From a virus, in the IMG/VR virus record IMGVR_UViG_3300012662_000001, positions 32,001 through 96,000 of that record: a DNA stretch of 64,000 nucleotides; one strand, written 5' to 3'. The stretch's first letter is position 1. The number at the start of each line of letters is the position of its first letter. This document shows positions 1 through 64,000 of this stretch, piece after piece. The notes under the pieces are model-generated. The model was not told where the DNA came from. It did not search any database and saw nothing but the letters and a program-made list of their open reading frames with translations. The translations under genes and the position numbers were made by a program.

Positions 1-1
1 G

Positions 2-214
2 GTCGAGGGCGGCAGCAATGGAATTCAGACATTCTTTATGACCGCTGATGAGTTGGAGGCCTTTGATGAAAAGCAGATGAAGAAGTTCGGGCGGTTGAAC
101 CTGAAGACAATGAGGACGGAAAGGTGGGTGAAGGATCACTGGGAAACGGATAAGAGTGATGAGCCGACCGCTGATGAAATGGAGGAAACAGACTATGACG
201 AAGAGAGTGAATAA
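2..214 (+). CDS. 3' end of a gene truncated by the window edge; acidic C-terminus, function unknown
   Basis: This frame is open from base 2 to TAA at 212-214 (...DKSDEPTADEMEETDYDEESE*). The stop overlaps the ATG at 195 of the next ORF. Confidence 0.4.
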   Translation, partial: VEGGSNGIQTFFMTADELEAFDEKQMKKFGRLNLKTMRTERWVKDHWETDKSDEPTADEMEETDYDEESE

Positions 215-680
215 CGCAGACCCGAGAGTGGAAGCCATAAGACAGTCCATAGACGAAAGCAGCATTCCAGAGGAGATGGCCTCCTGTATGGTGATGGCCA
301 CGGCTATGGAGACAGTGATGAATGACGTTATGGAGCGCATCAGGACGAGATACAAGGCCGCTGGACTTGACGTCAGGGGCAATGACGTGCTCAAGGGGCT
401 AAGGGGCTACTGTCAGGCCGTGAAGACGGCTGGCTACTGGTTCGATAGAGAGGTTGAGCCGAGGAACGTCGAGTGCACCTTTGGAACATACGGAACGGCC
501 ACCTCCTATGACGGCTTTCGTGCAAGATGCGGTAAGGTGGCTGAACTTGTTTCTATGATTGTGCAGGCAAGCAAGGATCCCTCCGCAATGGAGAAAATTA
601 GAGACGCAGCGAGAGAAGCGGCTCGTGACCGAGGTGTTACCCTTGAGGACTGGACACGGCTACATTTAAGGACAGAATAA
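195..680 (+). CDS. hypothetical protein
   Basis: Track ORF 156..680. I prefer the ATG at 195 (MTKRVNNADPRVEAIRQ...) because it couples to the upstream stop. No recognisable motif. Confidence 0.55.
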   Translation: MTKRVNNADPRVEAIRQSIDESSIPEEMASCMVMATAMETVMNDVMERIRTRYKAAGLDVRGNDVLKGLRGYCQAVKTAGYWFDREVEPRNVECTFGTYGTATSYDGFRARCGKVAELVSMIVQASKDPSAMEKIRDAAREAARDRGVTLEDWTRLHLRTE

Positions 681-705
681 TAGTGAAACTAATAAATGAG
701 ATGTT

Positions 706-1242
706 ATGAACTTCTATGAAGCGGCAATACAGGCGGTCTGCACCGCCTATGAGATAACGCCCGAGACGCTGAAAGGCGAATGTCGGGATGAACGAATAGT
801 GGAAGCGAGAAAGTGGTACTGTCTGCTGACCTCTCCACGACCTCTGGTGCAGTCCGGACGTCACATAAATCGTGATCACGCCACCGTACTGCATCATCGC
901 AGGGAGATGCGTGACACTCTGGGGCTTTATTCCATCTACAGAGAGCGATGGCTTGTTATGAAGAAGCTCTTTGACAGAATATTGATGGAGGGGCGACTGA
1001 ATGAGTGTTCTGTGGGTGTGGTTGAATATAGGAGTCAGTGGAAGTCCTATCGGGATCTGCTGTCAGCCGCCGAGAGAGCGCGACGTAAACTGGAGGAGAT
1101 GTCCACGTCCGTCGCAGGTGAGCCGTGCGTGGTGTGTGAGAACGGTGACGGTGAGTTCCACGTGATAAGGGTTAAGAACAGACTTGCCGAGCCGCTGCAT
1201 CTGGAGTGTATGCTGAACATTATAAAAGAAAGAAACAAGTAA
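706..1242 (+). CDS. DnaA domain IV-like helix-turn-helix DNA-binding protein with a Cys-containing C-terminal region
   Basis: N-terminus IQAVCTAYEITPETLKGECRDERIVEARKWYCLL...SGRHINRDHATVLHHRREM follows the DnaA C-terminal domain pattern (R..R....AR....Y......s...IG..fg.RDHtTVlha). C-terminus has CVVCENG...LEC. Confidence 0.6.
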   Translation: MNFYEAAIQAVCTAYEITPETLKGECRDERIVEARKWYCLLTSPRPLVQSGRHINRDHATVLHHRREMRDTLGLYSIYRERWLVMKKLFDRILMEGRLNECSVGVVEYRSQWKSYRDLLSAAERARRKLEEMSTSVAGEPCVVCENGDGEFHVIRVKNRLAEPLHLECMLNIIKERNK

Positions 1243-1264
1243 CAATCAATAAAAGAAGGAAATT

Positions 1265-1645
1265 ATGAAGATTGATGAATGTATTGAGATTCTGAATGCC
1301 GTAAGGCAGGGGAAGCCCCTTGAGTATAGAGTTAAGGGAACGATGACGTGGTTGACAAAAGAGGACGTTCTTGATTCTGATGGGTGTCCATCACTTAACT
1401 TTGATGAGGAGGATTATCGTGTGAAGGAGGACAGATACAGAGCCTATGGGATGGAGGAGTTCGTGAATGATGCGTGCAATCACGAGTGTATGCTTATGAG
1501 GAAGAGGGGTGGAGGACAGGTTCTTGTTCCATCCGCTATCAGTGACAGCGGTGTTCAGTGTGGGGACTTTCGATTCAATTACTCTGAACTCCTGGACAGA
1601 CTCGTGTGGTATGATGATGGAACGCCTGTGGGTGTGAAGCTGTAG
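1265..1645 (+). CDS. hypothetical protein
   Basis: 126-aa ORF with an ATG start, tightly spaced after the previous gene. Confidence 0.6.
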   Translation: MKIDECIEILNAVRQGKPLEYRVKGTMTWLTKEDVLDSDGCPSLNFDEEDYRVKEDRYRAYGMEEFVNDACNHECMLMRKRGGGQVLVPSAISDSGVQCGDFRFNYSELLDRLVWYDDGTPVGVKL

Positions 1646-1716
1646 AGCGGAGCAGGGTGCATAATCAGATCTTATCACCCTCGATAAGCGAAACTTATGG
1701 TCTGTTATAATTGGTA

Positions 1717-1814
1717 GGCATACAGAGAATCCGGAGAATGATCCTGACCCTGTATGCCTTTTCGTGTGAACTCCGAAGGATGTTCACACCTGGAACGTTC
1801 GAACAGAACGTTCC
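1717..1814 (+). other. cluster of three strong hairpins directly downstream of the 1265..1645 gene
   Basis: ggcatacag(N24)ctgtatgcc followed by tttt (1717-1762). gtgtgaac(N10)gttcacac (1764-1789). ggaacgttc(N5)gaacgttcc (1792-1814). The catacag/ctgtatg stem recurs at about 1898-1918. Confidence 0.6.
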
Positions 1815-2403
1815 CCAACTTCCTGATACTCAGGACACCCTCCTATTTCTATGATAAGCATTTCTTATAATTGATGATAATCCTTCCTTATATTGAGCAT
1901 ACAGACAGGGGGCTGTATGGAGGGGTCGGCTTGGGTGGGCACAGAAGGGATTATAGGGGTTGGAGGTGGTCGGTTTAGATGGAGGGGTTCTGGGTATTTA
2001 GAGCCGTGCGGAAACCTCCGTTCCTAAATCCCTTTCGCTCACGTCAGGGTTGTTTTCGAGAGAAATTGAACGATGATAGGGATGTCTGAGGTGGGTGATA
2101 TCCTATACAGTGGTGCAGTAAGGCAAACTCCGGGAATTTCGGTACTTAACGGAAGCTCATCGGGACAGGCGGATGCCGAGATTTTGTGAAAAATAGGGTG
2201 TGAAAATGACGTGAAAAACATAATCGACTGATAATGAGTGACCAATTTCAAATGTAAAGTGGGTGATAACAAAATCCCAGAGGGTATTAAAACGAAATTA
2301 AGGTAAAATCCCGAAATTCCGTAAAATGTAAAGCGGTTTACAGACGTCATTCCTATAACTCCCCTCAGGTATCCCGAGTTATGATGATTAAAATTGTAAG
2401 TTG

Positions 2404-2455
2404 GTGAAATTTCGTGGAAATTTCATTGGATATTCCAGAATATATGCCAACTTTG
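2404..2455 (+). promoter_or_regulatory. phage promoter cassette: GAAATTTC and TTGGATATTCCAG palindromic elements plus a -7 box
   Basis: gtgaaatttcgtggaaatttcattggatattccagaatatatgcCAACTTTG lies upstream of the ATG at 2514. Confidence 0.55.
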
Positions 2456-2513
2456 CCCCATAACTACTAAAATCACCGACATCGGTGATAATGTTTGCTT
2501 ATAATAGAAACTT

Positions 2514-2696
2514 ATGGATATGACAACAAAGGAGAGAAACGCACACATCGTGCGAAATGCGGTGGCCACGTCGGACACCATCACAGTACGTCTCGGGGAT
2601 GGAACTGAACTGGAGTTTCATCACACCAAGAGCACGGCAGGACGCCTGTTCAGGGAGGAACTTGCCAGAATAGTGGAGCAGTATCTATTGGCATAA
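2514..2696 (+). CDS. hypothetical small protein
   Basis: 60-aa ORF downstream of a promoter cassette. Confidence 0.45.
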   Translation: MDMTTKERNAHIVRNAVATSDTITVRLGDGTELEFHHTKSTAGRLFREELARIVEQYLLA

Positions 2697-2738
2697 TGAA
2701 AACTTATAATTAGAACTCCTGTATAGAAAGTCTCCTAT

Positions 2739-2873
2739 ATGGAGCAGGGTTCGTCAGCCGTTCACGTCACGACCTATGAGGGCAGACTGACACGGAGTGA
2801 GGTCGTGGAATTTCTGGGTCTAAACAGACCTGATGTCGTGTGGTACGAGGTCAATCTCGTGGGCATAAAGTAA
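2739..2873 (+). CDS. possible small ORF (44 aa), not in the supplied track
   Basis: ATG at 2739 to TAA at 2871-2873 (MEQGSSAVHVTTYEGRLTRSEVVEFLGLNRPDVVWYEVNLVGIK). It is followed by the hairpin atggagga(N8)tcctccat. Confidence 0.3.
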   Translation: MEQGSSAVHVTTYEGRLTRSEVVEFLGLNRPDVVWYEVNLVGIK

Positions 2874-2929
2874 AACTGATGGATGGAGGACAGTGAAGTC
2901 CTCCATTTATCATATATGATAAATGAAAA

Positions 2930-3163
2930 ATGGACGAAGAGAAATACTATTGTGCAAACTGTAGATTCTGGGAAGCAGGAGAATTGTGGCAGTCTACTCC
3001 TATAAATATGGAGAGAAGGATTCCAACGACTGTCATCGCACAGGGAACGTGTCACGTCACAGGCAGACCCTATGGACGAATGAATTATATGCCTATATGC
3101 AGACGATTTGAACGAGGATTATATGAAAATCCAGGAATGATTTCACGGAATTTCCAGAAATAG
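2930..3163 (+). CDS. hypothetical Cys-containing small protein
   Basis: 77-aa ORF with YYCANCRFW...GTCHV...PICRRF, which could be a zinc-binding arrangement. Confidence 0.5.
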   Translation: MDEEKYYCANCRFWEAGELWQSTPINMERRIPTTVIAQGTCHVTGRPYGRMNYMPICRRFERGLYENPGMISRNFQK

Positions 3164-3196
3164 TCTTGGAAGTTTCCAGAAATAGCCCCAACTTTG
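3145..3196 (+). promoter_or_regulatory. phage promoter cassette (two palindromic elements plus a -7 box)
   Basis: cacggaatttccagaaatagtcttggaagtttccagaaatagcccCAACTTTG. The first element overlaps the end of the preceding ORF. Confidence 0.55.
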
Positions 3197-3259
3197 CATC
3201 GTTGGTTCAGTTGAGTGCTGCCAACAGGGTTGAAAGTTTAACATCTAAATAATTTCGTT

Positions 3260-3763
3260 ATGAACACAGCAATCATTCTTCCGGACGTCACATTCTCAAT
3301 GAGAGAGCACATCCTCGCCAAGGACAAGACGGCAATGAAGTATGTCAACAGGACACAGATTCAGGCAGAAATCAACCTCCTACTTGGAAACATTCAAAAG
3401 GCAGGTGTGAACATCGTTCCTCCACAGAAGGAGGTGAAGTCCAAGACTGACCTTATGGACGTGTACGGCTGGCTCTACAAGGAATGTGAAAAGTACAATG
3501 CTGAGGTTCTGACCGAGCGTCAGCGCAAGGTCGAGCAGGAATCATCGGAGCAGGTGGCTGCACCCAATGGACACAAGCACAAGGCCGCACGTCTCAAGGA
3601 CGCCAGCGACAGGCTCCAGAGATACAGTGACGAGCTGAAGCAGCGTAAGGCAGGTGACACTATGGGGCTGGACGCCAGAGGTCAGAAGCACCGCATCGCA
3701 AGTCTAAAGCGCAAAATCGCTCGTGCTGAAGCAAGTCTGAAGAAACTTCAGGAAATTTCCTAA
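3260..3763 (+). CDS. hypothetical basic protein, probably coiled-coil
   Basis: 167-aa ORF with a K/R/E/Q-rich C-terminal half. Confidence 0.6.
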   Translation: MNTAIILPDVTFSMREHILAKDKTAMKYVNRTQIQAEINLLLGNIQKAGVNIVPPQKEVKSKTDLMDVYGWLYKECEKYNAEVLTERQRKVEQESSEQVAAPNGHKHKAARLKDASDRLQRYSDELKQRKAGDTMGLDARGQKHRIASLKRKIARAEASLKKLQEIS

Positions 3764-3801
3764 TCAAGCCGTAGGAAATCCAGGAAATCGTACTATCTTT
3801 G
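3747..3801 (+). promoter_or_regulatory. phage promoter cassette followed by the conserved leader
   Basis: aggaaatttcct is a perfect palindrome at 3751-3762. It is followed by gtaggaaatccaggaaatcg, TATCTTTG (3794-3801) and the leader catcgtaatcattaaatcac before the ATG at 3829. Confidence 0.6.
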
Positions 3802-3828
3802 CATCGTAATCATTAAATCACACACGCT

Positions 3829-4731
3829 ATGTCACATTTCAACATAGTCACTTCACTCCAGAACCTCAAGGAGCAGTATCGCACTCTCGCTATGGCCAAT
3901 CACCCTGACAGGGGTGGTGACGTCAGGACAATGCAGGAGATCAACGATGAATATCGTCGTCTCTATGTCATCTGGGTCGGCAGAATAGAGGATGAGAATG
4001 TTCGTCCGACAATGACGGCCGAGCAGTCCATTCATCAGTTCTACACGCAGAACGGATGGGAGGGCTCACGATACGATCCGCATCTTAGTGAAAAGGAGAT
4101 AGCCGCACTGGTTCGTGAATACTGCAAGCGGAACTGGAATCAGTGGAGGTTCAGCGTCAGGTGTCACTTCGCTTCTATGTGCAGTGAGATATCGGTGACG
4201 CTCACTGGAGGTCCGATAGATTCAGGACTTACCGAGGAAGCACGAAAATTTCACCAGGACTATGGGGTGCAGACGGCCTATCAGTTCGGAAGCGACCGTC
4301 ACAACGACAGTGTCGCACCTGAAGCGGAGGTTGTTATGCAGGACGTCATCTCCTATCTTATGTCCTTCAACTATGACGACAGTGACGACCAGATTGACTA
4401 CTTTGATACCAACTTCTATGTTCACGAGCACGTGGCTGGACAGAACGAGTGGAAGCACATCCAGAAACAAGCTCGTATCACCGCTCCACAGCCGACGCCT
4501 ACTGATGAGGAACTGGCTCGTCCCGAGCTGAGTGAGGGCGTGAACGTCATCACCTACTCCGAAAAGGCTCTGGCCGTGGTGGGAGACACCAAGCCGCTGA
4601 GAGCACGCCTGAAGGAACTCAAGGGTCGGTTCAATCCAGGCCTTACCGTGGGCGGCATAAGGAGGGCTGGATGGGTGTTCAGCGCAAAGTTCTACACGGT
4701 TGACACTCTGAGACAGGCGATATTCGCCTGA
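3829..4731 (+). CDS. J-domain (DnaJ-like co-chaperone) protein
   Basis: N-terminus LKEQYRTLAMANHPDRGGDVRTMQEINDEYRRLY contains the HPD tripeptide between helix II-like and helix III-like segments. The C-terminal roughly 60 aa (YSEKALAVVGDTKPLRARLKELKGRFNP...GWVFS) looks like a separate small domain. Confidence 0.8.
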   Translation: MSHFNIVTSLQNLKEQYRTLAMANHPDRGGDVRTMQEINDEYRRLYVIWVGRIEDENVRPTMTAEQSIHQFYTQNGWEGSRYDPHLSEKEIAALVREYCKRNWNQWRFSVRCHFASMCSEISVTLTGGPIDSGLTEEARKFHQDYGVQTAYQFGSDRHNDSVAPEAEVVMQDVISYLMSFNYDDSDDQIDYFDTNFYVHEHVAGQNEWKHIQKQARITAPQPTPTDEELARPELSEGVNVITYSEKALAVVGDTKPLRARLKELKGRFNPGLTVGGIRRAGWVFSAKFYTVDTLRQAIFA

Positions 4732-4825
4732 AATCACGTTGAATTCACGAAAATTAGGGAGGTTTACTCACTATGTGACACACTTGGTCGGGCGACCTTC
4801 CGTAATCGCAAATAAACGACTAAAA

Positions 4826-5167
4826 ATGACATTTCTACAGATTGACACACAGACACGAAGAACTGATGTGACGGAGAACGGCAAGGCCGTGTTCAGTTCA
4901 CAGGAGGGATTCTTCCGCATCCCAGTGACAGGGCTGAGGGCGTGCGTTCTGGACGAACGCAGCGGCTTTCTGTCCATCAAGACACAGCATGAGACGCTCA
5001 ATCTCCACTCCACAGGCTGGAAGTGGGAGGATCTTCTGGACGTCTTTGTGGCGGCCACTGAAGCCCTGATGAGCCACTATGCTGACAGACCTGACCTTGA
5101 TGAGAAAGTGACCGTCACGGAAGCAGGAGGAATCACGACACTTGTAAATCTATACTGCAATGAATAA
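4826..5167 (+). CDS. hypothetical protein
   Basis: The track ORF 4739..5167 starts at TTG. The first ATG in frame is 4826 (MTFLQIDTQ...). Confidence 0.55.
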   Translation: MTFLQIDTQTRRTDVTENGKAVFSSQEGFFRIPVTGLRACVLDERSGFLSIKTQHETLNLHSTGWKWEDLLDVFVAATEALMSHYADRPDLDEKVTVTEAGGITTLVNLYCNE

Positions 5168-5558
5168 GGAAAATAGAGCGAATGAAGCCGAGGTTCTATT
5201 GAACAGGCTTATGGAGCTGCACGGTGGGTGGATAGCCCACGGATGCGAGCCAAGAGAGATTATGAAATTGACAGCCGCTATGATGGCCGTGCTGACGCAG
5301 AGGGCGTTCCCAAGAAACCCCACGCAGAACGATCTTATGGAGTTCCCGACACGTCTGCTGAACTGCAATATGGTGTGGGAAAGATTTGTGTCTCTGCACA
5401 GGGACGCACTCTTCTACTCCGCTGATATGTTCAGGAAGTGGGTGTGGGGACTGTATCGTGGTCACGCTGAGACAAGAGCCGGACTGTGGAAAGTTCTTGG
5501 ATGGGAGACGTTCAACACTAATGATGAAGAAACAAATGAAGAAGAAAGACAATGCTGA
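5160..5558 (+). CDS. hypothetical protein
   Basis: 132-aa ORF whose ATG overlaps the end of the upstream gene. Confidence 0.6.
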   Translation: MNKENRANEAEVLLNRLMELHGGWIAHGCEPREIMKLTAAMMAVLTQRAFPRNPTQNDLMEFPTRLLNCNMVWERFVSLHRDALFYSADMFRKWVWGLYRGHAETRAGLWKVLGWETFNTNDEETNEEERQC

Positions 5559-5974
5559 ACGGATGGATTAGATGGTTCATCATCATCTTCGGGATGTTGA
5601 ATCTGGCTCACTGCATCTATAGTGGATGTGTGGGCAAATGGGAAGTATCGTGCTGCGAGTTCACGATTTCTATGCTCTTCTTTCTGCTCGCCCTATACGA
5701 CTGGACGATGGAGGGGAGACTTTCCGCCACACGTCGGAAATGGTTCCGCAGCGGATGGGTTCAAGGTCTAAACGCAATGGATAGAGCGCTACTGACCAGA
5801 TACAAACAGCTCCTAAACGAGGAACAGTCAACCGTCAGTCCACGTGTGGACGAGATTAATCGCATCAGATGCAGAACATCCAACGATGCGTGGAACAGAC
5901 TGATCCAGATACTGAATAGAAACAACTTTAAGAATGATGATTATGAGAGGGAGAACAGCACTGAAGATAGTTAG
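5552..5974 (+). CDS. hypothetical membrane protein
   Basis: Two hydrophobic segments at the N-terminus (WIRWFIIIFGMLNLAHCIY and FTISMLFFLLALYDW). The start overlaps the upstream stop. Confidence 0.6.
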   Translation: MLNGWIRWFIIIFGMLNLAHCIYSGCVGKWEVSCCEFTISMLFFLLALYDWTMEGRLSATRRKWFRSGWVQGLNAMDRALLTRYKQLLNEEQSTVSPRVDEINRIRCRTSNDAWNRLIQILNRNNFKNDDYERENSTEDS

Positions 5975-6176
5975 ACGCATCCGAGAGCAACCTGAACTCC
6001 AGACTTCCTATGCTCCAGTCACTGTCAGGCGAGCATTATGCACGGTGTATCGCAGAAAGCGGTATATGTCCTGGATAAAGTCCCACGTGAGAATTCGATT
6101 TGATGATAGAACAGCCGTGCAGATGCCTGACAGGACACTCTGTTTTATACTAAACGAAGAATTTGACACACTATGA
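5934..6176 (+). CDS. possible small basic protein
   Basis: 80-aa track ORF that overlaps its neighbours. No motif found. Confidence 0.3.
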   Translation: MMIMRGRTALKIVRRIREQPELQTSYAPVTVRRALCTVYRRKRYMSWIKSHVRIRFDDRTAVQMPDRTLCFILNEEFDTL

Positions 6177-6402
6177 ACGCACGACAGACACGACGAGCCA
6201 GACGGCTCATAATGAAGAAAGGGTACTGGCGAATGAGGCATCTTCAAATGCAGATGAATCTTCGCAATCTATAGCTGGACTACACCACCTATACAAGCGA
6301 GATAGGAGGGCACGCCAATATGGATCCTGGACTGTTCCAGTGGTACAGAAACAGATACTGAGAATTTCAAAGAAGATTGCCTACTACGAACGAAGAATGT
6401 GA
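6163..6402 (+). CDS. possible small protein
   Basis: 79-aa track ORF with a low-complexity N-terminus. Confidence 0.3.
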   Translation: MTHYERTTDTTSQTAHNEERVLANEASSNADESSQSIAGLHHLYKRDRRARQYGSWTVPVVQKQILRISKKIAYYERRM

Positions 6403-6494
6403 TGAAACGTTATATGAATGAGAATGGTTCATATTGAATTTAGTCATAGCTAAACGACAAAACCAAATTGTCTTTGGGTGAATTAATGATTATC

Positions 6495-6528
6495 GGAGCA
6501 GGGTCGCAGGGATGCGCTCCTGTTTTTC
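6495..6528 (+). terminator. rho-independent-type terminator closing the plus-strand gene block
   Basis: ggagc(N16)gctcc followed by tgtttttc. Confidence 0.55.
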
Positions 6529-6633
6529 TTTATCTACTTCCAAAACGATACATATAACATACAGAATTATGAATCCTATATGCTATATGGCGTGATTTCA
6601 AATGTAATTAGGATGCCCCGATTTGGGTGGTTT

Positions 6634-7503
6634 TTATGCTTTCTTTTCATACTTAGCTCGCTCACGCTCAATGATTTCATCTAAAGATGGTTCCTCCTCT
6701 TCAACAGGCGGCTCACTTTCACATTCCTCCATAGAAGCGACACCATCTTCAGGATTCAGTACGGATCCATTATCAGTCACTGTAAATCGTATGGCAGTAA
6801 TGGGATCAAGACCTTTCCATTCGGCCTTGGACTTTATCTTTTCAAAGGTGAATTGAAGTCTGGTTCCGACTTCTTCAAATTCTCTGGCAGCCATTTCAAG
6901 ATACTTGTTCACGAATGCCCACGAATCAAGACTATCACTCGCTCCAACCCATTTCCTGATGTCCTCTATTCTGGCAGTCCAGGTCTCTCTCTTCATATTG
7001 CTGGATATGTAGAGATATGTCATCATAGCCTGTGGACGTGTAAGACGAAGAAATGACTGCACACAGAAGGACACGTATCCTACTTTCTTGGTGAAGTTCA
7101 ACAGCCAGCACAGACTTCGCGGAACGATTCCAACACCATACTGACCATTTGGATAGGTAATGATGTCATAGAATAGAGGGTAGGTGTGAAGAGCACCATT
7201 CTCATCCACTTCATCTATGATGTCCACTTTTTTCATTTTTAGAAGTGTTGCCTTGATACTATGTTTACCTGAAATAACATACTTCGCTGGAATAGGAATT
7301 TCCAGTTCCGCCTTGTCATTCAGTGGAAAATACTTCTGCAATGTTGCTCTGTCAGCTTTTTCCCAGTCAATGTCCTCCGTCTTGGGAATATACTCCTGAA
7401 GAGCTTCTACCACTACCGCCCAACATCTTTTCTGTCGGGCATACTCATAACGAGCCACACTTATTGCGGCCTGTTTTGTCGTTCTTACTACTTGTTTCTT
7501 CAT
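6634..7503 (-). CDS. putative iteron-binding replication initiator (Rep paralog 1)
   Basis: The track ORF starts at TTG 7530; I prefer the ATG at 7503 (MKKQVVRTTKQAAISVARYEYARQKRCWAVVVEALQEYIP...). It is a clear paralog of 19212..20003 along its whole length. Tandem 21-bp repeats and a TAATTTTG -7 box lie directly upstream. Confidence 0.6.
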   Translation of the reverse strand: MKKQVVRTTKQAAISVARYEYARQKRCWAVVVEALQEYIPKTEDIDWEKADRATLQKYFPLNDKAELEIPIPAKYVISGKHSIKATLLKMKKVDIIDEVDENGALHTYPLFYDIITYPNGQYGVGIVPRSLCWLLNFTKKVGYVSFCVQSFLRLTRPQAMMTYLYISSNMKRETWTARIEDIRKWVGASDSLDSWAFVNKYLEMAAREFEEVGTRLQFTFEKIKSKAEWKGLDPITAIRFTVTDNGSVLNPEDGVASMEECESEPPVEEEEPSLDEIIERERAKYEKKA

Positions 7504-7554
7504 AATGTATAGAAATTTGTTTACACGCAAAAGTAATCACTACATAGTAAATTT

Positions 7555-7562
7555 CAAAATTA
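7555..7562 (-). promoter_or_regulatory. -7 box of the Rep1 promoter
   Basis: The minus strand reads TAATTTTG about 50 nt upstream of the ATG at 7503 and next to the iterons. Confidence 0.5.
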
Positions 7563-7591
7563 GAATTCGTACATTAAAATCTCCATCTTAA

Positions 7592-7634
7592 ATGTAATAC
7601 ACCTCGTTTCTGTATGTAATACACCTCGTTTCTG
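7592..7634. repeat. iterons: 2 tandem copies of atgtaatacacctcgtttctg
   Basis: Identical 21-mers at 7592-7612 and 7614-7634 with a 22-bp period. Related aaatgtaa motifs occur at about 6600, 2250 and 2326. Confidence 0.8.
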
Positions 7635-7787
7635 AAGTAATTAAGATTTGTGAAATCCCGACTACATCGGGAGGGGGTCGGGAAAATTCGGGACTTTCCA
7701 GGGTCTTAAATAGTAGGAAATAGTATAAGAAAAAGAGAAATAGGGCTCCTGTCGGAGCTTCTATCTTTTAGAGAATCTCATACGAAA

Positions 7788-7854
7788 TTTATGAAATTTC
7801 ATAAAGAAATCCTATATCATATCTTGGATATTCTAAGAAATCACCCCAACTTTG
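7788..7854 (+). promoter_or_regulatory. 18-bp perfect palindrome plus a promoter cassette
   Basis: tttatgaaatttcataaa (7788-7805), then tcttggatattctaagaaat, CAACTTTG (7847-7854) and the leader gcgtaatcattaaacatcac before the ATG at 7883. Confidence 0.6.
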
Positions 7855-7882
7855 CAGGCGTAATCATTAAACATCACATATT

Positions 7883-8233
7883 ATGAAACAGATTGACACT
7901 ATGAACATCACGACCCCTAAATGGCACATAGAAGAGCTTACGGGCTATAAGCCTGAGACGACGTTCTGGCAGGATTTCTCCGTCGTTGAGAAGATGAACG
8001 GCCTTAATGGCGTTCAGGAGACGTTCAACAGAGCGTTCAAGGAGTGGTCAGACCACTATAGATACCTCACCGAGCTTGTTCTCGTGCTCAACTGGAAGTG
8101 CTGGGACTGGTATGATCAGGGTGATGAGGATATGTCTATGCTCTACCAGAACCTCTTCTATCAGGCAAGGGACTATGCTCTGGACAACCTCAAGGACGAA
8201 GAACTTTCCTATTTCGTGAAAACTACGGATTAG
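7883..8233 (+). CDS. hypothetical protein
   Basis: 116-aa ORF downstream of a promoter cassette. Confidence 0.65.
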   Translation: MKQIDTMNITTPKWHIEELTGYKPETTFWQDFSVVEKMNGLNGVQETFNRAFKEWSDHYRYLTELVLVLNWKCWDWYDQGDEDMSMLYQNLFYQARDYALDNLKDEELSYFVKTTD

Positions 8234-8266
8234 TCCTTGGATATTCCAGAAATATGACTACCTTTG
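8234..8266 (+). promoter_or_regulatory. phage promoter cassette
   Basis: tccttggatattccagaaatatgacTACCTTTG, then the leader ccgttaatcattaaatcac before the ATG at 8296. Confidence 0.6.
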
Positions 8267-8295
8267 TGGCCGTTAATCATTAAATCACTTACGTT

Positions 8296-9786
8296 ATGGG
8301 ATTCACACCGAGCAAGTATCAGCAGCGCATCTATGATTTCATAGAGCAGGGCACAGGCAACGCAGTCATCAACGCAGTCGCAGGAAGCGGCAAGACAACA
8401 ACCCTAATCAGTCTCCTGGAACGTGTTTCGGCCACGAGCAGGGTTCTCTTTCTGGCCTTTAATAAGAGCATCGTGGAGGAACTGAAGATAAAGACCTCCC
8501 GATTCAGCAATGTGGACGTTAGAACACTGCACTCACTCGGATGCTCGGCTCTCCGTAAGCAGCTCTCCATAGGAGACATCAACAGCAGCAAGTATCGTCA
8601 ATACGTCACGGAGCAGCTGAAGTCAGGAGCATACGCCCCCACACGAGAGCTGTCTCTGAAGGAGAAGTCTGAGTATAAGAGCAACGTGCTGGATCTCATC
8701 GACCTCGCACGTGTCAATCTGTGTCAGTCCGCTCAGGAGGTTGCCGCTGTGGCCGAGAAGCACGGTCTGTTCCTGCACGACAACGAGATACAGCTCGCCC
8801 TGAATGCAATTGTCTGGGGTCGCAGCGAAAGCGGCCTTTCCACCATCGACTTCACGGATATGATATATCTTCCTTGCTACTTCAGCGAGGTGCGGTTCTT
8901 CAAGTATGACCTCGTCCTAATAGACGAGTGTCAGGACTTGAATGCGGCTCAGAGAACTTTATTCCTCAAGACCATTAAGCGCAACGGACGCTTCGTGGCC
9001 GTGGGGGATCCTCGTCAGGCGATATACGGCTTCGCTGGAGCGGACGTGGAGTCATTCAACCTCCTCAAGTCCCTCCCTAACACGGTGGAGCTTCCGCTGT
9101 CAGTGTGCTATCGCTGTGACAGGGAGATTATCAGGAAAGCCCAGACGGAGGTTCCACAGATAGAGTGGCGTGAGAACGCTCCTGACGGCACGGTGAACAG
9201 TGACGCCAAAATTGCCGACGTCAAGGACGGTGATATGGTGCTGTGTCGTCTGTCAGCACCGCTCGTGGCTCTCTGCATCAGGTGGATAGGTGATGGCGTC
9301 AAGGCCTACATCAAGGGTCGTGACATCGGCACCAACCTCGTCAATATGCTCCAGAAGACCAAGCGTGTCCGCATCAAGGACGCTCTCAATGTTCTCCGCA
9401 AGGAATTGGCTCGTGTTCAGGGGGAGATACAGAGGACGTGCGGTATGTCTCCTGAGGAGGCCGTCCAGCACACCGCCTATGTCCTCTATGAGGATAAGAT
9501 TAAGGCGATAGAGGTCATCGCCGAGGGACTGACCAAGGTTGAGGAGGTGTGTGATCGCATCAACGCAATCTTCAGTGACGAGAGCAAGCAGGGCATCTGT
9601 CTTTCGACCGTTCACAAGTCCAAGGGACTGGAGAGTGACAGAGTGTTCATCGTCTGTCCTGACAAGTTCCTACTGAAGCGGTCAATGCGAATTCCGTGGA
9701 TGGCGGAGCAGGAGCACAACCTCGTCTATGTGGCCTACACAAGAGCGAAGCACTATCTCGGCTTCGTGACGGACTTTAAGATATAA
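8296..9786 (+). CDS. UvrD/PcrA-like superfamily 1 DNA helicase
   Basis: Walker A AVAGSGKTTT, Walker B/motif II LIDECQDLN, VGDPRQAIYGFAGAD, STVHKSKGLESDRVFIV and VYVAYTRAK. Confidence 0.9.
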   Translation: MGFTPSKYQQRIYDFIEQGTGNAVINAVAGSGKTTTLISLLERVSATSRVLFLAFNKSIVEELKIKTSRFSNVDVRTLHSLGCSALRKQLSIGDINSSKYRQYVTEQLKSGAYAPTRELSLKEKSEYKSNVLDLIDLARVNLCQSAQEVAAVAEKHGLFLHDNEIQLALNAIVWGRSESGLSTIDFTDMIYLPCYFSEVRFFKYDLVLIDECQDLNAAQRTLFLKTIKRNGRFVAVGDPRQAIYGFAGADVESFNLLKSLPNTVELPLSVCYRCDREIIRKAQTEVPQIEWRENAPDGTVNSDAKIADVKDGDMVLCRLSAPLVALCIRWIGDGVKAYIKGRDIGTNLVNMLQKTKRVRIKDALNVLRKELARVQGEIQRTCGMSPEEAVQHTAYVLYEDKIKAIEVIAEGLTKVEEVCDRINAIFSDESKQGICLSTVHKSKGLESDRVFIVCPDKFLLKRSMRIPWMAEQEHNLVYVAYTRAKHYLGFVTDFKI

Positions 9787-9797
9787 TTTCCTGGATT

Positions 9798-9832
9798 GCT
9801 CCTTGGATATCCAAGGAGCAGCCTTATATTTG
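9798..9832 (+). promoter_or_regulatory. perfect 22-bp palindrome (terminator-like hairpin or operator) plus a -7 box
   Basis: gctccttggatatccaaggagc (9798-9819), then TATATTTG (9825-9832). Confidence 0.55.
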
Positions 9833-9856
9833 CACACAGATTAAAACACACACGAT

Positions 9857-10327
9857 ATGACAGAAGGACTAAAAATCACCCTTGACGGATGGACAGGGAA
9901 CTACAACGTGACCGAAATAACAGCCAGTGAGGACGGAACGGTGACGCTCCGATGCACACCTCGGGATGGGGGTGTGAAAGTCGCCCAGAGGGCGGAAAAC
10001 TCGGGAACCGTGGCACGACCACGAATTCGTTCCTATATGCACTGTTCAGGGCTTGTGCGTATGCTCGTGAACGGCAGAATGGTTACGGCAGCCGTCACGC
10101 ACTGCACTGACAGAGCGGTGCGAGTGCTGAATCTCGAACTTGGTGCGGCCTGGATCCCCAAGAACGTTCTCAGGTGGTCAGAAGTGGCCGGAATGCTCTG
10201 TGTCGTGGACGCTGACTACTGGCCGGACTTCACGACGGAGGTCAGCCCATCTATGATGGAATATCCTGTTCTGTTCAACGCAGAGGAGCTGTATGACAGA
10301 GAATTCACTCCAAACACCTATCTTTGA
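9857..10327 (+). CDS. hypothetical protein
   Basis: 156-aa ORF with an ATG start. Confidence 0.6.
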   Translation: MTEGLKITLDGWTGNYNVTEITASEDGTVTLRCTPRDGGVKVAQRAENSGTVARPRIRSYMHCSGLVRMLVNGRMVTAAVTHCTDRAVRVLNLELGAAWIPKNVLRWSEVAGMLCVVDADYWPDFTTEVSPSMMEYPVLFNAEELYDREFTPNTYL

Positions 10328-10350
10328 TTCCGTTTCAAAACCACATAGAG

Positions 10351-10512
10351 ATGAAAATGGAAGATATGATAAATAGAACTCTCCTATGGCTTGAGGGTCT
10401 AAATCTTGTTGACAGGATGATGGCCGTCACAGCAATAATGATTGGGGCTGCATTCACTGGAGCACTTATAGCTCTCACGTTAATGAGCCTTTTATGCCTG
10501 ATAGCCAATTAG
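10351..10512 (+). CDS. small single-pass membrane protein (holin-like position)
   Basis: The track ORF starts at TTG 10324; the first ATG is 10351. It has one hydrophobic helix (AVTAIMIGAAFTGALIALTLMSLLCLI) and sits directly upstream of the glucosaminidase. Confidence 0.5.
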   Translation: MKMEDMINRTLLWLEGLNLVDRMMAVTAIMIGAAFTGALIALTLMSLLCLIAN

Positions 10513-10534
10513 TTAAACAGTTATAAAAAGAGAA

Positions 10535-11047
10535 ATGATTATGAAGGAAAGAACATTATGGCCACTCGTGATGGGAGTGGTTGCATTTGTAGGCATTGTA
10601 TTCACTGTAACACGATGCACTCACAGAACTGACGAGGTGGTGGAGGAATGTGAAGAACACCACTTTGACGACACTGTGCAGAATGCAGAGATTATGGAAT
10701 CCGTCTATGATAGAATCTTCCAGCTCCGTCTGGATCACCCTGACATCGTGATGGCGCAGTGTATTCTGGAAAGCGGTGAGTTCACTTCCGACCTGTTCAA
10801 GGAGGGTAACAACTGTCTCGGTATGAAAGTTCCTGGACATCGTCCAACGTTTGCCGTGGGTGTATATAGAAATCACGCCAAGTTCAGGTCGTGGCACGAC
10901 TGCATCGCCGACTATGCTCTGTGGCAGAGCGCCTATGGGAGGGGTCTTTCGGATGACGCCTATCTGGCTCTGCTGGATAGAATATATGCCGAGGACGGCT
11001 CGTATGCAGGCAAGTTGAAATCAATCATTCGCAAATATAATCTATAG
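10535..11047 (+). CDS. peptidoglycan N-acetylglucosaminidase-family protein with an N-terminal membrane anchor
   Basis: N-terminal TM segment LWPLVMGVVAFVGIVFTV. The catalytic-region pattern AQCILESGEFTSDLFKEGNNCLGMK...F.SW.DCIADYALW resembles the FlgJ/mannosyl-glycoprotein glucosaminidase domain. Confidence 0.7.
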   Translation: MIMKERTLWPLVMGVVAFVGIVFTVTRCTHRTDEVVEECEEHHFDDTVQNAEIMESVYDRIFQLRLDHPDIVMAQCILESGEFTSDLFKEGNNCLGMKVPGHRPTFAVGVYRNHAKFRSWHDCIADYALWQSAYGRGLSDDAYLALLDRIYAEDGSYAGKLKSIIRKYNL

Positions 11048-11050
11048 TCT

Positions 11051-11206
11051 ATGTGGAAAATAGTCAAGTCCCGTGTGGACAGAAACGCTGACTTCTTCAA
11101 GCAGATGGAGGATCAGGGGTGGGAACTGAAGTCAGCCCTCTACTCGTGTATGGATGGAATGTATCACTATATCTTTAGAAAGGAGAGTGACGATGCACAG
11201 CGGTAG
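11051..11206 (+). CDS. possible small ORF (51 aa), not in the supplied track
   Basis: ATG at 11051 to TAG at 11204-11206 (MWKIVKSRVDRNADFFKQMEDQGWELKSALYSCMDGMYHYIFRKESDDAQR). Confidence 0.4.
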   Translation: MWKIVKSRVDRNADFFKQMEDQGWELKSALYSCMDGMYHYIFRKESDDAQR

Positions 11207-11579
11207 AGCGGAGCGATTCCATCCCCATTGTTGCATCGTTCCGGGCAATGTCACACTTCTGCTATACTACATCACACGTGTCATCGGGAAGCCCGTGTTC
11301 GCCAGAACACAGCTTTCCCTTTTCCGAACTCCAGTGTGGTGGCAATGGATTCAGGAGAACAATCTACCTCCTTCAATAGTCAATCTTATGGACGGCACAC
11401 TGGAGGAGAACTATGGTCTTAAGATAGAGGGCGGTGACGTGGAGACGACGAACATCAATCTCGCTGATGACAGCGCTCTAATCTGTGAGCGGTGGCTGGA
11501 AGGGTGGCGCAAGCAGTGCGCTCATCGCTCATACAGGCAGCACAACACCACGGAGTTCCGACCTCTGCTTGCGAATTAG
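11193..11579 (+). CDS. possible hypothetical protein
   Basis: Internal ATG of track ORF 11154..11579. Coding status is uncertain. Confidence 0.35.
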   Translation: MHSGRAERFHPHCCIVPGNVTLLLYYITRVIGKPVFARTQLSLFRTPVWWQWIQENNLPPSIVNLMDGTLEENYGLKIEGGDVETTNINLADDSALICERWLEGWRKQCAHRSYRQHNTTEFRPLLAN

Positions 11580-11643
11580 GTGGATGAATCCAGGGAATAT
11601 TCAATGGAATGCACGTTATGTCTTTTTAAATTTATAAAGAAGT

Positions 11644-11973
11644 ATGAGACAGTCAGAATTATGCAAGGAGATAGCCGCCAGAACGGCTGTCAGACCGTTA
11701 GGCGTCAGGGCGTGTCTTGAAGCGTTCACGGACATTCTCAGGGAGAAGACCCTTGGGGAGGGCGTGGAGATCATCACTCCGTTCGGCAAGTTTGGCCGCA
11801 AGACGTTTGCGGCCAGAAAGTGTCGAAACCCGAAGACAGGAAAGATCACCGTGACGCAGGAGACACGAGCACTGGCGTTCAGCACCAGAAAGAAGCTAAA
11901 GCTTCACCTGATGGAGGACGGCTCCTATAAAGCCATTCCACCACGCAAGCGCAAGTCAACAGTAAAGAAGTAG
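11644..11973 (+). CDS. HU/IHF-family histone-like DNA-binding protein
   Basis: LCKEIAARTAV...ACLEAFTDIL...FGKFGRKTFAARKCRNPKTGKITVTQETRALAFSTRKKLK matches the HU beta-arm pattern (FG.F....R.AR.GRNP.TG..i.i.a...v.F). Confidence 0.8.
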   Translation: MRQSELCKEIAARTAVRPLGVRACLEAFTDILREKTLGEGVEIITPFGKFGRKTFAARKCRNPKTGKITVTQETRALAFSTRKKLKLHLMEDGSYKAIPPRKRKSTVKK

Positions 11974-11977
11974 CGTT

Positions 11978-12469
11978 ATGGCAGCACCGAGAAAAAAATC
12001 AGCAGCGTCGGACGTAATCGTTCCGAAATGGAACGCTCGATTCGAGATTCAACCTGTGAAATTTGATCTTCACGACCACATCGACTTTCACAATAGATGG
12101 TGGCCAAAAGTCATCTGGATGGATGGGGTATGGCCAAAGCGTAACAGCAACATCATTGTGGACGTCACAGGTCAGACGTACACGTTCCGTCAGGTGTCAG
12201 TTCGCTCAACGAATATGGAGACACCCTTCCCGACTGAAGCCCTCTACCTGATAGAGACGCCAAGCACCGTCACCGTCTGCTCCAGCTCCTCCTTCTGGAG
12301 CTATGGCAAGAAAGTTCTCGCCGAGGGACGCAAGGGTGCTCGTATGTGGCCGTCCTACCTCAACTATCTTATGGAGTTTGCCCTTGTGACGTACAGCCGT
12401 GAGGACTGGGGCAGGCTTCAGGCCGAGGGACACATCACCATTGTCGAGAGTCAAATCAAACAGCAGTAA
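11978..12469 (+). CDS. hypothetical protein
   Basis: 163-aa ORF. Confidence 0.6.
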   Translation: MAAPRKKSAASDVIVPKWNARFEIQPVKFDLHDHIDFHNRWWPKVIWMDGVWPKRNSNIIVDVTGQTYTFRQVSVRSTNMETPFPTEALYLIETPSTVTVCSSSSFWSYGKKVLAEGRKGARMWPSYLNYLMEFALVTYSREDWGRLQAEGHITIVESQIKQQ

Positions 12470-12475
12470 CGCATT

Positions 12476-12898
12476 ATGAAAAAGTGGATTAAGAAGAAGT
12501 TCAAGGGGTTTTTCGAGTGGGCTTTCAGTGAAGAACTCGACAATATGAGAACCACCTGTGACAGACAGCAGCACACAACATCCCAGATGCAGAAGGAGAT
12601 AGAAGACTTGCGCATCCTTCAGAACCAACTCAACATCTATGAGAGAAAGTTGAAGGCACTTCTGGGCAGCATCTCTGTGTCGGCCAATCTCCCTAAAAAG
12701 GCGGAAAACTGGGCGGTGATATCCATTCAGGGTGAGCAGATAGACTATGTGAAGTTCATCGCTCTACCGAAGAACGATATGATCGCCATCAGTCAGTTCC
12801 TTGCACAGTTCCAGTCTCACGCACTGGAGACAAGTCCAGCGAACTATAATCTTGTGAACGGCAAGATAATCGAAATTAAGAACAACAAACAGCAGTAG
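12476..12898 (+). CDS. hypothetical protein
   Basis: 140-aa ORF. Confidence 0.6.
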   Translation: MKKWIKKKFKGFFEWAFSEELDNMRTTCDRQQHTTSQMQKEIEDLRILQNQLNIYERKLKALLGSISVSANLPKKAENWAVISIQGEQIDYVKFIALPKNDMIAISQFLAQFQSHALETSPANYNLVNGKIIEIKNNKQQ

Positions 12899-12900
12899 AA

Positions 12901-13677
12901 ATGAAACTTTCAGAAAAAAGAATCGTGTTCGTCGATATGGACGACACCCTAATTAAGACAGCGTCAGGCAAGACCTTTCCTCTGGGCGTGTACGATATGA
13001 CGCTTCGCCTGGACGTGTTTGCAAAGATAAAGATGATAGCCCCGAATGCGGTGTTCATCGTGTCCAATCAGGGTGGTCTGGAGACAGGTAACGTCAACCC
13101 AACGCTCTTTCAGCACAAGTTTATGTATGTGATAGCGGCTCTGCAGGAGTTTCTCGGACTGCACACATTCGTCGCAGGAAAGTTCTGCCCGACCCAGAAC
13201 CCAAAATTTGAGGGTCGCAAGCCGAACACAGCAATGCTCACTTCTATGCTGGACGAGTTTGAGCAGATAGTGAAGGACTACAAGTTTACCAAGGAGGAGT
13301 GTGTGTACATCGGTGACACGCTCATTGACACGGAATGGAAGACGGCTGAGAACTTCGGATGTGACTTCGTGCCTGTGGAGGACTTCCTCGGTATGCACGT
13401 TGATCCTCCCACCTATCGCATCGTGAACAAAAAGGACTGTTCCGACTATGACGGCAGGATTCTTACCAAGGCTGAGGCCGTGCAGATAGTGCGTGAACAC
13501 ACTAATGAGAACGGTGAAACGGAATGGGACATCGTTCCAAGCAAGTTCCTCCCTCCAAAGCCTGATGCAGCTCCGGAACCTGAGGACAAAAACAAGCCGA
13601 GATCAAAGAAGGAAGTCAAGGTCGTCGTTCCTCCGTTCGTGAAAAAGGCGGCTGAGAAAGGAAAACTGAAGAACTAA
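12901..13677 (+). CDS. HAD-superfamily subfamily IIIA phosphatase (GmhB/HisB or polynucleotide 3'-phosphatase type) with a Lys/Pro-rich tail
   Basis: Motif I FVDMDDTLI, motif II VSNQGG, motif III GRKPNTAML, motif IV GDTLID. The C-terminus is PPKPDAAPEPEDKNKPRSKKEVK. No kinase P-loop is visible. Confidence 0.8.
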   Translation: MKLSEKRIVFVDMDDTLIKTASGKTFPLGVYDMTLRLDVFAKIKMIAPNAVFIVSNQGGLETGNVNPTLFQHKFMYVIAALQEFLGLHTFVAGKFCPTQNPKFEGRKPNTAMLTSMLDEFEQIVKDYKFTKEECVYIGDTLIDTEWKTAENFGCDFVPVEDFLGMHVDPPTYRIVNKKDCSDYDGRILTKAEAVQIVREHTNENGETEWDIVPSKFLPPKPDAAPEPEDKNKPRSKKEVKVVVPPFVKKAAEKGKLKN

Positions 13678-13681
13678 GATT

Positions 13682-13708
13682 TTCGGGGAGCAATCCCCGA
13701 ATTTCTTT
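13682..13708 (+). terminator. rho-independent-type terminator
   Basis: ttcgggga gcaa tccccgaa followed by tttcttt. Confidence 0.6.
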
Positions 13709-13748
13709 ATGACATCAGTTATATCTACAACAAATAAAATTACAGATT

Positions 13749-14432
13749 ATGAATTCAGAGAACTACTATTTCGTGTTTAAGGATATGAACAGTTCCTGTG
13801 GACGTGTCAAGGTTATGACATACCCCATTGAGAATCCAAGCAAGAACGCCCTTAAGAAAAAGGCCAAGAACATCATTGACAACGCTCAGAAAGCAGGAAT
13901 GCGGCTGGCTCTGCTGGAAGCCTATCCAGTAACTGAAAATGTATCTCAGAATCTACCGAAGCTGTCACGTCACACCAGAAATGAGCACCTTTACAAATAT
14001 GAAATTAATATGGGTGACATCCGTAGTGACAGAACCATTCGTGTTGACATCTATGAGTGCAGCACCGCTCCATATCTTCTCAATGAGAAACGTATCAAGG
14101 TTGTGTCTGAGGAATATGTGCAGAACGAGATTCGCAACGGCTATGAGATACTTGGAATCGCCTTTATGGGCGAAGAACAGTTTGTCACCGAGCCTATTAG
14201 TGACAGTGTGGTGGAAAACTCTCGCAAATCGTCTAAAAAGGACGAATATGTGTGGGTTAAGGTCAAGGACGGTGATGACGGTAACGGCATTAATTGGATT
14301 CCGGCTCGCAGAACCTCCAACGGTGAGATTGTGTCCTTCGTGGGTCTTATGTTCACGGACACTCCGAAGGAGGACACTCGCTCGTTCACGGACTGTCCAG
14401 TTCCTGGATACGTTATTACTACAACGATGTAA
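13749..14432 (+). CDS. hypothetical protein
   Basis: 227-aa ORF. The overlapping track ORFs 13939..14466 (+) and 13965..14462 (-) are treated as shadow frames. Confidence 0.6.
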   Translation: MNSENYYFVFKDMNSSCGRVKVMTYPIENPSKNALKKKAKNIIDNAQKAGMRLALLEAYPVTENVSQNLPKLSRHTRNEHLYKYEINMGDIRSDRTIRVDIYECSTAPYLLNEKRIKVVSEEYVQNEIRNGYEILGIAFMGEEQFVTEPISDSVVENSRKSSKKDEYVWVKVKDGDDGNGINWIPARRTSNGEIVSFVGLMFTDTPKEDTRSFTDCPVPGYVITTTM

Positions 14433-14477
14433 TGAGCATCGCATATTGTTTGTAAATTCCATTTGAATAGGTTGTTG

Positions 14478-14509
14478 CCCGATCGCCTGTGACAGGTTAT
14501 CGGGTTTTT
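14478..14509 (+). terminator. rho-independent-type terminator
   Basis: cccgat(N15)atcggg followed by ttttt. Confidence 0.6.
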
Positions 14510-14520
14510 CTTTATATTAA

Positions 14521-14554
14521 TCCTTGGATAATTCCAGACATTCCACTATATTTG
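14521..14554 (+). promoter_or_regulatory. phage promoter cassette
   Basis: tccttggataattccagacattccacTATATTTG, then the leader ccgtataatcattaaatcac before the ATG at 14583. Confidence 0.6.
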
Positions 14555-14582
14555 CCGTATAATCATTAAATCACGTTACACT

Positions 14583-14861
14583 ATGAACAGCAGCATCACA
14601 TTAAAATCATTCAAATTTCAGAACAGCTCAGGATACATCAAGACGGACTATGTTCAGATATGGTTCAAGGACAGAGAAGTGGGGGTCATCGCTCCGGAGG
14701 GCATCTTTCTTCGTATGTATGATCCTCACTGCAAGGAGGGCATCCTGAGGCCAATTGAAGCACCCAAAACAAACGATGTTTCAGTGCTTACAAGGTTCTT
14801 CAGGGGTCACTTTGACGCCATCAATGACCGCTACACGACTGTGTTCAGAAATGAGCAGTAG
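14583..14861 (+). CDS. hypothetical protein
   Basis: 92-aa ORF downstream of a promoter cassette. Confidence 0.6.
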   Translation: MNSSITLKSFKFQNSSGYIKTDYVQIWFKDREVGVIAPEGIFLRMYDPHCKEGILRPIEAPKTNDVSVLTRFFRGHFDAINDRYTTVFRNEQ

Positions 14862-15044
14862 GTTGCACATAAAACAAACTAAACGTATATTTGCCCCAAA
14901 GAAAAACGTTTCATAAGGGTGAATTGGTTTAGTCTTTTTGTTAGTGTTTAGGTTAAACTGGGGATTGACATTGCGGCTTACGAACTTCTTTCTTGTTGTT
15001 TGATTGGTTGTTATGTATTTGCTTAGATTTCTTTTCAATGAGCA

Positions 15045-15082
15045 GCCGAGGAGTACGGGCGTGACGCTTCTACTTCCTCGGC
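15045..15082. terminator. hairpin between convergent gene blocks
   Basis: gccgagga(N21)tcctcggc lies between the end of the plus-strand block (14861) and the end of the minus-strand island (15119). Confidence 0.5.
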
Positions 15083-15118
15083 AATCCTTTTGTATATATA
15101 TGTTCGCAGAAATGTTTC

Positions 15119-15574
15119 CTACACAATCGTGAAGTCAAGATGGACGTCGTCCACATCAATGAAGCCCTGTTCCACAAGCAGAGTTGCTATTGTACAGCCG
15201 TCCGTGAACCGCACGTCAATGACTGGATACAAATTAGTGACAACGGTGAACGAGCCAACCTTTTCTCTGTGCAGATTGTCCCATACAGGCACGACAGGCG
15301 GCCTTCGCTCTCGTGTGCGCACGCCGAACGTGCCGCCATCCTTGAGAATCGTTCTTGGCTGAACCAGAACTGTCTCCAGAGACCTGATGTACTTGCGCTT
15401 CAGCAGACAGAATGCCGTTCTACAGACGTCTCTGTTCAGTGTGATGTAGTCAGCGGACACGTGAAACTCCTCACGCACTCTATTACGAAAGTAGTTCGTG
15501 TCCTCCTTCAGCATATCGTCAAAGTCCATACGAAGCAGGTTCAAAAGCCGCTCCTCTACTTTAGCATTACCCAC
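15119..15574 (-). CDS. hypothetical protein
   Basis: 151-aa track ORF that starts at GTG 15574 and overlaps the peptidase gene by 19 nt. An alternative ATG is at 15529. Confidence 0.55.
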   Translation of the reverse strand: MGNAKVEERLLNLLRMDFDDMLKEDTNYFRNRVREEFHVSADYITLNRDVCRTAFCLLKRKYIRSLETVLVQPRTILKDGGTFGVRTRERRPPVVPVWDNLHREKVGSFTVVTNLYPVIDVRFTDGCTIATLLVEQGFIDVDDVHLDFTIV

Positions 15575-16152
15575 GATTCAATGATTTTATCAAAGTCACT
15601 TATAGGAAGACAGCCGTATCCATACGACCCCCAATCCAGACCCCACGTGTTCTTAAAGGTAAGTTCATCCTCACTGAACGCAGTCACCGTGACAGCGTGA
15701 TAACCCACAGGGCGACCCTCTCCAAGCCAGAACTGATTCGTTGCATTGTAGACAGGCAGAGCGATGAGAATCGGACCGCACGACACAAGAGCCGACTTCA
15801 TAGCCATAACGGACGGAATTCGAGCGTATAGAGAGACAATGCCGTTCTTCCGAAGTATTTCCATACCCTCCCGAGGTGTCATTCCCTCAACGGCCTTATT
15901 CTGTCTTCTGTCGTACACCCATCGTCTGTCTATGGGACACGTGTCACGGCTCCACTTCTCTCTGTCATACCTGACCATCTCATATAGGCACTGAGACACG
16001 CAGCTTCCATCAGCACCCTGATTGATGACGTCATTCCTAACATCAGCTCCAAAGAGTTTTGGAGTGGCTGTTGACAGAATCTGAACATATTCCACGTCCT
16101 TTGAACTTGCTCCTGACGGCTCGCAGCCGCATCTAATGTTCTTCAGTATCAT
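15556..16152 (-). CDS. papain-like cysteine peptidase (C1 family-like)
   Basis: NQGADGSCVSQC (oxyanion Gln plus catalytic Cys region), GYHAVTVTAF (catalytic His) and FKNTWGLDWGSYGYG (Asn-Ser/Thr-Trp-Gly region). No obvious signal peptide. Confidence 0.75.
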   Translation of the reverse strand: MILKNIRCGCEPSGASSKDVEYVQILSTATPKLFGADVRNDVINQGADGSCVSQCLYEMVRYDREKWSRDTCPIDRRWVYDRRQNKAVEGMTPREGMEILRKNGIVSLYARIPSVMAMKSALVSCGPILIALPVYNATNQFWLGEGRPVGYHAVTVTAFSEDELTFKNTWGLDWGSYGYGCLPISDFDKIIESWVMLK

Positions 16153-16468
16153 AGTAGATTGAAATTATCAGCCATATCAGTGAATCCGTGCAGACGCAGA
16201 ACGTGCTGAAGCTCGTGCACAAACTCGACTTTTATGTTTCCAGACCAAAAACAATTCTTGTTTGAATCATAGTCCAGAATGAAGTCTGGATCCTCTTTAT
16301 CACCCATAGAATAGGCCGCCCATCCTTGCTTCCAGCCGTCTCGCAGAAGCCGACTTCAATCTCTTCGTGTCAATCTTCAAAAGTTTCATCACAAAACGAC
16401 ATTCTTCTTGGTTTATTGCTAAAGATAACCTCCTCTCTGTGCTTCCAGTTTACCGCTACCCACGCCAT
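16149..16468 (-). pseudogene. disrupted HExxH (zinc-metallopeptidase-like) gene
   Basis: The coding signal is spread over three frames: MAWVAVNWKHREEVIFSNKPRRMSFCDETFED* / ...LKSASARRLEARMGGLFYG* / ...GWAAYSMGDKEDPDFILDYDSNKNCFWSGNIKVEFVHELQHVLRLHGFTDMADNFNLL*. The terminal TGA overlaps the peptidase ATG (ATGA). No intact ORF of 60 aa or more exists here. Confidence 0.4.
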
Positions 16469-16469
16469 A

Positions 16470-16769
16470 CTACTTCCTTCTAAATCTAACGATTGATTTT
16501 TCATTCATTAGTTCCAAAACAGAAATGGTGTATGTTTTACGTCTAAATCTTACTTCATTGTTCACCATTGTCATAGTTGTGGAATCACTTGCTGTGAGCA
16601 CGGCTCTATCCGTCCACATATCATAGGGAAGCAGAATGAAACCGTTGGACGTTGTTAGACTGTCAATTGTCCTCTGTGGGGTGTAGGTGCGTACCTCCAG
16701 ATACTGAACTCCGGAGCCACAGCCTACAAGCAACATTGCAGTCATAGTAATTATCATTAATCGTTTCAT
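16470..16769 (-). CDS. lipoprotein
   Basis: Signal peptide with a lipobox: MKRLMIITMTAMLLVGC|GSG. Confidence 0.65.
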   Translation of the reverse strand: MKRLMIITMTAMLLVGCGSGVQYLEVRTYTPQRTIDSLTTSNGFILLPYDMWTDRAVLTASDSTTMTMVNNEVRFRRKTYTISVLELMNEKSIVRFRRK

Positions 16770-17281
16770 AAGTCGTATTCCTTTGCTATTTTAACGGATT
16801 CCTCCTTGGTCATCGGGCGAACGTGATCCCAGCCCAAGTCATCAAGCAAACCCTGTGTTATGGGATAGTTCACGTGAACGTTGCCGTCCAAAGTGCAGTA
16901 GCATCTATGCTCATCATCACGGAACAGCACCACGTCCGGATAATTCTGTCTCCAGAATATAGGGTCGGAGAACGCCACCATAACGTCACTCCACTCCGTT
17001 TCCAGACCGTGCGGCCTGTCAACATTAGGTTGAACGGACATTATTGACCGAAATTCACTCTCTGTGAGACGTCTTGCAGGTGCTTGCAGTGAACTGGACT
17101 GTTGCTGTTCCAGAAGTCGCTGTAACTCGGTGTTCTTGATCGTAAGCTCCTCAATCAGAGCGTTGGCGTTGTCAAGCTCCTTCTGTAGATCCTTGACCTC
17201 ACGTTCCTTGAAATACATCTTTCTTTCAAGGCGGTCTATCTCCGCCTTGAAAGTTTGCATATTTTGTTCTATCACTGACAT
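16766..17281 (-). CDS. hypothetical protein with an N-terminal coiled coil
   Basis: 171-aa ORF with a heptad-like N-terminus (KAEIDRLERKMYFKEREVKDLQKELDNANALIEELTIKNTELQRLLEQ). Its stop overlaps the ATG of the downstream lipoprotein gene. Confidence 0.6.
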   Translation of the reverse strand: MSVIEQNMQTFKAEIDRLERKMYFKEREVKDLQKELDNANALIEELTIKNTELQRLLEQQQSSSLQAPARRLTESEFRSIMSVQPNVDRPHGLETEWSDVMVAFSDPIFWRQNYPDVVLFRDDEHRCYCTLDGNVHVNYPITQGLLDDLGWDHVRPMTKEESVKIAKEYDL

Positions 17282-17283
17282 TG

Positions 17284-17856
17284 TTAGTCCTTTAATGCAG
17301 TGTCCTGATTTATCTCCCCGATACCGAACTCCTTATAGTCTCGACCAATGAAGACGATGTAGATTCTTGAAGCATAAGGCTTGTCCCAGAACTGATAATT
17401 GTATCTAAATGTATGCTGATGTTCTGTAAGATACATAATCTCTTCTCGAGGATTGCCATCACTATGATAGTTATAGACTTCACATTCCTTTTCCAGTATC
17501 TTACAGTATTCCTCTATTGCCTGTTGTCTGTTGGAACTTACACCGTCTTCCTTGAATAAAGGGAGTGTCTTTATCATTCGAGTGTCACTCCAGATAATAT
17601 TCTTGCTGTTGGCCGCAAGCATAACTTCCCCAATGGATCTCAATCCAGCATCACTGCATCTACCAAAGTTGATATAGACCTGATTATAGCCGACTACTTC
17701 ATAGGAAACATTTCCCTTGCGAAGCTCTGAAAGCAGAACTGTGAGATTACCACCGACGTGCATTTCCTCGATGGAGAAGAAATCAGCGGCATAGACTGAA
17801 ATCGAAAGACAAAATGCTGCAATGACAGCAGCGATAATTGTAATAAATCTTTTCAT
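17284..17856 (-). CDS. secreted hypothetical protein
   Basis: Signal peptide MKRFITIIAAVIAAFCLSISVYA|AD. Confidence 0.6.
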   Translation of the reverse strand: MKRFITIIAAVIAAFCLSISVYAADFFSIEEMHVGGNLTVLLSELRKGNVSYEVVGYNQVYINFGRCSDAGLRSIGEVMLAANSKNIIWSDTRMIKTLPLFKEDGVSSNRQQAIEEYCKILEKECEVYNYHSDGNPREEIMYLTEHQHTFRYNYQFWDKPYASRIYIVFIGRDYKEFGIGEINQDTALKD

Positions 17857-17869
17857 AATACGAAATTGT

Positions 17870-18823
17870 CTATAGTTGTGAAAATATGTGTTTCAGTAGA
17901 ATGCCAACGAAGTTCACGTCCCAGCCGTTGCCAGCTCTGTTCCAGAGTTGATTGGGTGTCAGTCCGGCATAGTCAAGTTCACCGTCTCTAAACCCCATAA
18001 ATCTGAATCGTTCATCAGCGGACATACGTCTGACAATTTCTCTTCCGTCACGTGGCGGCTCAACCACATAGAAAACGTTGTGTTCCTCCAGTATGGTTCC
18101 AGAGAGACCGTCCGTGCGAACCTTGCGATTGTAGAGGTCGAGATTGGCGGCTTCAGTGACCTGAAGCTGATTGCCGAGCCTGTACTTCTCTTTGATGTAC
18201 TGTATACGCTTATCACTAAGATACAGTGATGGGTCTGGGTGCTCGTCAAGAAGATCCTTGAAGCGCAGACTAGAAGGACACTTCGATGGAACAATACTGA
18301 ACCCCTCCGGAAGACCTCCAAGCCGTGCGAATATCCAGACACGTTCCCTGTTCTGCGGTATGCCGTAGTCCTTGCTGTTCATAAGGCCGTAGGCGATATC
18401 ACCATAGCCAAGCTCCTTGAATGCGTCTTTGATAAGGTTAAATGTCTCTTCAAACTTCCTGGATAGGAAGCCCTTGACATTCTCCAGAAGAACATACTTC
18501 GGCTTCTTAACGGAGCACACATAGATGATGTCAGCGAAAAGTGTGCCACGACCATAGCGGTCTCTTTCTCCTTCCTGATCACCTATGAGGCTGAACGGCT
18601 GACACGGAAAGCCGCCTGTGAACAGGTCAAAGTCAGGCAGCTCCTCTGGATTCAACTTGGTGATGTCACCGTAGTTCCTGATGTCAGGGAAGTTAGCGGC
18701 CAAAAGTTTGTTGGCATCCTTGTTGATGTCGGACTGACCCACTACCTTAAACGGTATTCCGGAGCGTCTTAGACCGAATGACGCTCCACCGTATCCTGCG
18801 AATGTTTCAAATACTCGTAGCAT
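17870..18823 (-). CDS. dcm: DNA (cytosine-5)-methyltransferase
   Basis: Motif I FETFAGYGG, motif IV GGFPCQPFS, motif VI LLENVKG, motif VIII QNRERVWIF, motif X GNGWDV. Confidence 0.92.
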   Translation of the reverse strand: MLRVFETFAGYGGASFGLRRSGIPFKVVGQSDINKDANKLLAANFPDIRNYGDITKLNPEELPDFDLFTGGFPCQPFSLIGDQEGERDRYGRGTLFADIIYVCSVKKPKYVLLENVKGFLSRKFEETFNLIKDAFKELGYGDIAYGLMNSKDYGIPQNRERVWIFARLGGLPEGFSIVPSKCPSSLRFKDLLDEHPDPSLYLSDKRIQYIKEKYRLGNQLQVTEAANLDLYNRKVRTDGLSGTILEEHNVFYVVEPPRDGREIVRRMSADERFRFMGFRDGELDYAGLTPNQLWNRAGNGWDVNFVGILLKHIFSQL

Positions 18824-18825
18824 AA

Positions 18826-19098
18826 TTATCTGTAGTTTTGGATTTTCTCGAAAAAGACATTAATGGCTTCCAGAATGGCCTGAAGATCCAGACCGCTGAA
18901 CTCTGACGGCTCATATTCATTACCCCAGATGTCGGCCACGTTGATCCAACCGTTCCCCTTGCGAATCACTGACTTAATCTGTGCGAAGTCACCGTTAACA
19001 GTTGCACAGTCAAGTGGGTGTGAAAAGAAAAGTTCCGTGTTAAGAGGAAGAGTGGACTTGATGAATGACTTAAAGTCAGAAACTGAAAAACGTGCCAT
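18826..19098 (-). CDS. hypothetical protein
   Basis: The track ORF starts at TTG 19125; the first ATG is 19098 (MARFSVSDFKSF...). It is the first gene after the minus-strand promoter cassette. Confidence 0.55.
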   Translation of the reverse strand: MARFSVSDFKSFIKSTLPLNTELFFSHPLDCATVNGDFAQIKSVIRKGNGWINVADIWGNEYEPSEFSGLDLQAILEAINVFFEKIQNYR

Positions 19099-19153
19099 AA
19101 TGCAAAGCAAAATAAAAACCAACAAACAAAGGCAACCAACCTGATTGCAAGTG

Positions 19154-19186
19154 CAAAGGTAGTCATCTTTCTTGGAAATCCAAGGA
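19154..19186 (-). promoter_or_regulatory. phage promoter cassette driving the minus-strand island
   Basis: The minus strand reads tccttggatttccaagaaagatgacTACCTTTG. It matches the plus-strand cassette at 8234-8266 at 29 of 33 positions. Confidence 0.6.
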
Positions 19187-19211
19187 TTTTATCAAGAATT
19201 TTCTAAAAAAT

Positions 19212-20003
19212 CTATTCGTCCAAAGATGGGTTTTTATTACTCATACAGCCGTTATCTGTAACCTTAAATCTTATGCCAATAACACGAGCCCTTTTCTTGG
19301 CAATCACCTTTTTAAGAATATATTCATACTCGAATGTAAGCCTACATCCTCTATCATCAATCTCCTTTTTACATTCCTTAATATAGTCCGTAACAAAGCG
19401 ATTAGTGTCTATCTGTTCTGGACAGTCCAGCCGCTTGCGAAGTTCCTGCAAGTCCGCATCCCAAACTCCAGCACCATATTTAGGATGCTTGCGGTTAAGG
19501 TTTTCTGACAAATAAAGGTACAAATTCATAGATGTAGGCCGTTGAAGAGCCATAAAAGATTGAACACAAAAAGAAGCATAACCTGTTTTCTTGGAAAAGT
19601 CCAACAACCATCTAAGAGAACGTGGTGGAATTCCCACCCAATATCTTCCATCCTTATTTAGAAGAGTGTAGAATAGAGGAAATGTAGCCTTTCTACCTTG
19701 TTCATCCACTTCATCTATGACGTTAATCTGCGTCATCTTTTCAAGTAGAGATCTTACACTGCCATTATGAGACATTACATATTTAGGTTCGATCTCTACT
19801 TCAAATTCAGAAAGGCTGTTTAGTGGAAAAATTTGTTTTAACCTTTCTGTGTCAAGAGTTTTCCAGTCCACTTCTTCATTTCCTGGAATAAATTCCTGCA
19901 AGGCTTCCACTACAACAGCCCAACAGCGTTTCTGTCGAGCAGAACTGTATTTTGTCACATCTCTTGTTGCACGTTTCGTTGTGCGTAAAATTCTTTTGCT
20001 CAT
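19212..20003 (-). CDS. putative iteron-binding replication initiator (Rep paralog 2)
   Basis: The ATG at 20003 (MSKRILRTTKRATRDVTKYSSARQKRCWAVVVEALQEFIP...) aligns with the Rep1 N-terminus. Shared blocks include IDEVDE.G....PLFY, PRSL.WLL.F.KK.GY.SFCVQSF and IRF.VTDNG. The -7 box TATATTTG (minus strand, 20024-20031) and four tandem repeats lie upstream. Confidence 0.6.
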   Translation of the reverse strand: MSKRILRTTKRATRDVTKYSSARQKRCWAVVVEALQEFIPGNEEVDWKTLDTERLKQIFPLNSLSEFEVEIEPKYVMSHNGSVRSLLEKMTQINVIDEVDEQGRKATFPLFYTLLNKDGRYWVGIPPRSLRWLLDFSKKTGYASFCVQSFMALQRPTSMNLYLYLSENLNRKHPKYGAGVWDADLQELRKRLDCPEQIDTNRFVTDYIKECKKEIDDRGCRLTFEYEYILKKVIAKKRARVIGIRFKVTDNGCMSNKNPSLDE

Positions 20004-20066
20004 TTCGTTTGTAATTTGATGCACAAATATACAAATTATTTTCATAAACTATAATCCGTTCGTCTG

Positions 20067-20152
20067 TGGGGGGTTTTACACCTCTATTTGGGGGGTTTTA
20101 CACCTCTATTTGGGGGGTTTTACACCTCTATTTGGGGGGTTTTACATTTCTG
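20067..20152. repeat. iterons: 3 exact copies and 1 diverged copy of tggggggttttacacctctatt (22 bp)
   Basis: Copies at 20067-20088, 20089-20110 and 20111-20132, with a diverged copy at 20133-20152. They are contiguous with no spacers. The ACACCTC core is shared with the Rep1 iterons. Confidence 0.85.
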
Positions 20153-20221
20153 TAAAATTCTGTAAATGAAATAGTTATCGGGAAAAGAGGCCTCCTGTAA
20201 TAGTAGGGGTAATAGATATTG

Positions 20222-20293
20222 GGTAATAGTATGATTGTTTATTGATAGTATTACTCCTAAAGTCGTAATACATATCACAATCATACTATTACC
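20222..20293. repeat. 16-bp perfect inverted repeat flanking an A/T-rich spacer
   Basis: ggtaatagtatgattg (20222-20237) pairs with caatcatactattacc (20278-20293). Neighbouring taatagta repeats resemble aaatagtaggaaatagta near the Rep1 iterons (about 7711-7730). Confidence 0.75.
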
Positions 20294-20614
20294 TGAAATA
20301 GAAGGGAAATTAAGAAAAGGGAACCGAAACGTCACATCTGAAAATGGAGGGGCTTCGAAAGGGGACTCCTCCCTTACGGTCGGAGGTCTTGTCTTCCCCT
20401 TTCTACGCCCAGGAGAGGGTCGACAGAGCGACCCTGTTTCCTTATAGGAGAATCCTGTATGAAATGCCGTTATACAAACAGTCGTGTCAAGGCCGCAAAG
20501 AATTCAACATTCTTCCCTTCACACGCTTGAGAACGGATAGCATAGATGGGCAGTGCAGTTCCCTATGAAAGTCGTTTATGGAGCAGACATAAAAAGACAC
20601 ATAGCGAAAAGACG

Positions 20615-20640
20615 GTTGGTTCGATTCCACCTCCGTGGCC
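20615..20640 (+). other. tRNA 3'-half-like fragment (T-arm plus acceptor strand), not a complete tRNA
   Basis: gttgg TTCGATT ccacc tccgtgg cc has a canonical GGTTCGATTCC T-loop with one stem mismatch. No complementary 5' acceptor strand (ccacgga) is found within 100 nt upstream, and there is no CCA. Confidence 0.45.
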
Positions 20641-20945
20641 TAATTATTTCGGCCTTGTGCTGTAACGTGTTTTGTATTTGATTTGTGATTAGGTGAATTT
20701 GTCAGTTTTTAGACGATTTAGGCGATGTTTGATGTTGGTTCAGTGTAGTTGTCAGGTTTGTGATTAGTTTGTTCCTATATTGCGTAGAATTTTAGTTTGG
20801 ATATCATATTTACGAAAAATTGAGTTTTATCAGTAGTTTTAGAGTTTACAGAATTTTTCTTTTTCGTGTCATTATGCAGGTCGTCCACCGTCTGGGAAGT
20901 AAGGTTCTCCACGGTGGGCATTTTTATGAAAAATCGTGAAAAGTT

Positions 20946-21033
20946 CATTGGAAATTTCAGAAAGGCCACTATATTTGTAGTGTGATAAGACAGAGTGATA
21001 GTTCTTTTAATAGGCTTGTTCTGCCTATATTTG
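20946..21033 (+). promoter_or_regulatory. two tandem promoter-like elements upstream of the 21060 gene
   Basis: cattggaaatttcagaaaggccacTATATTTG (20946-20977) and a second TATATTTG at 21026-21033. Confidence 0.5.
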
Positions 21034-21059
21034 TATCACGAAATTTTAATTCTTTAGAT

Positions 21060-22622
21060 ATGGCAGAAAAGAAATTGGTTCCAGTCGAGAGGTTCAGGGA
21101 GGTTGCCCTGAACAACGGCTATGAAGTGTTTGATGAGACACAGGTGGCGGACTATGCCAAGGACGCTATGATGAAGTCTCAGGCAGGTGTTCTTTCAAAG
21201 GAGGACAAGGATGAGTTCGCCGTGGAGATGGCGGGACTTATGAAGGCTATCTGTGCGAATGGGGACGGCAGTCAGTGCACTCTCTACTATCGCAAGCCGC
21301 TTGTTGACTGGAAAGTTGACGGCAACGGTGTCGTGATGAAGGGGATCGCAGGAACGTACACTGACACCCCTGAGAACAGAAAGTTGAATCGTGTGGGTCA
21401 GGCTTATGTTCCAAGTTCTGATGTTATTAAGTCTATCTATGGTGCTGGAAAGGAGGACATCGAGGAGAATAAGGTTGATGCTGAGATGGCAGAACAGGCC
21501 TCTTTCATTAGAAAGTCCTGTGCCGTTGTGGCCGCTGATGCGGAGAGAAGACTTGCCCTTGGTGAGATTGATGAAAAGCTCTGCAAGTCAGTGAAGACCG
21601 AGGTTGGTATGTATCTGACTTCGTGGGGTGACACGCTTGATGAGTGCTGCGACGTTGTGAAGTCTGAGGACTTGGCTGACGTGCGTGAGGACTTGGCTGA
21701 CGCCAAGGCGGCATTTGTTGACATTGTCAAGGCCGCTCACGGTCGCTATGCTGACACCGCCAAGAATAGAAGACTGCATCGTGTTGGTCAGGAGTACGGC
21801 AAGGCGGCTCAGGAGAAGGACAAAGATGAGAAGAAGCAGGGTGCGACTGATGGTGTATCAGGTGGGAAGCCGTCTCGCAATGGTGATTCCGTGAAACGTG
21901 ATCTTTCCATTCTTGAGGAGAACAAGGATAGGATTGTTGAGAAGTACGGCCAGGAAGCCTATGATAGGAAAGTTGAAACCCTAAAGAAGGAGGGTGATGA
22001 CTACGAGCAGAAGGAGACCGTGAAGCAACTCAAGGAGCGTGCTGACAAGCAGGACGCTGAGGAGGAGGAACGCAAAAAGGCTGATAAGAGAGCCAAGCGT
22101 CAGGAGAAGCGCAGAGCACGTCACGCAGCCAAGCGTGAGGCCGCTAAAAAGGCCAAGGAGGAAGTCGAAGTCAAGGCAAAGGCTGAAGTGGAGAAACAGC
22201 ATCCTGAGGAGAAAGAACAACCTGAAAAGAATGCGAATAGCATTGAGTTGACTTCTAAGGGCATTAAGGACTATGTTGACAAGAATAGCAGTACCCCTGA
22301 TGCTCGTATGCAAGCGATGGCCGCAGCCTATAAGGCACTCAAGGATAGTGGCAAGAGTAAGAAAGTTGACACGTTTGTTAAGGAGGTGTCAACTGGAAGT
22401 CCAAAAGTTGATATGGTTACACGGAAGTATGTGGAAGCTACTATGGCTGGAGCCACACACGAGGAAGCCAAGGCGTTTGCTGAAAAGGAGTTCAACTTAC
22501 TTGAGCACGGTATTCAGATGGCTCAGACTGCCATAGAGGACAATCTTCCTCAAGGTATGGCACAGCATTTGATGAAGACAGCCTATGCCGTCTTTGATAA
22601 GGCGAAGTTTACAAAGAAGTAG
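21060..22622 (+). CDS. Lys/Glu-rich protein carrying two copies of a G.Y.D...NR.L.RVGQ.Y motif; function unknown
   Basis: The track ORF starts at GTG 20982; I prefer the ATG at 21060 (MAEKKLVPVERF...). Motifs are GTYTDTPENRKLNRVGQAYVP and GRYADTAKNRRLHRVGQEYGK. A long KE-rich tract is present (KKADKRAKRQEKRRARHAAKREAAKKAKEE). The C-terminal module is shared with the next gene. Confidence 0.65.
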   Translation: MAEKKLVPVERFREVALNNGYEVFDETQVADYAKDAMMKSQAGVLSKEDKDEFAVEMAGLMKAICANGDGSQCTLYYRKPLVDWKVDGNGVVMKGIAGTYTDTPENRKLNRVGQAYVPSSDVIKSIYGAGKEDIEENKVDAEMAEQASFIRKSCAVVAADAERRLALGEIDEKLCKSVKTEVGMYLTSWGDTLDECCDVVKSEDLADVREDLADAKAAFVDIVKAAHGRYADTAKNRRLHRVGQEYGKAAQEKDKDEKKQGATDGVSGGKPSRNGDSVKRDLSILEENKDRIVEKYGQEAYDRKVETLKKEGDDYEQKETVKQLKERADKQDAEEEERKKADKRAKRQEKRRARHAAKREAAKKAKEEVEVKAKAEVEKQHPEEKEQPEKNANSIELTSKGIKDYVDKNSSTPDARMQAMAAAYKALKDSGKSKKVDTFVKEVSTGSPKVDMVTRKYVEATMAGATHEEAKAFAEKEFNLLEHGIQMAQTAIEDNLPQGMAQHLMKTAYAVFDKAKFTKK

Positions 22623-22639
22623 AAAAATTCACAGAGCAC

Positions 22640-22672
22640 TCCTTGGAATCTCCTGAGGAGTGCTTATATTTG
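22640..22672 (+). promoter_or_regulatory. hairpin plus promoter cassette
   Basis: agcactcc(ttggaatctcctg)aggagtgct, then TATATTTG at 22665-22672. Confidence 0.55.
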
Positions 22673-22694
22673 CATTGTGAAAAAATTGAGAGTT

Positions 22695-23876
22695 ATGTTA
22701 ATAGAGAAATCAAGAAGTGGTGTCTATCAGGACAATCCGGAAAATAGGCGGCTGCATCGTGTCGGTCAACGCTATGGTGAACAGAAACAATCGGAGGAAA
22801 AGAAAGGTGGTGATGATGGTGTAAGGGATGTGGAGATTGTTACTTCCAAGCAGGGGGTTAAGACATTTCTTTCCGGGAAAGTTGGTGGCGACTACTATAA
22901 GGCTGTTGCTGAAGCCCATAAGGCATTAAAGAGAAGTGGTAAGAATAAGTCTGTTTCTCTTATGCTTGCTGAATCCGGAAGCGGTGAGCCGTCCAAGGAT
23001 GTTCCTGCAAGGAAATATGTGGAAGCTGTTAATGGTGGTGCTTCTCACGATGAGGCCGTCGTCTTTGCCAATGGCTGTTACGATGAACTTCTGGCAAAGA
23101 TAAAGAACGTTCAGGAAAAGGTTCATAGCGAGGGTGTTAGCTCTTCCGCTTCTACGAAGATGTTTGCGGCTGTGAACAAGTGGTTTAATGATCAGAAGTT
23201 TGAGAAGAAAGTTATTTCAGAATCTAAATCCATTGCTGATAGAATGAAGGAAGCAGGGTTTAAGCAGACTAATGAGGGGTGGGAGAAGTCCAATGGGGAT
23301 ATAACTGTGTCAGTTAAGAAACTAGCTTCGGGATATTACATTGGTGCAAATGATGGTAAACCCAAAACTTTAGTGCCTACACAGGCACATTTTTCTGGAG
23401 ATCCATTTGAAAAGATGCTTGCGGCTGTTGACAAGCGTCTTGTTTCTGCGGAAGCAGCCAGAAAACAGGCTGAGGAGATTGATAGAGGGGTTCGTGCGGC
23501 AGAGGAGAAGCACAATCTGGAGGAGATTAAGCGAATTAATGAGAAGATGAATGCTTTTATGAAGAAGCAGCCCGACGCTGATAAGAAATCGACTGAAACG
23601 TCGGAAAAACCGACTTCACGTGTCACGTTTGTTGATGTTCCACACGCCAAGGATGTAAATTTGAAGAAATATCTTACTGATTCAAGGCGTAAGCAAGTTG
23701 ATTATTTGATGAAGGCTGCAGAAGTTATGCCGAAAAGCACTTTGAAACAGATGCACGACGAAGCCGTTAAGAAGTTCAATGACAACTTTGACAGTATGAA
23801 GAAGTCAGAGCGTGCTTCCGCTCTTTATGTCATTATGAAATATAAGGACTTGATGAATAAAAAAATCCTTAAATAA
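22695..23876 (+). CDS. paralog of the preceding protein with one copy of the NRRLHRVGQ motif; function unknown
   Basis: The track ORF starts at GTG 22677; the ATG is 22695. It has GVYQDNPENRRLHRVGQRYGE. A shared module reads ...HKALKRSGKNKSV...ARKYVEAVNGGASHDEAVVFA versus ...YKALKDSGKSKKV...TRKYVEATMAGATHEEAKAFA in the upstream gene. Confidence 0.65.
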   Translation: MLIEKSRSGVYQDNPENRRLHRVGQRYGEQKQSEEKKGGDDGVRDVEIVTSKQGVKTFLSGKVGGDYYKAVAEAHKALKRSGKNKSVSLMLAESGSGEPSKDVPARKYVEAVNGGASHDEAVVFANGCYDELLAKIKNVQEKVHSEGVSSSASTKMFAAVNKWFNDQKFEKKVISESKSIADRMKEAGFKQTNEGWEKSNGDITVSVKKLASGYYIGANDGKPKTLVPTQAHFSGDPFEKMLAAVDKRLVSAEAARKQAEEIDRGVRAAEEKHNLEEIKRINEKMNAFMKKQPDADKKSTETSEKPTSRVTFVDVPHAKDVNLKKYLTDSRRKQVDYLMKAAEVMPKSTLKQMHDEAVKKFNDNFDSMKKSERASALYVIMKYKDLMNKKILK

Positions 23877-23886
23877 GGAGAAGAAT

Positions 23887-24285
23887 ATGAAAATGCACGA
23901 CGATATAGTCAAGAGAATGTCTGATGCCAAGGTGTCATTCGGTTCCATAGAGGATGTTCTTAGGGAGGGGGCAAGAAGTAAGAGCGGTGACTCCGGAGCC
24001 TATGTTGGTGACATTGAAGTTGACCTCAGTGGTTCTTATAATGAGCACGCCTGGAATTCTTCTGGCAGGAACAAGCCAAAGAAGACATATCAACTTATAA
24101 TTCACACGAAGAAGATAGACGGTGTGGATAACTTTGGTATCGTGCGAGCCTTTAATGACGGCACTCTTACAAGAGATCAGATCGAGAGTGTCACTCTTGC
24201 GGAAAGTAATCCGTGGGAGGGTTACTGGACAAAGATTAGAGAAGTGGATTTGGATGATATGCCTGTAAAGGCCGATAGAAAATAG
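23887..24285 (+). CDS. hypothetical protein
   Basis: 132-aa ORF preceded by aaggag. Confidence 0.6.
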   Translation: MKMHDDIVKRMSDAKVSFGSIEDVLREGARSKSGDSGAYVGDIEVDLSGSYNEHAWNSSGRNKPKKTYQLIIHTKKIDGVDNFGIVRAFNDGTLTRDQIESVTLAESNPWEGYWTKIREVDLDDMPVKADRK

Positions 24286-24295
24286 TTGTGGTCAG

Positions 24296-24338
24296 TTGAT
24301 ATCAATTGATTATTTCAACTTTGAAATGATTATATTTG
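24296..24338 (+). promoter_or_regulatory. palindrome plus -7 boxes upstream of the head-gene block
   Basis: ttgatatcaa is a perfect 10-bp palindrome at 24296-24305. CAACTTTG is at 24316-24323 and TATATTTG at 24331-24338. Confidence 0.5.
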
Positions 24339-24375
24339 CCGTGTAGTCAGTGAGTGATTAAAAATTACATAAGAG

Positions 24376-25050
24376 ATGAAAAAGTACATTTACACCAAGG
24401 AGAGTGAATTCGTTATCGTGGAGACTGACGGTCTTGGCAGAATCGATAATTTTATGGTGACAGGTGTCATCGGAAAGAATTACAGCAATCTTGTGCAGTC
24501 CGGATTCTGCTTCAAGATGGGTGATGAGGTCAGCATTGCTTCTATGCTTAATATGGCGAAGCTCTGCAAGGCCAAGGTTGAGTGTTTCGAGGGCAACGCT
24601 CTTGTTTCGGATGAGTCAGTTGACTACACTGAGGAGCCTGTTGTTGAGCCAGTGGTTTCAGTGTATGGCGTTTCAATTGAGCGTCCGGAGAATGTCGTTG
24701 CAGGTGAGACATACGATGTCAAGACAACACTTAAGACCCTTACCAAGGGTGACAAGGGCTATGACAAGGTGATTGTCAGGTTTGCCACCGTGGCTCCGGA
24801 GGGTGGTGAGTGCACGATGACGCTCGTTGATTCTCAAGGCAGTCAGTTCAAGTTTGTGAATAACGGTACTTGGGGTCCGAGTGAGGGCTTTCCTCTTCCA
24901 GCGGAGTATGAAGCCACGACTCCTATGCAGGTGTCCTACAATCAGGCCGGAACCTATGTTCACACGACAGAGCTTGTGAACCTTGAGGATAACAGCGTTA
25001 TTATATCAGACACAGCCGAGGTTACTGTGGTTGAAAAGTCTGGGGACTAA
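24376..25050 (+). CDS. hypothetical protein, possibly with an Ig-like beta-rich C-terminal half
   Basis: 224-aa ORF and first gene after the promoter. The C-terminal half alternates polar and hydrophobic residues in a beta-strand-like pattern. Confidence 0.55.
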   Translation: MKKYIYTKESEFVIVETDGLGRIDNFMVTGVIGKNYSNLVQSGFCFKMGDEVSIASMLNMAKLCKAKVECFEGNALVSDESVDYTEEPVVEPVVSVYGVSIERPENVVAGETYDVKTTLKTLTKGDKGYDKVIVRFATVAPEGGECTMTLVDSQGSQFKFVNNGTWGPSEGFPLPAEYEATTPMQVSYNQAGTYVHTTELVNLEDNSVIISDTAEVTVVEKSGD

Positions 25051-25071
25051 TTATGTAGAAACATTTTCTAT

Positions 25072-26790
25072 ATGTCAAGAAGACAGCGAAATAGAAGTCA
25101 TCGTATGGGAGCTGAATCAACGGCTCCCATAGATGCTTTAGAGGGGATGTCCATTCAGGAGTTGAGCCTGATGTCACAGGCCGCTCCGCTTGCTCTTCAG
25201 AATCGGCTGGAAAAGGCTCTTCGTTCAGAGAACGTTGAGGACGTGCTAAAGGCACAGGCGTTCATCGCACAGCAGGAGAAGAGCGGCAGAGCTGTCAAGC
25301 CTGACATCAAGTCCATCCTATGGAATCCATCTGACATAGGGTTCAATGGTCGTGGCTATCGTGATCCGAACAATGGCATACCGTTCACCACACTTCAGCG
25401 GATGGGTGATATCTATATTATTAAGGCCATCATTAACACTCGTATTGAACAGATACAGAATTTCTTGCGATATAGTGATGATGATCAGAAGCCTGGATTC
25501 CAGCTGCGATACAAGCAGATGCTCGGCGGTGACATTAAAGAGATATCCAAGAAGGATATGAAAGTTGTTGAGGGGCTTGTGCGCTTTTTGGAGGATGGTG
25601 GTGAGAATGATAAGTGGTCTTCGGAGGACAATTTTCAGGATTTTACACGTAAGACCATCAAGGATTCACTCTGTCTGGATCAACTCTGCTTTGAGGTTGT
25701 TCGCAGTCGGAGTATGAAAGTGAATAAGTTCAGAGCGGTGGATGCCTCTTTGATACGGCAACTTGACACGGATGATCCTCGCTATGCAAGTATGTTTGAA
25801 TCATATAGGTGGCACGGTTATCTTCCTCGCTATGCGATGGTCTATGACAGTCAGATAATACGTAATCCAGCAACTGATGAGCTTGTTGTCTACTATCCGT
25901 GGGAACTTGGTTACGGCATACGTAATAAGACGACCAATGTGTTTAGGAATGGCTATGGCTGTTCTGAACTGGAGACCCTTATAGAGGTCGTGACGTGGAT
26001 TCTGTGGGGTATGCAGTATAACGGTAATTTCTTTAAGCAGGGTTCACAGCCAAAGGGATTCATTAATGTCAAGAATTCCAATATTGACCAAGGCACGCTG
26101 AATGAGTTTCGTCAGGACTGGAAACAGACGATGTCCACTGTTTATAATGCTCACAAGATTCCTGTAATACAGGGTATTGATCTTGAGTGGGTAGACTTGC
26201 AGCAGTCCAACAAGGATATGGAGTTCACGGAGTGGATTAAGTTCCTTTTCGTGGTGACGTGCGCTGTGTATCGTATTGACCCATCAGAGTTGGGTTTTCA
26301 GTTTCAGGATGCAGCAAGGGTGTTCGGACAGGACGGTCAGAAGGAGCGTCTTGACCATTCACAGAAGAAAGGTCTCTTTCCTCTACTCATTTTCTTTCAG
26401 AACATTGTGAATCGCTATATCATATCTGAGATAGATGACCGTTTTGAATTCGTGTTTACAGGCGTGGACATCAAGGACGAATCTGCTCAGATAGAGATTG
26501 ACAAGAAGAAGTTGGACGCAGGTGTTGTTTCTCTGGAGGATATGTTCCGCAAGTATTCGGGGCGTGACCTTGACCCTGAGAAGGATACCATTCTCAATTC
26601 CATCTATCAGACGGCACAGAGCAACAAGATGATGGGTGGTGAGGATATGAACGGAGCCGTTGATCAGATGAACGGTGAGGGTGGCGGTGACGACTTTGAC
26701 ATTGCTGATATGCTTATGCAGAAGTCACAGGGCAACCCTATTCTTGGCAAGGCACTGGAGTTTATTGATAATCAGTTATCGGCAAAATAA
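25072..26790 (+). CDS. portal protein
   Basis: 572 aa, positioned immediately upstream of a MuF-like gene and the protease-scaffold-capsid block. It has an acidic Gly-rich C-terminus. The call rests on size and synteny, not on a motif. Confidence 0.7.
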   Translation: MSRRQRNRSHRMGAESTAPIDALEGMSIQELSLMSQAAPLALQNRLEKALRSENVEDVLKAQAFIAQQEKSGRAVKPDIKSILWNPSDIGFNGRGYRDPNNGIPFTTLQRMGDIYIIKAIINTRIEQIQNFLRYSDDDQKPGFQLRYKQMLGGDIKEISKKDMKVVEGLVRFLEDGGENDKWSSEDNFQDFTRKTIKDSLCLDQLCFEVVRSRSMKVNKFRAVDASLIRQLDTDDPRYASMFESYRWHGYLPRYAMVYDSQIIRNPATDELVVYYPWELGYGIRNKTTNVFRNGYGCSELETLIEVVTWILWGMQYNGNFFKQGSQPKGFINVKNSNIDQGTLNEFRQDWKQTMSTVYNAHKIPVIQGIDLEWVDLQQSNKDMEFTEWIKFLFVVTCAVYRIDPSELGFQFQDAARVFGQDGQKERLDHSQKKGLFPLLIFFQNIVNRYIISEIDDRFEFVFTGVDIKDESAQIEIDKKKLDAGVVSLEDMFRKYSGRDLDPEKDTILNSIYQTAQSNKMMGGEDMNGAVDQMNGEGGGDDFDIADMLMQKSQGNPILGKALEFIDNQLSAK

Positions 26791-26960
26791 TGGCTTATAG
26801 AGAACGAGTTCCAAGAGTGCAGAGACACGTTGACCCTATGCGCTATCCAGCTGTGCAGGGGCGATATGAACGTGAAGCGATGAAGAGTTTTGCACCTGTG
26901 GAGCTGTTTGGCAATATTGTTGAGACGATGACGAAGATAGTCAAGGAGAAGCGAGGTTGA
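26790..26960 (+). CDS. possible small ORF (56 aa), not in the supplied track
   Basis: The ATG overlaps the portal stop (TAATG) and the TGA lies 1 nt before the MuF ATG. Sequence starts MAYRERVPRVQRHVDPMRYPAVQGRYEREAMK... Confidence 0.35.
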   Translation: MAYRERVPRVQRHVDPMRYPAVQGRYEREAMKSFAPVELFGNIVETMTKIVKEKRG

Positions 26961-26961
26961 T

Positions 26962-27909
26962 ATGCTTTTTACGGACAAGGACATACAGCGTATTCTAAAG
27001 GAAGTGGACTTGTCCACGGCCAAGTTGGTGGCTCGTGTTCTTGGCAGAAATTACCTGACGAAGTATGACCTCGATTTGTTGAAGAAGCGTGGTGTTGACC
27101 TATTAAAGTTGATACCGAAGTTTCCAGTGCATTATCAGTCGTTCCTGTTTGGTCGTGTTTCGGCCGCACTGGGCGATTCCATCACTAGAACGATGGGTTA
27201 TTCTGATCTGTTACAGTTTCTTCCTAAAATGGGTGATTTTGTCCCGACTGCGATGGAATTGTCCTTCTATGACGTGGCGGCTAATAAGACCTACACACAT
27301 ATAAAGGGCTTTGGTGATAGACTGAAGAATGACGTGCGAAACGCTATTTCCGCCGAGGAGATGTCCTATATACAGACTGAACAGGCCGCAAGGGCGAACA
27401 AGGTCATTCACGATGAGATATTGAATGGTACTGTTCAGAAGCGGACGGTGCAGAAGATTGCTTCCAATATAGCACATCAGATGGATGACTGGAATAGGGA
27501 TTGGGGGCGTATTGTGGAGACGGAGTGTCAGGATGTGTTCAATCTTGGTAGGGCACAGACGTTTATGCAGGATGACGCTGATCCCAAGGTGTTCTTTCAA
27601 GTGTATCCTGGAGCCTGTAAGCACTGCATCCGTCTATATTTGACACACGGTGTGGGTTCACAGCCGAGGATATTCAGGCTTTCAGAGTTGTTGGCCAACG
27701 GCACGAACTATGGTGTTAAGTCGAAGGAATGGAAGCCTACCGTTCACCCAGTACATCCCTTTTGCCGCTGCCAAATAACCAGACTTCCAGAGGGTTATGT
27801 ATGGAGTGAGGAGAATCACAGGTTTGAACCTCCTAAGAACTATGTTCGTAAGGTACAGCGCAGGAGCAAGGTTCACATTGATATCGGTGACAAACATTAT
27901 GACGTATAA
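26962..27909 (+). CDS. MuF/SPP1 gp7-like minor head protein
   Basis: YPGACKHCIRLYL...VHPVHPFCRCQITRLPEGY matches the characteristic HP.CRC ending of the Phage_Mu_F family. The gene sits right after the portal. Confidence 0.75.
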   Translation: MLFTDKDIQRILKEVDLSTAKLVARVLGRNYLTKYDLDLLKKRGVDLLKLIPKFPVHYQSFLFGRVSAALGDSITRTMGYSDLLQFLPKMGDFVPTAMELSFYDVAANKTYTHIKGFGDRLKNDVRNAISAEEMSYIQTEQAARANKVIHDEILNGTVQKRTVQKIASNIAHQMDDWNRDWGRIVETECQDVFNLGRAQTFMQDDADPKVFFQVYPGACKHCIRLYLTHGVGSQPRIFRLSELLANGTNYGVKSKEWKPTVHPVHPFCRCQITRLPEGYVWSEENHRFEPPKNYVRKVQRRSKVHIDIGDKHYDV

Positions 27910-27916
27910 AAATTAT

Positions 27917-29245
27917 ATGATTATGAGATTCAAGAAATGGCTTGGGATAATGACTCCGCAGGAAAAGCTGGAGGAGTATCACGATCTTAGAAAGCGGCTT
28001 GCTCAGATAGAGGATGAGGGTAAAGAACTTGCTCATCAGTTCTCTATTCAGAAGTCCATTGTTGACAGCATTGGTGAGGGTGTGCCTGATTCCAGAAGAG
28101 CGGAGGTGCTTGCGAAGCACACCGACTTTATGAAAGGTCACACGAAGCGTGTCACTGCCTGTGTCAATGAGCGTGAAAAGATTCTGAAGGGAATTGCCGT
28201 GCTTGTTGAGGAATGTCAGGAGGTGCGTGATGAGATTGCCAAGAGCCGCAAGTTGAACGGTCTGATGGAACTTCGCAAGGTTGGCAAACTGAACGAGAGT
28301 GAATATTTTAATCTTGTCAAGTCAGTGGACGGCAAGCCTGTTCGGTATGCTGATATGGTTGCTATGCGTGAATCAGACGGCAAGATTCTCATTCTGCATC
28401 GTGTGGATGATGAGATGTGTTCGACAGGTGAGGTGTGCATTCCTGGAGGTCACGTTGAGCCTGACGAGGACTTTAAGACAGCGGCCTTGCGTGAGTTTAA
28501 GGAAGAGACGAATCTTGATCCTATTGTGGCCAGAGGTATTCGTTATCTCGGTGAGTATAAGAGCGTTGATGCTCACATTCAGTATTTTCAGGTCTATGTG
28601 GATCCAGGACAGCCGATTACGGTTGATGCCACAGAGGAGTGCTTCTATGAGTGGATAGACATAAGTGAGATTCCGTTCAAAAACTTTATCTTTGACCAAG
28701 GGAAGAATGTGCTGAATATGATGAACAGGGTATGGCGTATGGATTCCGTTGAGCCGCTTGACACGGTTGTTAAGGCTGTTCAGGATGGTCGTATGTCCGT
28801 TCAGTGTTTTAAGGAAATCTGTTCTGACATTGTGAAAAAGGCACTGGCCACGGAGAACGCAGCACCTGTCATTCCGGAGAGTATGGAGGGTGACGTGAAG
28901 AAACTCACTATGCCTGTTCGTGACCCGATGTGTGGTGTTGAAACGCTTTTGAAGGGAATCAACGGTGTTGACGAGGTGGTTGTGAACGGCACGGAGACTA
29001 TTAAGTTTGTTAAGCCGTTGTTCATTCATAGTGTTTCCTATGAGGAAAATCCGGAGACAAATAGACTTGTTCAATGTGAGGTTGCCTATGTTGGTGAGGA
29101 TTCAGATATGAGCAAGCTGATTGACGTCTTGCGGAATGGTTTGAGGAATGGTTCGGTGAATTTCAGAGTTAAGGAAGAGGAATTTACTTCCGTTAATGAG
29201 AACGGCACGGACTATGTCGGTGACCCCATCTTTGCGGTTATGTAA
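27917..29245 (+). CDS. Nudix hydrolase-domain protein (coiled-coil N-terminus, Nudix core, unknown C-terminal domain)
   Basis: The track ORF begins inside the MuF gene; I chose the in-frame ATG at 27917 (27899 and 27923 are alternatives). Nudix box: GGHVEPDEDFKTAALREFKEETNL fits G-x5-E-x7-R-E-U-x-E-E-x-(G/N)-U. Confidence 0.75.
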   Translation: MIMRFKKWLGIMTPQEKLEEYHDLRKRLAQIEDEGKELAHQFSIQKSIVDSIGEGVPDSRRAEVLAKHTDFMKGHTKRVTACVNEREKILKGIAVLVEECQEVRDEIAKSRKLNGLMELRKVGKLNESEYFNLVKSVDGKPVRYADMVAMRESDGKILILHRVDDEMCSTGEVCIPGGHVEPDEDFKTAALREFKEETNLDPIVARGIRYLGEYKSVDAHIQYFQVYVDPGQPITVDATEECFYEWIDISEIPFKNFIFDQGKNVLNMMNRVWRMDSVEPLDTVVKAVQDGRMSVQCFKEICSDIVKKALATENAAPVIPESMEGDVKKLTMPVRDPMCGVETLLKGINGVDEVVVNGTETIKFVKPLFIHSVSYEENPETNRLVQCEVAYVGEDSDMSKLIDVLRNGLRNGSVNFRVKEEEFTSVNENGTDYVGDPIFAVM

Positions 29246-29281
29246 GTTTCTGATTATTTTTGTCCATAATTATTGACGTGA

Positions 29282-29944
29282 ATGAGCGGAACGAATGACT
29301 TTAACTTCTTTCTTCCAGCTGATCTTGTAAAGGCGGAGGATTCAACTCGGTATCCTCGTGGTGACGAAAGACGCTACGAGAATATGGTGTTTGAAGGAAT
29401 CGCGAGTGACAATAGCAAGGACTATGAGGGAGAGAGTATGGAGCCGAAAGGCTTTGACTTGAGTCACTTCCTGAAGCACGGTCTGTTGAATCTTGATCAC
29501 CTTACTATAAGAGCGAAGGAACTAAAGTCCAGATTCTGGATTGGTGAGCCGCTGGAGGCCAAGATTGTTGACAACAAACTCTGGGTGAAAGGTAAGCTCT
29601 GGAAGGATAGTCCTGAAGCAAGGGCGTTCTGGGATAAGTGCATTGAGATGGCTGAGAGTGGCTCGACACGCAAGCCAGGAATGTCCATCGAGGGGCGTGC
29701 TCTGGAACGTGACCCGAAGAACCCAAAGCATATACTCAAGGCTATTATCAATAATATAGCGATGACGTTCACTCCAGTGAACTTCAATTCCTATATTGAG
29801 ATTGCAAAGGGAATTCAGTCGCAGGATTTCTATCCTACTGACGGTTCAATAGCAGTTAGTGATGATGTGATGCTGGAGGTTGTGCGTGGTGGCAGGAAGT
29901 TTATTATTAAATCAGATTTTACAACGGTGGAAGAAAGCATCTAA
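29282..29944 (+). CDS. prohead maturation protease (HK97-type/S78-like)
   Basis: VFEGIASDNSKDYEGESMEPKGFDLSHFLKHGLLNLDH resembles the EGyAs.......D..Ge....gaf.......p.l..H pattern. It sits between the MuF/Nudix genes and the scaffold. Confidence 0.6.
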   Translation: MSGTNDFNFFLPADLVKAEDSTRYPRGDERRYENMVFEGIASDNSKDYEGESMEPKGFDLSHFLKHGLLNLDHLTIRAKELKSRFWIGEPLEAKIVDNKLWVKGKLWKDSPEARAFWDKCIEMAESGSTRKPGMSIEGRALERDPKNPKHILKAIINNIAMTFTPVNFNSYIEIAKGIQSQDFYPTDGSIAVSDDVMLEVVRGGRKFIIKSDFTTVEESI

Positions 29945-29989
29945 TGGCTACGATTCCAGTAGAATGTAAACAATAAATTTTTTAGTGTT

Positions 29990-30754
29990 ATGTTAGAATT
30001 GACAGAAAACCAGAAGAATGATGAACTCGTAAAGTCTCTGTTGGATAGCGGCTTTTCTGAGGAGACCATTGCAGGTTGGATCAACTCTGGCGACATTACC
30101 CTGAAGTCTGAGGAAACCAAGGGCGACGGTGGTGAGGAAGAGGAGCCAAAGAATGATCCTGACAACGGTTCTGAGGGTGAGGGCGGTGAGCACGAGCCTG
30201 AGGAAGAGGATGACAAGGACAAGAAGGAAAAGTCCGAAGGCTGTGACGGTGACGGCAAGGAGGGTGAGAATGATGACCCCGAACCGCCTATTGCCAAGAG
30301 CCTTGACAAGGATGATCTGATGAAGAGCCTTGCTTCCGTGCTTGATGAGCGTGATGACGTTCTGAAATCTATGGTTGCTGATTCCTTTAAGGATGTGCTT
30401 GCAAAGGTTGACGGTCTTGTTAAGTCCATTGACGGTCTTGTTACAAAGATTGATGCAATCGGTGATCAGGCTCCAGCGTTTAAGTCAGTTGGACTGAATC
30501 GTGCTGTACTTGAGAAGTCCATTGGTGGCGGCGCAAAGGATGACAATGACAAGACTATTCTCAGTGTCAGCCGTGATCGTATGGTTGTTAGAGCGCTGAT
30601 TGAAAAGGCCATTGACGAGGAGAAGGATGAGGTTATTCAGAAGTCACTTCGTGACGAGACCCTGAACTACCTTATAGATCCTATTGGTGGTGCAATCGGT
30701 GAGACAGCCGCACGCTATATGTACAATAACAAGAACGTGCGTCTTGTGAAATAA
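29990..30754 (+). CDS. scaffolding protein (acidic)
   Basis: It has a strongly Asp/Glu-rich segment (GGEEEEPKNDPDNGSEGEGGEHEPEEEDDKDKKEKSEG) and helical remainder, and sits immediately upstream of the capsid gene. Confidence 0.6.
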   Translation: MLELTENQKNDELVKSLLDSGFSEETIAGWINSGDITLKSEETKGDGGEEEEPKNDPDNGSEGEGGEHEPEEEDDKDKKEKSEGCDGDGKEGENDDPEPPIAKSLDKDDLMKSLASVLDERDDVLKSMVADSFKDVLAKVDGLVKSIDGLVTKIDAIGDQAPAFKSVGLNRAVLEKSIGGGAKDDNDKTILSVSRDRMVVRALIEKAIDEEKDEVIQKSLRDETLNYLIDPIGGAIGETAARYMYNNKNVRLVK

Positions 30755-30791
30755 TTTCGCAGTTATAAACTACTTAATTTTATAGTTCATT

Positions 30792-32309
30792 ATGGATTTG
30801 TTTAACTACACAGGCAACGAAAATGCCAATTCGCTTGAGTCAATGTCCTCAGAGGAGATTCTCAAGGCGATGGAAGCTGGTCTGCTGACTGGAATGCAGT
30901 ATGACAATCAGCTCAACAACGGTGGCGGTCTGAAACCGGAATCTCTGGACGGAGTTCTCAAGAACCTCGAGAACAGGCTTGATCAGCTTGTTTTCTGGAA
31001 TGAACTCGGAAGACAGAGAATCGAGAACACCGTACATCAGTACAATCAACTCTACAAGTACGGTCAGGAAGTCGGCATCTTCAATGTTGAAGGAGAAACC
31101 CCTACCGAGACCGATTCTATCTACAGACGTAAGTCAGTAGTTGTGAAGTTCACAGGCGTTACTGGACAGGTAACTCATCCGGGAATGATTGTGAAGACCG
31201 TTGTGGGCTCGCTCTACACCAAGGAGGTTGAGAATAAGACAATTTTGCTTCAGACCATTCTTGACAAGAAAGTCATTGATGCTGATTCTAACAAGGTTCC
31301 GGAGGAGTTTGACGGTGTGTTCGCACAGCACGTTGCAGGTATCAATGACATCACAGGTGGTCTTCTCGGTAAGACTTCTGAGCAGGTGCTTGACGCCTAC
31401 TTCGGAGACGTGGCCGTTATTAACGCAAATGGTTCAGTTCTTACTGACGCACTTGTTGAGGATGCCGCACAGGCTGTTGTCAATGACAGAAACGGTATCA
31501 TCGATCGCATTGTTTCCTCTCCAGTCGTATTCAACAACTATGTTAAACTCTTTCACGAATCGAAGCGTGTCATTGTTGGAATGCAGGGTGGCGTCGTAGG
31601 TGCTACTATGGGTCAGTCCGTCAACGATATCACAACTCAGTTCGGTAAGGTTGCTATCAAGGCCGACAAATACTTTGACTGGAACGCTCCAGTGAAACTT
31701 GGTCGCGCCAAGACATCTGACAAGGCTCCAAACGCTCCAGTGAAGGACACTTCCGCAGCCGTATCAGTGGCCGTTGATGCAAAGGGTCAGTTTGGTACAA
31801 TGCACGCTGGAAACTACTTCTATGCAGTGGTGGCTGTTAATAGATATGGTGAATCAGAACTCGTACTTCTTAACGATGATGCACAGGCGGTAGGTGCAAC
31901 ACAGTCTGTGACATTGAAGTTCACAGGTGCTATATCGTCTGCATATCCTGAGACCTGTTATGTTATCTATCGTACCGAAGCCAATCCAGCAGACAAGAAC
32001 GTTGCTGACTTTTATCCTATTTTCAAGGTATCCAAGACCGAGCTTGTAGCAGGTTGGGACGGTGCGGAGGCAGGATCAGTTCACGACCGCAACAGGTGGA
32101 TCGCTGGAACGAAGTCCGCTCTCGTTTACTTCAACGGTTCTGAGATGCTCGAGTATCTTGAGTTGGGTGGCACAATGAAACTTGACTATGCTATTGTCGG
32201 TCCGAGGAGGTCATTTTCCGTGCTGAATTATGGTACTCCAGTGCTCTATCAACCAGGAAAGATCGCTCGTATCATCAATATCGGTAAGATTGGTCTTCCT
32301 ACCCTTTAG
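30792..32309 (+). CDS. major capsid protein
   Basis: 505 aa, located after the protease and scaffold genes and followed by a strong terminator (32334-32365). The call rests on synteny. Confidence 0.7.
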   Translation: MDLFNYTGNENANSLESMSSEEILKAMEAGLLTGMQYDNQLNNGGGLKPESLDGVLKNLENRLDQLVFWNELGRQRIENTVHQYNQLYKYGQEVGIFNVEGETPTETDSIYRRKSVVVKFTGVTGQVTHPGMIVKTVVGSLYTKEVENKTILLQTILDKKVIDADSNKVPEEFDGVFAQHVAGINDITGGLLGKTSEQVLDAYFGDVAVINANGSVLTDALVEDAAQAVVNDRNGIIDRIVSSPVVFNNYVKLFHESKRVIVGMQGGVVGATMGQSVNDITTQFGKVAIKADKYFDWNAPVKLGRAKTSDKAPNAPVKDTSAAVSVAVDAKGQFGTMHAGNYFYAVVAVNRYGESELVLLNDDAQAVGATQSVTLKFTGAISSAYPETCYVIYRTEANPADKNVADFYPIFKVSKTELVAGWDGAEAGSVHDRNRWIAGTKSALVYFNGSEMLEYLELGGTMKLDYAIVGPRRSFSVLNYGTPVLYQPGKIARIINIGKIGLPTL

Positions 32310-32333
32310 TCGGGTAATGACCGTAGAATCATC

Positions 32334-32365
32334 GGGGAGGGGTGAACAACTCCCTCCCCATTTTT
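32334..32365 (+). terminator. rho-independent terminator after the capsid gene
   Basis: ggggaggg(N10)ccctcccc followed by attttt. Confidence 0.75.
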
Positions 32366-32372
32366 AATTAAA

Positions 32373-33005
32373 ATGGATTTAGTTATGAAACTTTTTGATA
32401 AGAAAATAGGCAATCAGATAGTAAACTTCAATGGAAGAAAGGTTACGTTTGTTAATTCAGTGGCTGAGGTGGATGACACCTTTGGTGCTGAGATACTGAA
32501 GATGGGTTTTGCCGACCTCTATGAACTTGGCAAGCAGCCTGTCTATGAGACACCGAAGGAGATTCAGATGAAGACTGACTTCTCTGAGAAGGAGGAGTGG
32601 TATAAGGGTGAGTGTGCTCGACTTCGCAATATAGCGGATTCTCGCAAGAAACAGGTTGAGGATCTGGAAGCGGAGGTGAAACTCTGGAAGGAGGAATACG
32701 AGAAGGAGAAAATGGCACGCTTGGTTCTTGTTGAGAATTTTTCAAGGGATGCCGAGCCAACACCTGAGATACCTGAGGAACACGAGCCAGAGCAGCCTAA
32801 AAACGACGAGCAGGGTGGTGACAAGGAAGCCGCAGGTGAAGCCGCTCCAGAGGAGACTTCTGATGAGGCCTTGCGTGAGGAACTTGCTTCTTTGAAGAAG
32901 GATGAGCTTCTTGCCTTTGCGAAGGACAACGGTCTGGAAGTAGACGGTCTTGAGAAAAGAACAAAGGCCGACATCATAGAGTTTATTGTGGAATCTACAA
33001 AATAG
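32373..33005 (+). CDS. Glu-rich coiled-coil protein with a C-terminal Rho_N/HeH (SAP-like) motif
   Basis: The C-terminus LASLKKDELLAFAKDNGLEVDGLEKRTKADIIEFIV fits the helix-extension-helix pattern of the Rho N-terminal domain. Confidence 0.5.
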   Translation: MDLVMKLFDKKIGNQIVNFNGRKVTFVNSVAEVDDTFGAEILKMGFADLYELGKQPVYETPKEIQMKTDFSEKEEWYKGECARLRNIADSRKKQVEDLEAEVKLWKEEYEKEKMARLVLVENFSRDAEPTPEIPEEHEPEQPKNDEQGGDKEAAGEAAPEETSDEALREELASLKKDELLAFAKDNGLEVDGLEKRTKADIIEFIVESTK

Positions 33006-33011
33006 TTGGAG

Positions 33012-33812
33012 ATGGGACAGCTTGTCTTGACTTTGAAAACCAGAAAGAATGACGGTATGATGTTCAATCCGTCAGAGATATTTGCACTGTATCTGTACGG
33101 CATAACTATTCAGGGCGGTGACGGCACGTCATTCAGCAATGAGAGTATGCGCTTCTACATACAGTCAGCGCAGCAGGAGGTGGAGAGTTTCTTCAATCTC
33201 AAACTTCTGAAGCAGTTTATCAGTCAGGAGAAGCTCACGTTCTATCGTGCTGATTATTGGCAGCAGTTTCCTATCTTGTTCACGAATTACCCTGTCAACA
33301 AGCCTATATCGTTGACAGGGCGATTCAATAACATAGAGCAGATTTCCTATCCTACGGAGTGGCTTACCACACATCAGAATAGTTACGGTCTTTATAAGAG
33401 GAGGGTGTCTCTTGTTCCTACTGGAAGTGCCACTTGTCAGGCCAATGCGGAAGTGATTCTTTCAGGTATCACTACACAGCTTGGAAGTCAGCGATTCAAA
33501 ATGATTCCAGATTATTTTGACTTGCAGTATGTGACAGGCTTTGACTTGGATAAAATGCCTTTAGACTTAATTAATTTAGTAGGGAAGTTGGCTTGTTTTG
33601 GTCCTCTTAATATAGCTGGAGATTTAATTCTTGGTGCTGGAATTGCAAGTCAGAGTTTAGGTGTGGACGGATTAAGTCAGGGTATATCGTCAACTTCCTC
33701 GGCCACAAATAGTGGGTACGGAGCTCGTATTACGGCATACCAGAAAGAAATTAAGGACACTATTGCTCGTATAAAATTGATATATGACGAAATAAAAATA
33801 GGAGTTGTGTGA
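33012..33812 (+). CDS. virion protein, possibly a head-tail connector or adaptor
   Basis: The track ORF starts at TTG 33006; the ATG is 33012. The function is inferred only from its position after the capsid module. Confidence 0.45.
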   Translation: MGQLVLTLKTRKNDGMMFNPSEIFALYLYGITIQGGDGTSFSNESMRFYIQSAQQEVESFFNLKLLKQFISQEKLTFYRADYWQQFPILFTNYPVNKPISLTGRFNNIEQISYPTEWLTTHQNSYGLYKRRVSLVPTGSATCQANAEVILSGITTQLGSQRFKMIPDYFDLQYVTGFDLDKMPLDLINLVGKLACFGPLNIAGDLILGAGIASQSLGVDGLSQGISSTSSATNSGYGARITAYQKEIKDTIARIKLIYDEIKIGVV

Positions 33813-34606
33813 TGTTGGTTGGTTACATATATTGCGTAACCTGTCTGGTTAATGGAAAATGGTATTTTGGTCAGACACAGAGACGATTTATTCAAAGCAG
33901 GGTGAATGGACATATTTATTCTGCCAATATGGGTTCTGATCATAAGTTTCATCGAGCCATACGCAAGTATGGCGAGGAGAACTTCTCCATTGAGGAGGTT
34001 ATGCACGTGGAAGCCCCTACGAAGGAGGAACTGAAAGCGAAGCTTGATTTTCTTGAGAAGTATTTTATTCAGAAGTTTGACACCAGACGAAACGGTTATA
34101 ATTCCACTGATGGTGGTGAGGGGTGTCTTGGTCGGTCAATGTCAATAGAAACTCGTAAACGGTTGCGTGAAGTTAATCTTGGTGAACACAATCCTATGTT
34201 TGGTAAAAGGCAATCTGTTGAAGCGAGAATAAAATTATCTAAAGCCTTAAAGGGTAAGACTGGTTTTTTCAAAGGTAAGCATTTGACTGAAGAACATAAG
34301 AAGAGGATTGGGTTGGCTCATTTAGGCAAGACACATTCAGATAAGACTAAACTAAGAATTTCTTTGGTAAAAAGAGAACAGAATATTAGGTTATCTGATG
34401 ATGAAAAACGTAAACGTTCTATGGCGTTGGGTGGGCGACCTATTCTACAATTTGATTCAAATGGTATGCTTGTGAAAGAGTGGGCTAGTTTACGTTCAGT
34501 ATTTAATGAATTACCAATAGATAGAACACGGTTAAGGAAACACATTGCTTCTGGAACTTTATATCACGATTCCTATTGGCGATATAAGGAGGTTTTTGTA
34601 TGCTAA
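33812..34606 (+). mobile_element. GIY-YIG homing endonuclease gene with NUMOD3-type repeats
   Basis: GYIYCVTCLVNGKWYFGQT (GIY...YIG), R..GH and NGYNS motifs. Repeated H.P.fGK..s.e.r.K.S and GK.h.eehK.kI segments are present. The ATG at 33812 overlaps the upstream TGA. Confidence 0.85.
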
Positions 34607-35448
34607 CACTGACCGAAATATACTTGATGAAGTCTTATAAGTACATTCGTCGTGAGTGGCGTAATGGACGGTGGAGATATTGGTATGATACCGTGTCTCC
34701 GAAGGAGCAGTGGCGTAAGGGTGGATTTGGAAAGATTCATCAGGGGTATTGGCATAATATTCACGGTGCGTTTGATAAGTTGATGAAGGATCAGAAAGGT
34801 CAGGTTGAGGATGTCTTTAGTATTAAATTGCCGTTTGTATATCTTGATGAAAACACTGGGAACTGGACTATTGCGAAGGATAAGAGCGGCAAGGTAATAA
34901 ATCAGAAAGTTGGGGTTGATTTAGTGTGGGGAAATAGACAAGCTGAAGTTGGATTGGATCATATTTTGGATAAACATTTTCAGCGATATGATCATTATCA
35001 TAGCATAGATGACATCGTTGATGCTTTGGATGATTCTGTAAAGGAAATAAATTCATCATCTAATGTGAATGTGGAGACCTGTTTTGTTGATGAGAATGGT
35101 GTTAATTTAAGGAATCCAAATTTTGTGGTGACAACACCTAATGGCAATAGAATGGTGATTGCTGTTAAGAAGTATGATGATGGTAATGGTCACATTGCTG
35201 TGAAGCATTTTATATTGACATCATTTGTGGTTGATGAAAATTGGAGGAGTAGGCGTAATGATATGTCTGAAAGAAATAATAGGATATTACAACAAAAGCA
35301 ACGGAAACAAATCCGTTGCCCTGTCGATTTAGAAAGTCTTGCTGACCCCGATGGCCACCTGATTAAGGGTGTTAAACCATCTAAACCCCTTTCAGCAAGT
35401 TTAATGAAAGAAGAATGGGTTACTTTCAACTTTCTTCTGCAAATATAA
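34600..35448 (+). CDS. hypothetical protein, possibly a PBECR/barnase-EndoU-like nuclease-fold domain (tentative)
   Basis: The N-terminus KSYKYIRREWRNGRWRYWY is followed by EVGLDHILDKHFQRYD...RMVIAVKKYDDGNGHIAVKHFILTSFVV. An alternative ATG is at 34627. The stretch is A/T-rich by eye compared with its flanks. Confidence 0.5.
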   Translation: MLTLTEIYLMKSYKYIRREWRNGRWRYWYDTVSPKEQWRKGGFGKIHQGYWHNIHGAFDKLMKDQKGQVEDVFSIKLPFVYLDENTGNWTIAKDKSGKVINQKVGVDLVWGNRQAEVGLDHILDKHFQRYDHYHSIDDIVDALDDSVKEINSSSNVNVETCFVDENGVNLRNPNFVVTTPNGNRMVIAVKKYDDGNGHIAVKHFILTSFVVDENWRSRRNDMSERNNRILQQKQRKQIRCPVDLESLADPDGHLIKGVKPSKPLSASLMKEEWVTFNFLLQI

Positions 35449-35516
35449 CGTGATTTCTTGGAATCACAATGAACAAAATAGAAAATTCGTGAGAAATATC
35501 ATAAAATATCCAGAAT

Positions 35517-36311
35517 ATGCTAAAGGATAGAAACATAATTGACTCTCCGGAGGCTTCTCTATACGGACAGCCTCAAGTTCAGTTCAGACCCAATGACTTT
35601 GATGCGGCCATTTGGTCACACGGTTATGACGTGGTCTGTGAACAGGCTGTCAGATGTCCTTGTTGTGGAAGTTCTGATGCGGCACTTCCGGACTGTGAAA
35701 ACTGTCACGGATTTGGGTATTTTTTCATCAATCCAGTGCGTACCAAGGCTCTTATAACAGGGTTGAATCGTTCCACGAACTATGTTCAGTGGAATCCGGA
35801 GTTGATGGGAACAGCGGCCATCACGGTTCGTGATGAGGACAGACGGCTTGTGTCCTTTTTGAATAGAGTGACCATTGAGGATGAAATTGCGACCTTTACG
35901 GAATCACGGCTTGTTACTGAGACCGTTGATGGGAACGTGATGTGTTTCCTTTCCTATGCGCCTGTAACGATTGAAAGGGTGTATAAATTTTATGGCTCTG
36001 ATCAGAAGCTGTATCGGCTTGATGACACGTGCTATGAGATTATGGAGAACAATCCCTATTGTCTTAGATTTACAAAGGGAAATGTTGAGCCTGAGACGGC
36101 CATTTCCATAGTCTATACACATAGGGTTGAATATCATATAATAGATATGCCGCACGAGATAAGGGCTTCACTCGGCAGGGATAAGGTGTCTGGGCAGTTT
36201 CAGATATTGAAGATGCCTGTTCAGAGCATCGGCAGGAGAACCCATCTACTTGTCGGGAAGCCTAACTATGGTGGTGGCGGTTTGTTGAACAATGACGATA
36301 TAGAGAGATGA
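35517..36311 (+). CDS. virion or neck-module protein with a CxxC...CxxC zinc-ribbon-like motif
   Basis: RCPCCGSSDAALPDCENCHGFGYF. Confidence 0.55.
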   Translation: MLKDRNIIDSPEASLYGQPQVQFRPNDFDAAIWSHGYDVVCEQAVRCPCCGSSDAALPDCENCHGFGYFFINPVRTKALITGLNRSTNYVQWNPELMGTAAITVRDEDRRLVSFLNRVTIEDEIATFTESRLVTETVDGNVMCFLSYAPVTIERVYKFYGSDQKLYRLDDTCYEIMENNPYCLRFTKGNVEPETAISIVYTHRVEYHIIDMPHEIRASLGRDKVSGQFQILKMPVQSIGRRTHLLVGKPNYGGGGLLNNDDIER

Positions 36312-37081
36312 TGCCTTTGAATATAGACCTCAGTGAAGTGGTTGAAGAGTTTGCTCTTACGGCTACACAGTCAATGGAATTGAGTGATGTCATCATTGAT
36401 AGGATAGTCGCGGAGTATACCTCCAAATGGGAGAATCTTGTTGACAATGGTCTGAAAGGGCTTCGCAGCACCTATAAGAATGCGATGTATGTTGACAAGA
36501 AGAGTTCCTCTGAGGTTATATTTGGTCTGCGTGAGGGTGAAAACGGTCTTGCTATGGCCTTGGAGGAGGGTAAGGCGGCTTGGGATGAAAAGCCGTTCTT
36601 TGAGGCCTCCCCACGGAAGCATCGTAAGGCTATGGGTGACGGCTGGTATCTGACGGTTCCATTCAGACACGCCACTCCGGAAGCGGTTGCTGAATCAGGC
36701 ATATTTCAGAGTGTTCTACCGAAGGAGATTTATGATATAGCGAAGAACAACGGTGGTCGTAGGGTGTCTATGGCGCAGCTTCCGGAACAGTATAGACAGC
36801 TTGGTAGTAGAAAGGAGATTGTTACAGCGAGTGGTGTTATTCCAGAGTACACTCACAAGGCTCCGAAGTATCTCGGTCTGGTGCGTGTGAATGTTTCATC
36901 CACCAACAAGGAGGACCGAGGTGGCTATATGACATTTAGACGTGTGAGTGATAGGAGTGACCCTAACTCGTGGATTCATCCTGGATTTGACGCCCACAGG
37001 TTTATGGACAAGGCGTTGGATCAGGCTGATATCTACACCGTGGCTGATATGGCTATTGATAATTTTTTGGCGCAATTATGA
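36308..37081 (+). CDS. virion or neck-module protein, function unknown
   Basis: 257-aa ORF with an ATGA overlap with the upstream gene. Confidence 0.6.
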   Translation: MMPLNIDLSEVVEEFALTATQSMELSDVIIDRIVAEYTSKWENLVDNGLKGLRSTYKNAMYVDKKSSSEVIFGLREGENGLAMALEEGKAAWDEKPFFEASPRKHRKAMGDGWYLTVPFRHATPEAVAESGIFQSVLPKEIYDIAKNNGGRRVSMAQLPEQYRQLGSRKEIVTASGVIPEYTHKAPKYLGLVRVNVSSTNKEDRGGYMTFRRVSDRSDPNSWIHPGFDAHRFMDKALDQADIYTVADMAIDNFLAQL

Positions 37082-37956
37082 TACTTGTAGCGAGAATTAA
37101 GAGACTTGTCACAGGGCTGATTGACTACATTCAGCGAGACTACAACAGTGGAATTCCTGAGACACAGACATTCCTATATCAGATGTTCTGGGGCGCTCGG
37201 GACGGGAGTTTTGATTTCTATGAACAGGCCAGAAAGATGTTTCTGCGAACTAATGAGAGCCCTCGCAAGGTGGCTGTCACGCTGGAGTACCCGAAGGACA
37301 AGGTGGCTCTTCCGTGCATTGTGATTCGGGAACCATCACGTCAACAGACACAGCCTAATCCACTTGGAGGAATCGGTGATCCAGAGAGTTTGTTTGGCGC
37401 TCCTGGATATCAGAGGGAGGCATTCAATGTGACAAGCGGTTCAAAGGTGAATCTGATGTGCTTCAGTGATAATCCTATGGAGTCACTGTTGATGGGTGAG
37501 GTACTTTATGCCTTATTGCAGGGGGCGAGGAACACATTTGAGGAGGAGTTTTTGAACTTTTCATTCTCCACGTCTGAACTTGTGGCTGAAAATAGCCTGT
37601 TTCCTCTACCTATCATTATAAAGACAGTGTCCATAGACGTTACTGAGAACGAGGACTATGCTTCACTTATACGTCAGGACTTGATGTCGTGTGTGAAGTT
37701 TGAGCCGCCTATTCCAGTCAGTGACTTTGAAAGGCCGGAGCCGGAGCCAATTGGAAAGTACTTTTTCTTTACCAATCCATATCTGTGGCTGGATGCCTTG
37801 GTGGCTGAGGGTGATATGGGTATTCTGTCGAACACGGACTGGATTTTGGAATATGGTGGAGAACTGTTCAACTTTGGGGTGGATGTTCTCTATCTGAATA
37901 ATGAGGACTATGGCGAGCAGACAATCATCGCTCAGACAACGTGGACGCTTGAATAG
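37078..37956 (+). CDS. virion or neck-module protein ending in two BACON first-half-like segments
   Basis: The C-terminus is ...LVAEGDMGILSNTDWILEYGGELFNFGVDVLYLNNEDYGEQTIIAQTTWTLE*. Confidence 0.6.
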   Translation: MILVARIKRLVTGLIDYIQRDYNSGIPETQTFLYQMFWGARDGSFDFYEQARKMFLRTNESPRKVAVTLEYPKDKVALPCIVIREPSRQQTQPNPLGGIGDPESLFGAPGYQREAFNVTSGSKVNLMCFSDNPMESLLMGEVLYALLQGARNTFEEEFLNFSFSTSELVAENSLFPLPIIIKTVSIDVTENEDYASLIRQDLMSCVKFEPPIPVSDFERPEPEPIGKYFFFTNPYLWLDALVAEGDMGILSNTDWILEYGGELFNFGVDVLYLNNEDYGEQTIIAQTTWTLE

Positions 37957-37977
37957 TGTGGAAATATGTTTTATAAC

Positions 37978-38004
37978 TATATTTGTGTCGTAATTTGTGT
38001 CGTA
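37978..38004 (+). promoter_or_regulatory. -7 box and a tandem 12-bp duplication
   Basis: TATATTTG at 37978-37985. atttgtgtcgta occurs twice in tandem (37981-37992 and 37993-38004). Confidence 0.45.
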
Positions 38005-38059
38005 TAAGGAAAGGAACTTTATAGTTTCATTATAGTGTTTAATTAAATCTTTTTGTTCT

Positions 38060-38692
38060 ATGGCAAAAGCAGCTTGGTTGACTCTCAACCCGATGTCGGG
38101 ACAGGGTAACGCAACCGTACAAAACACCGCCACCGTTCATACCGGACGTGTGCAGAGGGAGACCACAGTAACAGGTGTGGCCACTGGAGTTTCTCCGAAT
38201 AAGACCTACACCGTTATTCAGAAGCCGAAGACTGAGTTCGTATCCTTCGACAACGGTACTGAGATCACCGTCGGCAAGGAGGGTGGTTCTCTCACCATCA
38301 AGGGTAAGTCCAACTCTGCCAAACTTGCGTTTAGTCTTGTTGACAACGCAGAGGGCACGGCCAATGACCTTTCTCTTACTCTTCCTGCAAATTACACCGC
38401 AGCAGGAGCAGAGACCGCCAACAGTGCGGCTATCACAGGCGACCCTGGAGCTTCAGCGGAGTATGCGTTCAGCATTACTTTCACAGGTATCGCTGAGAAC
38501 CTCACCATCAATGAGCTTCAGTGCGCTCTCGCTGTTGCGGCAGGTGATAATGCGGCCACCGCTCAGATCACCATCAAGCAGACCGCTGGAGACCCTACAT
38601 TCAACTTCGACAACGATAACATCACCATCGAGGCAAGCGGTGAAGCAGTATCTCAGGGCGTTAAGTCCAACACTTCTTGGACACTCTCGTAG
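38060..38692 (+). CDS. BACON/Ig-like repeat protein that starts and ends mid-domain
   Basis: N-terminus MAKAAWLTLNPMSGQGNATVQNTATVHTGRVQRETTVTG...TYTVIQ corresponds to the second half of a BACON repeat. C-terminus FNFDNDNITIEASGEAVSQGVKSNTSWTLS* corresponds to the first half. It is paralogous to the N-terminal 170 aa of 40121..42361. Confidence 0.7.
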   Translation: MAKAAWLTLNPMSGQGNATVQNTATVHTGRVQRETTVTGVATGVSPNKTYTVIQKPKTEFVSFDNGTEITVGKEGGSLTIKGKSNSAKLAFSLVDNAEGTANDLSLTLPANYTAAGAETANSAAITGDPGASAEYAFSITFTGIAENLTINELQCALAVAAGDNAATAQITIKQTAGDPTFNFDNDNITIEASGEAVSQGVKSNTSWTLS

Positions 38693-38727
38693 TGTTTCTG
38701 GGAGTAGGTGTTTTATCTGGCAGAAAT

Positions 38728-38760
38728 GAGGGGTGGGGCTGTTACCCCACCTCTCTTTTT
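38728..38760 (+). terminator. rho-independent terminator
   Basis: gaggggtgggg(N6)ccccacctc followed by tcttttt. Confidence 0.65.
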
Positions 38761-38777
38761 AATTAAGAGGAGGAACT

Positions 38778-38963
38778 ATGATAAATGAGGAATTTGACAG
38801 AGAGGTGAGAATCACAGGCAGATTGACTGAAGGAACGCTTCCAGCGGAGGATTCCTTTGTTGTCGTTCATCTTGGTCTGCGAGAGCCGTTTATACCTATG
38901 GGGGATGAGGATTCAATGCTTGTGGCTGATGATGCCACCTATGGGGTGCTGAAGGAACAGTGA
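38778..38963 (+). CDS. hypothetical small protein
   Basis: 61-aa ORF preceded by gaggagg. Confidence 0.45.
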   Translation: MINEEFDREVRITGRLTEGTLPAEDSFVVVHLGLREPFIPMGDEDSMLVADDATYGVLKEQ

Positions 38964-39003
38964 CACTATAATTTTTAATGAAAATTGTTTAATACTTTAG
39001 ATT

Positions 39004-39219
39004 ATGGCATACAAATCAAAATTTACTGGAGCCGAGGTGGATGCTGCGATTGAGCAGGTTCGCAACTGGAAGAATAACCCTTCCACTATTATGACTTCTG
39101 AACAGATTCTGGCCAATCTTACAGGTCAGCAGATTATTGATAAGATCAACTCTGTGTCCGGGAACATTGTGTTCACCAAGTTTGTTGATGCACAGGGTGG
39201 GGCTGGAAACACGAAGTAG
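39004..39219 (+). CDS. hypothetical small protein
   Basis: 71-aa ORF. Confidence 0.5.
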   Translation: MAYKSKFTGAEVDAAIEQVRNWKNNPSTIMTSEQILANLTGQQIIDKINSVSGNIVFTKFVDAQGGAGNTK

Positions 39220-39222
39220 CGT

Positions 39223-40110
39223 ATGGCGGAACTTAGACCTTTCGCGACGGCCAAACAGGCGGCTGACATCGGGAGCATTACCCCGACTGATATCGGCGTG
39301 TCTGCGACGGCCTTTGTTCGCAAGAGCGAGCTTGTCAAGACAGGCAAGTTCGATGAGACGAATCTTGCTTCCTATCAGGATGCTTGGTTCGTGAATCTGG
39401 ATGCCGTTAAAAAGGCTTCCGGAGGATCTATACTTCATATTGAGTGGCTTCCATTTTCAAGTGTTCTGGCGAATGCCACTGAAGTATCAACATTTGTGTC
39501 CTGTCAGGGCGACTATGTTGGTGATCCTGTTGTTGCTATTACAGGTGCGTTGAAGAACGCTTCCGTTCGTATTGAAAAATATACTGAGAATTCTTCCGGA
39601 TGGACGCATCGTATCTATGTGACGTTCGATAAAAACTGGACTTTGAATGATTTAGTCTCCTCCGTTACGGTTACTATTACAGATGCGGATGGTAAGAGTG
39701 AATCAAGTTCAGCAAATGTCACTCAGAATGGTGCAAAGTTTGAGTACCACCCCACAACACTATCATTTGATGCAGATGACACCATCACACAGCAGGTTGT
39801 GACTATTGTCTCCCCAAGCTCCTTTTCTGTTTCCACGGATTCATCGTCTTGGATTGGTTTTAGTAAACAGGTGGACGCGACTGTAAAGGTCTATATGCTC
39901 GCCAAGAATACTTCTGGTTCAGATCGTAGTGGAAAACTTATCTTGACCTATGATTATACAGGGGATAAGTTTGAGGTGGCGGTAGTTCAAAAGGGTGAAG
40001 GCGCTTCTCATAATCTGGTAGTTTCGCCTACTTCTATGAATTTTGGTGCGAATCCTACTTCTGGTAAGGATCTTACCATTACAGCCACTGGCGACTGGAC
40101 AATAGAATAG
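39223..40110 (+). CDS. BACON/Ig-like repeat protein ending in a first-half repeat
   Basis: Complete internal repeat: LSFDADD...SSWIGFSKQ...NTSGSDRSGKLILTY...FEVAVVQ. C-terminus: LVVSPTSMNFGANPTSGKDLTITATGDWTIE*. Confidence 0.7.
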   Translation: MAELRPFATAKQAADIGSITPTDIGVSATAFVRKSELVKTGKFDETNLASYQDAWFVNLDAVKKASGGSILHIEWLPFSSVLANATEVSTFVSCQGDYVGDPVVAITGALKNASVRIEKYTENSSGWTHRIYVTFDKNWTLNDLVSSVTVTITDADGKSESSSANVTQNGAKFEYHPTTLSFDADDTITQQVVTIVSPSSFSVSTDSSSWIGFSKQVDATVKVYMLAKNTSGSDRSGKLILTYDYTGDKFEVAVVQKGEGASHNLVVSPTSMNFGANPTSGKDLTITATGDWTIE

Positions 40111-40120
40111 GAGGTATATT

Positions 40121-42361
40121 ATGGCAAAATCATCTTGGCTTACTGTATCTCCTATGTCCGGCTCAGGGAACGCCACCTTGACGAACACTGGAACTAATCA
40201 CACTGGACGAAATTCTCGTTCCACGAGTGTGACTGCCACCGTCAAGGGGCTTTCCGTAAGCCGTTCCTACACGGTTGTTCAAAAGGCTCTGGCGGAGTTT
40301 GTGTCCATCACAGGCAGTGCGTCCGTTACCGTGGATAAGGAGGGTCAATCACTTACATTGAGTGGAATTTCTAATTCCTCCAAATTGACATTTGCTTCGG
40401 ATTCCACGAGTGTGACTGTTCCGACTTCCTATACAGTTAATGAGGAAGCAGCCACCAATGGAACGGCAATCTCAGGTGATCCTGGAACGTCCGCTCAATA
40501 TGCGTTCAGCATATCAGTGACTGTTCCTGTGAACACTACGACATCGGTTCGTAGTTTTACGATTACGGTTACGACTGCAAGCGGTGCAAAGGCGACGTGG
40601 ACATTGAATCAGGAGGCTTCGTCCATCACCTATACACTTACACTTTCACCATCTGTGGTAATCATTGCCGCAAAGGGTGGTTCTTCCACTATTTCCGGCA
40701 CGTTGCGGACGTACAGAAATGGCACACTTATTTCAACGGATAGCGTTACTCCGACCTGTACCGTGTCAGGCAGTGTGTTTAGCGTGTCGTCTGGAAATGT
40801 CGTATCAGTTGACTCTCGTGGAACTACTGTCGGTGACGCACGTTCAACGACCGTGACAGGTTCATACAACGGAACCACGGCCACTGTGACAGTTTCACAG
40901 GAGGCAAATAAGGTTGAAAGTTCTGTTAATTCAGGTGGAGCCATCACCTATGGCAATGTGACTATTGGAACTATTACGAATGCCACCATTGCGGCAAGAG
41001 GTGGCACTGGAACGGCCACAGCCGGAAAGGGTTCCCAGAGTAAGACTGTTGCGGCCACGTATCGTACTGACACCTATACGTCAGAAGTTACCAATAGAGT
41101 GCAGACGGCAGAGACTGTAACGACCATTGAATCCATTGATCCTTCAGTTTCTTCCGTTTCAGGTACGGCATCATCCAAGGGAACGATTATTTCCAGCATT
41201 ACTACGGTGAAGTCTCAGGTCGTCATCTGGACTGGAAACGACTCGAAGTCTGTTTCAGGAACAATGTATGTCTATCAGGAAGCGAACAGTCGTACCTTGG
41301 AAAGGTATTCTACCCCTGTTTCATATTCAGATATAGGTGCTGATGGGAGTGCAGCTATTCCTACAATTATCGATTATCCTTGTTATTGGAGTTACACTTC
41401 TGGAGGTAGCATTGATATTGCAAGGAGTTCATTGACTATTTCTTATTCCAAGAATTGGGGCGGCGGAAGTTCTTACAATAATGCTTCCATTAATACATCT
41501 AATGGCTATGTAACAGCGGATAGCCTTGGCACGACTGCGAAAAGTCGAAAGAACGTTCTTGATTCCAGGATAACGTTTGCAATAAATAGTTTATCTGTGT
41601 CGGAGGTTGTCTATGTCTATCAGGCGGCCAATGCCAAGACTTCAGTTGAATATGGTACACCATCAGTTTCGTTAACTGTTGAGGATATTCCAGCAAGCGG
41701 TGGAACGGTGTCCAGTGGTATTGTTTCATATTCTCAGAGCCAGAATCAGTATTACACTTCTGGTGCGTATGAGGCATTGTCAACGGTTACTTCTGGAGGA
41801 ACAGTGTCTTATGGATCATCAGTAAGTGCGGATAGTCTTGGTACAACGGTGAAATCAAGATCAAGTGTTGGAACGTTGACAGTAACAGTGACCCTTAATG
41901 GTAAGTCTGGTTCTGATTCGGCCACTGTGTACCAACAAGCAAATTCCGCCATCTATGGGGCTGTTTCTGTTACGGCTGACACTCCAGTTTCAATGTTGGC
42001 CTCTGGTGGAACAAGCACGATATCACCTACTGCAAGCCAGACGGTGAGTTATACTTCCGGAAGCACTCGTGCTGGAAGTGTGTCACTATCCTATGCAGTT
42101 AAGACAAGCAAGACTGGATTTAGTTTGAGTGGGGCGACTGTAACTGCAACACAGAACACTTCTACTTCAGATAGAAATGGTTTTGTGGTGACGGTTACGG
42201 CCACTGGAGAGGGTTCAAAATCAGCTACGACTGATGTCACGTTTAATCAGGCTGGAGCAAGTGCCACCTTGTCTGTTTCTCCTGCATCACTGTCCTTTGT
42301 GGCGGATGGAGAGGGCAAGACAATTACCATTACTTCCAATGGAGATTGGACGATTTCCTAA
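40121..42361 (+). CDS. large Ser/Thr-rich protein of tandem BACON/Ig-like repeats (fibre, whisker or collar candidate)
   Basis: The N-terminus MAKSSWLTVSPMSGSGNATL...R.TSVTA...YTVVQ is a second-half repeat. About 7 internal repeats end in V(Y/T)xQ(E/A)AN. The C-terminus LSVSPASLSFVADGEGKTITITSNGDWTIS* is a first-half repeat. A Shine-Dalgarno-like aggagg lies upstream. Confidence 0.75.
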   Translation: MAKSSWLTVSPMSGSGNATLTNTGTNHTGRNSRSTSVTATVKGLSVSRSYTVVQKALAEFVSITGSASVTVDKEGQSLTLSGISNSSKLTFASDSTSVTVPTSYTVNEEAATNGTAISGDPGTSAQYAFSISVTVPVNTTTSVRSFTITVTTASGAKATWTLNQEASSITYTLTLSPSVVIIAAKGGSSTISGTLRTYRNGTLISTDSVTPTCTVSGSVFSVSSGNVVSVDSRGTTVGDARSTTVTGSYNGTTATVTVSQEANKVESSVNSGGAITYGNVTIGTITNATIAARGGTGTATAGKGSQSKTVAATYRTDTYTSEVTNRVQTAETVTTIESIDPSVSSVSGTASSKGTIISSITTVKSQVVIWTGNDSKSVSGTMYVYQEANSRTLERYSTPVSYSDIGADGSAAIPTIIDYPCYWSYTSGGSIDIARSSLTISYSKNWGGGSSYNNASINTSNGYVTADSLGTTAKSRKNVLDSRITFAINSLSVSEVVYVYQAANAKTSVEYGTPSVSLTVEDIPASGGTVSSGIVSYSQSQNQYYTSGAYEALSTVTSGGTVSYGSSVSADSLGTTVKSRSSVGTLTVTVTLNGKSGSDSATVYQQANSAIYGAVSVTADTPVSMLASGGTSTISPTASQTVSYTSGSTRAGSVSLSYAVKTSKTGFSLSGATVTATQNTSTSDRNGFVVTVTATGEGSKSATTDVTFNQAGASATLSVSPASLSFVADGEGKTITITSNGDWTIS

Positions 42362-42382
42362 TTTTGCTGTGAATTTATGTTG

Positions 42383-42413
42383 GACTGGAGTGGGTCATTC
42401 TCACTCCAGTTTG
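42383..42413 (+). terminator. rho-independent-type terminator
   Basis: gactggagtg(N9)cactccagt followed by ttg. Confidence 0.55.
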
Positions 42414-42499
42414 ATTTATAGTGAACTGATTTCGCAGGAAAGCACTACCTTTACATCGTAATAGTATGAACGTAGAATTTTCATAATTATAATTGCAGT

Positions 42500-44134
42500 A
42501 TGGCGACAAGTGTTTATTTCAACGGTAAGATGAGAACACTCCCTGGAGTGTACTCCACCATCACTTCCGGAGATAACACCCAGACCAGAACTCTTGACTA
42601 TGGTACGGTGCTCCTCATAGACACTGGAGTTTTTGGTAGCGGTTGGGGCGGTGGCTCCGGCGTGAATGGTGTTGACAAGCAGGGGAAGGATGCCGTCTAC
42701 GAGTTTGATGACTTGCAGACATTTAGAGACTTTGTCAAGGGTGGTATGTACTGGAAAGCGGCTGAGGCTCTTTTTACTCCAGACCCTTATAATCAGGATG
42801 CGGCTGGTATCAGCAGACTTTTGTTTGCTCGTGCCTGTACGACAATTCCTGCGAAGATGGAACTTGCTTCTGGAAGCAGTAAGTTCGTTGTCAGGACAAT
42901 TGATGAGGGCTTGAATGCCAACGGTGTTCTTGACGGTGAATATCTGAAGTTCGGTTATGCCTATACGATAGAGCAGGGGGTTGATGATGAATCAACCTTT
43001 GTGGTGAAGTTTTGGAGAGGAACCTATACAGGTGACTATATTGACCCTGTGACAGGTGTGACACTTTCCTATGATGAGCTTACTATTGCACAGGCCGAGC
43101 CGTTGCTTATCTGTCAGTCTCCTGAAGTTAAAACGATTCAGGATTTGATTGCGTGGGCGAATGTTGATGAGAATTTTGGTGCAAGATTTGTTTTGGACGC
43201 TGATTCTCGTTATACGGATGGTGATTCCATTACTAATCCAACGTTGAACACCTATGTTCTGGCTGATGGTGGCACGGAGGACTATAAGACAACTGATCTT
43301 GATGATCTTCTTAATGCTATTCCTGACGTTGACTACAATATTGTGTTCACGGATCAGGTTGAGACCAATGCCAATTCCGCCAAGCAGAAGAAAGTGATTG
43401 CTCATCGTAATACACAGGCGAAGTTTGACAAGTTCGTCTACGTTGGTGCATACAGCACAAAGGCAAGATTTAATGATTCCTTGAATGTCGCCAAGTCACT
43501 GAATAGTCAGTGGATTGTTGCCGTTCACGGTGGTGTTGCCACGGCTTCTGACGCCACGGCATCAGGATTTAGGTGGTGGACAGTGTTCTACAATCTGTGT
43601 CAGATTGTCGGTAGAGTGTCTGGAAAACCACCTTATATTCCAGTGACGAACAAGACTATTGGCGGTGACAAACTTCAGCACATTCCTACCGAGAAGGAAA
43701 TGGAGAAGGCTCTTAAGTTTGGTCTTGTGGTTGTTTACCCTAATCCATATCTTCAGAGGTTTGTGGTTCTTCAGGGTGTCACCACTCTTCAGGACAATAC
43801 GTTGCTTTTTAATAAAAAGGGTGCGTCATTTAGCATTCAGTTTATGCGTATCATTGCACAGCTGAACAAGGAGTGTGTTGTGAACGCTTCCATTGACCTC
43901 CTCGGGGATGAAAACGGTGTGAACATCAATACCCTGTCAAAGGGTGCTCTTGAGACCTGGACAGCCAACTTCCTTCAGACAAGGGTGGCCACGGATCAGC
44001 AGGACAATCTGATTCAGAGGTTTCAGAACGTTGTTGCCAAGAGGGTGGATGACTGTTACTATGTTTCCTATGAGGTGGTTCTCAATAATGAGGTGACGAA
44101 GATATTCTTTACGGGATTCCTTCTCAGAAATTAA
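42500..44134 (+). CDS. contractile tail sheath protein
   Basis: 544 aa, followed by a 162-aa tube-sized gene, two chaperone-sized genes and a tape measure gene. This is the canonical myovirus order. Confidence 0.7.
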   Translation: MATSVYFNGKMRTLPGVYSTITSGDNTQTRTLDYGTVLLIDTGVFGSGWGGGSGVNGVDKQGKDAVYEFDDLQTFRDFVKGGMYWKAAEALFTPDPYNQDAAGISRLLFARACTTIPAKMELASGSSKFVVRTIDEGLNANGVLDGEYLKFGYAYTIEQGVDDESTFVVKFWRGTYTGDYIDPVTGVTLSYDELTIAQAEPLLICQSPEVKTIQDLIAWANVDENFGARFVLDADSRYTDGDSITNPTLNTYVLADGGTEDYKTTDLDDLLNAIPDVDYNIVFTDQVETNANSAKQKKVIAHRNTQAKFDKFVYVGAYSTKARFNDSLNVAKSLNSQWIVAVHGGVATASDATASGFRWWTVFYNLCQIVGRVSGKPPYIPVTNKTIGGDKLQHIPTEKEMEKALKFGLVVVYPNPYLQRFVVLQGVTTLQDNTLLFNKKGASFSIQFMRIIAQLNKECVVNASIDLLGDENGVNINTLSKGALETWTANFLQTRVATDQQDNLIQRFQNVVAKRVDDCYYVSYEVVLNNEVTKIFFTGFLLRN

Positions 44135-44151
44135 TTAAATGAGAGAATATT

Positions 44152-44640
44152 ATGACTAAAGGAAAAGTTTTTACGGCTCCAAAGGCGTTTATCAAGATAG
44201 ATAATCAGGTTGCGGGATATGTCCGCAACCTGACATTCTCAGAGAACGTTCAGAGAGCCAATGTTCAGGGTCTTGGCAGTTTAACCTATCAGGAGGCTCC
44301 GCCTGTTGTCTATACCTGTAATTGGCAGGTTGATCAGTATTTCATCTCCTTTGACACTCCTGTGATGAAGAAGATGTTGAAGAAGTTTGGTACTATCGCT
44401 GAAATCAAGAATAGTCTGGTTCTTGGTGATATCGCCTTTGACATTACTGTCTATTCCAAGACTGTTCAGTCAGAGGATCAGCAGACCAAACTCGTGACAG
44501 AGGTTGACAACACAGGTCAGACGATAGCTCGTCTTCAGGGGTGCTTGCTGAATTCACAGTCCTTTCAGCTTTCTGAGGCAGGGCTTGCAGGTGTGAATAT
44601 TCAGGGTATCTATCTGGAGCCGATTTCTATGGCGAAATAA
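44152..44640 (+). CDS. tail tube protein
   Basis: 162 aa, immediately after the sheath gene. Confidence 0.65.
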   Translation: MTKGKVFTAPKAFIKIDNQVAGYVRNLTFSENVQRANVQGLGSLTYQEAPPVVYTCNWQVDQYFISFDTPVMKKMLKKFGTIAEIKNSLVLGDIAFDITVYSKTVQSEDQQTKLVTEVDNTGQTIARLQGCLLNSQSFQLSEAGLAGVNIQGIYLEPISMAK

Positions 44641-44664
44641 CGTTGTAAAAAGAAAAAATTGATT

Positions 44665-45024
44665 ATGTTGCAGGAGGAAGTAAAATTTGTCGTTAAAGGG
44701 CACGAATACACGGTTAAGTTTCCTACCGTGGGTCAGTATTATAGCATTGAAGCATTGAAGCAGTCTCTTGGTCGGGGGAACTATAATATGATGGTTCAGA
44801 GTCCGCTTCGCAGTGTGCAGGATGCGTTGGATATGATTGATATTGAAGCGACCCTTACGATAATGTGTCCAGACCTTATTAAGGATTTGAAAGTGCCGAT
44901 TACGGAGCTTGATATTCGGGATTATCTTGATGTCAAGTCTGCCTATTTGAAGCAGGTTGCACCGTTCTTTAAGTCGGTGAATGATGCTTTGCACGGTATA
45001 ACGGATTCTGAAAATGTAGGGTAA
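44665..45024 (+). CDS. tail assembly chaperone candidate
   Basis: The track ORF starts at TTG 44659; the ATG is 44665. It lies between the tube and tape measure genes. Confidence 0.5.
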   Translation: MLQEEVKFVVKGHEYTVKFPTVGQYYSIEALKQSLGRGNYNMMVQSPLRSVQDALDMIDIEATLTIMCPDLIKDLKVPITELDIRDYLDVKSAYLKQVAPFFKSVNDALHGITDSENVG

Positions 45025-45025
45025 T

Positions 45026-45343
45026 ATGGAGCGTTCCGAACTGGAACAGGCAGTTGTCAGTTGGAATAATCGATTCCCTCTGGACAGGTGGTGGCGTAAC
45101 AAGCACGAAGTCGCATTTATGTCCCCTGTTCATAGGGAATCTTCCTTCTTATATCAGTTGTTTGAGTTTGAGGAGGATAAATTGTTTTCCAAGGCGGTTG
45201 TTGATGCAGTTACTACAACGAACAAGGAAATGTATGTTCCTGGGAGTGGTGACATATTTAAGACTCCAGCCACTATGGAGGACTTCACGAAGGAAGCACA
45301 GAGGGAGATTGATGAAATGTTAAAGATGGAAGAAAATGGCTGA
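45026..45343 (+). CDS. tail assembly chaperone candidate or hypothetical protein
   Basis: 105-aa ORF with its own ATG. It overlaps the tape measure start. Confidence 0.45.
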   Translation: MERSELEQAVVSWNNRFPLDRWWRNKHEVAFMSPVHRESSFLYQLFEFEEDKLFSKAVVDAVTTTNKEMYVPGSGDIFKTPATMEDFTKEAQREIDEMLKMEENG

Positions 45344-47510
45344 TAAACAGATTAGAGTGACTACTGATACTTCTGGTATTGAGCGATTTAGGTCAGAAGT
45401 GAATAGTCTGTATAGGGATCTTGAAAAGATTCATCAAAGTCAGGAGCGAATCACAGGTCAGGATGCTGATAGGATATATCGGCAGTTTAATGATTTGACG
45501 CATTCCTATAATGAAGTTGGTGCAGGTAATGATCAACAGGCTAATGGTGATTATTTTAATCTAACTCGGTTGTATTATCAGAATAATTATCATCGAGTGA
45601 TTGAAGGACAGCGAAATCAGTATCTTGCACAGCAAAGGGATCAACAACTTAATAATCAACGTAGAATTGATAATCCTGAAGTTTCTGAGAATGATTCTAA
45701 TTCACGAAAGTCTATTCTTGAACAGATTCGTGATACATTGAACAAGATGTTCAATAAGAATCAGACTGTTGGTGGAAAACCCTTACAGTCAAGAGACGGT
45801 CAACGAGGTGAAGAAAGCAATGATGGTGATGAAGAAAGTGGTTCAATTCTAAGACCTGATGTTCAAGGTGGTTTACAGTCGATTGCTTCTGGAGATTTTG
45901 TTGGCGGTCTTGGAAAACTGATGGGACTGGCCGGACTTGGTATTGCTGGAGCTGGATTAGTCAAGGCTTTTCAGGATGTGTATCGTTCACAGACGAATGT
46001 TTATAGAGCAGGGTCTTCCATCGAACGAGAACTTGAGCGTTTGGATGTCTGGAGTTGGCTTCCATTCAGTAGTAGAGGCCGAAATGTAGAGACTACTCGT
46101 GAAAATCTTACTGCCTACTGGAACAATCGTGGTGCTCAATATCAGACAGCCTTGATGAATGGCACTGGTATTGATGAAGCCTTTAATTATCAGATAAGAG
46201 GTTCCAAGGTTCTTGGTAAGGATGACGGTAATCCAGAATATTCTCGTGCTATGTCAAAGGCTATTCAATTGGCTGGATCTATTGGTGCTGGAGGAGCCGC
46301 TGTGGGTACAGCAATAGCCCCTGGAATAGGTACAGCGATAGGTGGTGGAATTGGTGCTTTTGCTGGATTTTTAGGGGGTGCTGGATTAGGAGCCTGGAAT
46401 GAATATATGAGTCATAATGTTCCTGAAATGGAAGTTCATAATAGAGGTTCCATTGTTCTTGGAAAGAATATTTCTGAGATGGCTTCTGATCTCTATGATT
46501 ATAGAAGAGCCGCTGTGTCATCAAGAAATGCTGATAATGAATCCATTTGGCAGACAATGCTTGCTGAAAAGACTTATGGACTGGATAAAGGTACTTTATC
46601 AGGTGTATATGCAGCCAATAGATATCAGAATGGTTCGTTAAGTGCTGATAAGGTTGCTGGAGGATTGCTTGCGTCATTACAGAGGCAGACAAGCGATCCT
46701 TTTGAAAGGTCAGTTCGGCTTCAGGAGGATCTTGGCACATACACACAAGTGGCGAATTCCATTATTGGACAGACAGGTGCATTTGATTCAGAGGAATTGC
46801 GTAATATCATTCAGGGGTTGACTGCCAGAGGTGTTCAAGGGCAGAATCTCTCCTCTATGGCGCAATCTTTTGCAGGTAATACAATGTCGGGTTCTCAGAT
46901 GTCTCGTGCCTTGATTATGCAGGCCGCCACTATGTCTGGAAAGGGTGGTTCGTTGCTTGACTTACAGGCTGAATTGGAGCATCCAGAGGGAGCGACAATG
47001 AAGACCTTGATAAATAATCTCTGGAATATGTCTGGTGGTAATAAGGACTTCTTTGAGACAACACTTTCATCCACACTTGGTATAAGCGCTTCCAGATTAA
47101 GAAATGCCAAACGTGATGCAGCCAAGAATGGAATGAATTTCCTATATGATAAGAATGGAAATCTGGATATAGATTCTATCTATAGCAGTGGTATTTTAGG
47201 AAAGGAATTTTCTGAGGATGAAGCGGCTGCAATGGTGACAGATCAGGAGAGAAGCGAAGCAGGAACAGCCAATAGAAATATTATTGCAGGTAAGATGCAG
47301 CAAGATGCCTATCAGCGTGGTGATGAAGATTGGTTTAAGTCTTTTAAGCAGATAGAGAAGAATCTGGATACATTGCTTCAGATGGTGAATAGTGGTGTTG
47401 ATGTTAATATAAAGAGTGTGTCTGCCAGAGCAGCAGGTCAAGGAGGAACAACAAGTTATGTTAGTGGTAGAGGGTCTTCAGGTTATTCTGCAGGAGGTGG
47501 TGGTAGATAA
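45336..47510 (+). CDS. tail tape measure protein
   Basis: 724 aa with a Gln/Asn-rich helical N-terminus and a Gly-rich hydrophobic block (GGAAVGTAIAPGIGTAIGGGIGAFAGFLGGAGLGAW). It sits after the chaperone-sized genes. Confidence 0.75.
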   Translation: MADKQIRVTTDTSGIERFRSEVNSLYRDLEKIHQSQERITGQDADRIYRQFNDLTHSYNEVGAGNDQQANGDYFNLTRLYYQNNYHRVIEGQRNQYLAQQRDQQLNNQRRIDNPEVSENDSNSRKSILEQIRDTLNKMFNKNQTVGGKPLQSRDGQRGEESNDGDEESGSILRPDVQGGLQSIASGDFVGGLGKLMGLAGLGIAGAGLVKAFQDVYRSQTNVYRAGSSIERELERLDVWSWLPFSSRGRNVETTRENLTAYWNNRGAQYQTALMNGTGIDEAFNYQIRGSKVLGKDDGNPEYSRAMSKAIQLAGSIGAGGAAVGTAIAPGIGTAIGGGIGAFAGFLGGAGLGAWNEYMSHNVPEMEVHNRGSIVLGKNISEMASDLYDYRRAAVSSRNADNESIWQTMLAEKTYGLDKGTLSGVYAANRYQNGSLSADKVAGGLLASLQRQTSDPFERSVRLQEDLGTYTQVANSIIGQTGAFDSEELRNIIQGLTARGVQGQNLSSMAQSFAGNTMSGSQMSRALIMQAATMSGKGGSLLDLQAELEHPEGATMKTLINNLWNMSGGNKDFFETTLSSTLGISASRLRNAKRDAAKNGMNFLYDKNGNLDIDSIYSSGILGKEFSEDEAAAMVTDQERSEAGTANRNIIAGKMQQDAYQRGDEDWFKSFKQIEKNLDTLLQMVNSGVDVNIKSVSARAAGQGGTTSYVSGRGSSGYSAGGGGR

Positions 47511-47523
47511 TTGTAAGTAAGTT

Positions 47524-50241
47524 ATGGGTGATATAAGTAAGAATTATTCCTATGCCGAGTTTTCACGGTCTGGGACAGCGGCGAAAAAGGGGTGGGACAA
47601 TTCCATTCCGGAACAGTATAGGACAAACATTCAAAGGCTTTGTACGACCACTTTACAACCTATAAATGATGCAACAGGGTGGATTAATATAATTACCTCG
47701 GGATATAGGTCAAAGCAGTTGAATAAGGAAGTTGGTGGAGTGGATTCGTCTCATCATCTAACAGGTTGTGCAGCTGACTGTAATTTCTATAAGGTTACTA
47801 ATGGTAAGAGGGAACGAGTTGACTGTAAGACAGTGATGGACAAGGTTAAGAAACTTGGTGTTCCCTACACTCAGATGATTCCGTATAATGAGAAAGGCTT
47901 CGTTCATATTTCCTATACTGGAACCCCGACGAAGAAAGTGAAGATGGAGGATTCATCTGACGGTGCTGATATTCAGGTGGAGTATCCTGTGAATGAAGTT
48001 ATAGGGCAATATTGTCTTTATACAACACAAAAGACAGATGATGTTGATGAACAGGGAAATATTATACTTGAGAAACTTAACGAAGCATTAAAGAAACTTG
48101 GATTTACCTTTGGTGATGATGGCAAACCGAATGAGGATTGGTTAAAGTTTACCGACGGTAATCAGACGAATCTGGAACGTATTGTGGAGATGTTTTCTCC
48201 TACAGAAAAGGTTAAGTACAAGGACAATATTGAGAATGGTAGAGTGCCTTATGTTAAGGTCGGGACACGATTGTTGGTTAAGTCATCGGAATTGGAAGCT
48301 CAGAGGGTGAAGTTTGAGAACTCCAATGTATTTGAGGTTCCTGACAAGACGGCTGTGATGTACTGGACTGATAACATAAAGAAGATAACAAGTGATTCTT
48401 TATATCAGTCTGTGTGGAAGAATCCACTTGGCAATGTTGTGGTTCAACAGAAGAATCTTAATGCTAAGATTTGGGTCTGGAGCAGGGCATTTGGGCGGCT
48501 TGTGGACATATCCCCTTATGTGCTGTCCGTTTCTACAAATAAGAGTAATTTTAACGGTTCATTTTCTATTCAGGTTAATCCTGTTAAAGTAGCCAGAAAT
48601 GTCCGTGGGTTTAACTATAATGAGGTGAATCAGTTTAATGCTGACACTGAACTTGGTGGAAATGATAGTGATGTTGATACTGATAAGGCTAAAGGATATT
48701 CCAAGACGCTTGATTGGTTCAGTGTGTTTATGCAGCAGAATGATATGGTCTGGCTTCGTTTTGAGGAACTTCAGATGGAGGAGAAATATCAGGTTGATGA
48801 AAATGATTCACTTGTTAAGGCAAGCACTGATTTGACGAGTTCTCTTATTTGGGATATGATAGGCTTTGTGGATAATGTTACAAGTAGTGTAAACTATGAT
48901 GGCAATGCCTATTCTATATCTATAGAGGGGAGGGATTTTTCGAAATTATTTGAGGATGACGGTATAAGTTTTATTCCGTTTAATTCCATATTTGGCTCCG
49001 CTCATAATATGATGCTAATGACAAGTGATGAAAGCCCTTGGCTTCGCAGGAACGGCGATGGAATGATTGCCTTTGGAATGTATTTTCAGTCCATTAAGTC
49101 CAGTCTTGGGTTTATTTTTGAGAAGTGTTCTCAAATAGAGATGGTTCCGGATGGTCTCTTTCAGACTTGTGATAGATATTTGGATGCGGCTGACGAGGAA
49201 GCCTTTGATCCAAAGGGTGTCTGGAGACTGTTTAAGATATGGTGTGATGGACAACTTGATAATAGAATTTTTTATAATAATGCTCTTGTGAATCCTGATG
49301 GCAGTATAGCGGATTTTATTCGATCAACGTGCAAGGAGCCGTTTGTGGAGATACTTGGTGACACTTGGGGTGCAGGGTATGACCTGATAATTCGCAAGCC
49401 ACCGTTTGATAAGTCGTCTATTCAGACGATGTATTACGCCAAGAACAGTCAGGGTGCTTCTGCTGATTCCTATATTGACATTGCTGATGAGGACTTGTTT
49501 AGTTTTAATCTGTCATTTGATAATAGGGTTTATTCGTGGTATAAGATAGTTCCGGCTGATGGGCTTATTCCTGGACTGGATGCTAATACAGTGTCCATTA
49601 TTATTCCAGTGTTCTATCTGGATGCCTATGTTAAGGTCTTTGGAAATAAGCGGTGCATTGTGCAGGATCCGTATGTACTTTCTGCCTATCTTGGTGGTAA
49701 TAAGTCTGAAAAGAAAACGAATTCATTGTTTACCACCTTGGCGGCTGATTACATTTATGCGATAGAGAGTACAGCGTATCTTCCATTTACTCGTAAAGGA
49801 ACGATAACCATTAACGGTGATAGGCGTATTAAAGTTGGAACATTTGTTCATCTTGAGGCCACTAATGAGATATTTTACGTTACAGGAGTGCAACAGAGTG
49901 TTTCATTTAGTGAATCCAGTTTGGAGAGGCAGACAGTGCTTACTGTTGAACGAGGAATGGTGGTTGACTATATTACGAATGAGAAGTATAACTACTTTAA
50001 TATTGTGAATATAGATGGTCTTAAGGATGCACTTGAAAAAGCCTTGACCTCTGGTGTGGCTAATACGGAGTTTAATACTACGCTTACTCGTGAGGGTGAT
50101 GTGTTCAACTTTTTCTTAGGTCGTAGGCAATTTGTGAAGAATGTTAGGGAGACTTGGACACTTACTGGAGGAGTGTTTGAAGGAGAGGGAAATCTTGCTG
50201 CATTTGAGACGAATAAGATTTTGAGTGAAAAACAGAATTAA
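47524..50241 (+). CDS. tail/baseplate hub protein with an N-terminal M15-family (VanY-like) peptidoglycan peptidase domain
   Basis: SGYRSKQLNKEVGGVDSSHHLTGCAADC...GFVHISY fits the SxHxxGxAxD...H zinc-peptidase pattern. At 905 aa, it comes directly after the tape measure gene. Confidence 0.7.
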   Translation: MGDISKNYSYAEFSRSGTAAKKGWDNSIPEQYRTNIQRLCTTTLQPINDATGWINIITSGYRSKQLNKEVGGVDSSHHLTGCAADCNFYKVTNGKRERVDCKTVMDKVKKLGVPYTQMIPYNEKGFVHISYTGTPTKKVKMEDSSDGADIQVEYPVNEVIGQYCLYTTQKTDDVDEQGNIILEKLNEALKKLGFTFGDDGKPNEDWLKFTDGNQTNLERIVEMFSPTEKVKYKDNIENGRVPYVKVGTRLLVKSSELEAQRVKFENSNVFEVPDKTAVMYWTDNIKKITSDSLYQSVWKNPLGNVVVQQKNLNAKIWVWSRAFGRLVDISPYVLSVSTNKSNFNGSFSIQVNPVKVARNVRGFNYNEVNQFNADTELGGNDSDVDTDKAKGYSKTLDWFSVFMQQNDMVWLRFEELQMEEKYQVDENDSLVKASTDLTSSLIWDMIGFVDNVTSSVNYDGNAYSISIEGRDFSKLFEDDGISFIPFNSIFGSAHNMMLMTSDESPWLRRNGDGMIAFGMYFQSIKSSLGFIFEKCSQIEMVPDGLFQTCDRYLDAADEEAFDPKGVWRLFKIWCDGQLDNRIFYNNALVNPDGSIADFIRSTCKEPFVEILGDTWGAGYDLIIRKPPFDKSSIQTMYYAKNSQGASADSYIDIADEDLFSFNLSFDNRVYSWYKIVPADGLIPGLDANTVSIIIPVFYLDAYVKVFGNKRCIVQDPYVLSAYLGGNKSEKKTNSLFTTLAADYIYAIESTAYLPFTRKGTITINGDRRIKVGTFVHLEATNEIFYVTGVQQSVSFSESSLERQTVLTVERGMVVDYITNEKYNYFNIVNIDGLKDALEKALTSGVANTEFNTTLTREGDVFNFFLGRRQFVKNVRETWTLTGGVFEGEGNLAAFETNKILSEKQN

Positions 50242-50242
50242 T

Positions 50243-51394
50243 ATGGGAATGTTCGATCAGGAGATATATGTTGACATTTCTGGTTATAAGGAGGGGATCA
50301 CACCTGTTACGGTTGACTTGGGAGGTCAGAGTGTGGGGCTTGCTCGTGTGATTGTTCCATCAGGGGTTGATAGAGACCAGTATGTTGCGGACTGTTATCG
50401 TACAGGCAGAATCGACCTCTATGATGAAAGTCAGGGGACATATCTGAAGCAGTGTTATGTCACTAATGAGGTTCTTGCCAATCTAAAGTTTCCAAGAGGT
50501 GTTGGTGATATTGGAGACCCTGTTGTGTGGGTGGCACAGCCTACTATATTCAACAGGCCTATGGTTGTGGGGACGTTTCCAAGCGGTGATAGGATGCGCC
50601 TTGGTACTGATCAGACAATTGAGGTTCACAAGGAATGGGACAAGGGGTATGTTGATGTTACGGCTGACGCCAAGGACGGTTCCCTGAATGTGGTGGTTCA
50701 CGGTCAGGAGAAGAACGGTGGAACAGTGCGTGTTTCAGTGCTTGGTGATGAGAAGTCTATTCTTGAAGTGAAGTCTGACGGCCTTGTGTCAGTTGAATCC
50801 GGAAAGGAACTTTGTGTGCGTTCCTATGAAAGGATAGATTTACAGTTGGAGAATCCAAAGAATCTGGATCAGACAGGTGTTGTGGTTACGAAGGATGGTG
50901 TTGATATTGCGGCCAACTATTCCGTGGATGAGGAGGATTCTGAAAAGGTGAACTACACCAAGGTTCACGTTGACAAGGATGGTATGTCCTGTGAGGAGTA
51001 CTTTTGTGAGGATGATGATGCAACGAAGTATAATGTTGACATTAATAAGGAGAGTTTTACGGCAAAATCAGCGATTAAGGGTGATGAAGTGCAGTTTACT
51101 CACACAATCACTGATGAGGAATACAGAATCGAATTTAAGGACGTTATTTTCTCACTAAAGGAGAAACTTGCAGTTCTCCAGCAGGGTGAGAACACCAAGA
51201 TAGAATTGAAGGACGGCAAGGTTGCCATAATTAATTCCGGAACTGGAATGAATGACATTCTTTCCTTGCTTGTTGACACGATAGAGAAATTGACAGTGGC
51301 AACCTCTATGGGGCCGAGTGGCACACCGCTTCCCCCTACAATTCAGGCGACGACACAGTTAAAACAGAAGTTGAATCAATTTTTTAACGAATAG
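50243..51394 (+). CDS. baseplate hub or central spike candidate
   Basis: The track ORF starts at GTG 50225; the ATG is 50243. The middle region is beta-rich and repetitive (VDVTADAKDGSLNVVVHGQEKNGGTVRVSVLGDEKSILEVKSDGLVSVESGKEL). Confidence 0.5.
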   Translation: MGMFDQEIYVDISGYKEGITPVTVDLGGQSVGLARVIVPSGVDRDQYVADCYRTGRIDLYDESQGTYLKQCYVTNEVLANLKFPRGVGDIGDPVVWVAQPTIFNRPMVVGTFPSGDRMRLGTDQTIEVHKEWDKGYVDVTADAKDGSLNVVVHGQEKNGGTVRVSVLGDEKSILEVKSDGLVSVESGKELCVRSYERIDLQLENPKNLDQTGVVVTKDGVDIAANYSVDEEDSEKVNYTKVHVDKDGMSCEEYFCEDDDATKYNVDINKESFTAKSAIKGDEVQFTHTITDEEYRIEFKDVIFSLKEKLAVLQQGENTKIELKDGKVAIINSGTGMNDILSLLVDTIEKLTVATSMGPSGTPLPPTIQATTQLKQKLNQFFNE

Positions 51395-51398
51395 AATT

Positions 51399-51620
51399 AT
51401 GGCACTTGTATCACAGAATCTGGCCACGCAGTTATATGGATTTTTTCAGAAGATGCGTAATGTCACTGAGGTTGATGATATGGCGATGGCGCAGGAATTT
51501 GCTAACATTATAGATGGATATATTAAGACAGCGCAGGTTGCTCCTGGAATCCCAGTGGCGACGGCAGGAACGGCAGCGGCTCAAACTGGAGCGACCACTG
51601 GGCCTGGAACTTTGATATAA
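51399..51620 (+). CDS. hypothetical small baseplate-module protein
   Basis: 73-aa ORF with an Ala/Gly/Thr-rich C-terminus. Confidence 0.5.
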   Translation: MALVSQNLATQLYGFFQKMRNVTEVDDMAMAQEFANIIDGYIKTAQVAPGIPVATAGTAAAQTGATTGPGTLI

Positions 51621-51625
51621 TTTTG

Positions 51626-51633
51626 TATCTTTG
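51626..51633 (+). promoter_or_regulatory. -7 box
   Basis: TATCTTTG lies 22 nt upstream of the ATG at 51655. Confidence 0.35.
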
Positions 51634-51654
51634 CGTAAAAGAATGAGGTGAATT

Positions 51655-52497
51655 ATGTCAGATGTGACGGAATATTTGCAGAATCGTGGAAACACTGTGA
51701 TAAATGAGGCGATTAGACTTACCAAGTCTATTGGCCTTCAAGCTGTTGCGACTGCAATGCCATATGAGTTTGAGTGGTATATGGTTGCCCTGGAACTTGC
51801 CACCGCTGACAATAAGACGATAGATTACCTCACCTTTCCTATAATGCCTAATTCACTTTCCAAGGTGGAGCAGAATCGTACTTCCATTAAGAAGTCCTTG
51901 AGTGGCGTGACTGTTTTGCAGAATTCAGCGCTTCCGCTTGGAGAGATTGTTCTTCAGGGGAATTTTGGACGTGGGTTTAAGAATCTTGTGGGTGTTAGCA
52001 ATGATATTTTTGGTGGTGCTCAAGCCTATAGTATGAAAGCAGGGAAGTATGATCTTTATTCTCTTCAGGAGGGTAGCGGTAATAAGATTCCAAAGGTTAA
52101 GACTTTCAATACCGCTGTTAAGACAGGGTATGGAGTTGTGAAAATGCTTCAGGCCATATTGAGTAAGAGTGTGGGGCACGATAATCAGGGTAGACCATTT
52201 CGTCTCTTCTTTTATAATATGGCATTTGGAGAGAGTTATCAAGTGGTTGTTCCCTCCAATGGTATGCGATTCTATCAGGATCTTTCTAACAATATGATAT
52301 GGAACTACGATTTGCGGCTTACTGTTGTGGCTCCTCTTGATGCCGTTGTTAAGGATTCGAGAAAGTGGAAACAACTTGCGGCTTCAGCTATTAAGGGGAG
52401 TGTGGATATCGTTAGTTCTGAGGTTAAGAATGTTGTTGGCGATCTTGGAGAAAAAGCAAGTATGAAGATTGATGACTGGACTAATATAGGAAGTTAA
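51655..52497 (+). CDS. baseplate-module protein
   Basis: 280-aa ORF. The call rests on position only. Confidence 0.5.
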   Translation: MSDVTEYLQNRGNTVINEAIRLTKSIGLQAVATAMPYEFEWYMVALELATADNKTIDYLTFPIMPNSLSKVEQNRTSIKKSLSGVTVLQNSALPLGEIVLQGNFGRGFKNLVGVSNDIFGGAQAYSMKAGKYDLYSLQEGSGNKIPKVKTFNTAVKTGYGVVKMLQAILSKSVGHDNQGRPFRLFFYNMAFGESYQVVVPSNGMRFYQDLSNNMIWNYDLRLTVVAPLDAVVKDSRKWKQLAASAIKGSVDIVSSEVKNVVGDLGEKASMKIDDWTNIGS

Positions 52498-53411
52498 TGA
52501 ATACAAAGGTTTTTGAAAGATTTCAGACTATCACAGGGTATGACATTAAATTATATCTTGAGAACTTTGTATTGTTCTGCCGAAATTCCTTTCCTACGAT
52601 TGTTCAATATTACAATGGACAGATAGTTGACACTAAAAAAGTGTTCAGCGAATTGGACTACCTCTTGACTCAGACGGAAACGATAGAATCTCTCTTTGTC
52701 TTGAAGGCTAATCAGATGGATACTATAGACTACTGGGAATTGCTGGATGTGTTTACAAATAGTCAGACAAAATTATGGACGATAGACAATTCTTCCAAAT
52801 GGTTTAGAAGTGCCATTATAGGTCGGTATGGGAACAACACTGTTGTTCAACGTACATTGAAGTCCAGGGAGACATTCGAGAATGTCATCAACTCACTTGG
52901 AATGACTGAATCTGATGATTCGTGGGTCGATATAGCGAGACCGAATCAGATTGAGGAGGAGGACTACACTCCCGATGAGGGCTCCTCTATGTTCAAGATT
53001 AATATAAAGACAAGTGGTGTGTCATTAATTGACAACATTGTTGATTCATTGAGTGAAAAGAGCATTCTTGGAAAGGATATTGATAAGAAGTTTACATTTT
53101 CGGGAAATGATTTGGCGACTGTTGAGTATGATGATGCTGTTCGACAGGCACTTGACACCATTCTTAATAGTATACAGGGTTCCATTCCGGAATTTCCGGA
53201 ATACGGCTTTGCTGACACGGCAATAGGTGTTTCAATGAAGGCTCTCTCCTATCCTACCATTATAAAGAATATGATGGATATGTTCAGCAGAGACGGTCGA
53301 TGGGATGAGGTGAATATTCTTGATTTATACGTTAAGGATGACAATGTGTTCTGTAAGATTAATGCACGGACTGTGACAAATAATTACATCATAACGAATG
53401 TTCAGATATGA
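52497..53411 (+). CDS. baseplate wedge protein with a gp25/GpW-like C-terminal region
   Basis: ILNSIQGSIPEFPEYGFADTAIG resembles the G..p..P.fG core of the GPW_gp25 family. It precedes a baseplate J-like gene. Confidence 0.55.
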   Translation: MNTKVFERFQTITGYDIKLYLENFVLFCRNSFPTIVQYYNGQIVDTKKVFSELDYLLTQTETIESLFVLKANQMDTIDYWELLDVFTNSQTKLWTIDNSSKWFRSAIIGRYGNNTVVQRTLKSRETFENVINSLGMTESDDSWVDIARPNQIEEEDYTPDEGSSMFKINIKTSGVSLIDNIVDSLSEKSILGKDIDKKFTFSGNDLATVEYDDAVRQALDTILNSIQGSIPEFPEYGFADTAIGVSMKALSYPTIIKNMMDMFSRDGRWDEVNILDLYVKDDNVFCKINARTVTNNYIITNVQI

Positions 53412-54610
53412 TAACAAAGACAGATAATACCATTAACACTCTGAAGAACCTGTTCTTGGAGGTGCTTCTGAATAAGACAGATAAGGTGTCTGATATCACG
53501 GATAATTCCGTCTTGAACGGTGTTGCCTATGGTGCGGCCAAGATTGCTCAGAAGGCCATTAAGGACGTGGCTATTGTGGAGACGCAGATATTTCCGGAAA
53601 CGGCATCAGGTGAGTGGTTGGATCGTTCAGCGTTGCTGTTTGGTGTTACACCAAGGAAGTCCGCTCACGGTTCTTCCACTTATGTCTGTGTGTTTGCCAA
53701 TCCTGGAACAGTGTATGATAAGGACACTCAGATATTTACGAACACCAATGGAGTTCGCTTTCAACCTGAGGAAACCGTTGTTGTCGGTGATTATGGCTAT
53801 GCCTATATAAAGGTTAGGAGTGTTGGTGAGGGGACTTATACCAATGTGGCCGCAAATAGTATTCTCCGTGTTGCGCCTGTTCCTACTGGACATATCGCCT
53901 GTACGAATGAATACTATGCACAGGGCGGTCGTGATGAGGAGGATGATGATACCTTTAGGCGTAGGATTCTTAACCACCAGAATCTATTTGCGACAACCAC
54001 TCTGGAAAAGATTACACAGGTGTTTCAGAATTTTGATGATAGAGTTCTTAAGATTCTGTGGGTTGGTGTTATGGAGGACGGTTTTCTTCACATTGAGATT
54101 GCCACTCAGAACGGTCAGGATTTATCAGAAGATGAACGTAGTTCATTACTGGAACAGGCACGTCCCTATTTTGGTCTTAGTGACTTGATTGTTAGTGGTC
54201 GATTAATGGGCATTAAATTGGATAATGTTCAGTGGTACGAGGTTGGTGGTGAAGTAGGTCTTGACTTCAGGTGTGAACTGGAAGCAGGGTATGAAATCGC
54301 TGACGTGCGCAGAAGGATTCAGATTGGTGTCACCAAGTATCTTGACTGGAGGTATTGGGCAGCAGGTTCAAAGGTGGAATGGGATAACATTCTTGAGATA
54401 GTGAAAAACACGGAAGGGGTGAAGTATGTGGCCTCGGAATGGTTCTATCCAAATGAGGACGAGTATGTGTCTGAATTTATGCTTCCTCGTGTGAAGAGGT
54501 TTATTATGAGGAACCTGGACGGTACTGTGATGGTGGATTCATCCACTTCCACGGAGATTGAACAGCGATACAACGAGTTGTTCCCTTCCTATTATGCAGC
54601 GAATATTTAA
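53408..54610 (+). CDS. baseplate J-like protein
   Basis: AQGGRDEEDDDTFRRRIL matches the conserved GG.d.E.d..lR.R segment of the Baseplate_J family. Size and position also fit. Confidence 0.7.
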   Translation: MITKTDNTINTLKNLFLEVLLNKTDKVSDITDNSVLNGVAYGAAKIAQKAIKDVAIVETQIFPETASGEWLDRSALLFGVTPRKSAHGSSTYVCVFANPGTVYDKDTQIFTNTNGVRFQPEETVVVGDYGYAYIKVRSVGEGTYTNVAANSILRVAPVPTGHIACTNEYYAQGGRDEEDDDTFRRRILNHQNLFATTTLEKITQVFQNFDDRVLKILWVGVMEDGFLHIEIATQNGQDLSEDERSSLLEQARPYFGLSDLIVSGRLMGIKLDNVQWYEVGGEVGLDFRCELEAGYEIADVRRRIQIGVTKYLDWRYWAAGSKVEWDNILEIVKNTEGVKYVASEWFYPNEDEYVSEFMLPRVKRFIMRNLDGTVMVDSSTSTEIEQRYNELFPSYYAANI

Positions 54611-54633
54611 TTTTGTGGTATAGATATACGATT

Positions 54634-54933
54634 ATGGGACAGAGTTACAATATGGGGAATTACGCTCAGACAACAGGTGTTAAGATGAAGTCTGAGGACG
54701 GCTTGCGTGATCTTACAGTGCAGATAGGCGAGCTTTGGAACATTTCAGGTGACTTTATGTCAACGGAGCCGTTCGCTATCAAAAATATTTCTGAGGATAA
54801 TGTTCTCTTGAATGTGCGTCTCTATGGTATGACGGAGTTCATTGAGACAGTGTTCTATCCGGGCTGGAATATTGAACTTGTGTGTGAGGTTAAGGCAGTT
54901 CCGGCTGGAATCATACAGGGGGGTCGTCTGTAA
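54634..54933 (+). CDS. hypothetical baseplate-module protein
   Basis: The track ORF starts at TTG 54613; the ATG is 54634. Confidence 0.5.
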   Translation: MGQSYNMGNYAQTTGVKMKSEDGLRDLTVQIGELWNISGDFMSTEPFAIKNISEDNVLLNVRLYGMTEFIETVFYPGWNIELVCEVKAVPAGIIQGGRL

Positions 54934-55142
54934 TGAACATTATCGGAAACATACATATCATTGGTAAGAAGGCCTTAAAAATTATTTTGAGGTTCTTCTT
55001 TAAGAAGGATGTTGTATGGATTGATGATAATACACTGGAGGGGGGTCAGGAGGTGGTCTCCAATACGGACTGGAAACTTTATAAGGAAGGAGAACTTGCG
55101 GATGAAGACACTGGAACTTATTCTGTTGAGGACAGAATTTAA
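54933..55142 (+). CDS. hypothetical small protein
   Basis: 69-aa ORF with an ATGA-type overlap with the upstream gene. Confidence 0.4.
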   Translation: MNIIGNIHIIGKKALKIILRFFFKKDVVWIDDNTLEGGQEVVSNTDWKLYKEGELADEDTGTYSVEDRI

Positions 55143-55569
55143 TGAGAAGAGAACCATTGGGGAACTCTTTGCTGACGGCATAAAACTGGCTGACACACTT
55201 GAGGATACGTTGCGTGACTTGCCTGAAAAGTGTCTGAGCACCCCTAAATTTAAGCCTTGTGCCTGTTCTGAGAAAGTATATGGTAAGACGTGTATTCCAG
55301 CAGGACGATATAGAGTGAGGTATCTCTATTCTAATCGGTTTAAACGGAAGTATCCGTGTCTTCAGAATGTCCCTCATTTTCTTGGCATTTTGATTCACGC
55401 AGGTTCCAATGAGGGACACACTGAGGGGTGTATTCTTGTGGGTACTCTGGCTCAGGATGGGCAGCATCTTGTGGACACCTTTAAGGCTCGTGATAGGGTC
55501 TGCAACATTGTTGAGGATGCCGAGAAAAGTGGGTTGGAAGTGTGGGTAACCATTAAAAATGAAAAGTGA
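55102..55569 (+). CDS. putative cell-wall-active enzyme with a YkuD-like His...Gly-Cys motif (DUF5675-like)
   Basis: I chose the internal ATG at 55102 of track ORF 55009..55569 (MKTLELILLRTEFNEKRTIGELF...). IPAGRYRVRY...LIHAGSNEGHTEGCILVG resembles the H.G......S/T.GC catalytic signature of L,D-transpeptidase-fold enzymes. Confidence 0.5.
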   Translation: MKTLELILLRTEFNEKRTIGELFADGIKLADTLEDTLRDLPEKCLSTPKFKPCACSEKVYGKTCIPAGRYRVRYLYSNRFKRKYPCLQNVPHFLGILIHAGSNEGHTEGCILVGTLAQDGQHLVDTFKARDRVCNIVEDAEKSGLEVWVTIKNEK

Positions 55570-55571
55570 TT

Positions 55572-56210
55572 ATGTGGAACGCTGTCTGGAAGTTTGTTTG
55601 TAGAAACTGGAAATGGGTCGTGATGGGTGTGCTTGTCGTGGCGTTGCTTGCTTCTATGACCTATTCCAGAAGTATGCGGTTGCGGTGGCTTCGTGAGAAA
55701 GGCAATGTGGACGCCCTCACTATGGACTATAAGCTGTCCGAGACAAGGAGGGGTGAAGCTGTGGCCACCATTCAGGAGCTTCAATATACGGTTGATGAGT
55801 TTAAGAGACGTCAGATTGGTGATGCGGCCACAATAAAAGAACTGAGAATTCGTGCGAGTGAGGTACGTGAGGTGGTGAAGACGGTTGTTGAGACAAGGAT
55901 TGTATATCGGGACACTATGATTTTGATGCGACCTGATTCTGTCTTGCATTGGAACTATGGCACAAAGTGGTGGTCAGTTGACCAGACTATAGATTTGGCG
56001 AAAAATCCGCCCATTACGGAATTTAATCTGCATACTCGAGATAGTTTGACACACTATCTGTATCGTGTTCCCAAATGTCGGTTTTTGGGTCTGCATTTTG
56101 GTGTTAAGGGGTATGAGATAAAGGTTGTGAATCACAATCCTAATTCCACGATAAGTTATGCAAGGTGGATCTCAGTGTCAAGGGATAAACAGAAAAGAAA
56201 CAGAGAATAA
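55572..56210 (+). CDS. membrane-anchored coiled-coil protein (spanin-like position)
   Basis: The track ORF starts at GTG 55566; the ATG is 55572. It has the N-terminal TM segment WKWVVMGVLVVALLASM followed by helical segments. Confidence 0.5.
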   Translation: MWNAVWKFVCRNWKWVVMGVLVVALLASMTYSRSMRLRWLREKGNVDALTMDYKLSETRRGEAVATIQELQYTVDEFKRRQIGDAATIKELRIRASEVREVVKTVVETRIVYRDTMILMRPDSVLHWNYGTKWWSVDQTIDLAKNPPITEFNLHTRDSLTHYLYRVPKCRFLGLHFGVKGYEIKVVNHNPNSTISYARWISVSRDKQKRNRE

Positions 56211-58754
56211 ATGGCTTCATTTGTATTGGCGGAGTTCCCGCAGGTCGGGACAGGTTTCACGATAAGGACACAGTCAATTCCATTGGCTGGTCTTGTCTGT
56301 GTTATGCGTATGGCGAGAGCTGACTCCGGAAGCCTGTTCAGGTATTCACTTGATGGTGGTCTGACATACACAGGATGGTACACTGTTAATGATGATTCCT
56401 TGAAGATGTGTCTTTTTATGAAGGACACCTTTGAAGTTGTACTTGACTATGTGACCAAGGTTAAGGGGGTGGTTCCGTCCGGAAGAATAATATTCAGTAA
56501 GGATATTCTGGATATGCCGTCCAGTGGTTTTCCAGTACAGAACGGCATATCTTCAAGTGATGCGTGGGAGATAACCATTGGTGCTGAGAGTGAATCCACC
56601 GAGCCTGTTGAAGACGGAATGCAGCCTGTTGATTCTGTGGTGTTTGATAGAACAGGCTTTAAGAATTTCTTTGACGTAAACGATCTGGAAGTTGTTGGGT
56701 GGGCTTGGAACGTCCTTGAAAAAATGTATATTCACGGTGTTGTTCCTATCTATATATCCAGAGTCAATGCCGATGATTTCAATTCCTTTTTCCTTGCGAT
56801 CACTCATCTATTTGCGATAATAGTTGTTTATGGTCGCAAATATCGCAGGATAGAAAATAGCGAAGTCTTGATGAAGACATTCCTTGAACAGTGGGGTATT
56901 GTATATGAGACAATATCCACTCAGGAGGAACGAACAAATATTTTCAATGACTGGATAGGTGAGTTCAGCAGGAGGGGTACTTCACAGATATCAGATGAGG
57001 GTGTTCCTAATAGTGAACTTCGTAGGTTGCTTGGGTATAGCAAGCCGAGTGAGTTTCTGTTTTCTGTTTTGGAACCTTGCAATGTTGGATGGTGTGTTGG
57101 GTACTCTTCTCCTATGTGGTATGGCACTGAATCCGTGAACGCTGTCTCCAAGGGGTGGGACTATGGACTGGACTGGCTTCGTGGTGATGGGGTGCGAGGG
57201 GTTGGTTCATCTGAAATCTATCCTATTGTAGGTAATCTTACAAGAGTGAACACCGTTGATGGGTATGTGTTTCAGACAGGTTCTGGAAGATGCGGTCTAT
57301 TTTCCACCAATAAGTCCAAGGCTGTGGAAGTTTACGCTGGAATGGACTATGAAGTGACTGTGTGGGTTAAGGTGCTGTCTTCAGACGGTGTTCAGAATAT
57401 TGACTTTGGCGTAAACTGTTTTGATGCCAATGGTGGTGCTCTGAAGCAGGTCAGTCTGACTGATCTTCGAATGTCAGATAGTTTCTTTGAGCGAGACGCT
57501 GATTACAGTCCGTGTCTTGTGCCTAATGTGTGGTATAGACTTCGTGGTGTGATTTATAACGTGCTTGCGGATAGAGATCAGAGTATGTATCTGAATTTTA
57601 AGGGTGGAAGACCTTTGAAGTTTGTCAACGGTACGGCATATCTTGCCCCATACATCATTCAGGGGGATCAATCCAGTGTTACGATGCAGATTGGCGGTGT
57701 GATAGTGAAGCCGTTGAATCTCTTCCCGAAGCATCAGACATACAATGTGTCCATTGGTGATTTCGTTCCTATGTTGATGGAGGGTTATCCTGTTCAGGAA
57801 CATTCGTGGAAGAACGGTGCTGGAGATGATATGGTTACGACAATATCTCCAGTGGGGCAGGGTTTTCTTGGTTCAAAGGATGTTGTAGCCATTTATTCAC
57901 AGATAAATTCAGCCAGAACCAAGAAGGATATTGAATCCTTTATTAGAAATTATCTCCTTTCCTACAAGGAGGTGTTCTGGGGTGCGTGGCTTGATTATAT
58001 TCGTCGCTCTTCCTTTTATCTTACATTTGCTGTGACAAAGGCCATTAATGGAGTTCCTCTCGTGGATGCTGTTGTTACGCTTGATAATGGTCTTTCGGGT
58101 GTTACGGATGAGGAGGGGTATATTCGATTTGAGATTGAGACAGGCGTTACTGTGAACTGGGAAGTCACGAAGAAAGGTGTTCGTGAGATTGGCACGGTGC
58201 AGATGACTGATGATAGATTGGTGGAAGTTGCATTGAATCTGCCTGTTGATGTGAATGTTTCTATCTATCAGGATGGATGGGGTACTGTTGATGTTGGTGG
58301 TTCGCTTGTTCCAGGATCAACTATGACCTTGACGGCTGTTGCCACAAATGGGTTCACGTTTAAATCCTGGGAAGTGAATTATGAGGAGTTTACGGCCAAT
58401 CCGTTAAGTTATTCTGTTACAGGGTATGTGGATCCAATTGATGTGCTCGCCATATTTGAAAGGAGCGGTGAATTCACGTTCGTTCCACATAGAGTTGAGA
58501 TTCCTTATGATGGTGGAACGGCTACCGTTAAGGCCATATCATCCAAGAAGTGGGCTTTGGACACCATTGATGCGGATTGGGTGTCTGTAAGTCCGAAGTC
58601 TGGGGAAGCAGGTACAACTGAGGTAAGAATTGAGGTTGGTGATGTCACCTATGATAAGTTCACTGTGAAGTCTGAGGACTCTAATGATTATGAGGACTTT
58701 ACCTGTGAGACTGGAGGAAGTGTTGCTGATGAATTGTTTGTAAAAAGTAAATAG
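56211..58754 (+). CDS. tail fibre or receptor-binding protein with carbohydrate-binding-type modules
   Basis: 847 aa. The C-terminal third has a carboxypeptidase-regulatory-like segment (AVTKAINGVPLVDAVVTLDNGLSGVTDEEGYIRFEI), an InlB B-repeat-like segment (GWGTVDVGGSLVPGSTMTLTAVATNGFTFKSWEVN) and a complete BACON repeat (GGTATVKAISSKKWALDTIDADWVSVSPKSGEAGTTEVRIEV). Confidence 0.65.
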   Translation: MASFVLAEFPQVGTGFTIRTQSIPLAGLVCVMRMARADSGSLFRYSLDGGLTYTGWYTVNDDSLKMCLFMKDTFEVVLDYVTKVKGVVPSGRIIFSKDILDMPSSGFPVQNGISSSDAWEITIGAESESTEPVEDGMQPVDSVVFDRTGFKNFFDVNDLEVVGWAWNVLEKMYIHGVVPIYISRVNADDFNSFFLAITHLFAIIVVYGRKYRRIENSEVLMKTFLEQWGIVYETISTQEERTNIFNDWIGEFSRRGTSQISDEGVPNSELRRLLGYSKPSEFLFSVLEPCNVGWCVGYSSPMWYGTESVNAVSKGWDYGLDWLRGDGVRGVGSSEIYPIVGNLTRVNTVDGYVFQTGSGRCGLFSTNKSKAVEVYAGMDYEVTVWVKVLSSDGVQNIDFGVNCFDANGGALKQVSLTDLRMSDSFFERDADYSPCLVPNVWYRLRGVIYNVLADRDQSMYLNFKGGRPLKFVNGTAYLAPYIIQGDQSSVTMQIGGVIVKPLNLFPKHQTYNVSIGDFVPMLMEGYPVQEHSWKNGAGDDMVTTISPVGQGFLGSKDVVAIYSQINSARTKKDIESFIRNYLLSYKEVFWGAWLDYIRRSSFYLTFAVTKAINGVPLVDAVVTLDNGLSGVTDEEGYIRFEIETGVTVNWEVTKKGVREIGTVQMTDDRLVEVALNLPVDVNVSIYQDGWGTVDVGGSLVPGSTMTLTAVATNGFTFKSWEVNYEEFTANPLSYSVTGYVDPIDVLAIFERSGEFTFVPHRVEIPYDGGTATVKAISSKKWALDTIDADWVSVSPKSGEAGTTEVRIEVGDVTYDKFTVKSEDSNDYEDFTCETGGSVADELFVKSK

Positions 58755-58762
58755 GTTGTGAT

Positions 58763-59662
58763 ATGAGTAGAATTAATATTCACAGAGGAACATTTCTGGA
58801 GAAGGAGGAACTTGTGCGAATGCTGTCATTTCTGGAGAATAGAGATGATATATCAGCGGTTCTTTCATCTTCATTGACATACGGCATTGTCTCTCCAGGA
58901 GCAAAGGCAGGAACGGCATTTTCTGTCTCTGTTTCAGCAAAGGGTAATGCGGTGGACATTGCAGGAGGTTATATCATAACTCCGTCCAATAAGGCGTTTA
59001 GACTGCCTGATACGACAGAGTTTGCCATTCCAGTGGATAATCAATTTTATTGGTTGAAGATTAGTCCAAGAGAACGCAATTATGAGGACGGAACCGTTCA
59101 GGTGGACGTGTCCGGGAATGTTTCCGGAAGTGTGTTCTTTAACGGTGTTGTTCGCAGTCAGTCCTCAGGCGTGCCTACCTGTATTAAGTTCGTGAAGAGC
59201 GACGGTTCCACACCGAAGAATAGTCAGGTTTATCAGGTGGTGGACATTGTGGATGATAATAATATCATTCTGTCAGGCGGTCAGGTGTTTGTGAAGGAAT
59301 CTGATCTTAAGGTTGTGGTGCTTGGTTCCATTCCTATGGGTAGGAGGTTCACCGATGAACAATTGGAGGGTCTATACACCTTTACTGACGTGGAAGTTAG
59401 TCTTGTCGAGGAGGTTTCCACTGGAGAGGCTCCACAGAAGGACACTGATGAATATTACATCGCCAGAATAAAAAACAATGGTGGGAACATTGTCTGGGGT
59501 GATGAACGTTCAGAGTTTTGGAGTCTTGGAACAGGCAGTGGTGGTGATACACCGACACCTCCTACTCCATCAGGGTATGAGAATTATCAGGTTCTTACTG
59601 AAACTGGTTTGTATGAGGACTTTGAGGTTACTGATGGTGTTATGCAGGTGGTTGAACAATAA
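58763..59662 (+). CDS. hypothetical tail-fibre-module protein
   Basis: 299-aa ORF after the fibre gene. Confidence 0.55.
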   Translation: MSRINIHRGTFLEKEELVRMLSFLENRDDISAVLSSSLTYGIVSPGAKAGTAFSVSVSAKGNAVDIAGGYIITPSNKAFRLPDTTEFAIPVDNQFYWLKISPRERNYEDGTVQVDVSGNVSGSVFFNGVVRSQSSGVPTCIKFVKSDGSTPKNSQVYQVVDIVDDNNIILSGGQVFVKESDLKVVVLGSIPMGRRFTDEQLEGLYTFTDVEVSLVEEVSTGEAPQKDTDEYYIARIKNNGGNIVWGDERSEFWSLGTGSGGDTPTPPTPSGYENYQVLTETGLYEDFEVTDGVMQVVEQ

Positions 59663-59674
59663 GGGAGGTGAATT

Positions 59675-60250
59675 ATGCAACTCTATTATACAACAACAAC
59701 AGGCTACAATGCCATTCAGACCAATCCAAGCAGGTCTCTTGGAGGATTTAAGTCATCAACACTTGTCATTAATGATGACTTTTCCAATCTCTTTGATGAC
59801 ATATCTATTATGACGGTGCGTAATGCACGTCCGGAATATCGAGCCATTATCCTTAAGAATGAATTCGCCAATCAGGTTCGCAAGGTGAAAGTGTCAGTTC
59901 AAAGTACGAATGATTCCATCTGCCGATATAAGATGGCCGTGGAATATCTCGTTACGGCGGATAAGTACGGCACAAAGAAGATGAGCAACGTGCAGTCGGC
60001 TCAAAGCAGACCATTTGCCGCACAGTTTGTGGATATGACGGAGGGTGTGACACTTGATCTCGCTGAGACGCTTAATTCAGGTCAGGAGGTCGGCATCTGG
60101 ATATGCCGTGAAATTGATAAGGTCAGGGCTAAAGAACAATATGACAATGTCTGCAAGCCTGACCCTACAGACCCTACTGGAAGATGCTATGTGGCGGTGG
60201 AACGACTAACTGAGGAGACCGTTGATATAGTGGTTGACTGGAAAGGTTAA
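59675..60250 (+). CDS. hypothetical protein
   Basis: 191-aa ORF preceded by gggagg. Confidence 0.55.
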   Translation: MQLYYTTTTGYNAIQTNPSRSLGGFKSSTLVINDDFSNLFDDISIMTVRNARPEYRAIILKNEFANQVRKVKVSVQSTNDSICRYKMAVEYLVTADKYGTKKMSNVQSAQSRPFAAQFVDMTEGVTLDLAETLNSGQEVGIWICREIDKVRAKEQYDNVCKPDPTDPTGRCYVAVERLTEETVDIVVDWKG

Positions 60251-60281
60251 TCAACCGAATTAAGTTAGAAATGATTTCGTT

Positions 60282-60809
60282 ATGCTGTATGACACAGACA
60301 CCTATCAGAACATTGTTCTGACACTATATGACTATCTTCAACGGAGTGTGAAGAAGTCTCCACGTTCCATAAAGTGGGAAAAGCCGTCTCATCAGAAGAC
60401 GGTTCTTTCCTTTATAGAAAGTCTGCCTGATACGGCTGGGGTGCAGTTCATCTGGGACTTTCTTGTCTTTCAGTTCTATGTGTATAATTTTCAGGATCAG
60501 CAGTTAAGACCTCTTCCAGCTTGGTTTATGGGTAAGGAGGCCTGGAATAGGTGGAACTCCTATGATGACGGTGCAAGGCATCACACCCTTGAATGGGCGA
60601 AGGATCATCATATAGAGAATCCATTGAGGAATGTGAACTATAAGAGTGTTTCTCAGGCGGCACTGGAGGGGGAACGGCTACGAATGTCTCGTATTTCTGG
60701 GCCGAACTATTGCGGCCTGAAGTATGAGAACCCCTATGATGATTCCAGCAGAATATGTATGTCGTGCCCTTTTGTGCTGGACTGTGACATTCTTTATGGA
60801 GGAAAGTGA
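60282..60809 (+). CDS. hypothetical protein
   Basis: 175-aa ORF. Confidence 0.55.
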   Translation: MLYDTDTYQNIVLTLYDYLQRSVKKSPRSIKWEKPSHQKTVLSFIESLPDTAGVQFIWDFLVFQFYVYNFQDQQLRPLPAWFMGKEAWNRWNSYDDGARHHTLEWAKDHHIENPLRNVNYKSVSQAALEGERLRMSRISGPNYCGLKYENPYDDSSRICMSCPFVLDCDILYGGK

Positions 60810-60810
60810 T

Positions 60811-61206
60811 ATGGGTGTGAAAGGTGTGTGTCGCAAGTGTGGACGTGAGACAATAATAGTCAATAGGACGCACTGTCTATGTGATTCGTGCAATTATAGA
60901 CGTCTGCATAATGGTCTATCACGATTTGAGTACAAGTTTACGACAAAGAAGTTTCCAGAAAGAGCACGAAGGAAGCGCACTGGAGAAGCGGAGCTTTTTA
61001 AGGAGATATGGGAAGAGCGTCCGCACGTCTGTTCACATTGTGGTAGGCAACTCCCTTCTCCTATGCGAGCAGGTTATTTTAGTCATATTCACTCCAAGGG
61101 GGCGAGACCTGACTTACGATTTTGCAAGGATAATATAGAGTTATTATGTTTGGAGTGCCATTCACAGCACGAATTTGGATTTAATTATGAAAGAGATTCT
61201 TGTTAA
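60811..61206 (+). CDS. HNH-type (beta-beta-alpha-Me, NinG-like) endonuclease
   Basis: I chose the internal ATG at 60811 of track ORF 60724..61206. It has N-terminal CRKCG...CLCDSC, then CSHCGRQL...FSHIHSKGARPDLRFCKDNIELLCLECHSQHEFG. Confidence 0.6.
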   Translation: MGVKGVCRKCGRETIIVNRTHCLCDSCNYRRLHNGLSRFEYKFTTKKFPERARRKRTGEAELFKEIWEERPHVCSHCGRQLPSPMRAGYFSHIHSKGARPDLRFCKDNIELLCLECHSQHEFGFNYERDSC

Positions 61207-61576
61207 GTTAAAACTACTGGCTGACATTCTTGGAATAGGTGCTGTGTCAGCGGAGGTTGAAAAGATTATGCTTCAGGAGCAGCAGGTTTCAACAGAGACA
61301 GTTCTTCGTCTTCTTGGTGAGTTGCTTTCAGTGCTGTCCACTATGAGTAGAAGGATGATGCGCTTTAGGGATAGAACAGGGCAGATTCTTTCTAAGGGCT
61401 TTATCATTATGTTTCGCAAGAGTGAGACAGTTGAGGGTGAGCCCACCATTGTCATAAATGACTTTGGTGCAGGGTTAAAGGCTGAGAATAATCCTGTTAT
61501 AGAACTGGAGCTTGTTTATGACGATGTTGATGTGCGTGATGAGGACTTTGACACGTTGTTATTAATGAAAAACTAA
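61187..61576 (+). CDS. hypothetical protein
   Basis: The track ORF starts at TTG 61175; the ATG is 61187. Confidence 0.5.
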   Translation: MKEILVKLKLLADILGIGAVSAEVEKIMLQEQQVSTETVLRLLGELLSVLSTMSRRMMRFRDRTGQILSKGFIIMFRKSETVEGEPTIVINDFGAGLKAENNPVIELELVYDDVDVRDEDFDTLLLMKN

Positions 61577-61589
61577 AAATGATTTTGTT

Positions 61590-62249
61590 ATGAATTCCAC
61601 GATTAGATACATAATTGTTGGCGATAGTGAGACTGGAGGTCTTCCTAATAAGGACAAACAGGCTTTCTATGACATTGCATTATGTGAATTTGCCTTTGTC
61701 GTCATAGATATTCAGGAAATGAAAGTGGTGGAGGAATGGAGCACTCTTTTCAGACCCTATAAGGACAATCTTGAATACAACCCCAAGGCACTTGAGGTCA
61801 ACGGTCTTACGGTTGAGCAGTTGCAGGAGAGTGGTGATGACTTGAAGAACATTTACAAGGAGATGGTTACACTGTTTAAGAAGTATAAGAATCCTCGTAT
61901 AGGGGCAGTGCTTGCAGGGCATAATTTTCAGCCGTTTGATATGCCTTTCTTGATTAATATGTTTGAGTTCTGTGGCGACAATATCTGGAACTATGTCACA
62001 TTTGTGGAGGATACGATGAAATTGGCTTGGTATCGTGCCACGGAGCAGGAGAATTACAAGCTCGGAACGTGCTGTCGTATGGAGGGTGTTGACTTGGTTG
62101 ATGCTCATCGTGCCCTTGCTGACACCAAGGCAAATGCTCTGTTGCTTCTAAAATATATTTCCTATCTGCGTGGCTCTGGGGAGGGTTTAGATGTTGCGGC
62201 TCCAAGGATGAAGCCGTCTTCCTTTAGAGAGACGTTTCAACTTGTGTAG
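61590..62249 (+). CDS. DnaQ-like (DEDDh) 3'-5' exonuclease
   Basis: ExoI IVGDSETGGL, ExoII AGHNFQPFDMPFL, ExoIII HRALADTKANALLL. Confidence 0.85.
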   Translation: MNSTIRYIIVGDSETGGLPNKDKQAFYDIALCEFAFVVIDIQEMKVVEEWSTLFRPYKDNLEYNPKALEVNGLTVEQLQESGDDLKNIYKEMVTLFKKYKNPRIGAVLAGHNFQPFDMPFLINMFEFCGDNIWNYVTFVEDTMKLAWYRATEQENYKLGTCCRMEGVDLVDAHRALADTKANALLLLKYISYLRGSGEGLDVAAPRMKPSSFRETFQLV

Positions 62250-62251
62250 TG

Positions 62252-64000
62252 ATGATTGAGTTTAATGAGAATAATAGTCTTTCTTTTCGGCAGTTGGATA
62301 GCATTATAGACACTGTGACGAGAATAGTACAGAACCTCCCTGTAAAGGCCGTAAATCAGCTTATGGAAGCATATAAGGGAGATCAGGACGCTATGCTGTC
62401 AGAGATATTTCGTCAGACGGAGAATGTTCTGAAGTTGAACACCACACTGGAGACGGAGCGTTTGTCCTATGTGGATCAACTGACTGAGAGTATGGATGAT
62501 TCTCTGAAAATAATGTCATATAACTACTTTAAGACCACAATGCTTCCTAACTTTAGACAGGGGTGGAGGAATCTTGAATGGGGTAATATGATTCAACTGT
62601 ATCCGAATAGTGGCTATCTTGCGGCTCGTTCTCACGGAAAGTGTTTTCTGGCTGGAACTCATATATTGATGGCTGACTGGACAGTGAAGAGCGTGGAGGA
62701 TATCTATCCTGGAATGGAAGTGATGGGTATGGACTTCACTCCGAGAAAGGTTCTTACACGGCATATCGGTCGGTCACAGATGTTTACCGTGCATCAGGAG
62801 AACGGTATTTCCTATACCGTGAATAGATTTCACATTCTCTGTCTATGGGATACGAAGAGGAAGCACTATGTTGAGGTTCCGATGGGAAACTTCTTGAAGT
62901 ATCCTCAGGAGAAGCAGAATAGGTTTAGGGGGTATAGAGTGTTTTCGAGTGACAATCCAATACTGGAATATTCACCTATAACCGTTGAATCGTATGGTGA
63001 TGGCTCATATTATGGCTTTGCCTGTGATGGTGACCATAAGTTTCTTCTGGAGGATAATACAGTTGTTCACAACTCCTATGAATTCTGTATGGCGTTTCCT
63101 TTGTGGAGAATGTATTCCTATCGTAGACCGAACTTTATGAAGCCTGATATTCCGGATAATAAGAATAGAAAGGAAACGTGTATTATAACCAATACGGAAA
63201 CACTCGGTAAGGAACATCTGGATAAGGTTAAGGAGGAGATTCATACCAATGAAGCACTTTCAGCGGTGCTTAATCCGAACGGCAAGGCTTCTCTTGGTGC
63301 TACTGGCTTTGAATGTGAGAATGGATCCAAGTTGCATCTTAGAGGAAAGGACGGCTTTATCCGAGGTCTTCACGTGGGGGCGGCTGTGTCTGATGACCTC
63401 CCTGATGATAGTTCCATTTATAGTCTTGAACAAAGAGAAAAATTGAGAGATTTATTCAAGGGTGCTATCACGCCTATTGTGGAGCCGTATGGTTACAATA
63501 TCGTGGACGGCTGTGTTACGCCTGATACACTTGTGCTAACGGCTGATGGCATTAAGGAAATTGGGCAGCTTGCGCCTGTTGGTCTTGACTCTGAACGTGG
63601 TTACTATGACTGGAAAGGTCAGGCGTATAATGGTCAGAATCTGGAGAATGTGTTGTCTTATTATGTGAATGGCAATACTGAGACAATTCGTGTGATACTT
63701 GACAGAGGGTTTGAATTAGAGACAAGTCACGTTCATCCAGTGCTTGTGTGTGACACGGATGGTAGGTTTGTGTGGCGTAAGTGTGAGGATCTTTCTGTTG
63801 GTGACTATGTGGCCGTGAAAATTGGTTCTAATGTATGGGGCAAGCCTTTGAATATTGATAGAGAGGAATTGTATCAGATGGGAATGTGTGTGGCTGATGG
63901 GTGCTTGAGTGAAGATAGAATAACAATAGCCAAAAAGGTTGATGGAATACGAAAGTACTTTATTGATGAACAGGGCTGGCATCCTGTGAAAGGTGCTACA
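62252..64000 (+). CDS. terL: terminase large subunit interrupted by two inteins; 3' end lies outside the window
   Basis: The frame is open from the ATG at 62252 to the window end, so it is absent from the track. The Walker A motif AARSHGK|...|S is split by intein 1. Extein segments are ...RGLHVGAAVSDDLPDD... and ...ITPIVEPYGYNIVDG|. Confidence 0.8.
   Translation, partial: MIEFNENNSLSFRQLDSIIDTVTRIVQNLPVKAVNQLMEAYKGDQDAMLSEIFRQTENVLKLNTTLETERLSYVDQLTESMDDSLKIMSYNYFKTTMLPNFRQGWRNLEWGNMIQLYPNSGYLAARSHGKCFLAGTHILMADWTVKSVEDIYPGMEVMGMDFTPRKVLTRHIGRSQMFTVHQENGISYTVNRFHILCLWDTKRKHYVEVPMGNFLKYPQEKQNRFRGYRVFSSDNPILEYSPITVESYGDGSYYGFACDGDHKFLLEDNTVVHNSYEFCMAFPLWRMYSYRRPNFMKPDIPDNKNRKETCIITNTETLGKEHLDKVKEEIHTNEALSAVLNPNGKASLGATGFECENGSKLHLRGKDGFIRGLHVGAAVSDDLPDDSSIYSLEQREKLRDLFKGAITPIVEPYGYNIVDGCVTPDTLVLTADGIKEIGQLAPVGLDSERGYYDWKGQAYNGQNLENVLSYYVNGNTETIRVILDRGFELETSHVHPVLVCDTDGRFVWRKCEDLSVGDYVAVKIGSNVWGKPLNIDREELYQMGMCVADGCLSEDRITIAKKVDGIRKYFIDEQGWHPVKGAT
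62642..63073 (+). mobile_element. mini-intein (144 aa, no endonuclease domain) inserted in the terminase P-loop
   Basis: It starts CFLAGTHILMADW (block A) and ends YYGFACDGDHKFLLEDNTVVHN (blocks F/G), followed by the +1 Ser that completes GK-S. Confidence 0.8.
63512..64000 (+). mobile_element. second intein with a LAGLIDADG homing-endonuclease domain (truncated by the window end)
   Basis: It starts CVTPDTLVLTADGIKEIGQL (block A), has ELETSHVHPVLV (block B-like), and contains the LAGLIDADG-type motif LYQMGMCVADGCL. Confidence 0.75.

Follow-up and report, generated by a model that had tools for sequence, protein, structure and literature searches.

Iteron plasmids of the Rep_3 class (mini-F with RepE, R6K with pi, pPS10 with RepA, and plasmids of Acinetobacter) combine an initiator of two winged helices with three or four direct repeats of ~22 bp directly 5′ of rep and with A/T-rich DNA. 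DnaA boxes are common, albeit not universal, at iteron-type theta origins. Two paralogous initiators with their own upstream iterons can be present on one plasmid, as is the case for RepFIA and RepFIB of the IncF plasmids. Among phages, lambda, phi80, 82, P22 and other lambdoid phages exchange type-specific O/ori pairs as modules, the specificity being located in the DNA-binding domain of the initiator; in lambda, however, the iterons are part of the O gene and O does not belong to the Rep_3 proteins, and such phages as a rule have a single origin. Phage P1 has oriR, with RepA and the incC and incA iterons, as well as oriL with RepL, the two initiators being unrelated and each serving one phase of its life style, and it carries a partition system. 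In Acinetobacter, Rep_3 plasmids usually have four iterons upstream of rep, hybrid rep genes are known, and the multi-replicon plasmids pD36-4 and pAb825_36 encode two Rep_3 initiators, each with upstream iterons (PMC9927589). In the literature on iterons or Rep_3 proteins in Bacteroides phages or phage-plasmids we found no description of the system analyzed here.

Very little is known about the replication origins of uncultured gut-type phages, and the candidate origin described here can be read directly from the sequence. It lies in a 64,000-nt stretch of viral DNA (positions 32,001 to 96,000 of IMG/VR record IMGVR_UViG_3300012662_000001; the window), which encodes a portal protein (25072-26790) and other phage genes and whose relatives are viral contigs of ~100 kb, the host group probably being Bacteroidota. 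We consider it likely that positions 19212-20305 form a complete Rep_3-class iteron replication module (module 2), placed in a resident and serially replaced slot (slot 2), and that a paralogous module 1 is facultative. The features concerned are:

6535..7787, minus strand: module 1, apparent facultative cassette, 1253 bp
6538-6560, 6590-6612 and 6613-6636: three orphan iterons of other types in module 1
6634-7503: rep1, within module 1
7592-7637: module 1 iterons, two complete 22-bp units
7678-7685: TTTCCCGA box of module 1
7709-7743: three AATAG copies of module 1
7744-7759: short GC hairpin of module 1
18826..19098, minus strand: 90-aa ORF (orf90), co-occurring with Rep2-type modules
19121..19207, minus strand: conserved promoter region of the leftward gene block, left border of slot 2
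19212..20003, minus strand: rep2; product of 263 aa, a predicted Rep_3-type initiator containing two winged-helix domains
19213..19245: orphan iteron of the foreign "b" type, ~1.5 copies
20004..20066, minus strand: A/T-rich leader between iterons and rep2 start, 63 nt, 73% A+T
20067..20154: iteron array, three exact 22-bp units and a diverged copy
20178..20185, minus strand: TTTCCCGA box, common to modules of every specificity
20197..20305: AATAG cluster and inverted repeat, 109 nt, 71% A+T

The initiator gene of module 2 starts with an ATG at 20003, with in-frame alternatives at 20024 (GTG) and 20045 (ATG). When compared with the Pfam models of the Rep_3 superfamily (PF01051, Rep3_N; PF21205, Rep3_C), Rep2 matches Rep3_C above threshold (24.1 bits, cutoff 21.1) and Rep3_N below it (16.2 bits, cutoff 22.4), and the Rep3_C score of Rep1 (17.9 bits) is also under the cutoff. 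The PHROG match is family 4402, "replication initiation protein." Since a sequence-profile search of the PDB with Rep2 returned no match, a fold search was needed. The AlphaFold2 model (pLDDT 84, pTM 0.85) aligns over its full length (~260 columns, TM 0.5-0.6, E 1e-6 to 1e-8) with RepE54 bound to its iteron (1rep), with the Rep-iteron-DUE complex (8aan) and with pi (2nra); these three proteins make up the best 46 Foldseek matches, followed by RctB. Furthermore, a family profile search of 1.84 billion representatives led to proteins in which Rep3_N and Rep3_C are both above the cutoff. Rep2 thus groups with RepE, pi and RepA as a Rep_3 initiator with a predicted WH1-WH2 fold, and its sequence is very divergent when set against the plasmid proteins. 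An acidic C-terminal tail of the RWDEWD..EERR..YEKHSA type, present in 12 of 15 aligned family sequences including Rep1, is missing from Rep2, so that its activity could be altered. A tblastn search with Rep2 detected a single paralogue in the window (6754..7503, minus strand; 46.3% identity over 257 aa, E 3e-75), and the whole-length relationship with the module 1 protein noted in the preliminary description holds (46% identity, Rep2 vs. Rep1 encoded at 6634-7503), with all blocks quoted there, namely ARQKRCWAVVVEALQE(F/Y)IP, IDEVDE.G....PLFY, PRSL.WLL.F.KK.GY.SFCVQSF and IRF.VTDNG, recovered in the alignment. Both genes are under strong purifying selection (dN/dS 0.02-0.11; 0.024-0.077 for rep2 against its relatives and 0.07-0.11 for rep1).

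Upstream of rep2, the unit TGGGGGGTTTTACACCTCTATT occurs exactly at 20067, 20089 and 20111 and is followed by a diverged copy at 20133-20154, in agreement with the three exact repeats and one diverged copy reported earlier. Tandem Repeats Finder describes the array as 3.6 copies of period 22 with 100% matches (score 160), and dinucleotide shuffles gave 0 matches even at 3 mismatches. Read in the sense of rep, the unit is AAAACCCCCC | AAATAGAGGTGT, of which the array holds four 5′ halves and three 3′ halves. The repeats lie outside the gene, 63 nt 5′ of the start codon, and in this respect differ from the lambdoid iterons. On the minus strand, the intervening leader carries TAtaTTTG at 20024-20031, which, following the published Bacteroides consensus, we take to be a −7 box of the Bacteroidota type and a putative promoter; all related modules have a box of the form ..TAnnTTTG.. 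some 20-25 nt upstream of the ATG. A sigma-70 promoter scan, a model that is wrong for this type of host, was discarded, as its 6 hits against 5.0 expected correspond to chance. The repeats of module 1 (ATGTAATACACCTCGTTTCTG, 2.3 copies at 7592-7641) are indeed distinct from those of module 2, as had been stated, with ACACCTC in common.

On the other side of the array, TTTCCCGA has 3 matches in the 64 kb, two of which occupy corresponding places, with the same strand orientation, in modules 1 and 2 (7678-7685 and 20178-20185), and CCCGA-type boxes are found at the equivalent place in related modules. The pentamer AATAG is present five times in 20197-20301 and three times in 7709-7743, compared with a background of 0.0026 per nt. 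The perfect inverted repeat of module 2 (20222-20238 and 20277-20293, 100% complementary, spacer of 38 nt with 74% A+T) measures 17 bp and not the 16 bp given before, and the matching downstream architecture ascribed to the two modules is correct for the TTTCCCGA box and the AATAG cluster, but module 1 ends in the short GC hairpin and lacks the long inverted repeat. Such a conserved box and AATAG cluster are additions with respect to the Rep_3 plasmids. In further contrast to these, the phage modules have no DnaA boxes nearby, as no TTATCCACA-like site with up to one mismatch is present at 7.5-7.8 kb or 20.0-20.35 kb. Nor was an inverted-repeat operator identified, and searches of the window with Rfam and ARAGORN returned nothing at threshold. 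The GC skew, which reaches a local minimum near 20 kb, tracks gene orientation and was set aside as an origin marker. A GC-rich element at 20355-20445 shows too little sequence variation for a consensus fold.

An initiator together with three or four 22-bp repeats is found in slot 2 of every close relative inspected. The observation covers nine loci, six of them close (Rep2 type in L020, L006 and L104; RepX type in L018, L096 and L110) and three more distant, namely L016, where the same slot-2 neighbours were confirmed, and L106 and L107, for which gene and repeats only were read. By hhalign, RepX is a homologue of this family (94.6% probability, E 7e-8), and its matches to Rep3_N and Rep3_C are weak; the variants seen in slot 2 comprise Rep2, three RepX variants and one type 31% identical to Rep2. 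The slot extends from the block promoter to the AATAG/inverted-repeat element, and because each close relative has one initiator with repeats there, it is the apparent resident origin slot of this lineage. Its left border (19121..19207), which is 87-93% identical in L095 and L096, carries a promoter-like TCTTGGA..N..CTTTGC motif of repeat family D1, and on the right the AATAG/inverted-repeat element is kept as GGTTATAG in relatives without Rep2, which marks it as a backbone element, homology with L018, L096 and L110 resuming at 20206. In three relatives no further initiator was detectable, and in more distant ~100-kb relatives (L003, L007, L002 and L097) a Rep is located at a third position. 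Module 1 is present in L018/L015, L010-L013 and L105, has ~20 bp in its place in L017 and L019, and is lacking from L020. Since it is cleanly missing from these three relatives, module 1, and not module 2, would be the add-on, so that the earlier assignment of resident and add-on has to be inverted; it is a putative second, facultative cassette of the same family as module 2. The preliminary description had also considered that a single module in relatives, with the other one decayed, would tell against two functional pairs: close relatives usually carry one family, but neither rep1 nor rep2 is decayed in the window.

The slot-2 cassette has apparently been replaced repeatedly, leaving stacked remnants of earlier arrays. 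Beside the block promoter these are a followed by b in L110, a alone in L018, c in L096, and b in the window, L020 and L006, the last two having two b copies at the same place. The b orphan of the window corresponds to the cognate repeat of RepX in the relative 142699 (tctattcgtccaaagatgggtttttattactcat in the window, compared with three copies of gatgggtttttattcgtccaag in L018), and it supplies the last 11 codons of rep2 (MSNKNPSLDE) and the stop codon, so that rep2 can be described as a putative 3′-truncated gene fused to the remnant of an older array. Module 2 is 89% identical to L020 at the DNA level, compared with 70-75% in the flanks, which for their part are 82-84% identical to L018. 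The Rep2/orf90 tract looks as though a 142699-like backbone had acquired it from a 160295-like phage. Homologues of orf90 (44-45% identity) occur only in the Rep2-bearing L006, L014/L020 and L104 and in none of the RepX phages; this ORF, which has no match in Pfam or PHROG searches, is the only neighbour that travels with Rep2. Related phages thus appear to trade origin modules like cassettes, in the manner of the type-specific O/ori pairs of the lambdoid phages.

Whether each initiator recognizes its adjacent repeats was assessed from their co-variation. Over 12 Rep/iteron pairs, Mantel tests connect WH1 with the 3′ half (r = 0.66, p = 2.5e-4) and WH2 with the 5′ half (r = 0.74, p = 5e-4), p-values that are optimistic because the 12 loci are not phylogenetically independent and the halves were phased by eye; the crossed pairings (WH1 with the 5′ half, WH2 with the 3′ half) were not significant. 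Three natural "helix swap" comparisons point in the same direction. Rep2 and its counterpart in L006 are 91% identical, 10 of the 24 differences falling within residues 72-88 of the WH1 helix region, and the repeat is changed in the 3′ half only. Rep1 and the L012 protein (85% identical) have 14 of 45 differences within residues 189-204, the WH2 helix, and their iterons keep the 3′ half AAACGAGGTGT. The same WH2 helix goes with AAAACCCC in six of six proteins, and SKGRSxKPTLLKM in WH1 with AATCACGCT in six of six, the natural chimeras P0013 and P0007 included. In L014/L104 the repeat units are identical to those of Rep2 despite a dS of 0.61 for rep2. A reading of AAATAG by the WH1 type shared by Rep2 and P0004 was ruled out by the comparison of P0003 with P0004, in which the shared WH1 accompanies AAATGGGGGT. 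Because helices and repeat halves co-vary, the pairs look cognate and the iterons look to be read in two halves, the module 2 repeats being the likely sites of Rep2. The two diverged Rep/iteron pairs proposed earlier are supported: a single phage genome holds two paralogous pairs, both intact, that differ in repeat specificity.

In the mechanism that we propose, rep2 would be transcribed leftward from the promoter in the A/T-rich leader, and Rep2 monomers would bind the 22-bp direct repeats, which are spaced by exactly two helical turns, so that all would face the same side of the double helix. The 5′ half AAAACCCCCC would be read by WH2, the winged helix at the C-terminus, and the 3′ half AAATAGAGGTGT by WH1 at the N-terminus. 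Once loaded, the array would open A/T-rich DNA beside it, for which the 63-nt leader on one side and the 109-nt AATAG region on the other are candidates, and recruit the host replisome, helicase loading included. The TTTCCCGA box is probably involved as well, and so are the AATAG cluster and the 17-bp inverted repeat within it.

Why a phage should carry two such modules can be explained in several ways. It is possible, if unlikely, that the window is a snapshot of turnover in which only one module works, probably module 2 with its full array, and the other is a recent hitch-hiker, without division of labour. Serial replacement is abundantly evidenced, a single initiator suffices in three relatives, module 1 has only two complete repeats as compared with three or four elsewhere, and phage 142699 likewise has two initiators with a different partner in slot 2 (a Rep1-like protein and RepX). 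Strong purifying selection on both genes argues against such redundancy, as does the retention of module 1 in several sampled phages (L010-L013, L015 and L105). A division of labour after the model of oriL and oriR of P1, with one module for lytic replication and the other keeping the phage as a low-copy, plasmid-like element during a carrier or pseudolysogenic state, seems rather improbable: P1 also has two replication modules in one genome, one of them iteron-controlled, but the two initiators of the present phage are paralogues of one family, unlike RepL and RepA, a Pfam scan of 29 proteins of the window showed no partition or integrase gene, and module 1 is dispensable in three relatives. 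What speaks for it are the two intact modules of differing specificity and the fact that iteron/Rep_3 replicons are typical copy-controlled plasmid origins (PMC9927589, and general knowledge of the family). That module 2 is a captured plasmid replicon which arrived with a neighbouring accessory island, as the preliminary description had suggested, is extremely unlikely, even though Rep_3/iteron modules are typical of plasmids (PMC9927589) and a Dcm methylase gene unique to this phage is located 0.4 kb away. Relatives of Rep2 were found neither by protein search in 72,556 plasmids of PLSDB, nor in bacterial genomes with one representative per GTDB species, nor by DNA and protein searches of GenBank phages; all contigs inspected that hold any of the 15 family clusters look like members of this ~100-kb phage group; slot 2 is occupied in every relative inspected; the Dcm gene is missing from the Rep2-bearing relatives; and the minus-strand gene block beside module 2 is mostly phage backbone common to relatives without Rep2.

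The Rep/iteron sets and the foreign orphan repeats might instead serve mainly to titrate or handcuff the initiator of a co-infecting rival, rather than as origins. Well-preserved repeats of foreign type are indeed located downstream of every rep examined in the close-relative group, in slots 1 and 2, L020 has two perfect b units beside a gene with a dS of 0.6, and the slot-2 types form a cycle in which c carries b, b carries a and a carries c. However, such a three-way cycle has a chance expectation of 25%, the stacking of a and b in L110 is what plain scars of serial replacement would look like, the b orphan is partly constrained since it encodes the Rep2 C-terminus, and one or two orphan copies are few for titration, so that this explanation is very doubtful. 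It is likewise speculative and quite improbable that conflict during co-infection keeps origin specificity under continual diversifying turnover, with cassettes replaced or added, foreign arrays acting as functional decoys or handcuffing sites, and a non-transitive network of the form c>b>a>c; if it were true, a recognition code for Rep_3 proteins, made up of two halves, could be read from the natural domain chimeras.

In having two rep genes with separate iterons on a single DNA molecule, the phage recalls the multi-replicon Rep_3 plasmids; the carrier here is a virus, a ~100-kb tailed phage, in which one module sits in a fixed slot, occupied in every relative inspected, and the other is a 1.25-kb add-on. 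On the reading that we prefer, of a resident module 2 and a facultative module 1, the locus offers a natural experiment on the exchange of origin specificity (fixed slot, serial replacement, optional second cassette), and the comparative set offers one on Rep_3 iteron recognition, in which swaps and chimeras change one half-site at a time. Incompatibility or competition between co-infecting phages thereby becomes directly testable, and the initiator/origin pairs of ~1.0-1.25 kb are possible tools in the host group, where they may be mutually orthogonal. The WH2 half-sites of the two modules differ (AAAACCCCCC in module 2, ATTACATACAG in module 1) and the WH1 half-sites share GAGGTGT, so that the modules would be largely, perhaps not fully, insulated. 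Rep2 is predicted to need AAAACCCCCC and AAATAGAGGTGT, and Rep1 ATTACATACAG and AAACGAGGTGT, with cross-binding that is weak at most and mediated by GAGGTGT; the introduction of L006-type residues 72-90 into Rep2 is predicted to shift its preference to AAATCGGGGCAT.

Module 2, an initiator gene (rep2) with an upstream array of 22-bp repeats, is a real feature of this window, whose DNA is that of a phage, as judged from its portal gene. The Rep2 protein scores 24.1 against Pfam Rep3_C, the C-terminal winged-helix domain (WH2), which is above the curated cutoff of 21.1, while its score against Rep3_N stays below (16.2, cutoff 22.4), and it matches PHROG 4402 ("replication initiation protein"). 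An AlphaFold2 model based on a 15-sequence family alignment (pLDDT 84, pTM 0.85) contains two winged-helix units, and a Foldseek search of the PDB with this model returned 46 matches at E <= 0.001, all to Rep_3-type initiators (RepE54-iteron, RepE dimer-operator, Rep-iteron-DUE [8aan, 8ac8] and pi-iteron [2nra]), the next match being RctB at E 1.3e-3. The family sequence profile found no match in the PDB; among 1.84 billion representative proteins it gave 178 matches at E <= 1e-3, the remote end of which is formed by canonical Rep_3 proteins that exceed the cutoff for both Pfam domains. The Rep3_C score, the PHROG match, the fold matches and the reach of the profile therefore identify Rep2 as a divergent Rep_3 initiator. 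Its sole paralogue in the window is Rep1 of module 1 (46% identity across 257 aa, E 3e-75), in agreement with the paralogy proposed in the preliminary description, and all sequence blocks quoted there are found in the alignment of the two proteins.

Features of the window
706-1242 (+), small protein with a DnaA domain-IV-like helix-turn-helix
6535-7787, module 1
6634..7503 (-), rep1, 289 aa
17284-17856, 190-aa ORF
17870-18823 (-), Dcm-type C5 cytosine methyltransferase
18826-19098, 90-aa ORF
19121-19207, conserved promoter of the leftward block, left border of slot 2 (the position of module 2)
19212..20003 (-), rep2, ORF of 263 aa
20067, 20089, 20111, exact repeat copies
20133-20154, diverged fourth repeat copy
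20178-20185, TTTCCCGA box
20197-20301, AATAG cluster, five motifs
20206 onward, AATAG/inverted-repeat element, right border of slot 2
20222-20238 / 20277-20293, perfect 17-bp inverted repeat with a 38-nt spacer (74% A+T)
20340-20445 (+), GC-rich nested hairpin, then terminator-like stem and T-run
20533-20636 (+), tRNA-like element
21060-22622 (+), 520-aa protein
25072-26790, portal gene

The three exact copies of the 22-mer TGGGGGGTTTTACACCTCTATT and the diverged copy lie 5' of rep2, on its higher-coordinate side, as had been described. TRF assigns the array a period of 22 and a score of 160, and no match to the repeat was found in shuffled sequence with up to three mismatches allowed. The perfect inverted repeat around an A/T-rich spacer is likewise present, but measures 17 bp instead of the reported 16. 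In module 1 the parts follow in the same order, namely rep1, an A/T-rich leader, a different 22-mer in 2.3 copies (a difference already recognized), the TTTCCCGA box and three AATAG motifs, but the module ends in a short GC hairpin, so that the claimed likeness of the downstream architecture holds for the order of parts and not for the long inverted repeat, which only module 2 has. Modules of every specificity have the TTTCCCGA box and the AATAG (or TTATAG) cluster, which probably work through a common factor or constitute an unwinding element; no DnaA box is present at the modules. Other window products include a UvrD-like helicase, an HU-like protein and the DnaA domain-IV-like protein at 706-1242 (Pfam Bac_DnaA_C, 39.5 bits), which is kept in relatives and might be what binds the TTTCCCGA or AATAG elements that the modules share.

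All 12 non-redundant family members whose upstream regions were compared have 22-bp direct repeats there, although the sequences differ. In rep sense the Rep2 unit reads AAAACCCCCC followed by AAATAGAGGTGT. The WH2 helix PEQIDTNRF.TDYI.EC is common to six proteins (Rep2, L014, P0002, P0003, P0005 and P0006), and all six have AAAACCCC as the 5' half regardless of the N-terminal domain; conversely, the six with SKGRSxKPTLLKM in the N-terminal domain WH1 (P0005, P0006, P0007, P0013, P0008 and P0011) all have AATCACGCT as the 3' half, regardless of the C-terminal domain. For the natural chimeras P0013 and P0007, AATCACGCT was predicted before the repeats were retrieved, and was found in both. Natural helix swaps follow the same pattern. 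Rep2 and the L006 protein are 91% identical, with 10 of 24 differences within residues 72-88, and their repeats differ only in the 3' half (AAATAGAGGTGT to AAATCGGGGCAT); Rep1 and L012 are 85% identical, with 14 of 45 differences within residues 189-204, and AAACGAGGTGT is retained while the other half is altered. RepX-a and RepX-b, initiator variants of relatives, are 78% identical with differences clustered in both helices, and their repeats are wholly different. Mantel correlations, calculated on related loci with halves phased by eye, were r = 0.66 (p = 2.5e-4) for WH1 and the 3' half and r = 0.74 (p = 5e-4) for WH2 and the 5' half, whereas the crossed pairings were not significant (r = -0.19 and 0.19). 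This co-variation suggests that the repeats serve as cognate iterons, whose two halves the initiator reads separately. In L014 and L104 the repeat units are still identical to those of the window at a rep2 dS of 0.61.

Four IMG/VR contigs (98-103 kb) and several metagenome contigs represent the closest relatives, whose slot 2 is occupied by different initiators.

Occupants of slot 2, their repeats and the foreign-type remnants downstream of rep
Window: Rep2; type c, 3 exact + 1 diverged; remnant b, 1.5-2 copies
160295 (L020/L014): Rep2, 97% identical; type c; remnant b, 1.5-2 copies (L020)
L006: Rep2, 91% identical; type c', 3' half differs; remnant b, 1.5-2 copies
L104: Rep2, 97% identical; type c
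142699 (L018): RepX-b, 267 aa; type b, x3; remnant a, 2 copies
144418 (L096): RepX-a, 274 aa; type a, x4; remnant c / c', 2 degenerate copies
135457 (L110): third RepX variant, 258 aa; own type, x4; remnants b x2, then a x1 adjoining the block promoter

Profile comparison places RepX as a remote homologue of the Rep2 family (hhalign probability 94.6%, E 7e-8; Rep3_N and Rep3_C matches weak). In phage 148533 (L016), a more remote relative, a protein sharing 31% identity with Rep2 is accompanied by four 22-mers and flanked by the same neighbours, the arrangement being in mirror image. Pattern scans of 160295, 144418 and 135457 found no other initiator of either family, which, together with the occupants, points to slot 2 as the place of the resident origin, whose occupants are interchangeable. 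The earlier idea of module 2 as a captured extra module is thereby reversed, since slot 2 is filled in the compared relatives and module 1 is the insertion.

Every rep gene in the close-relative group has one or two foreign-type repeats downstream, and successive cassette replacements, each leaving part of the prior array, best account for how the remnants are stacked in L110. The b-type remnant at 19213-19245 encodes the last 11 codons (MSNKNPSLDE) and stop codon of rep2; because the 3' end is read from this remnant, Rep2 lacks the acidic RWDEWD..EERR..YEKHSA-type tail found in 12 of 15 aligned family sequences, as does P0002. Module 1 has three such remnants at 6538-6636, including a c'-type unit at 6613-6636; outside the Rep2 array, the window has no AAAACCCCCC-like site but this one. 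Module 2 is 89% identical to 160295 in DNA, compared with just 70-75% for the flanks, which are 82-84% identical to 142699; the 90-aa ORF co-occurs with Rep2 modules and the 190-aa ORF (92% identical) with RepX phages. From this contrast and the co-occurrence of the 90-aa ORF, the Rep2/orf90 tract looks imported through recombination between related phages. The Dcm gene (Pfam 192 bits), whose insertion point lies between the 190-aa gene and the promoter region of the leftward block, adjoins rep2 and is unique to the window, being absent at the equivalent place in all relatives inspected; L010 carries a different methylase fragment at another location.

Flanked by a terminator hairpin and the palindrome TATGAAATTTCA, module 1 forms a clean insertion of 1253 bp. 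In 135457 and 144418 it is replaced by about 20 bp, and it is absent from 160295 too; it is present in L010-L013 and 142699, so that the latter, with RepX-b in slot 2, also has two initiators. The dN/dS values (0.02-0.08 for Rep2, 0.07-0.11 for Rep1) indicate that both genes are maintained by selection. We favor a resident origin with a facultative second cassette, both functional, over transient redundancy during turnover; a division of labor between lytic and maintenance replication ranks below these, and inter-phage interference last. The modules differ in the WH2 half-site and have GAGGTGT in common in both WH1 half-sites, through which partial cross-talk may occur. The mechanism is likely that of Rep_3 replicons, in which case monomers would load on the repeats, spaced two helical turns, flanking A/T-rich DNA would open and the host helicase would be recruited and loaded.

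Among 5.8 billion proteins the close Rep2 family amounts to just 15 clusters, and all inspected contigs with a family cluster resemble ~100-kb phages, with genes for Cpn60, a sigma-70-like protein, ferritin, HU, and BACON and LPD29 domains. No relatives were found in GenBank phages, PLSDB plasmids or GTDB (one genome per species), and the literature on iterons/Rep_3 in Bacteroides phages or phage-plasmids yielded no published description of the system. In lambdoid phages the O/ori modules are type-specific, and the population behavior of the Rep2 modules resembles theirs. The architecture is that of a Rep_3 iteron replicon. In Rep_3 plasmids of Acinetobacter, four iterons typically precede rep; some of these plasmids bear two rep genes, each with separate iterons, and hybrid rep genes occur as well (PMC9927589). 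In contrast to these systems, the Rep2 module is carried by a large phage, sits in a fixed slot with serial turnover, can be joined by an optional second cassette in this phage group and has extra conserved boxes.

In distant ~100-kb relatives (L003, L007, L002, L097 and L100) a family Rep lies at a third position, between the LPD29 and sigma-70 blocks, accompanied by a hairpin, a CTATT cluster, a CCCGA box and iterons; at the P0013 locus (L097) numerous iteron half-sites are dispersed across about 600 bp. Many public contigs (L006, L010-L013, L014/L020, L101, L103) end within or beside iteron arrays, and one 99-kb IMG/VR contig begins inside Rep2 repeats. These ends probably reflect assembly breaks at tandem repeats; a physical genome end is a possible alternative.

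Homologues of the 520-aa protein, which has three G.Y.D...NR.L.RVGQ copies (repeats at 21351, 21741 and 22719), adjoin slot 2 in all relatives, the distant L016 included. The element at 20340-20445 is 82-84% conserved in relatives without Rep2 and could be a small RNA or other backbone element adjoining the origin slot, its four homologues varying too little for a covariation test. The tRNA-like element, which lies immediately to the right of slot 2 (also at about 20172-20272 in L018 and 4745-4827 in L096), scores 19.6 bits against Rfam tRNA (E 0.32), under the gathering score of 29, and its anticodon region is interrupted by 42 inserted nt; ARAGORN called no tRNA there, and with introns allowed reported unusual tRNA-like genes, containing "introns" of 10-13 nt, at the corresponding site of two relatives. 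The acceptor and T arms vary in sequence between phages, with pairing kept. A ~35-nt promoter-like motif, TCTTGGAtATTCcAGAAA...cTTTGc, precedes many early genes (2423, 3164, 7822, 8234 and 14522 on the plus strand, about 19135-19185 on the minus strand), and its ending in a Bacteroidota-type TTTG box suggests a phage-specific, perhaps sigma-factor-dependent, early promoter class.
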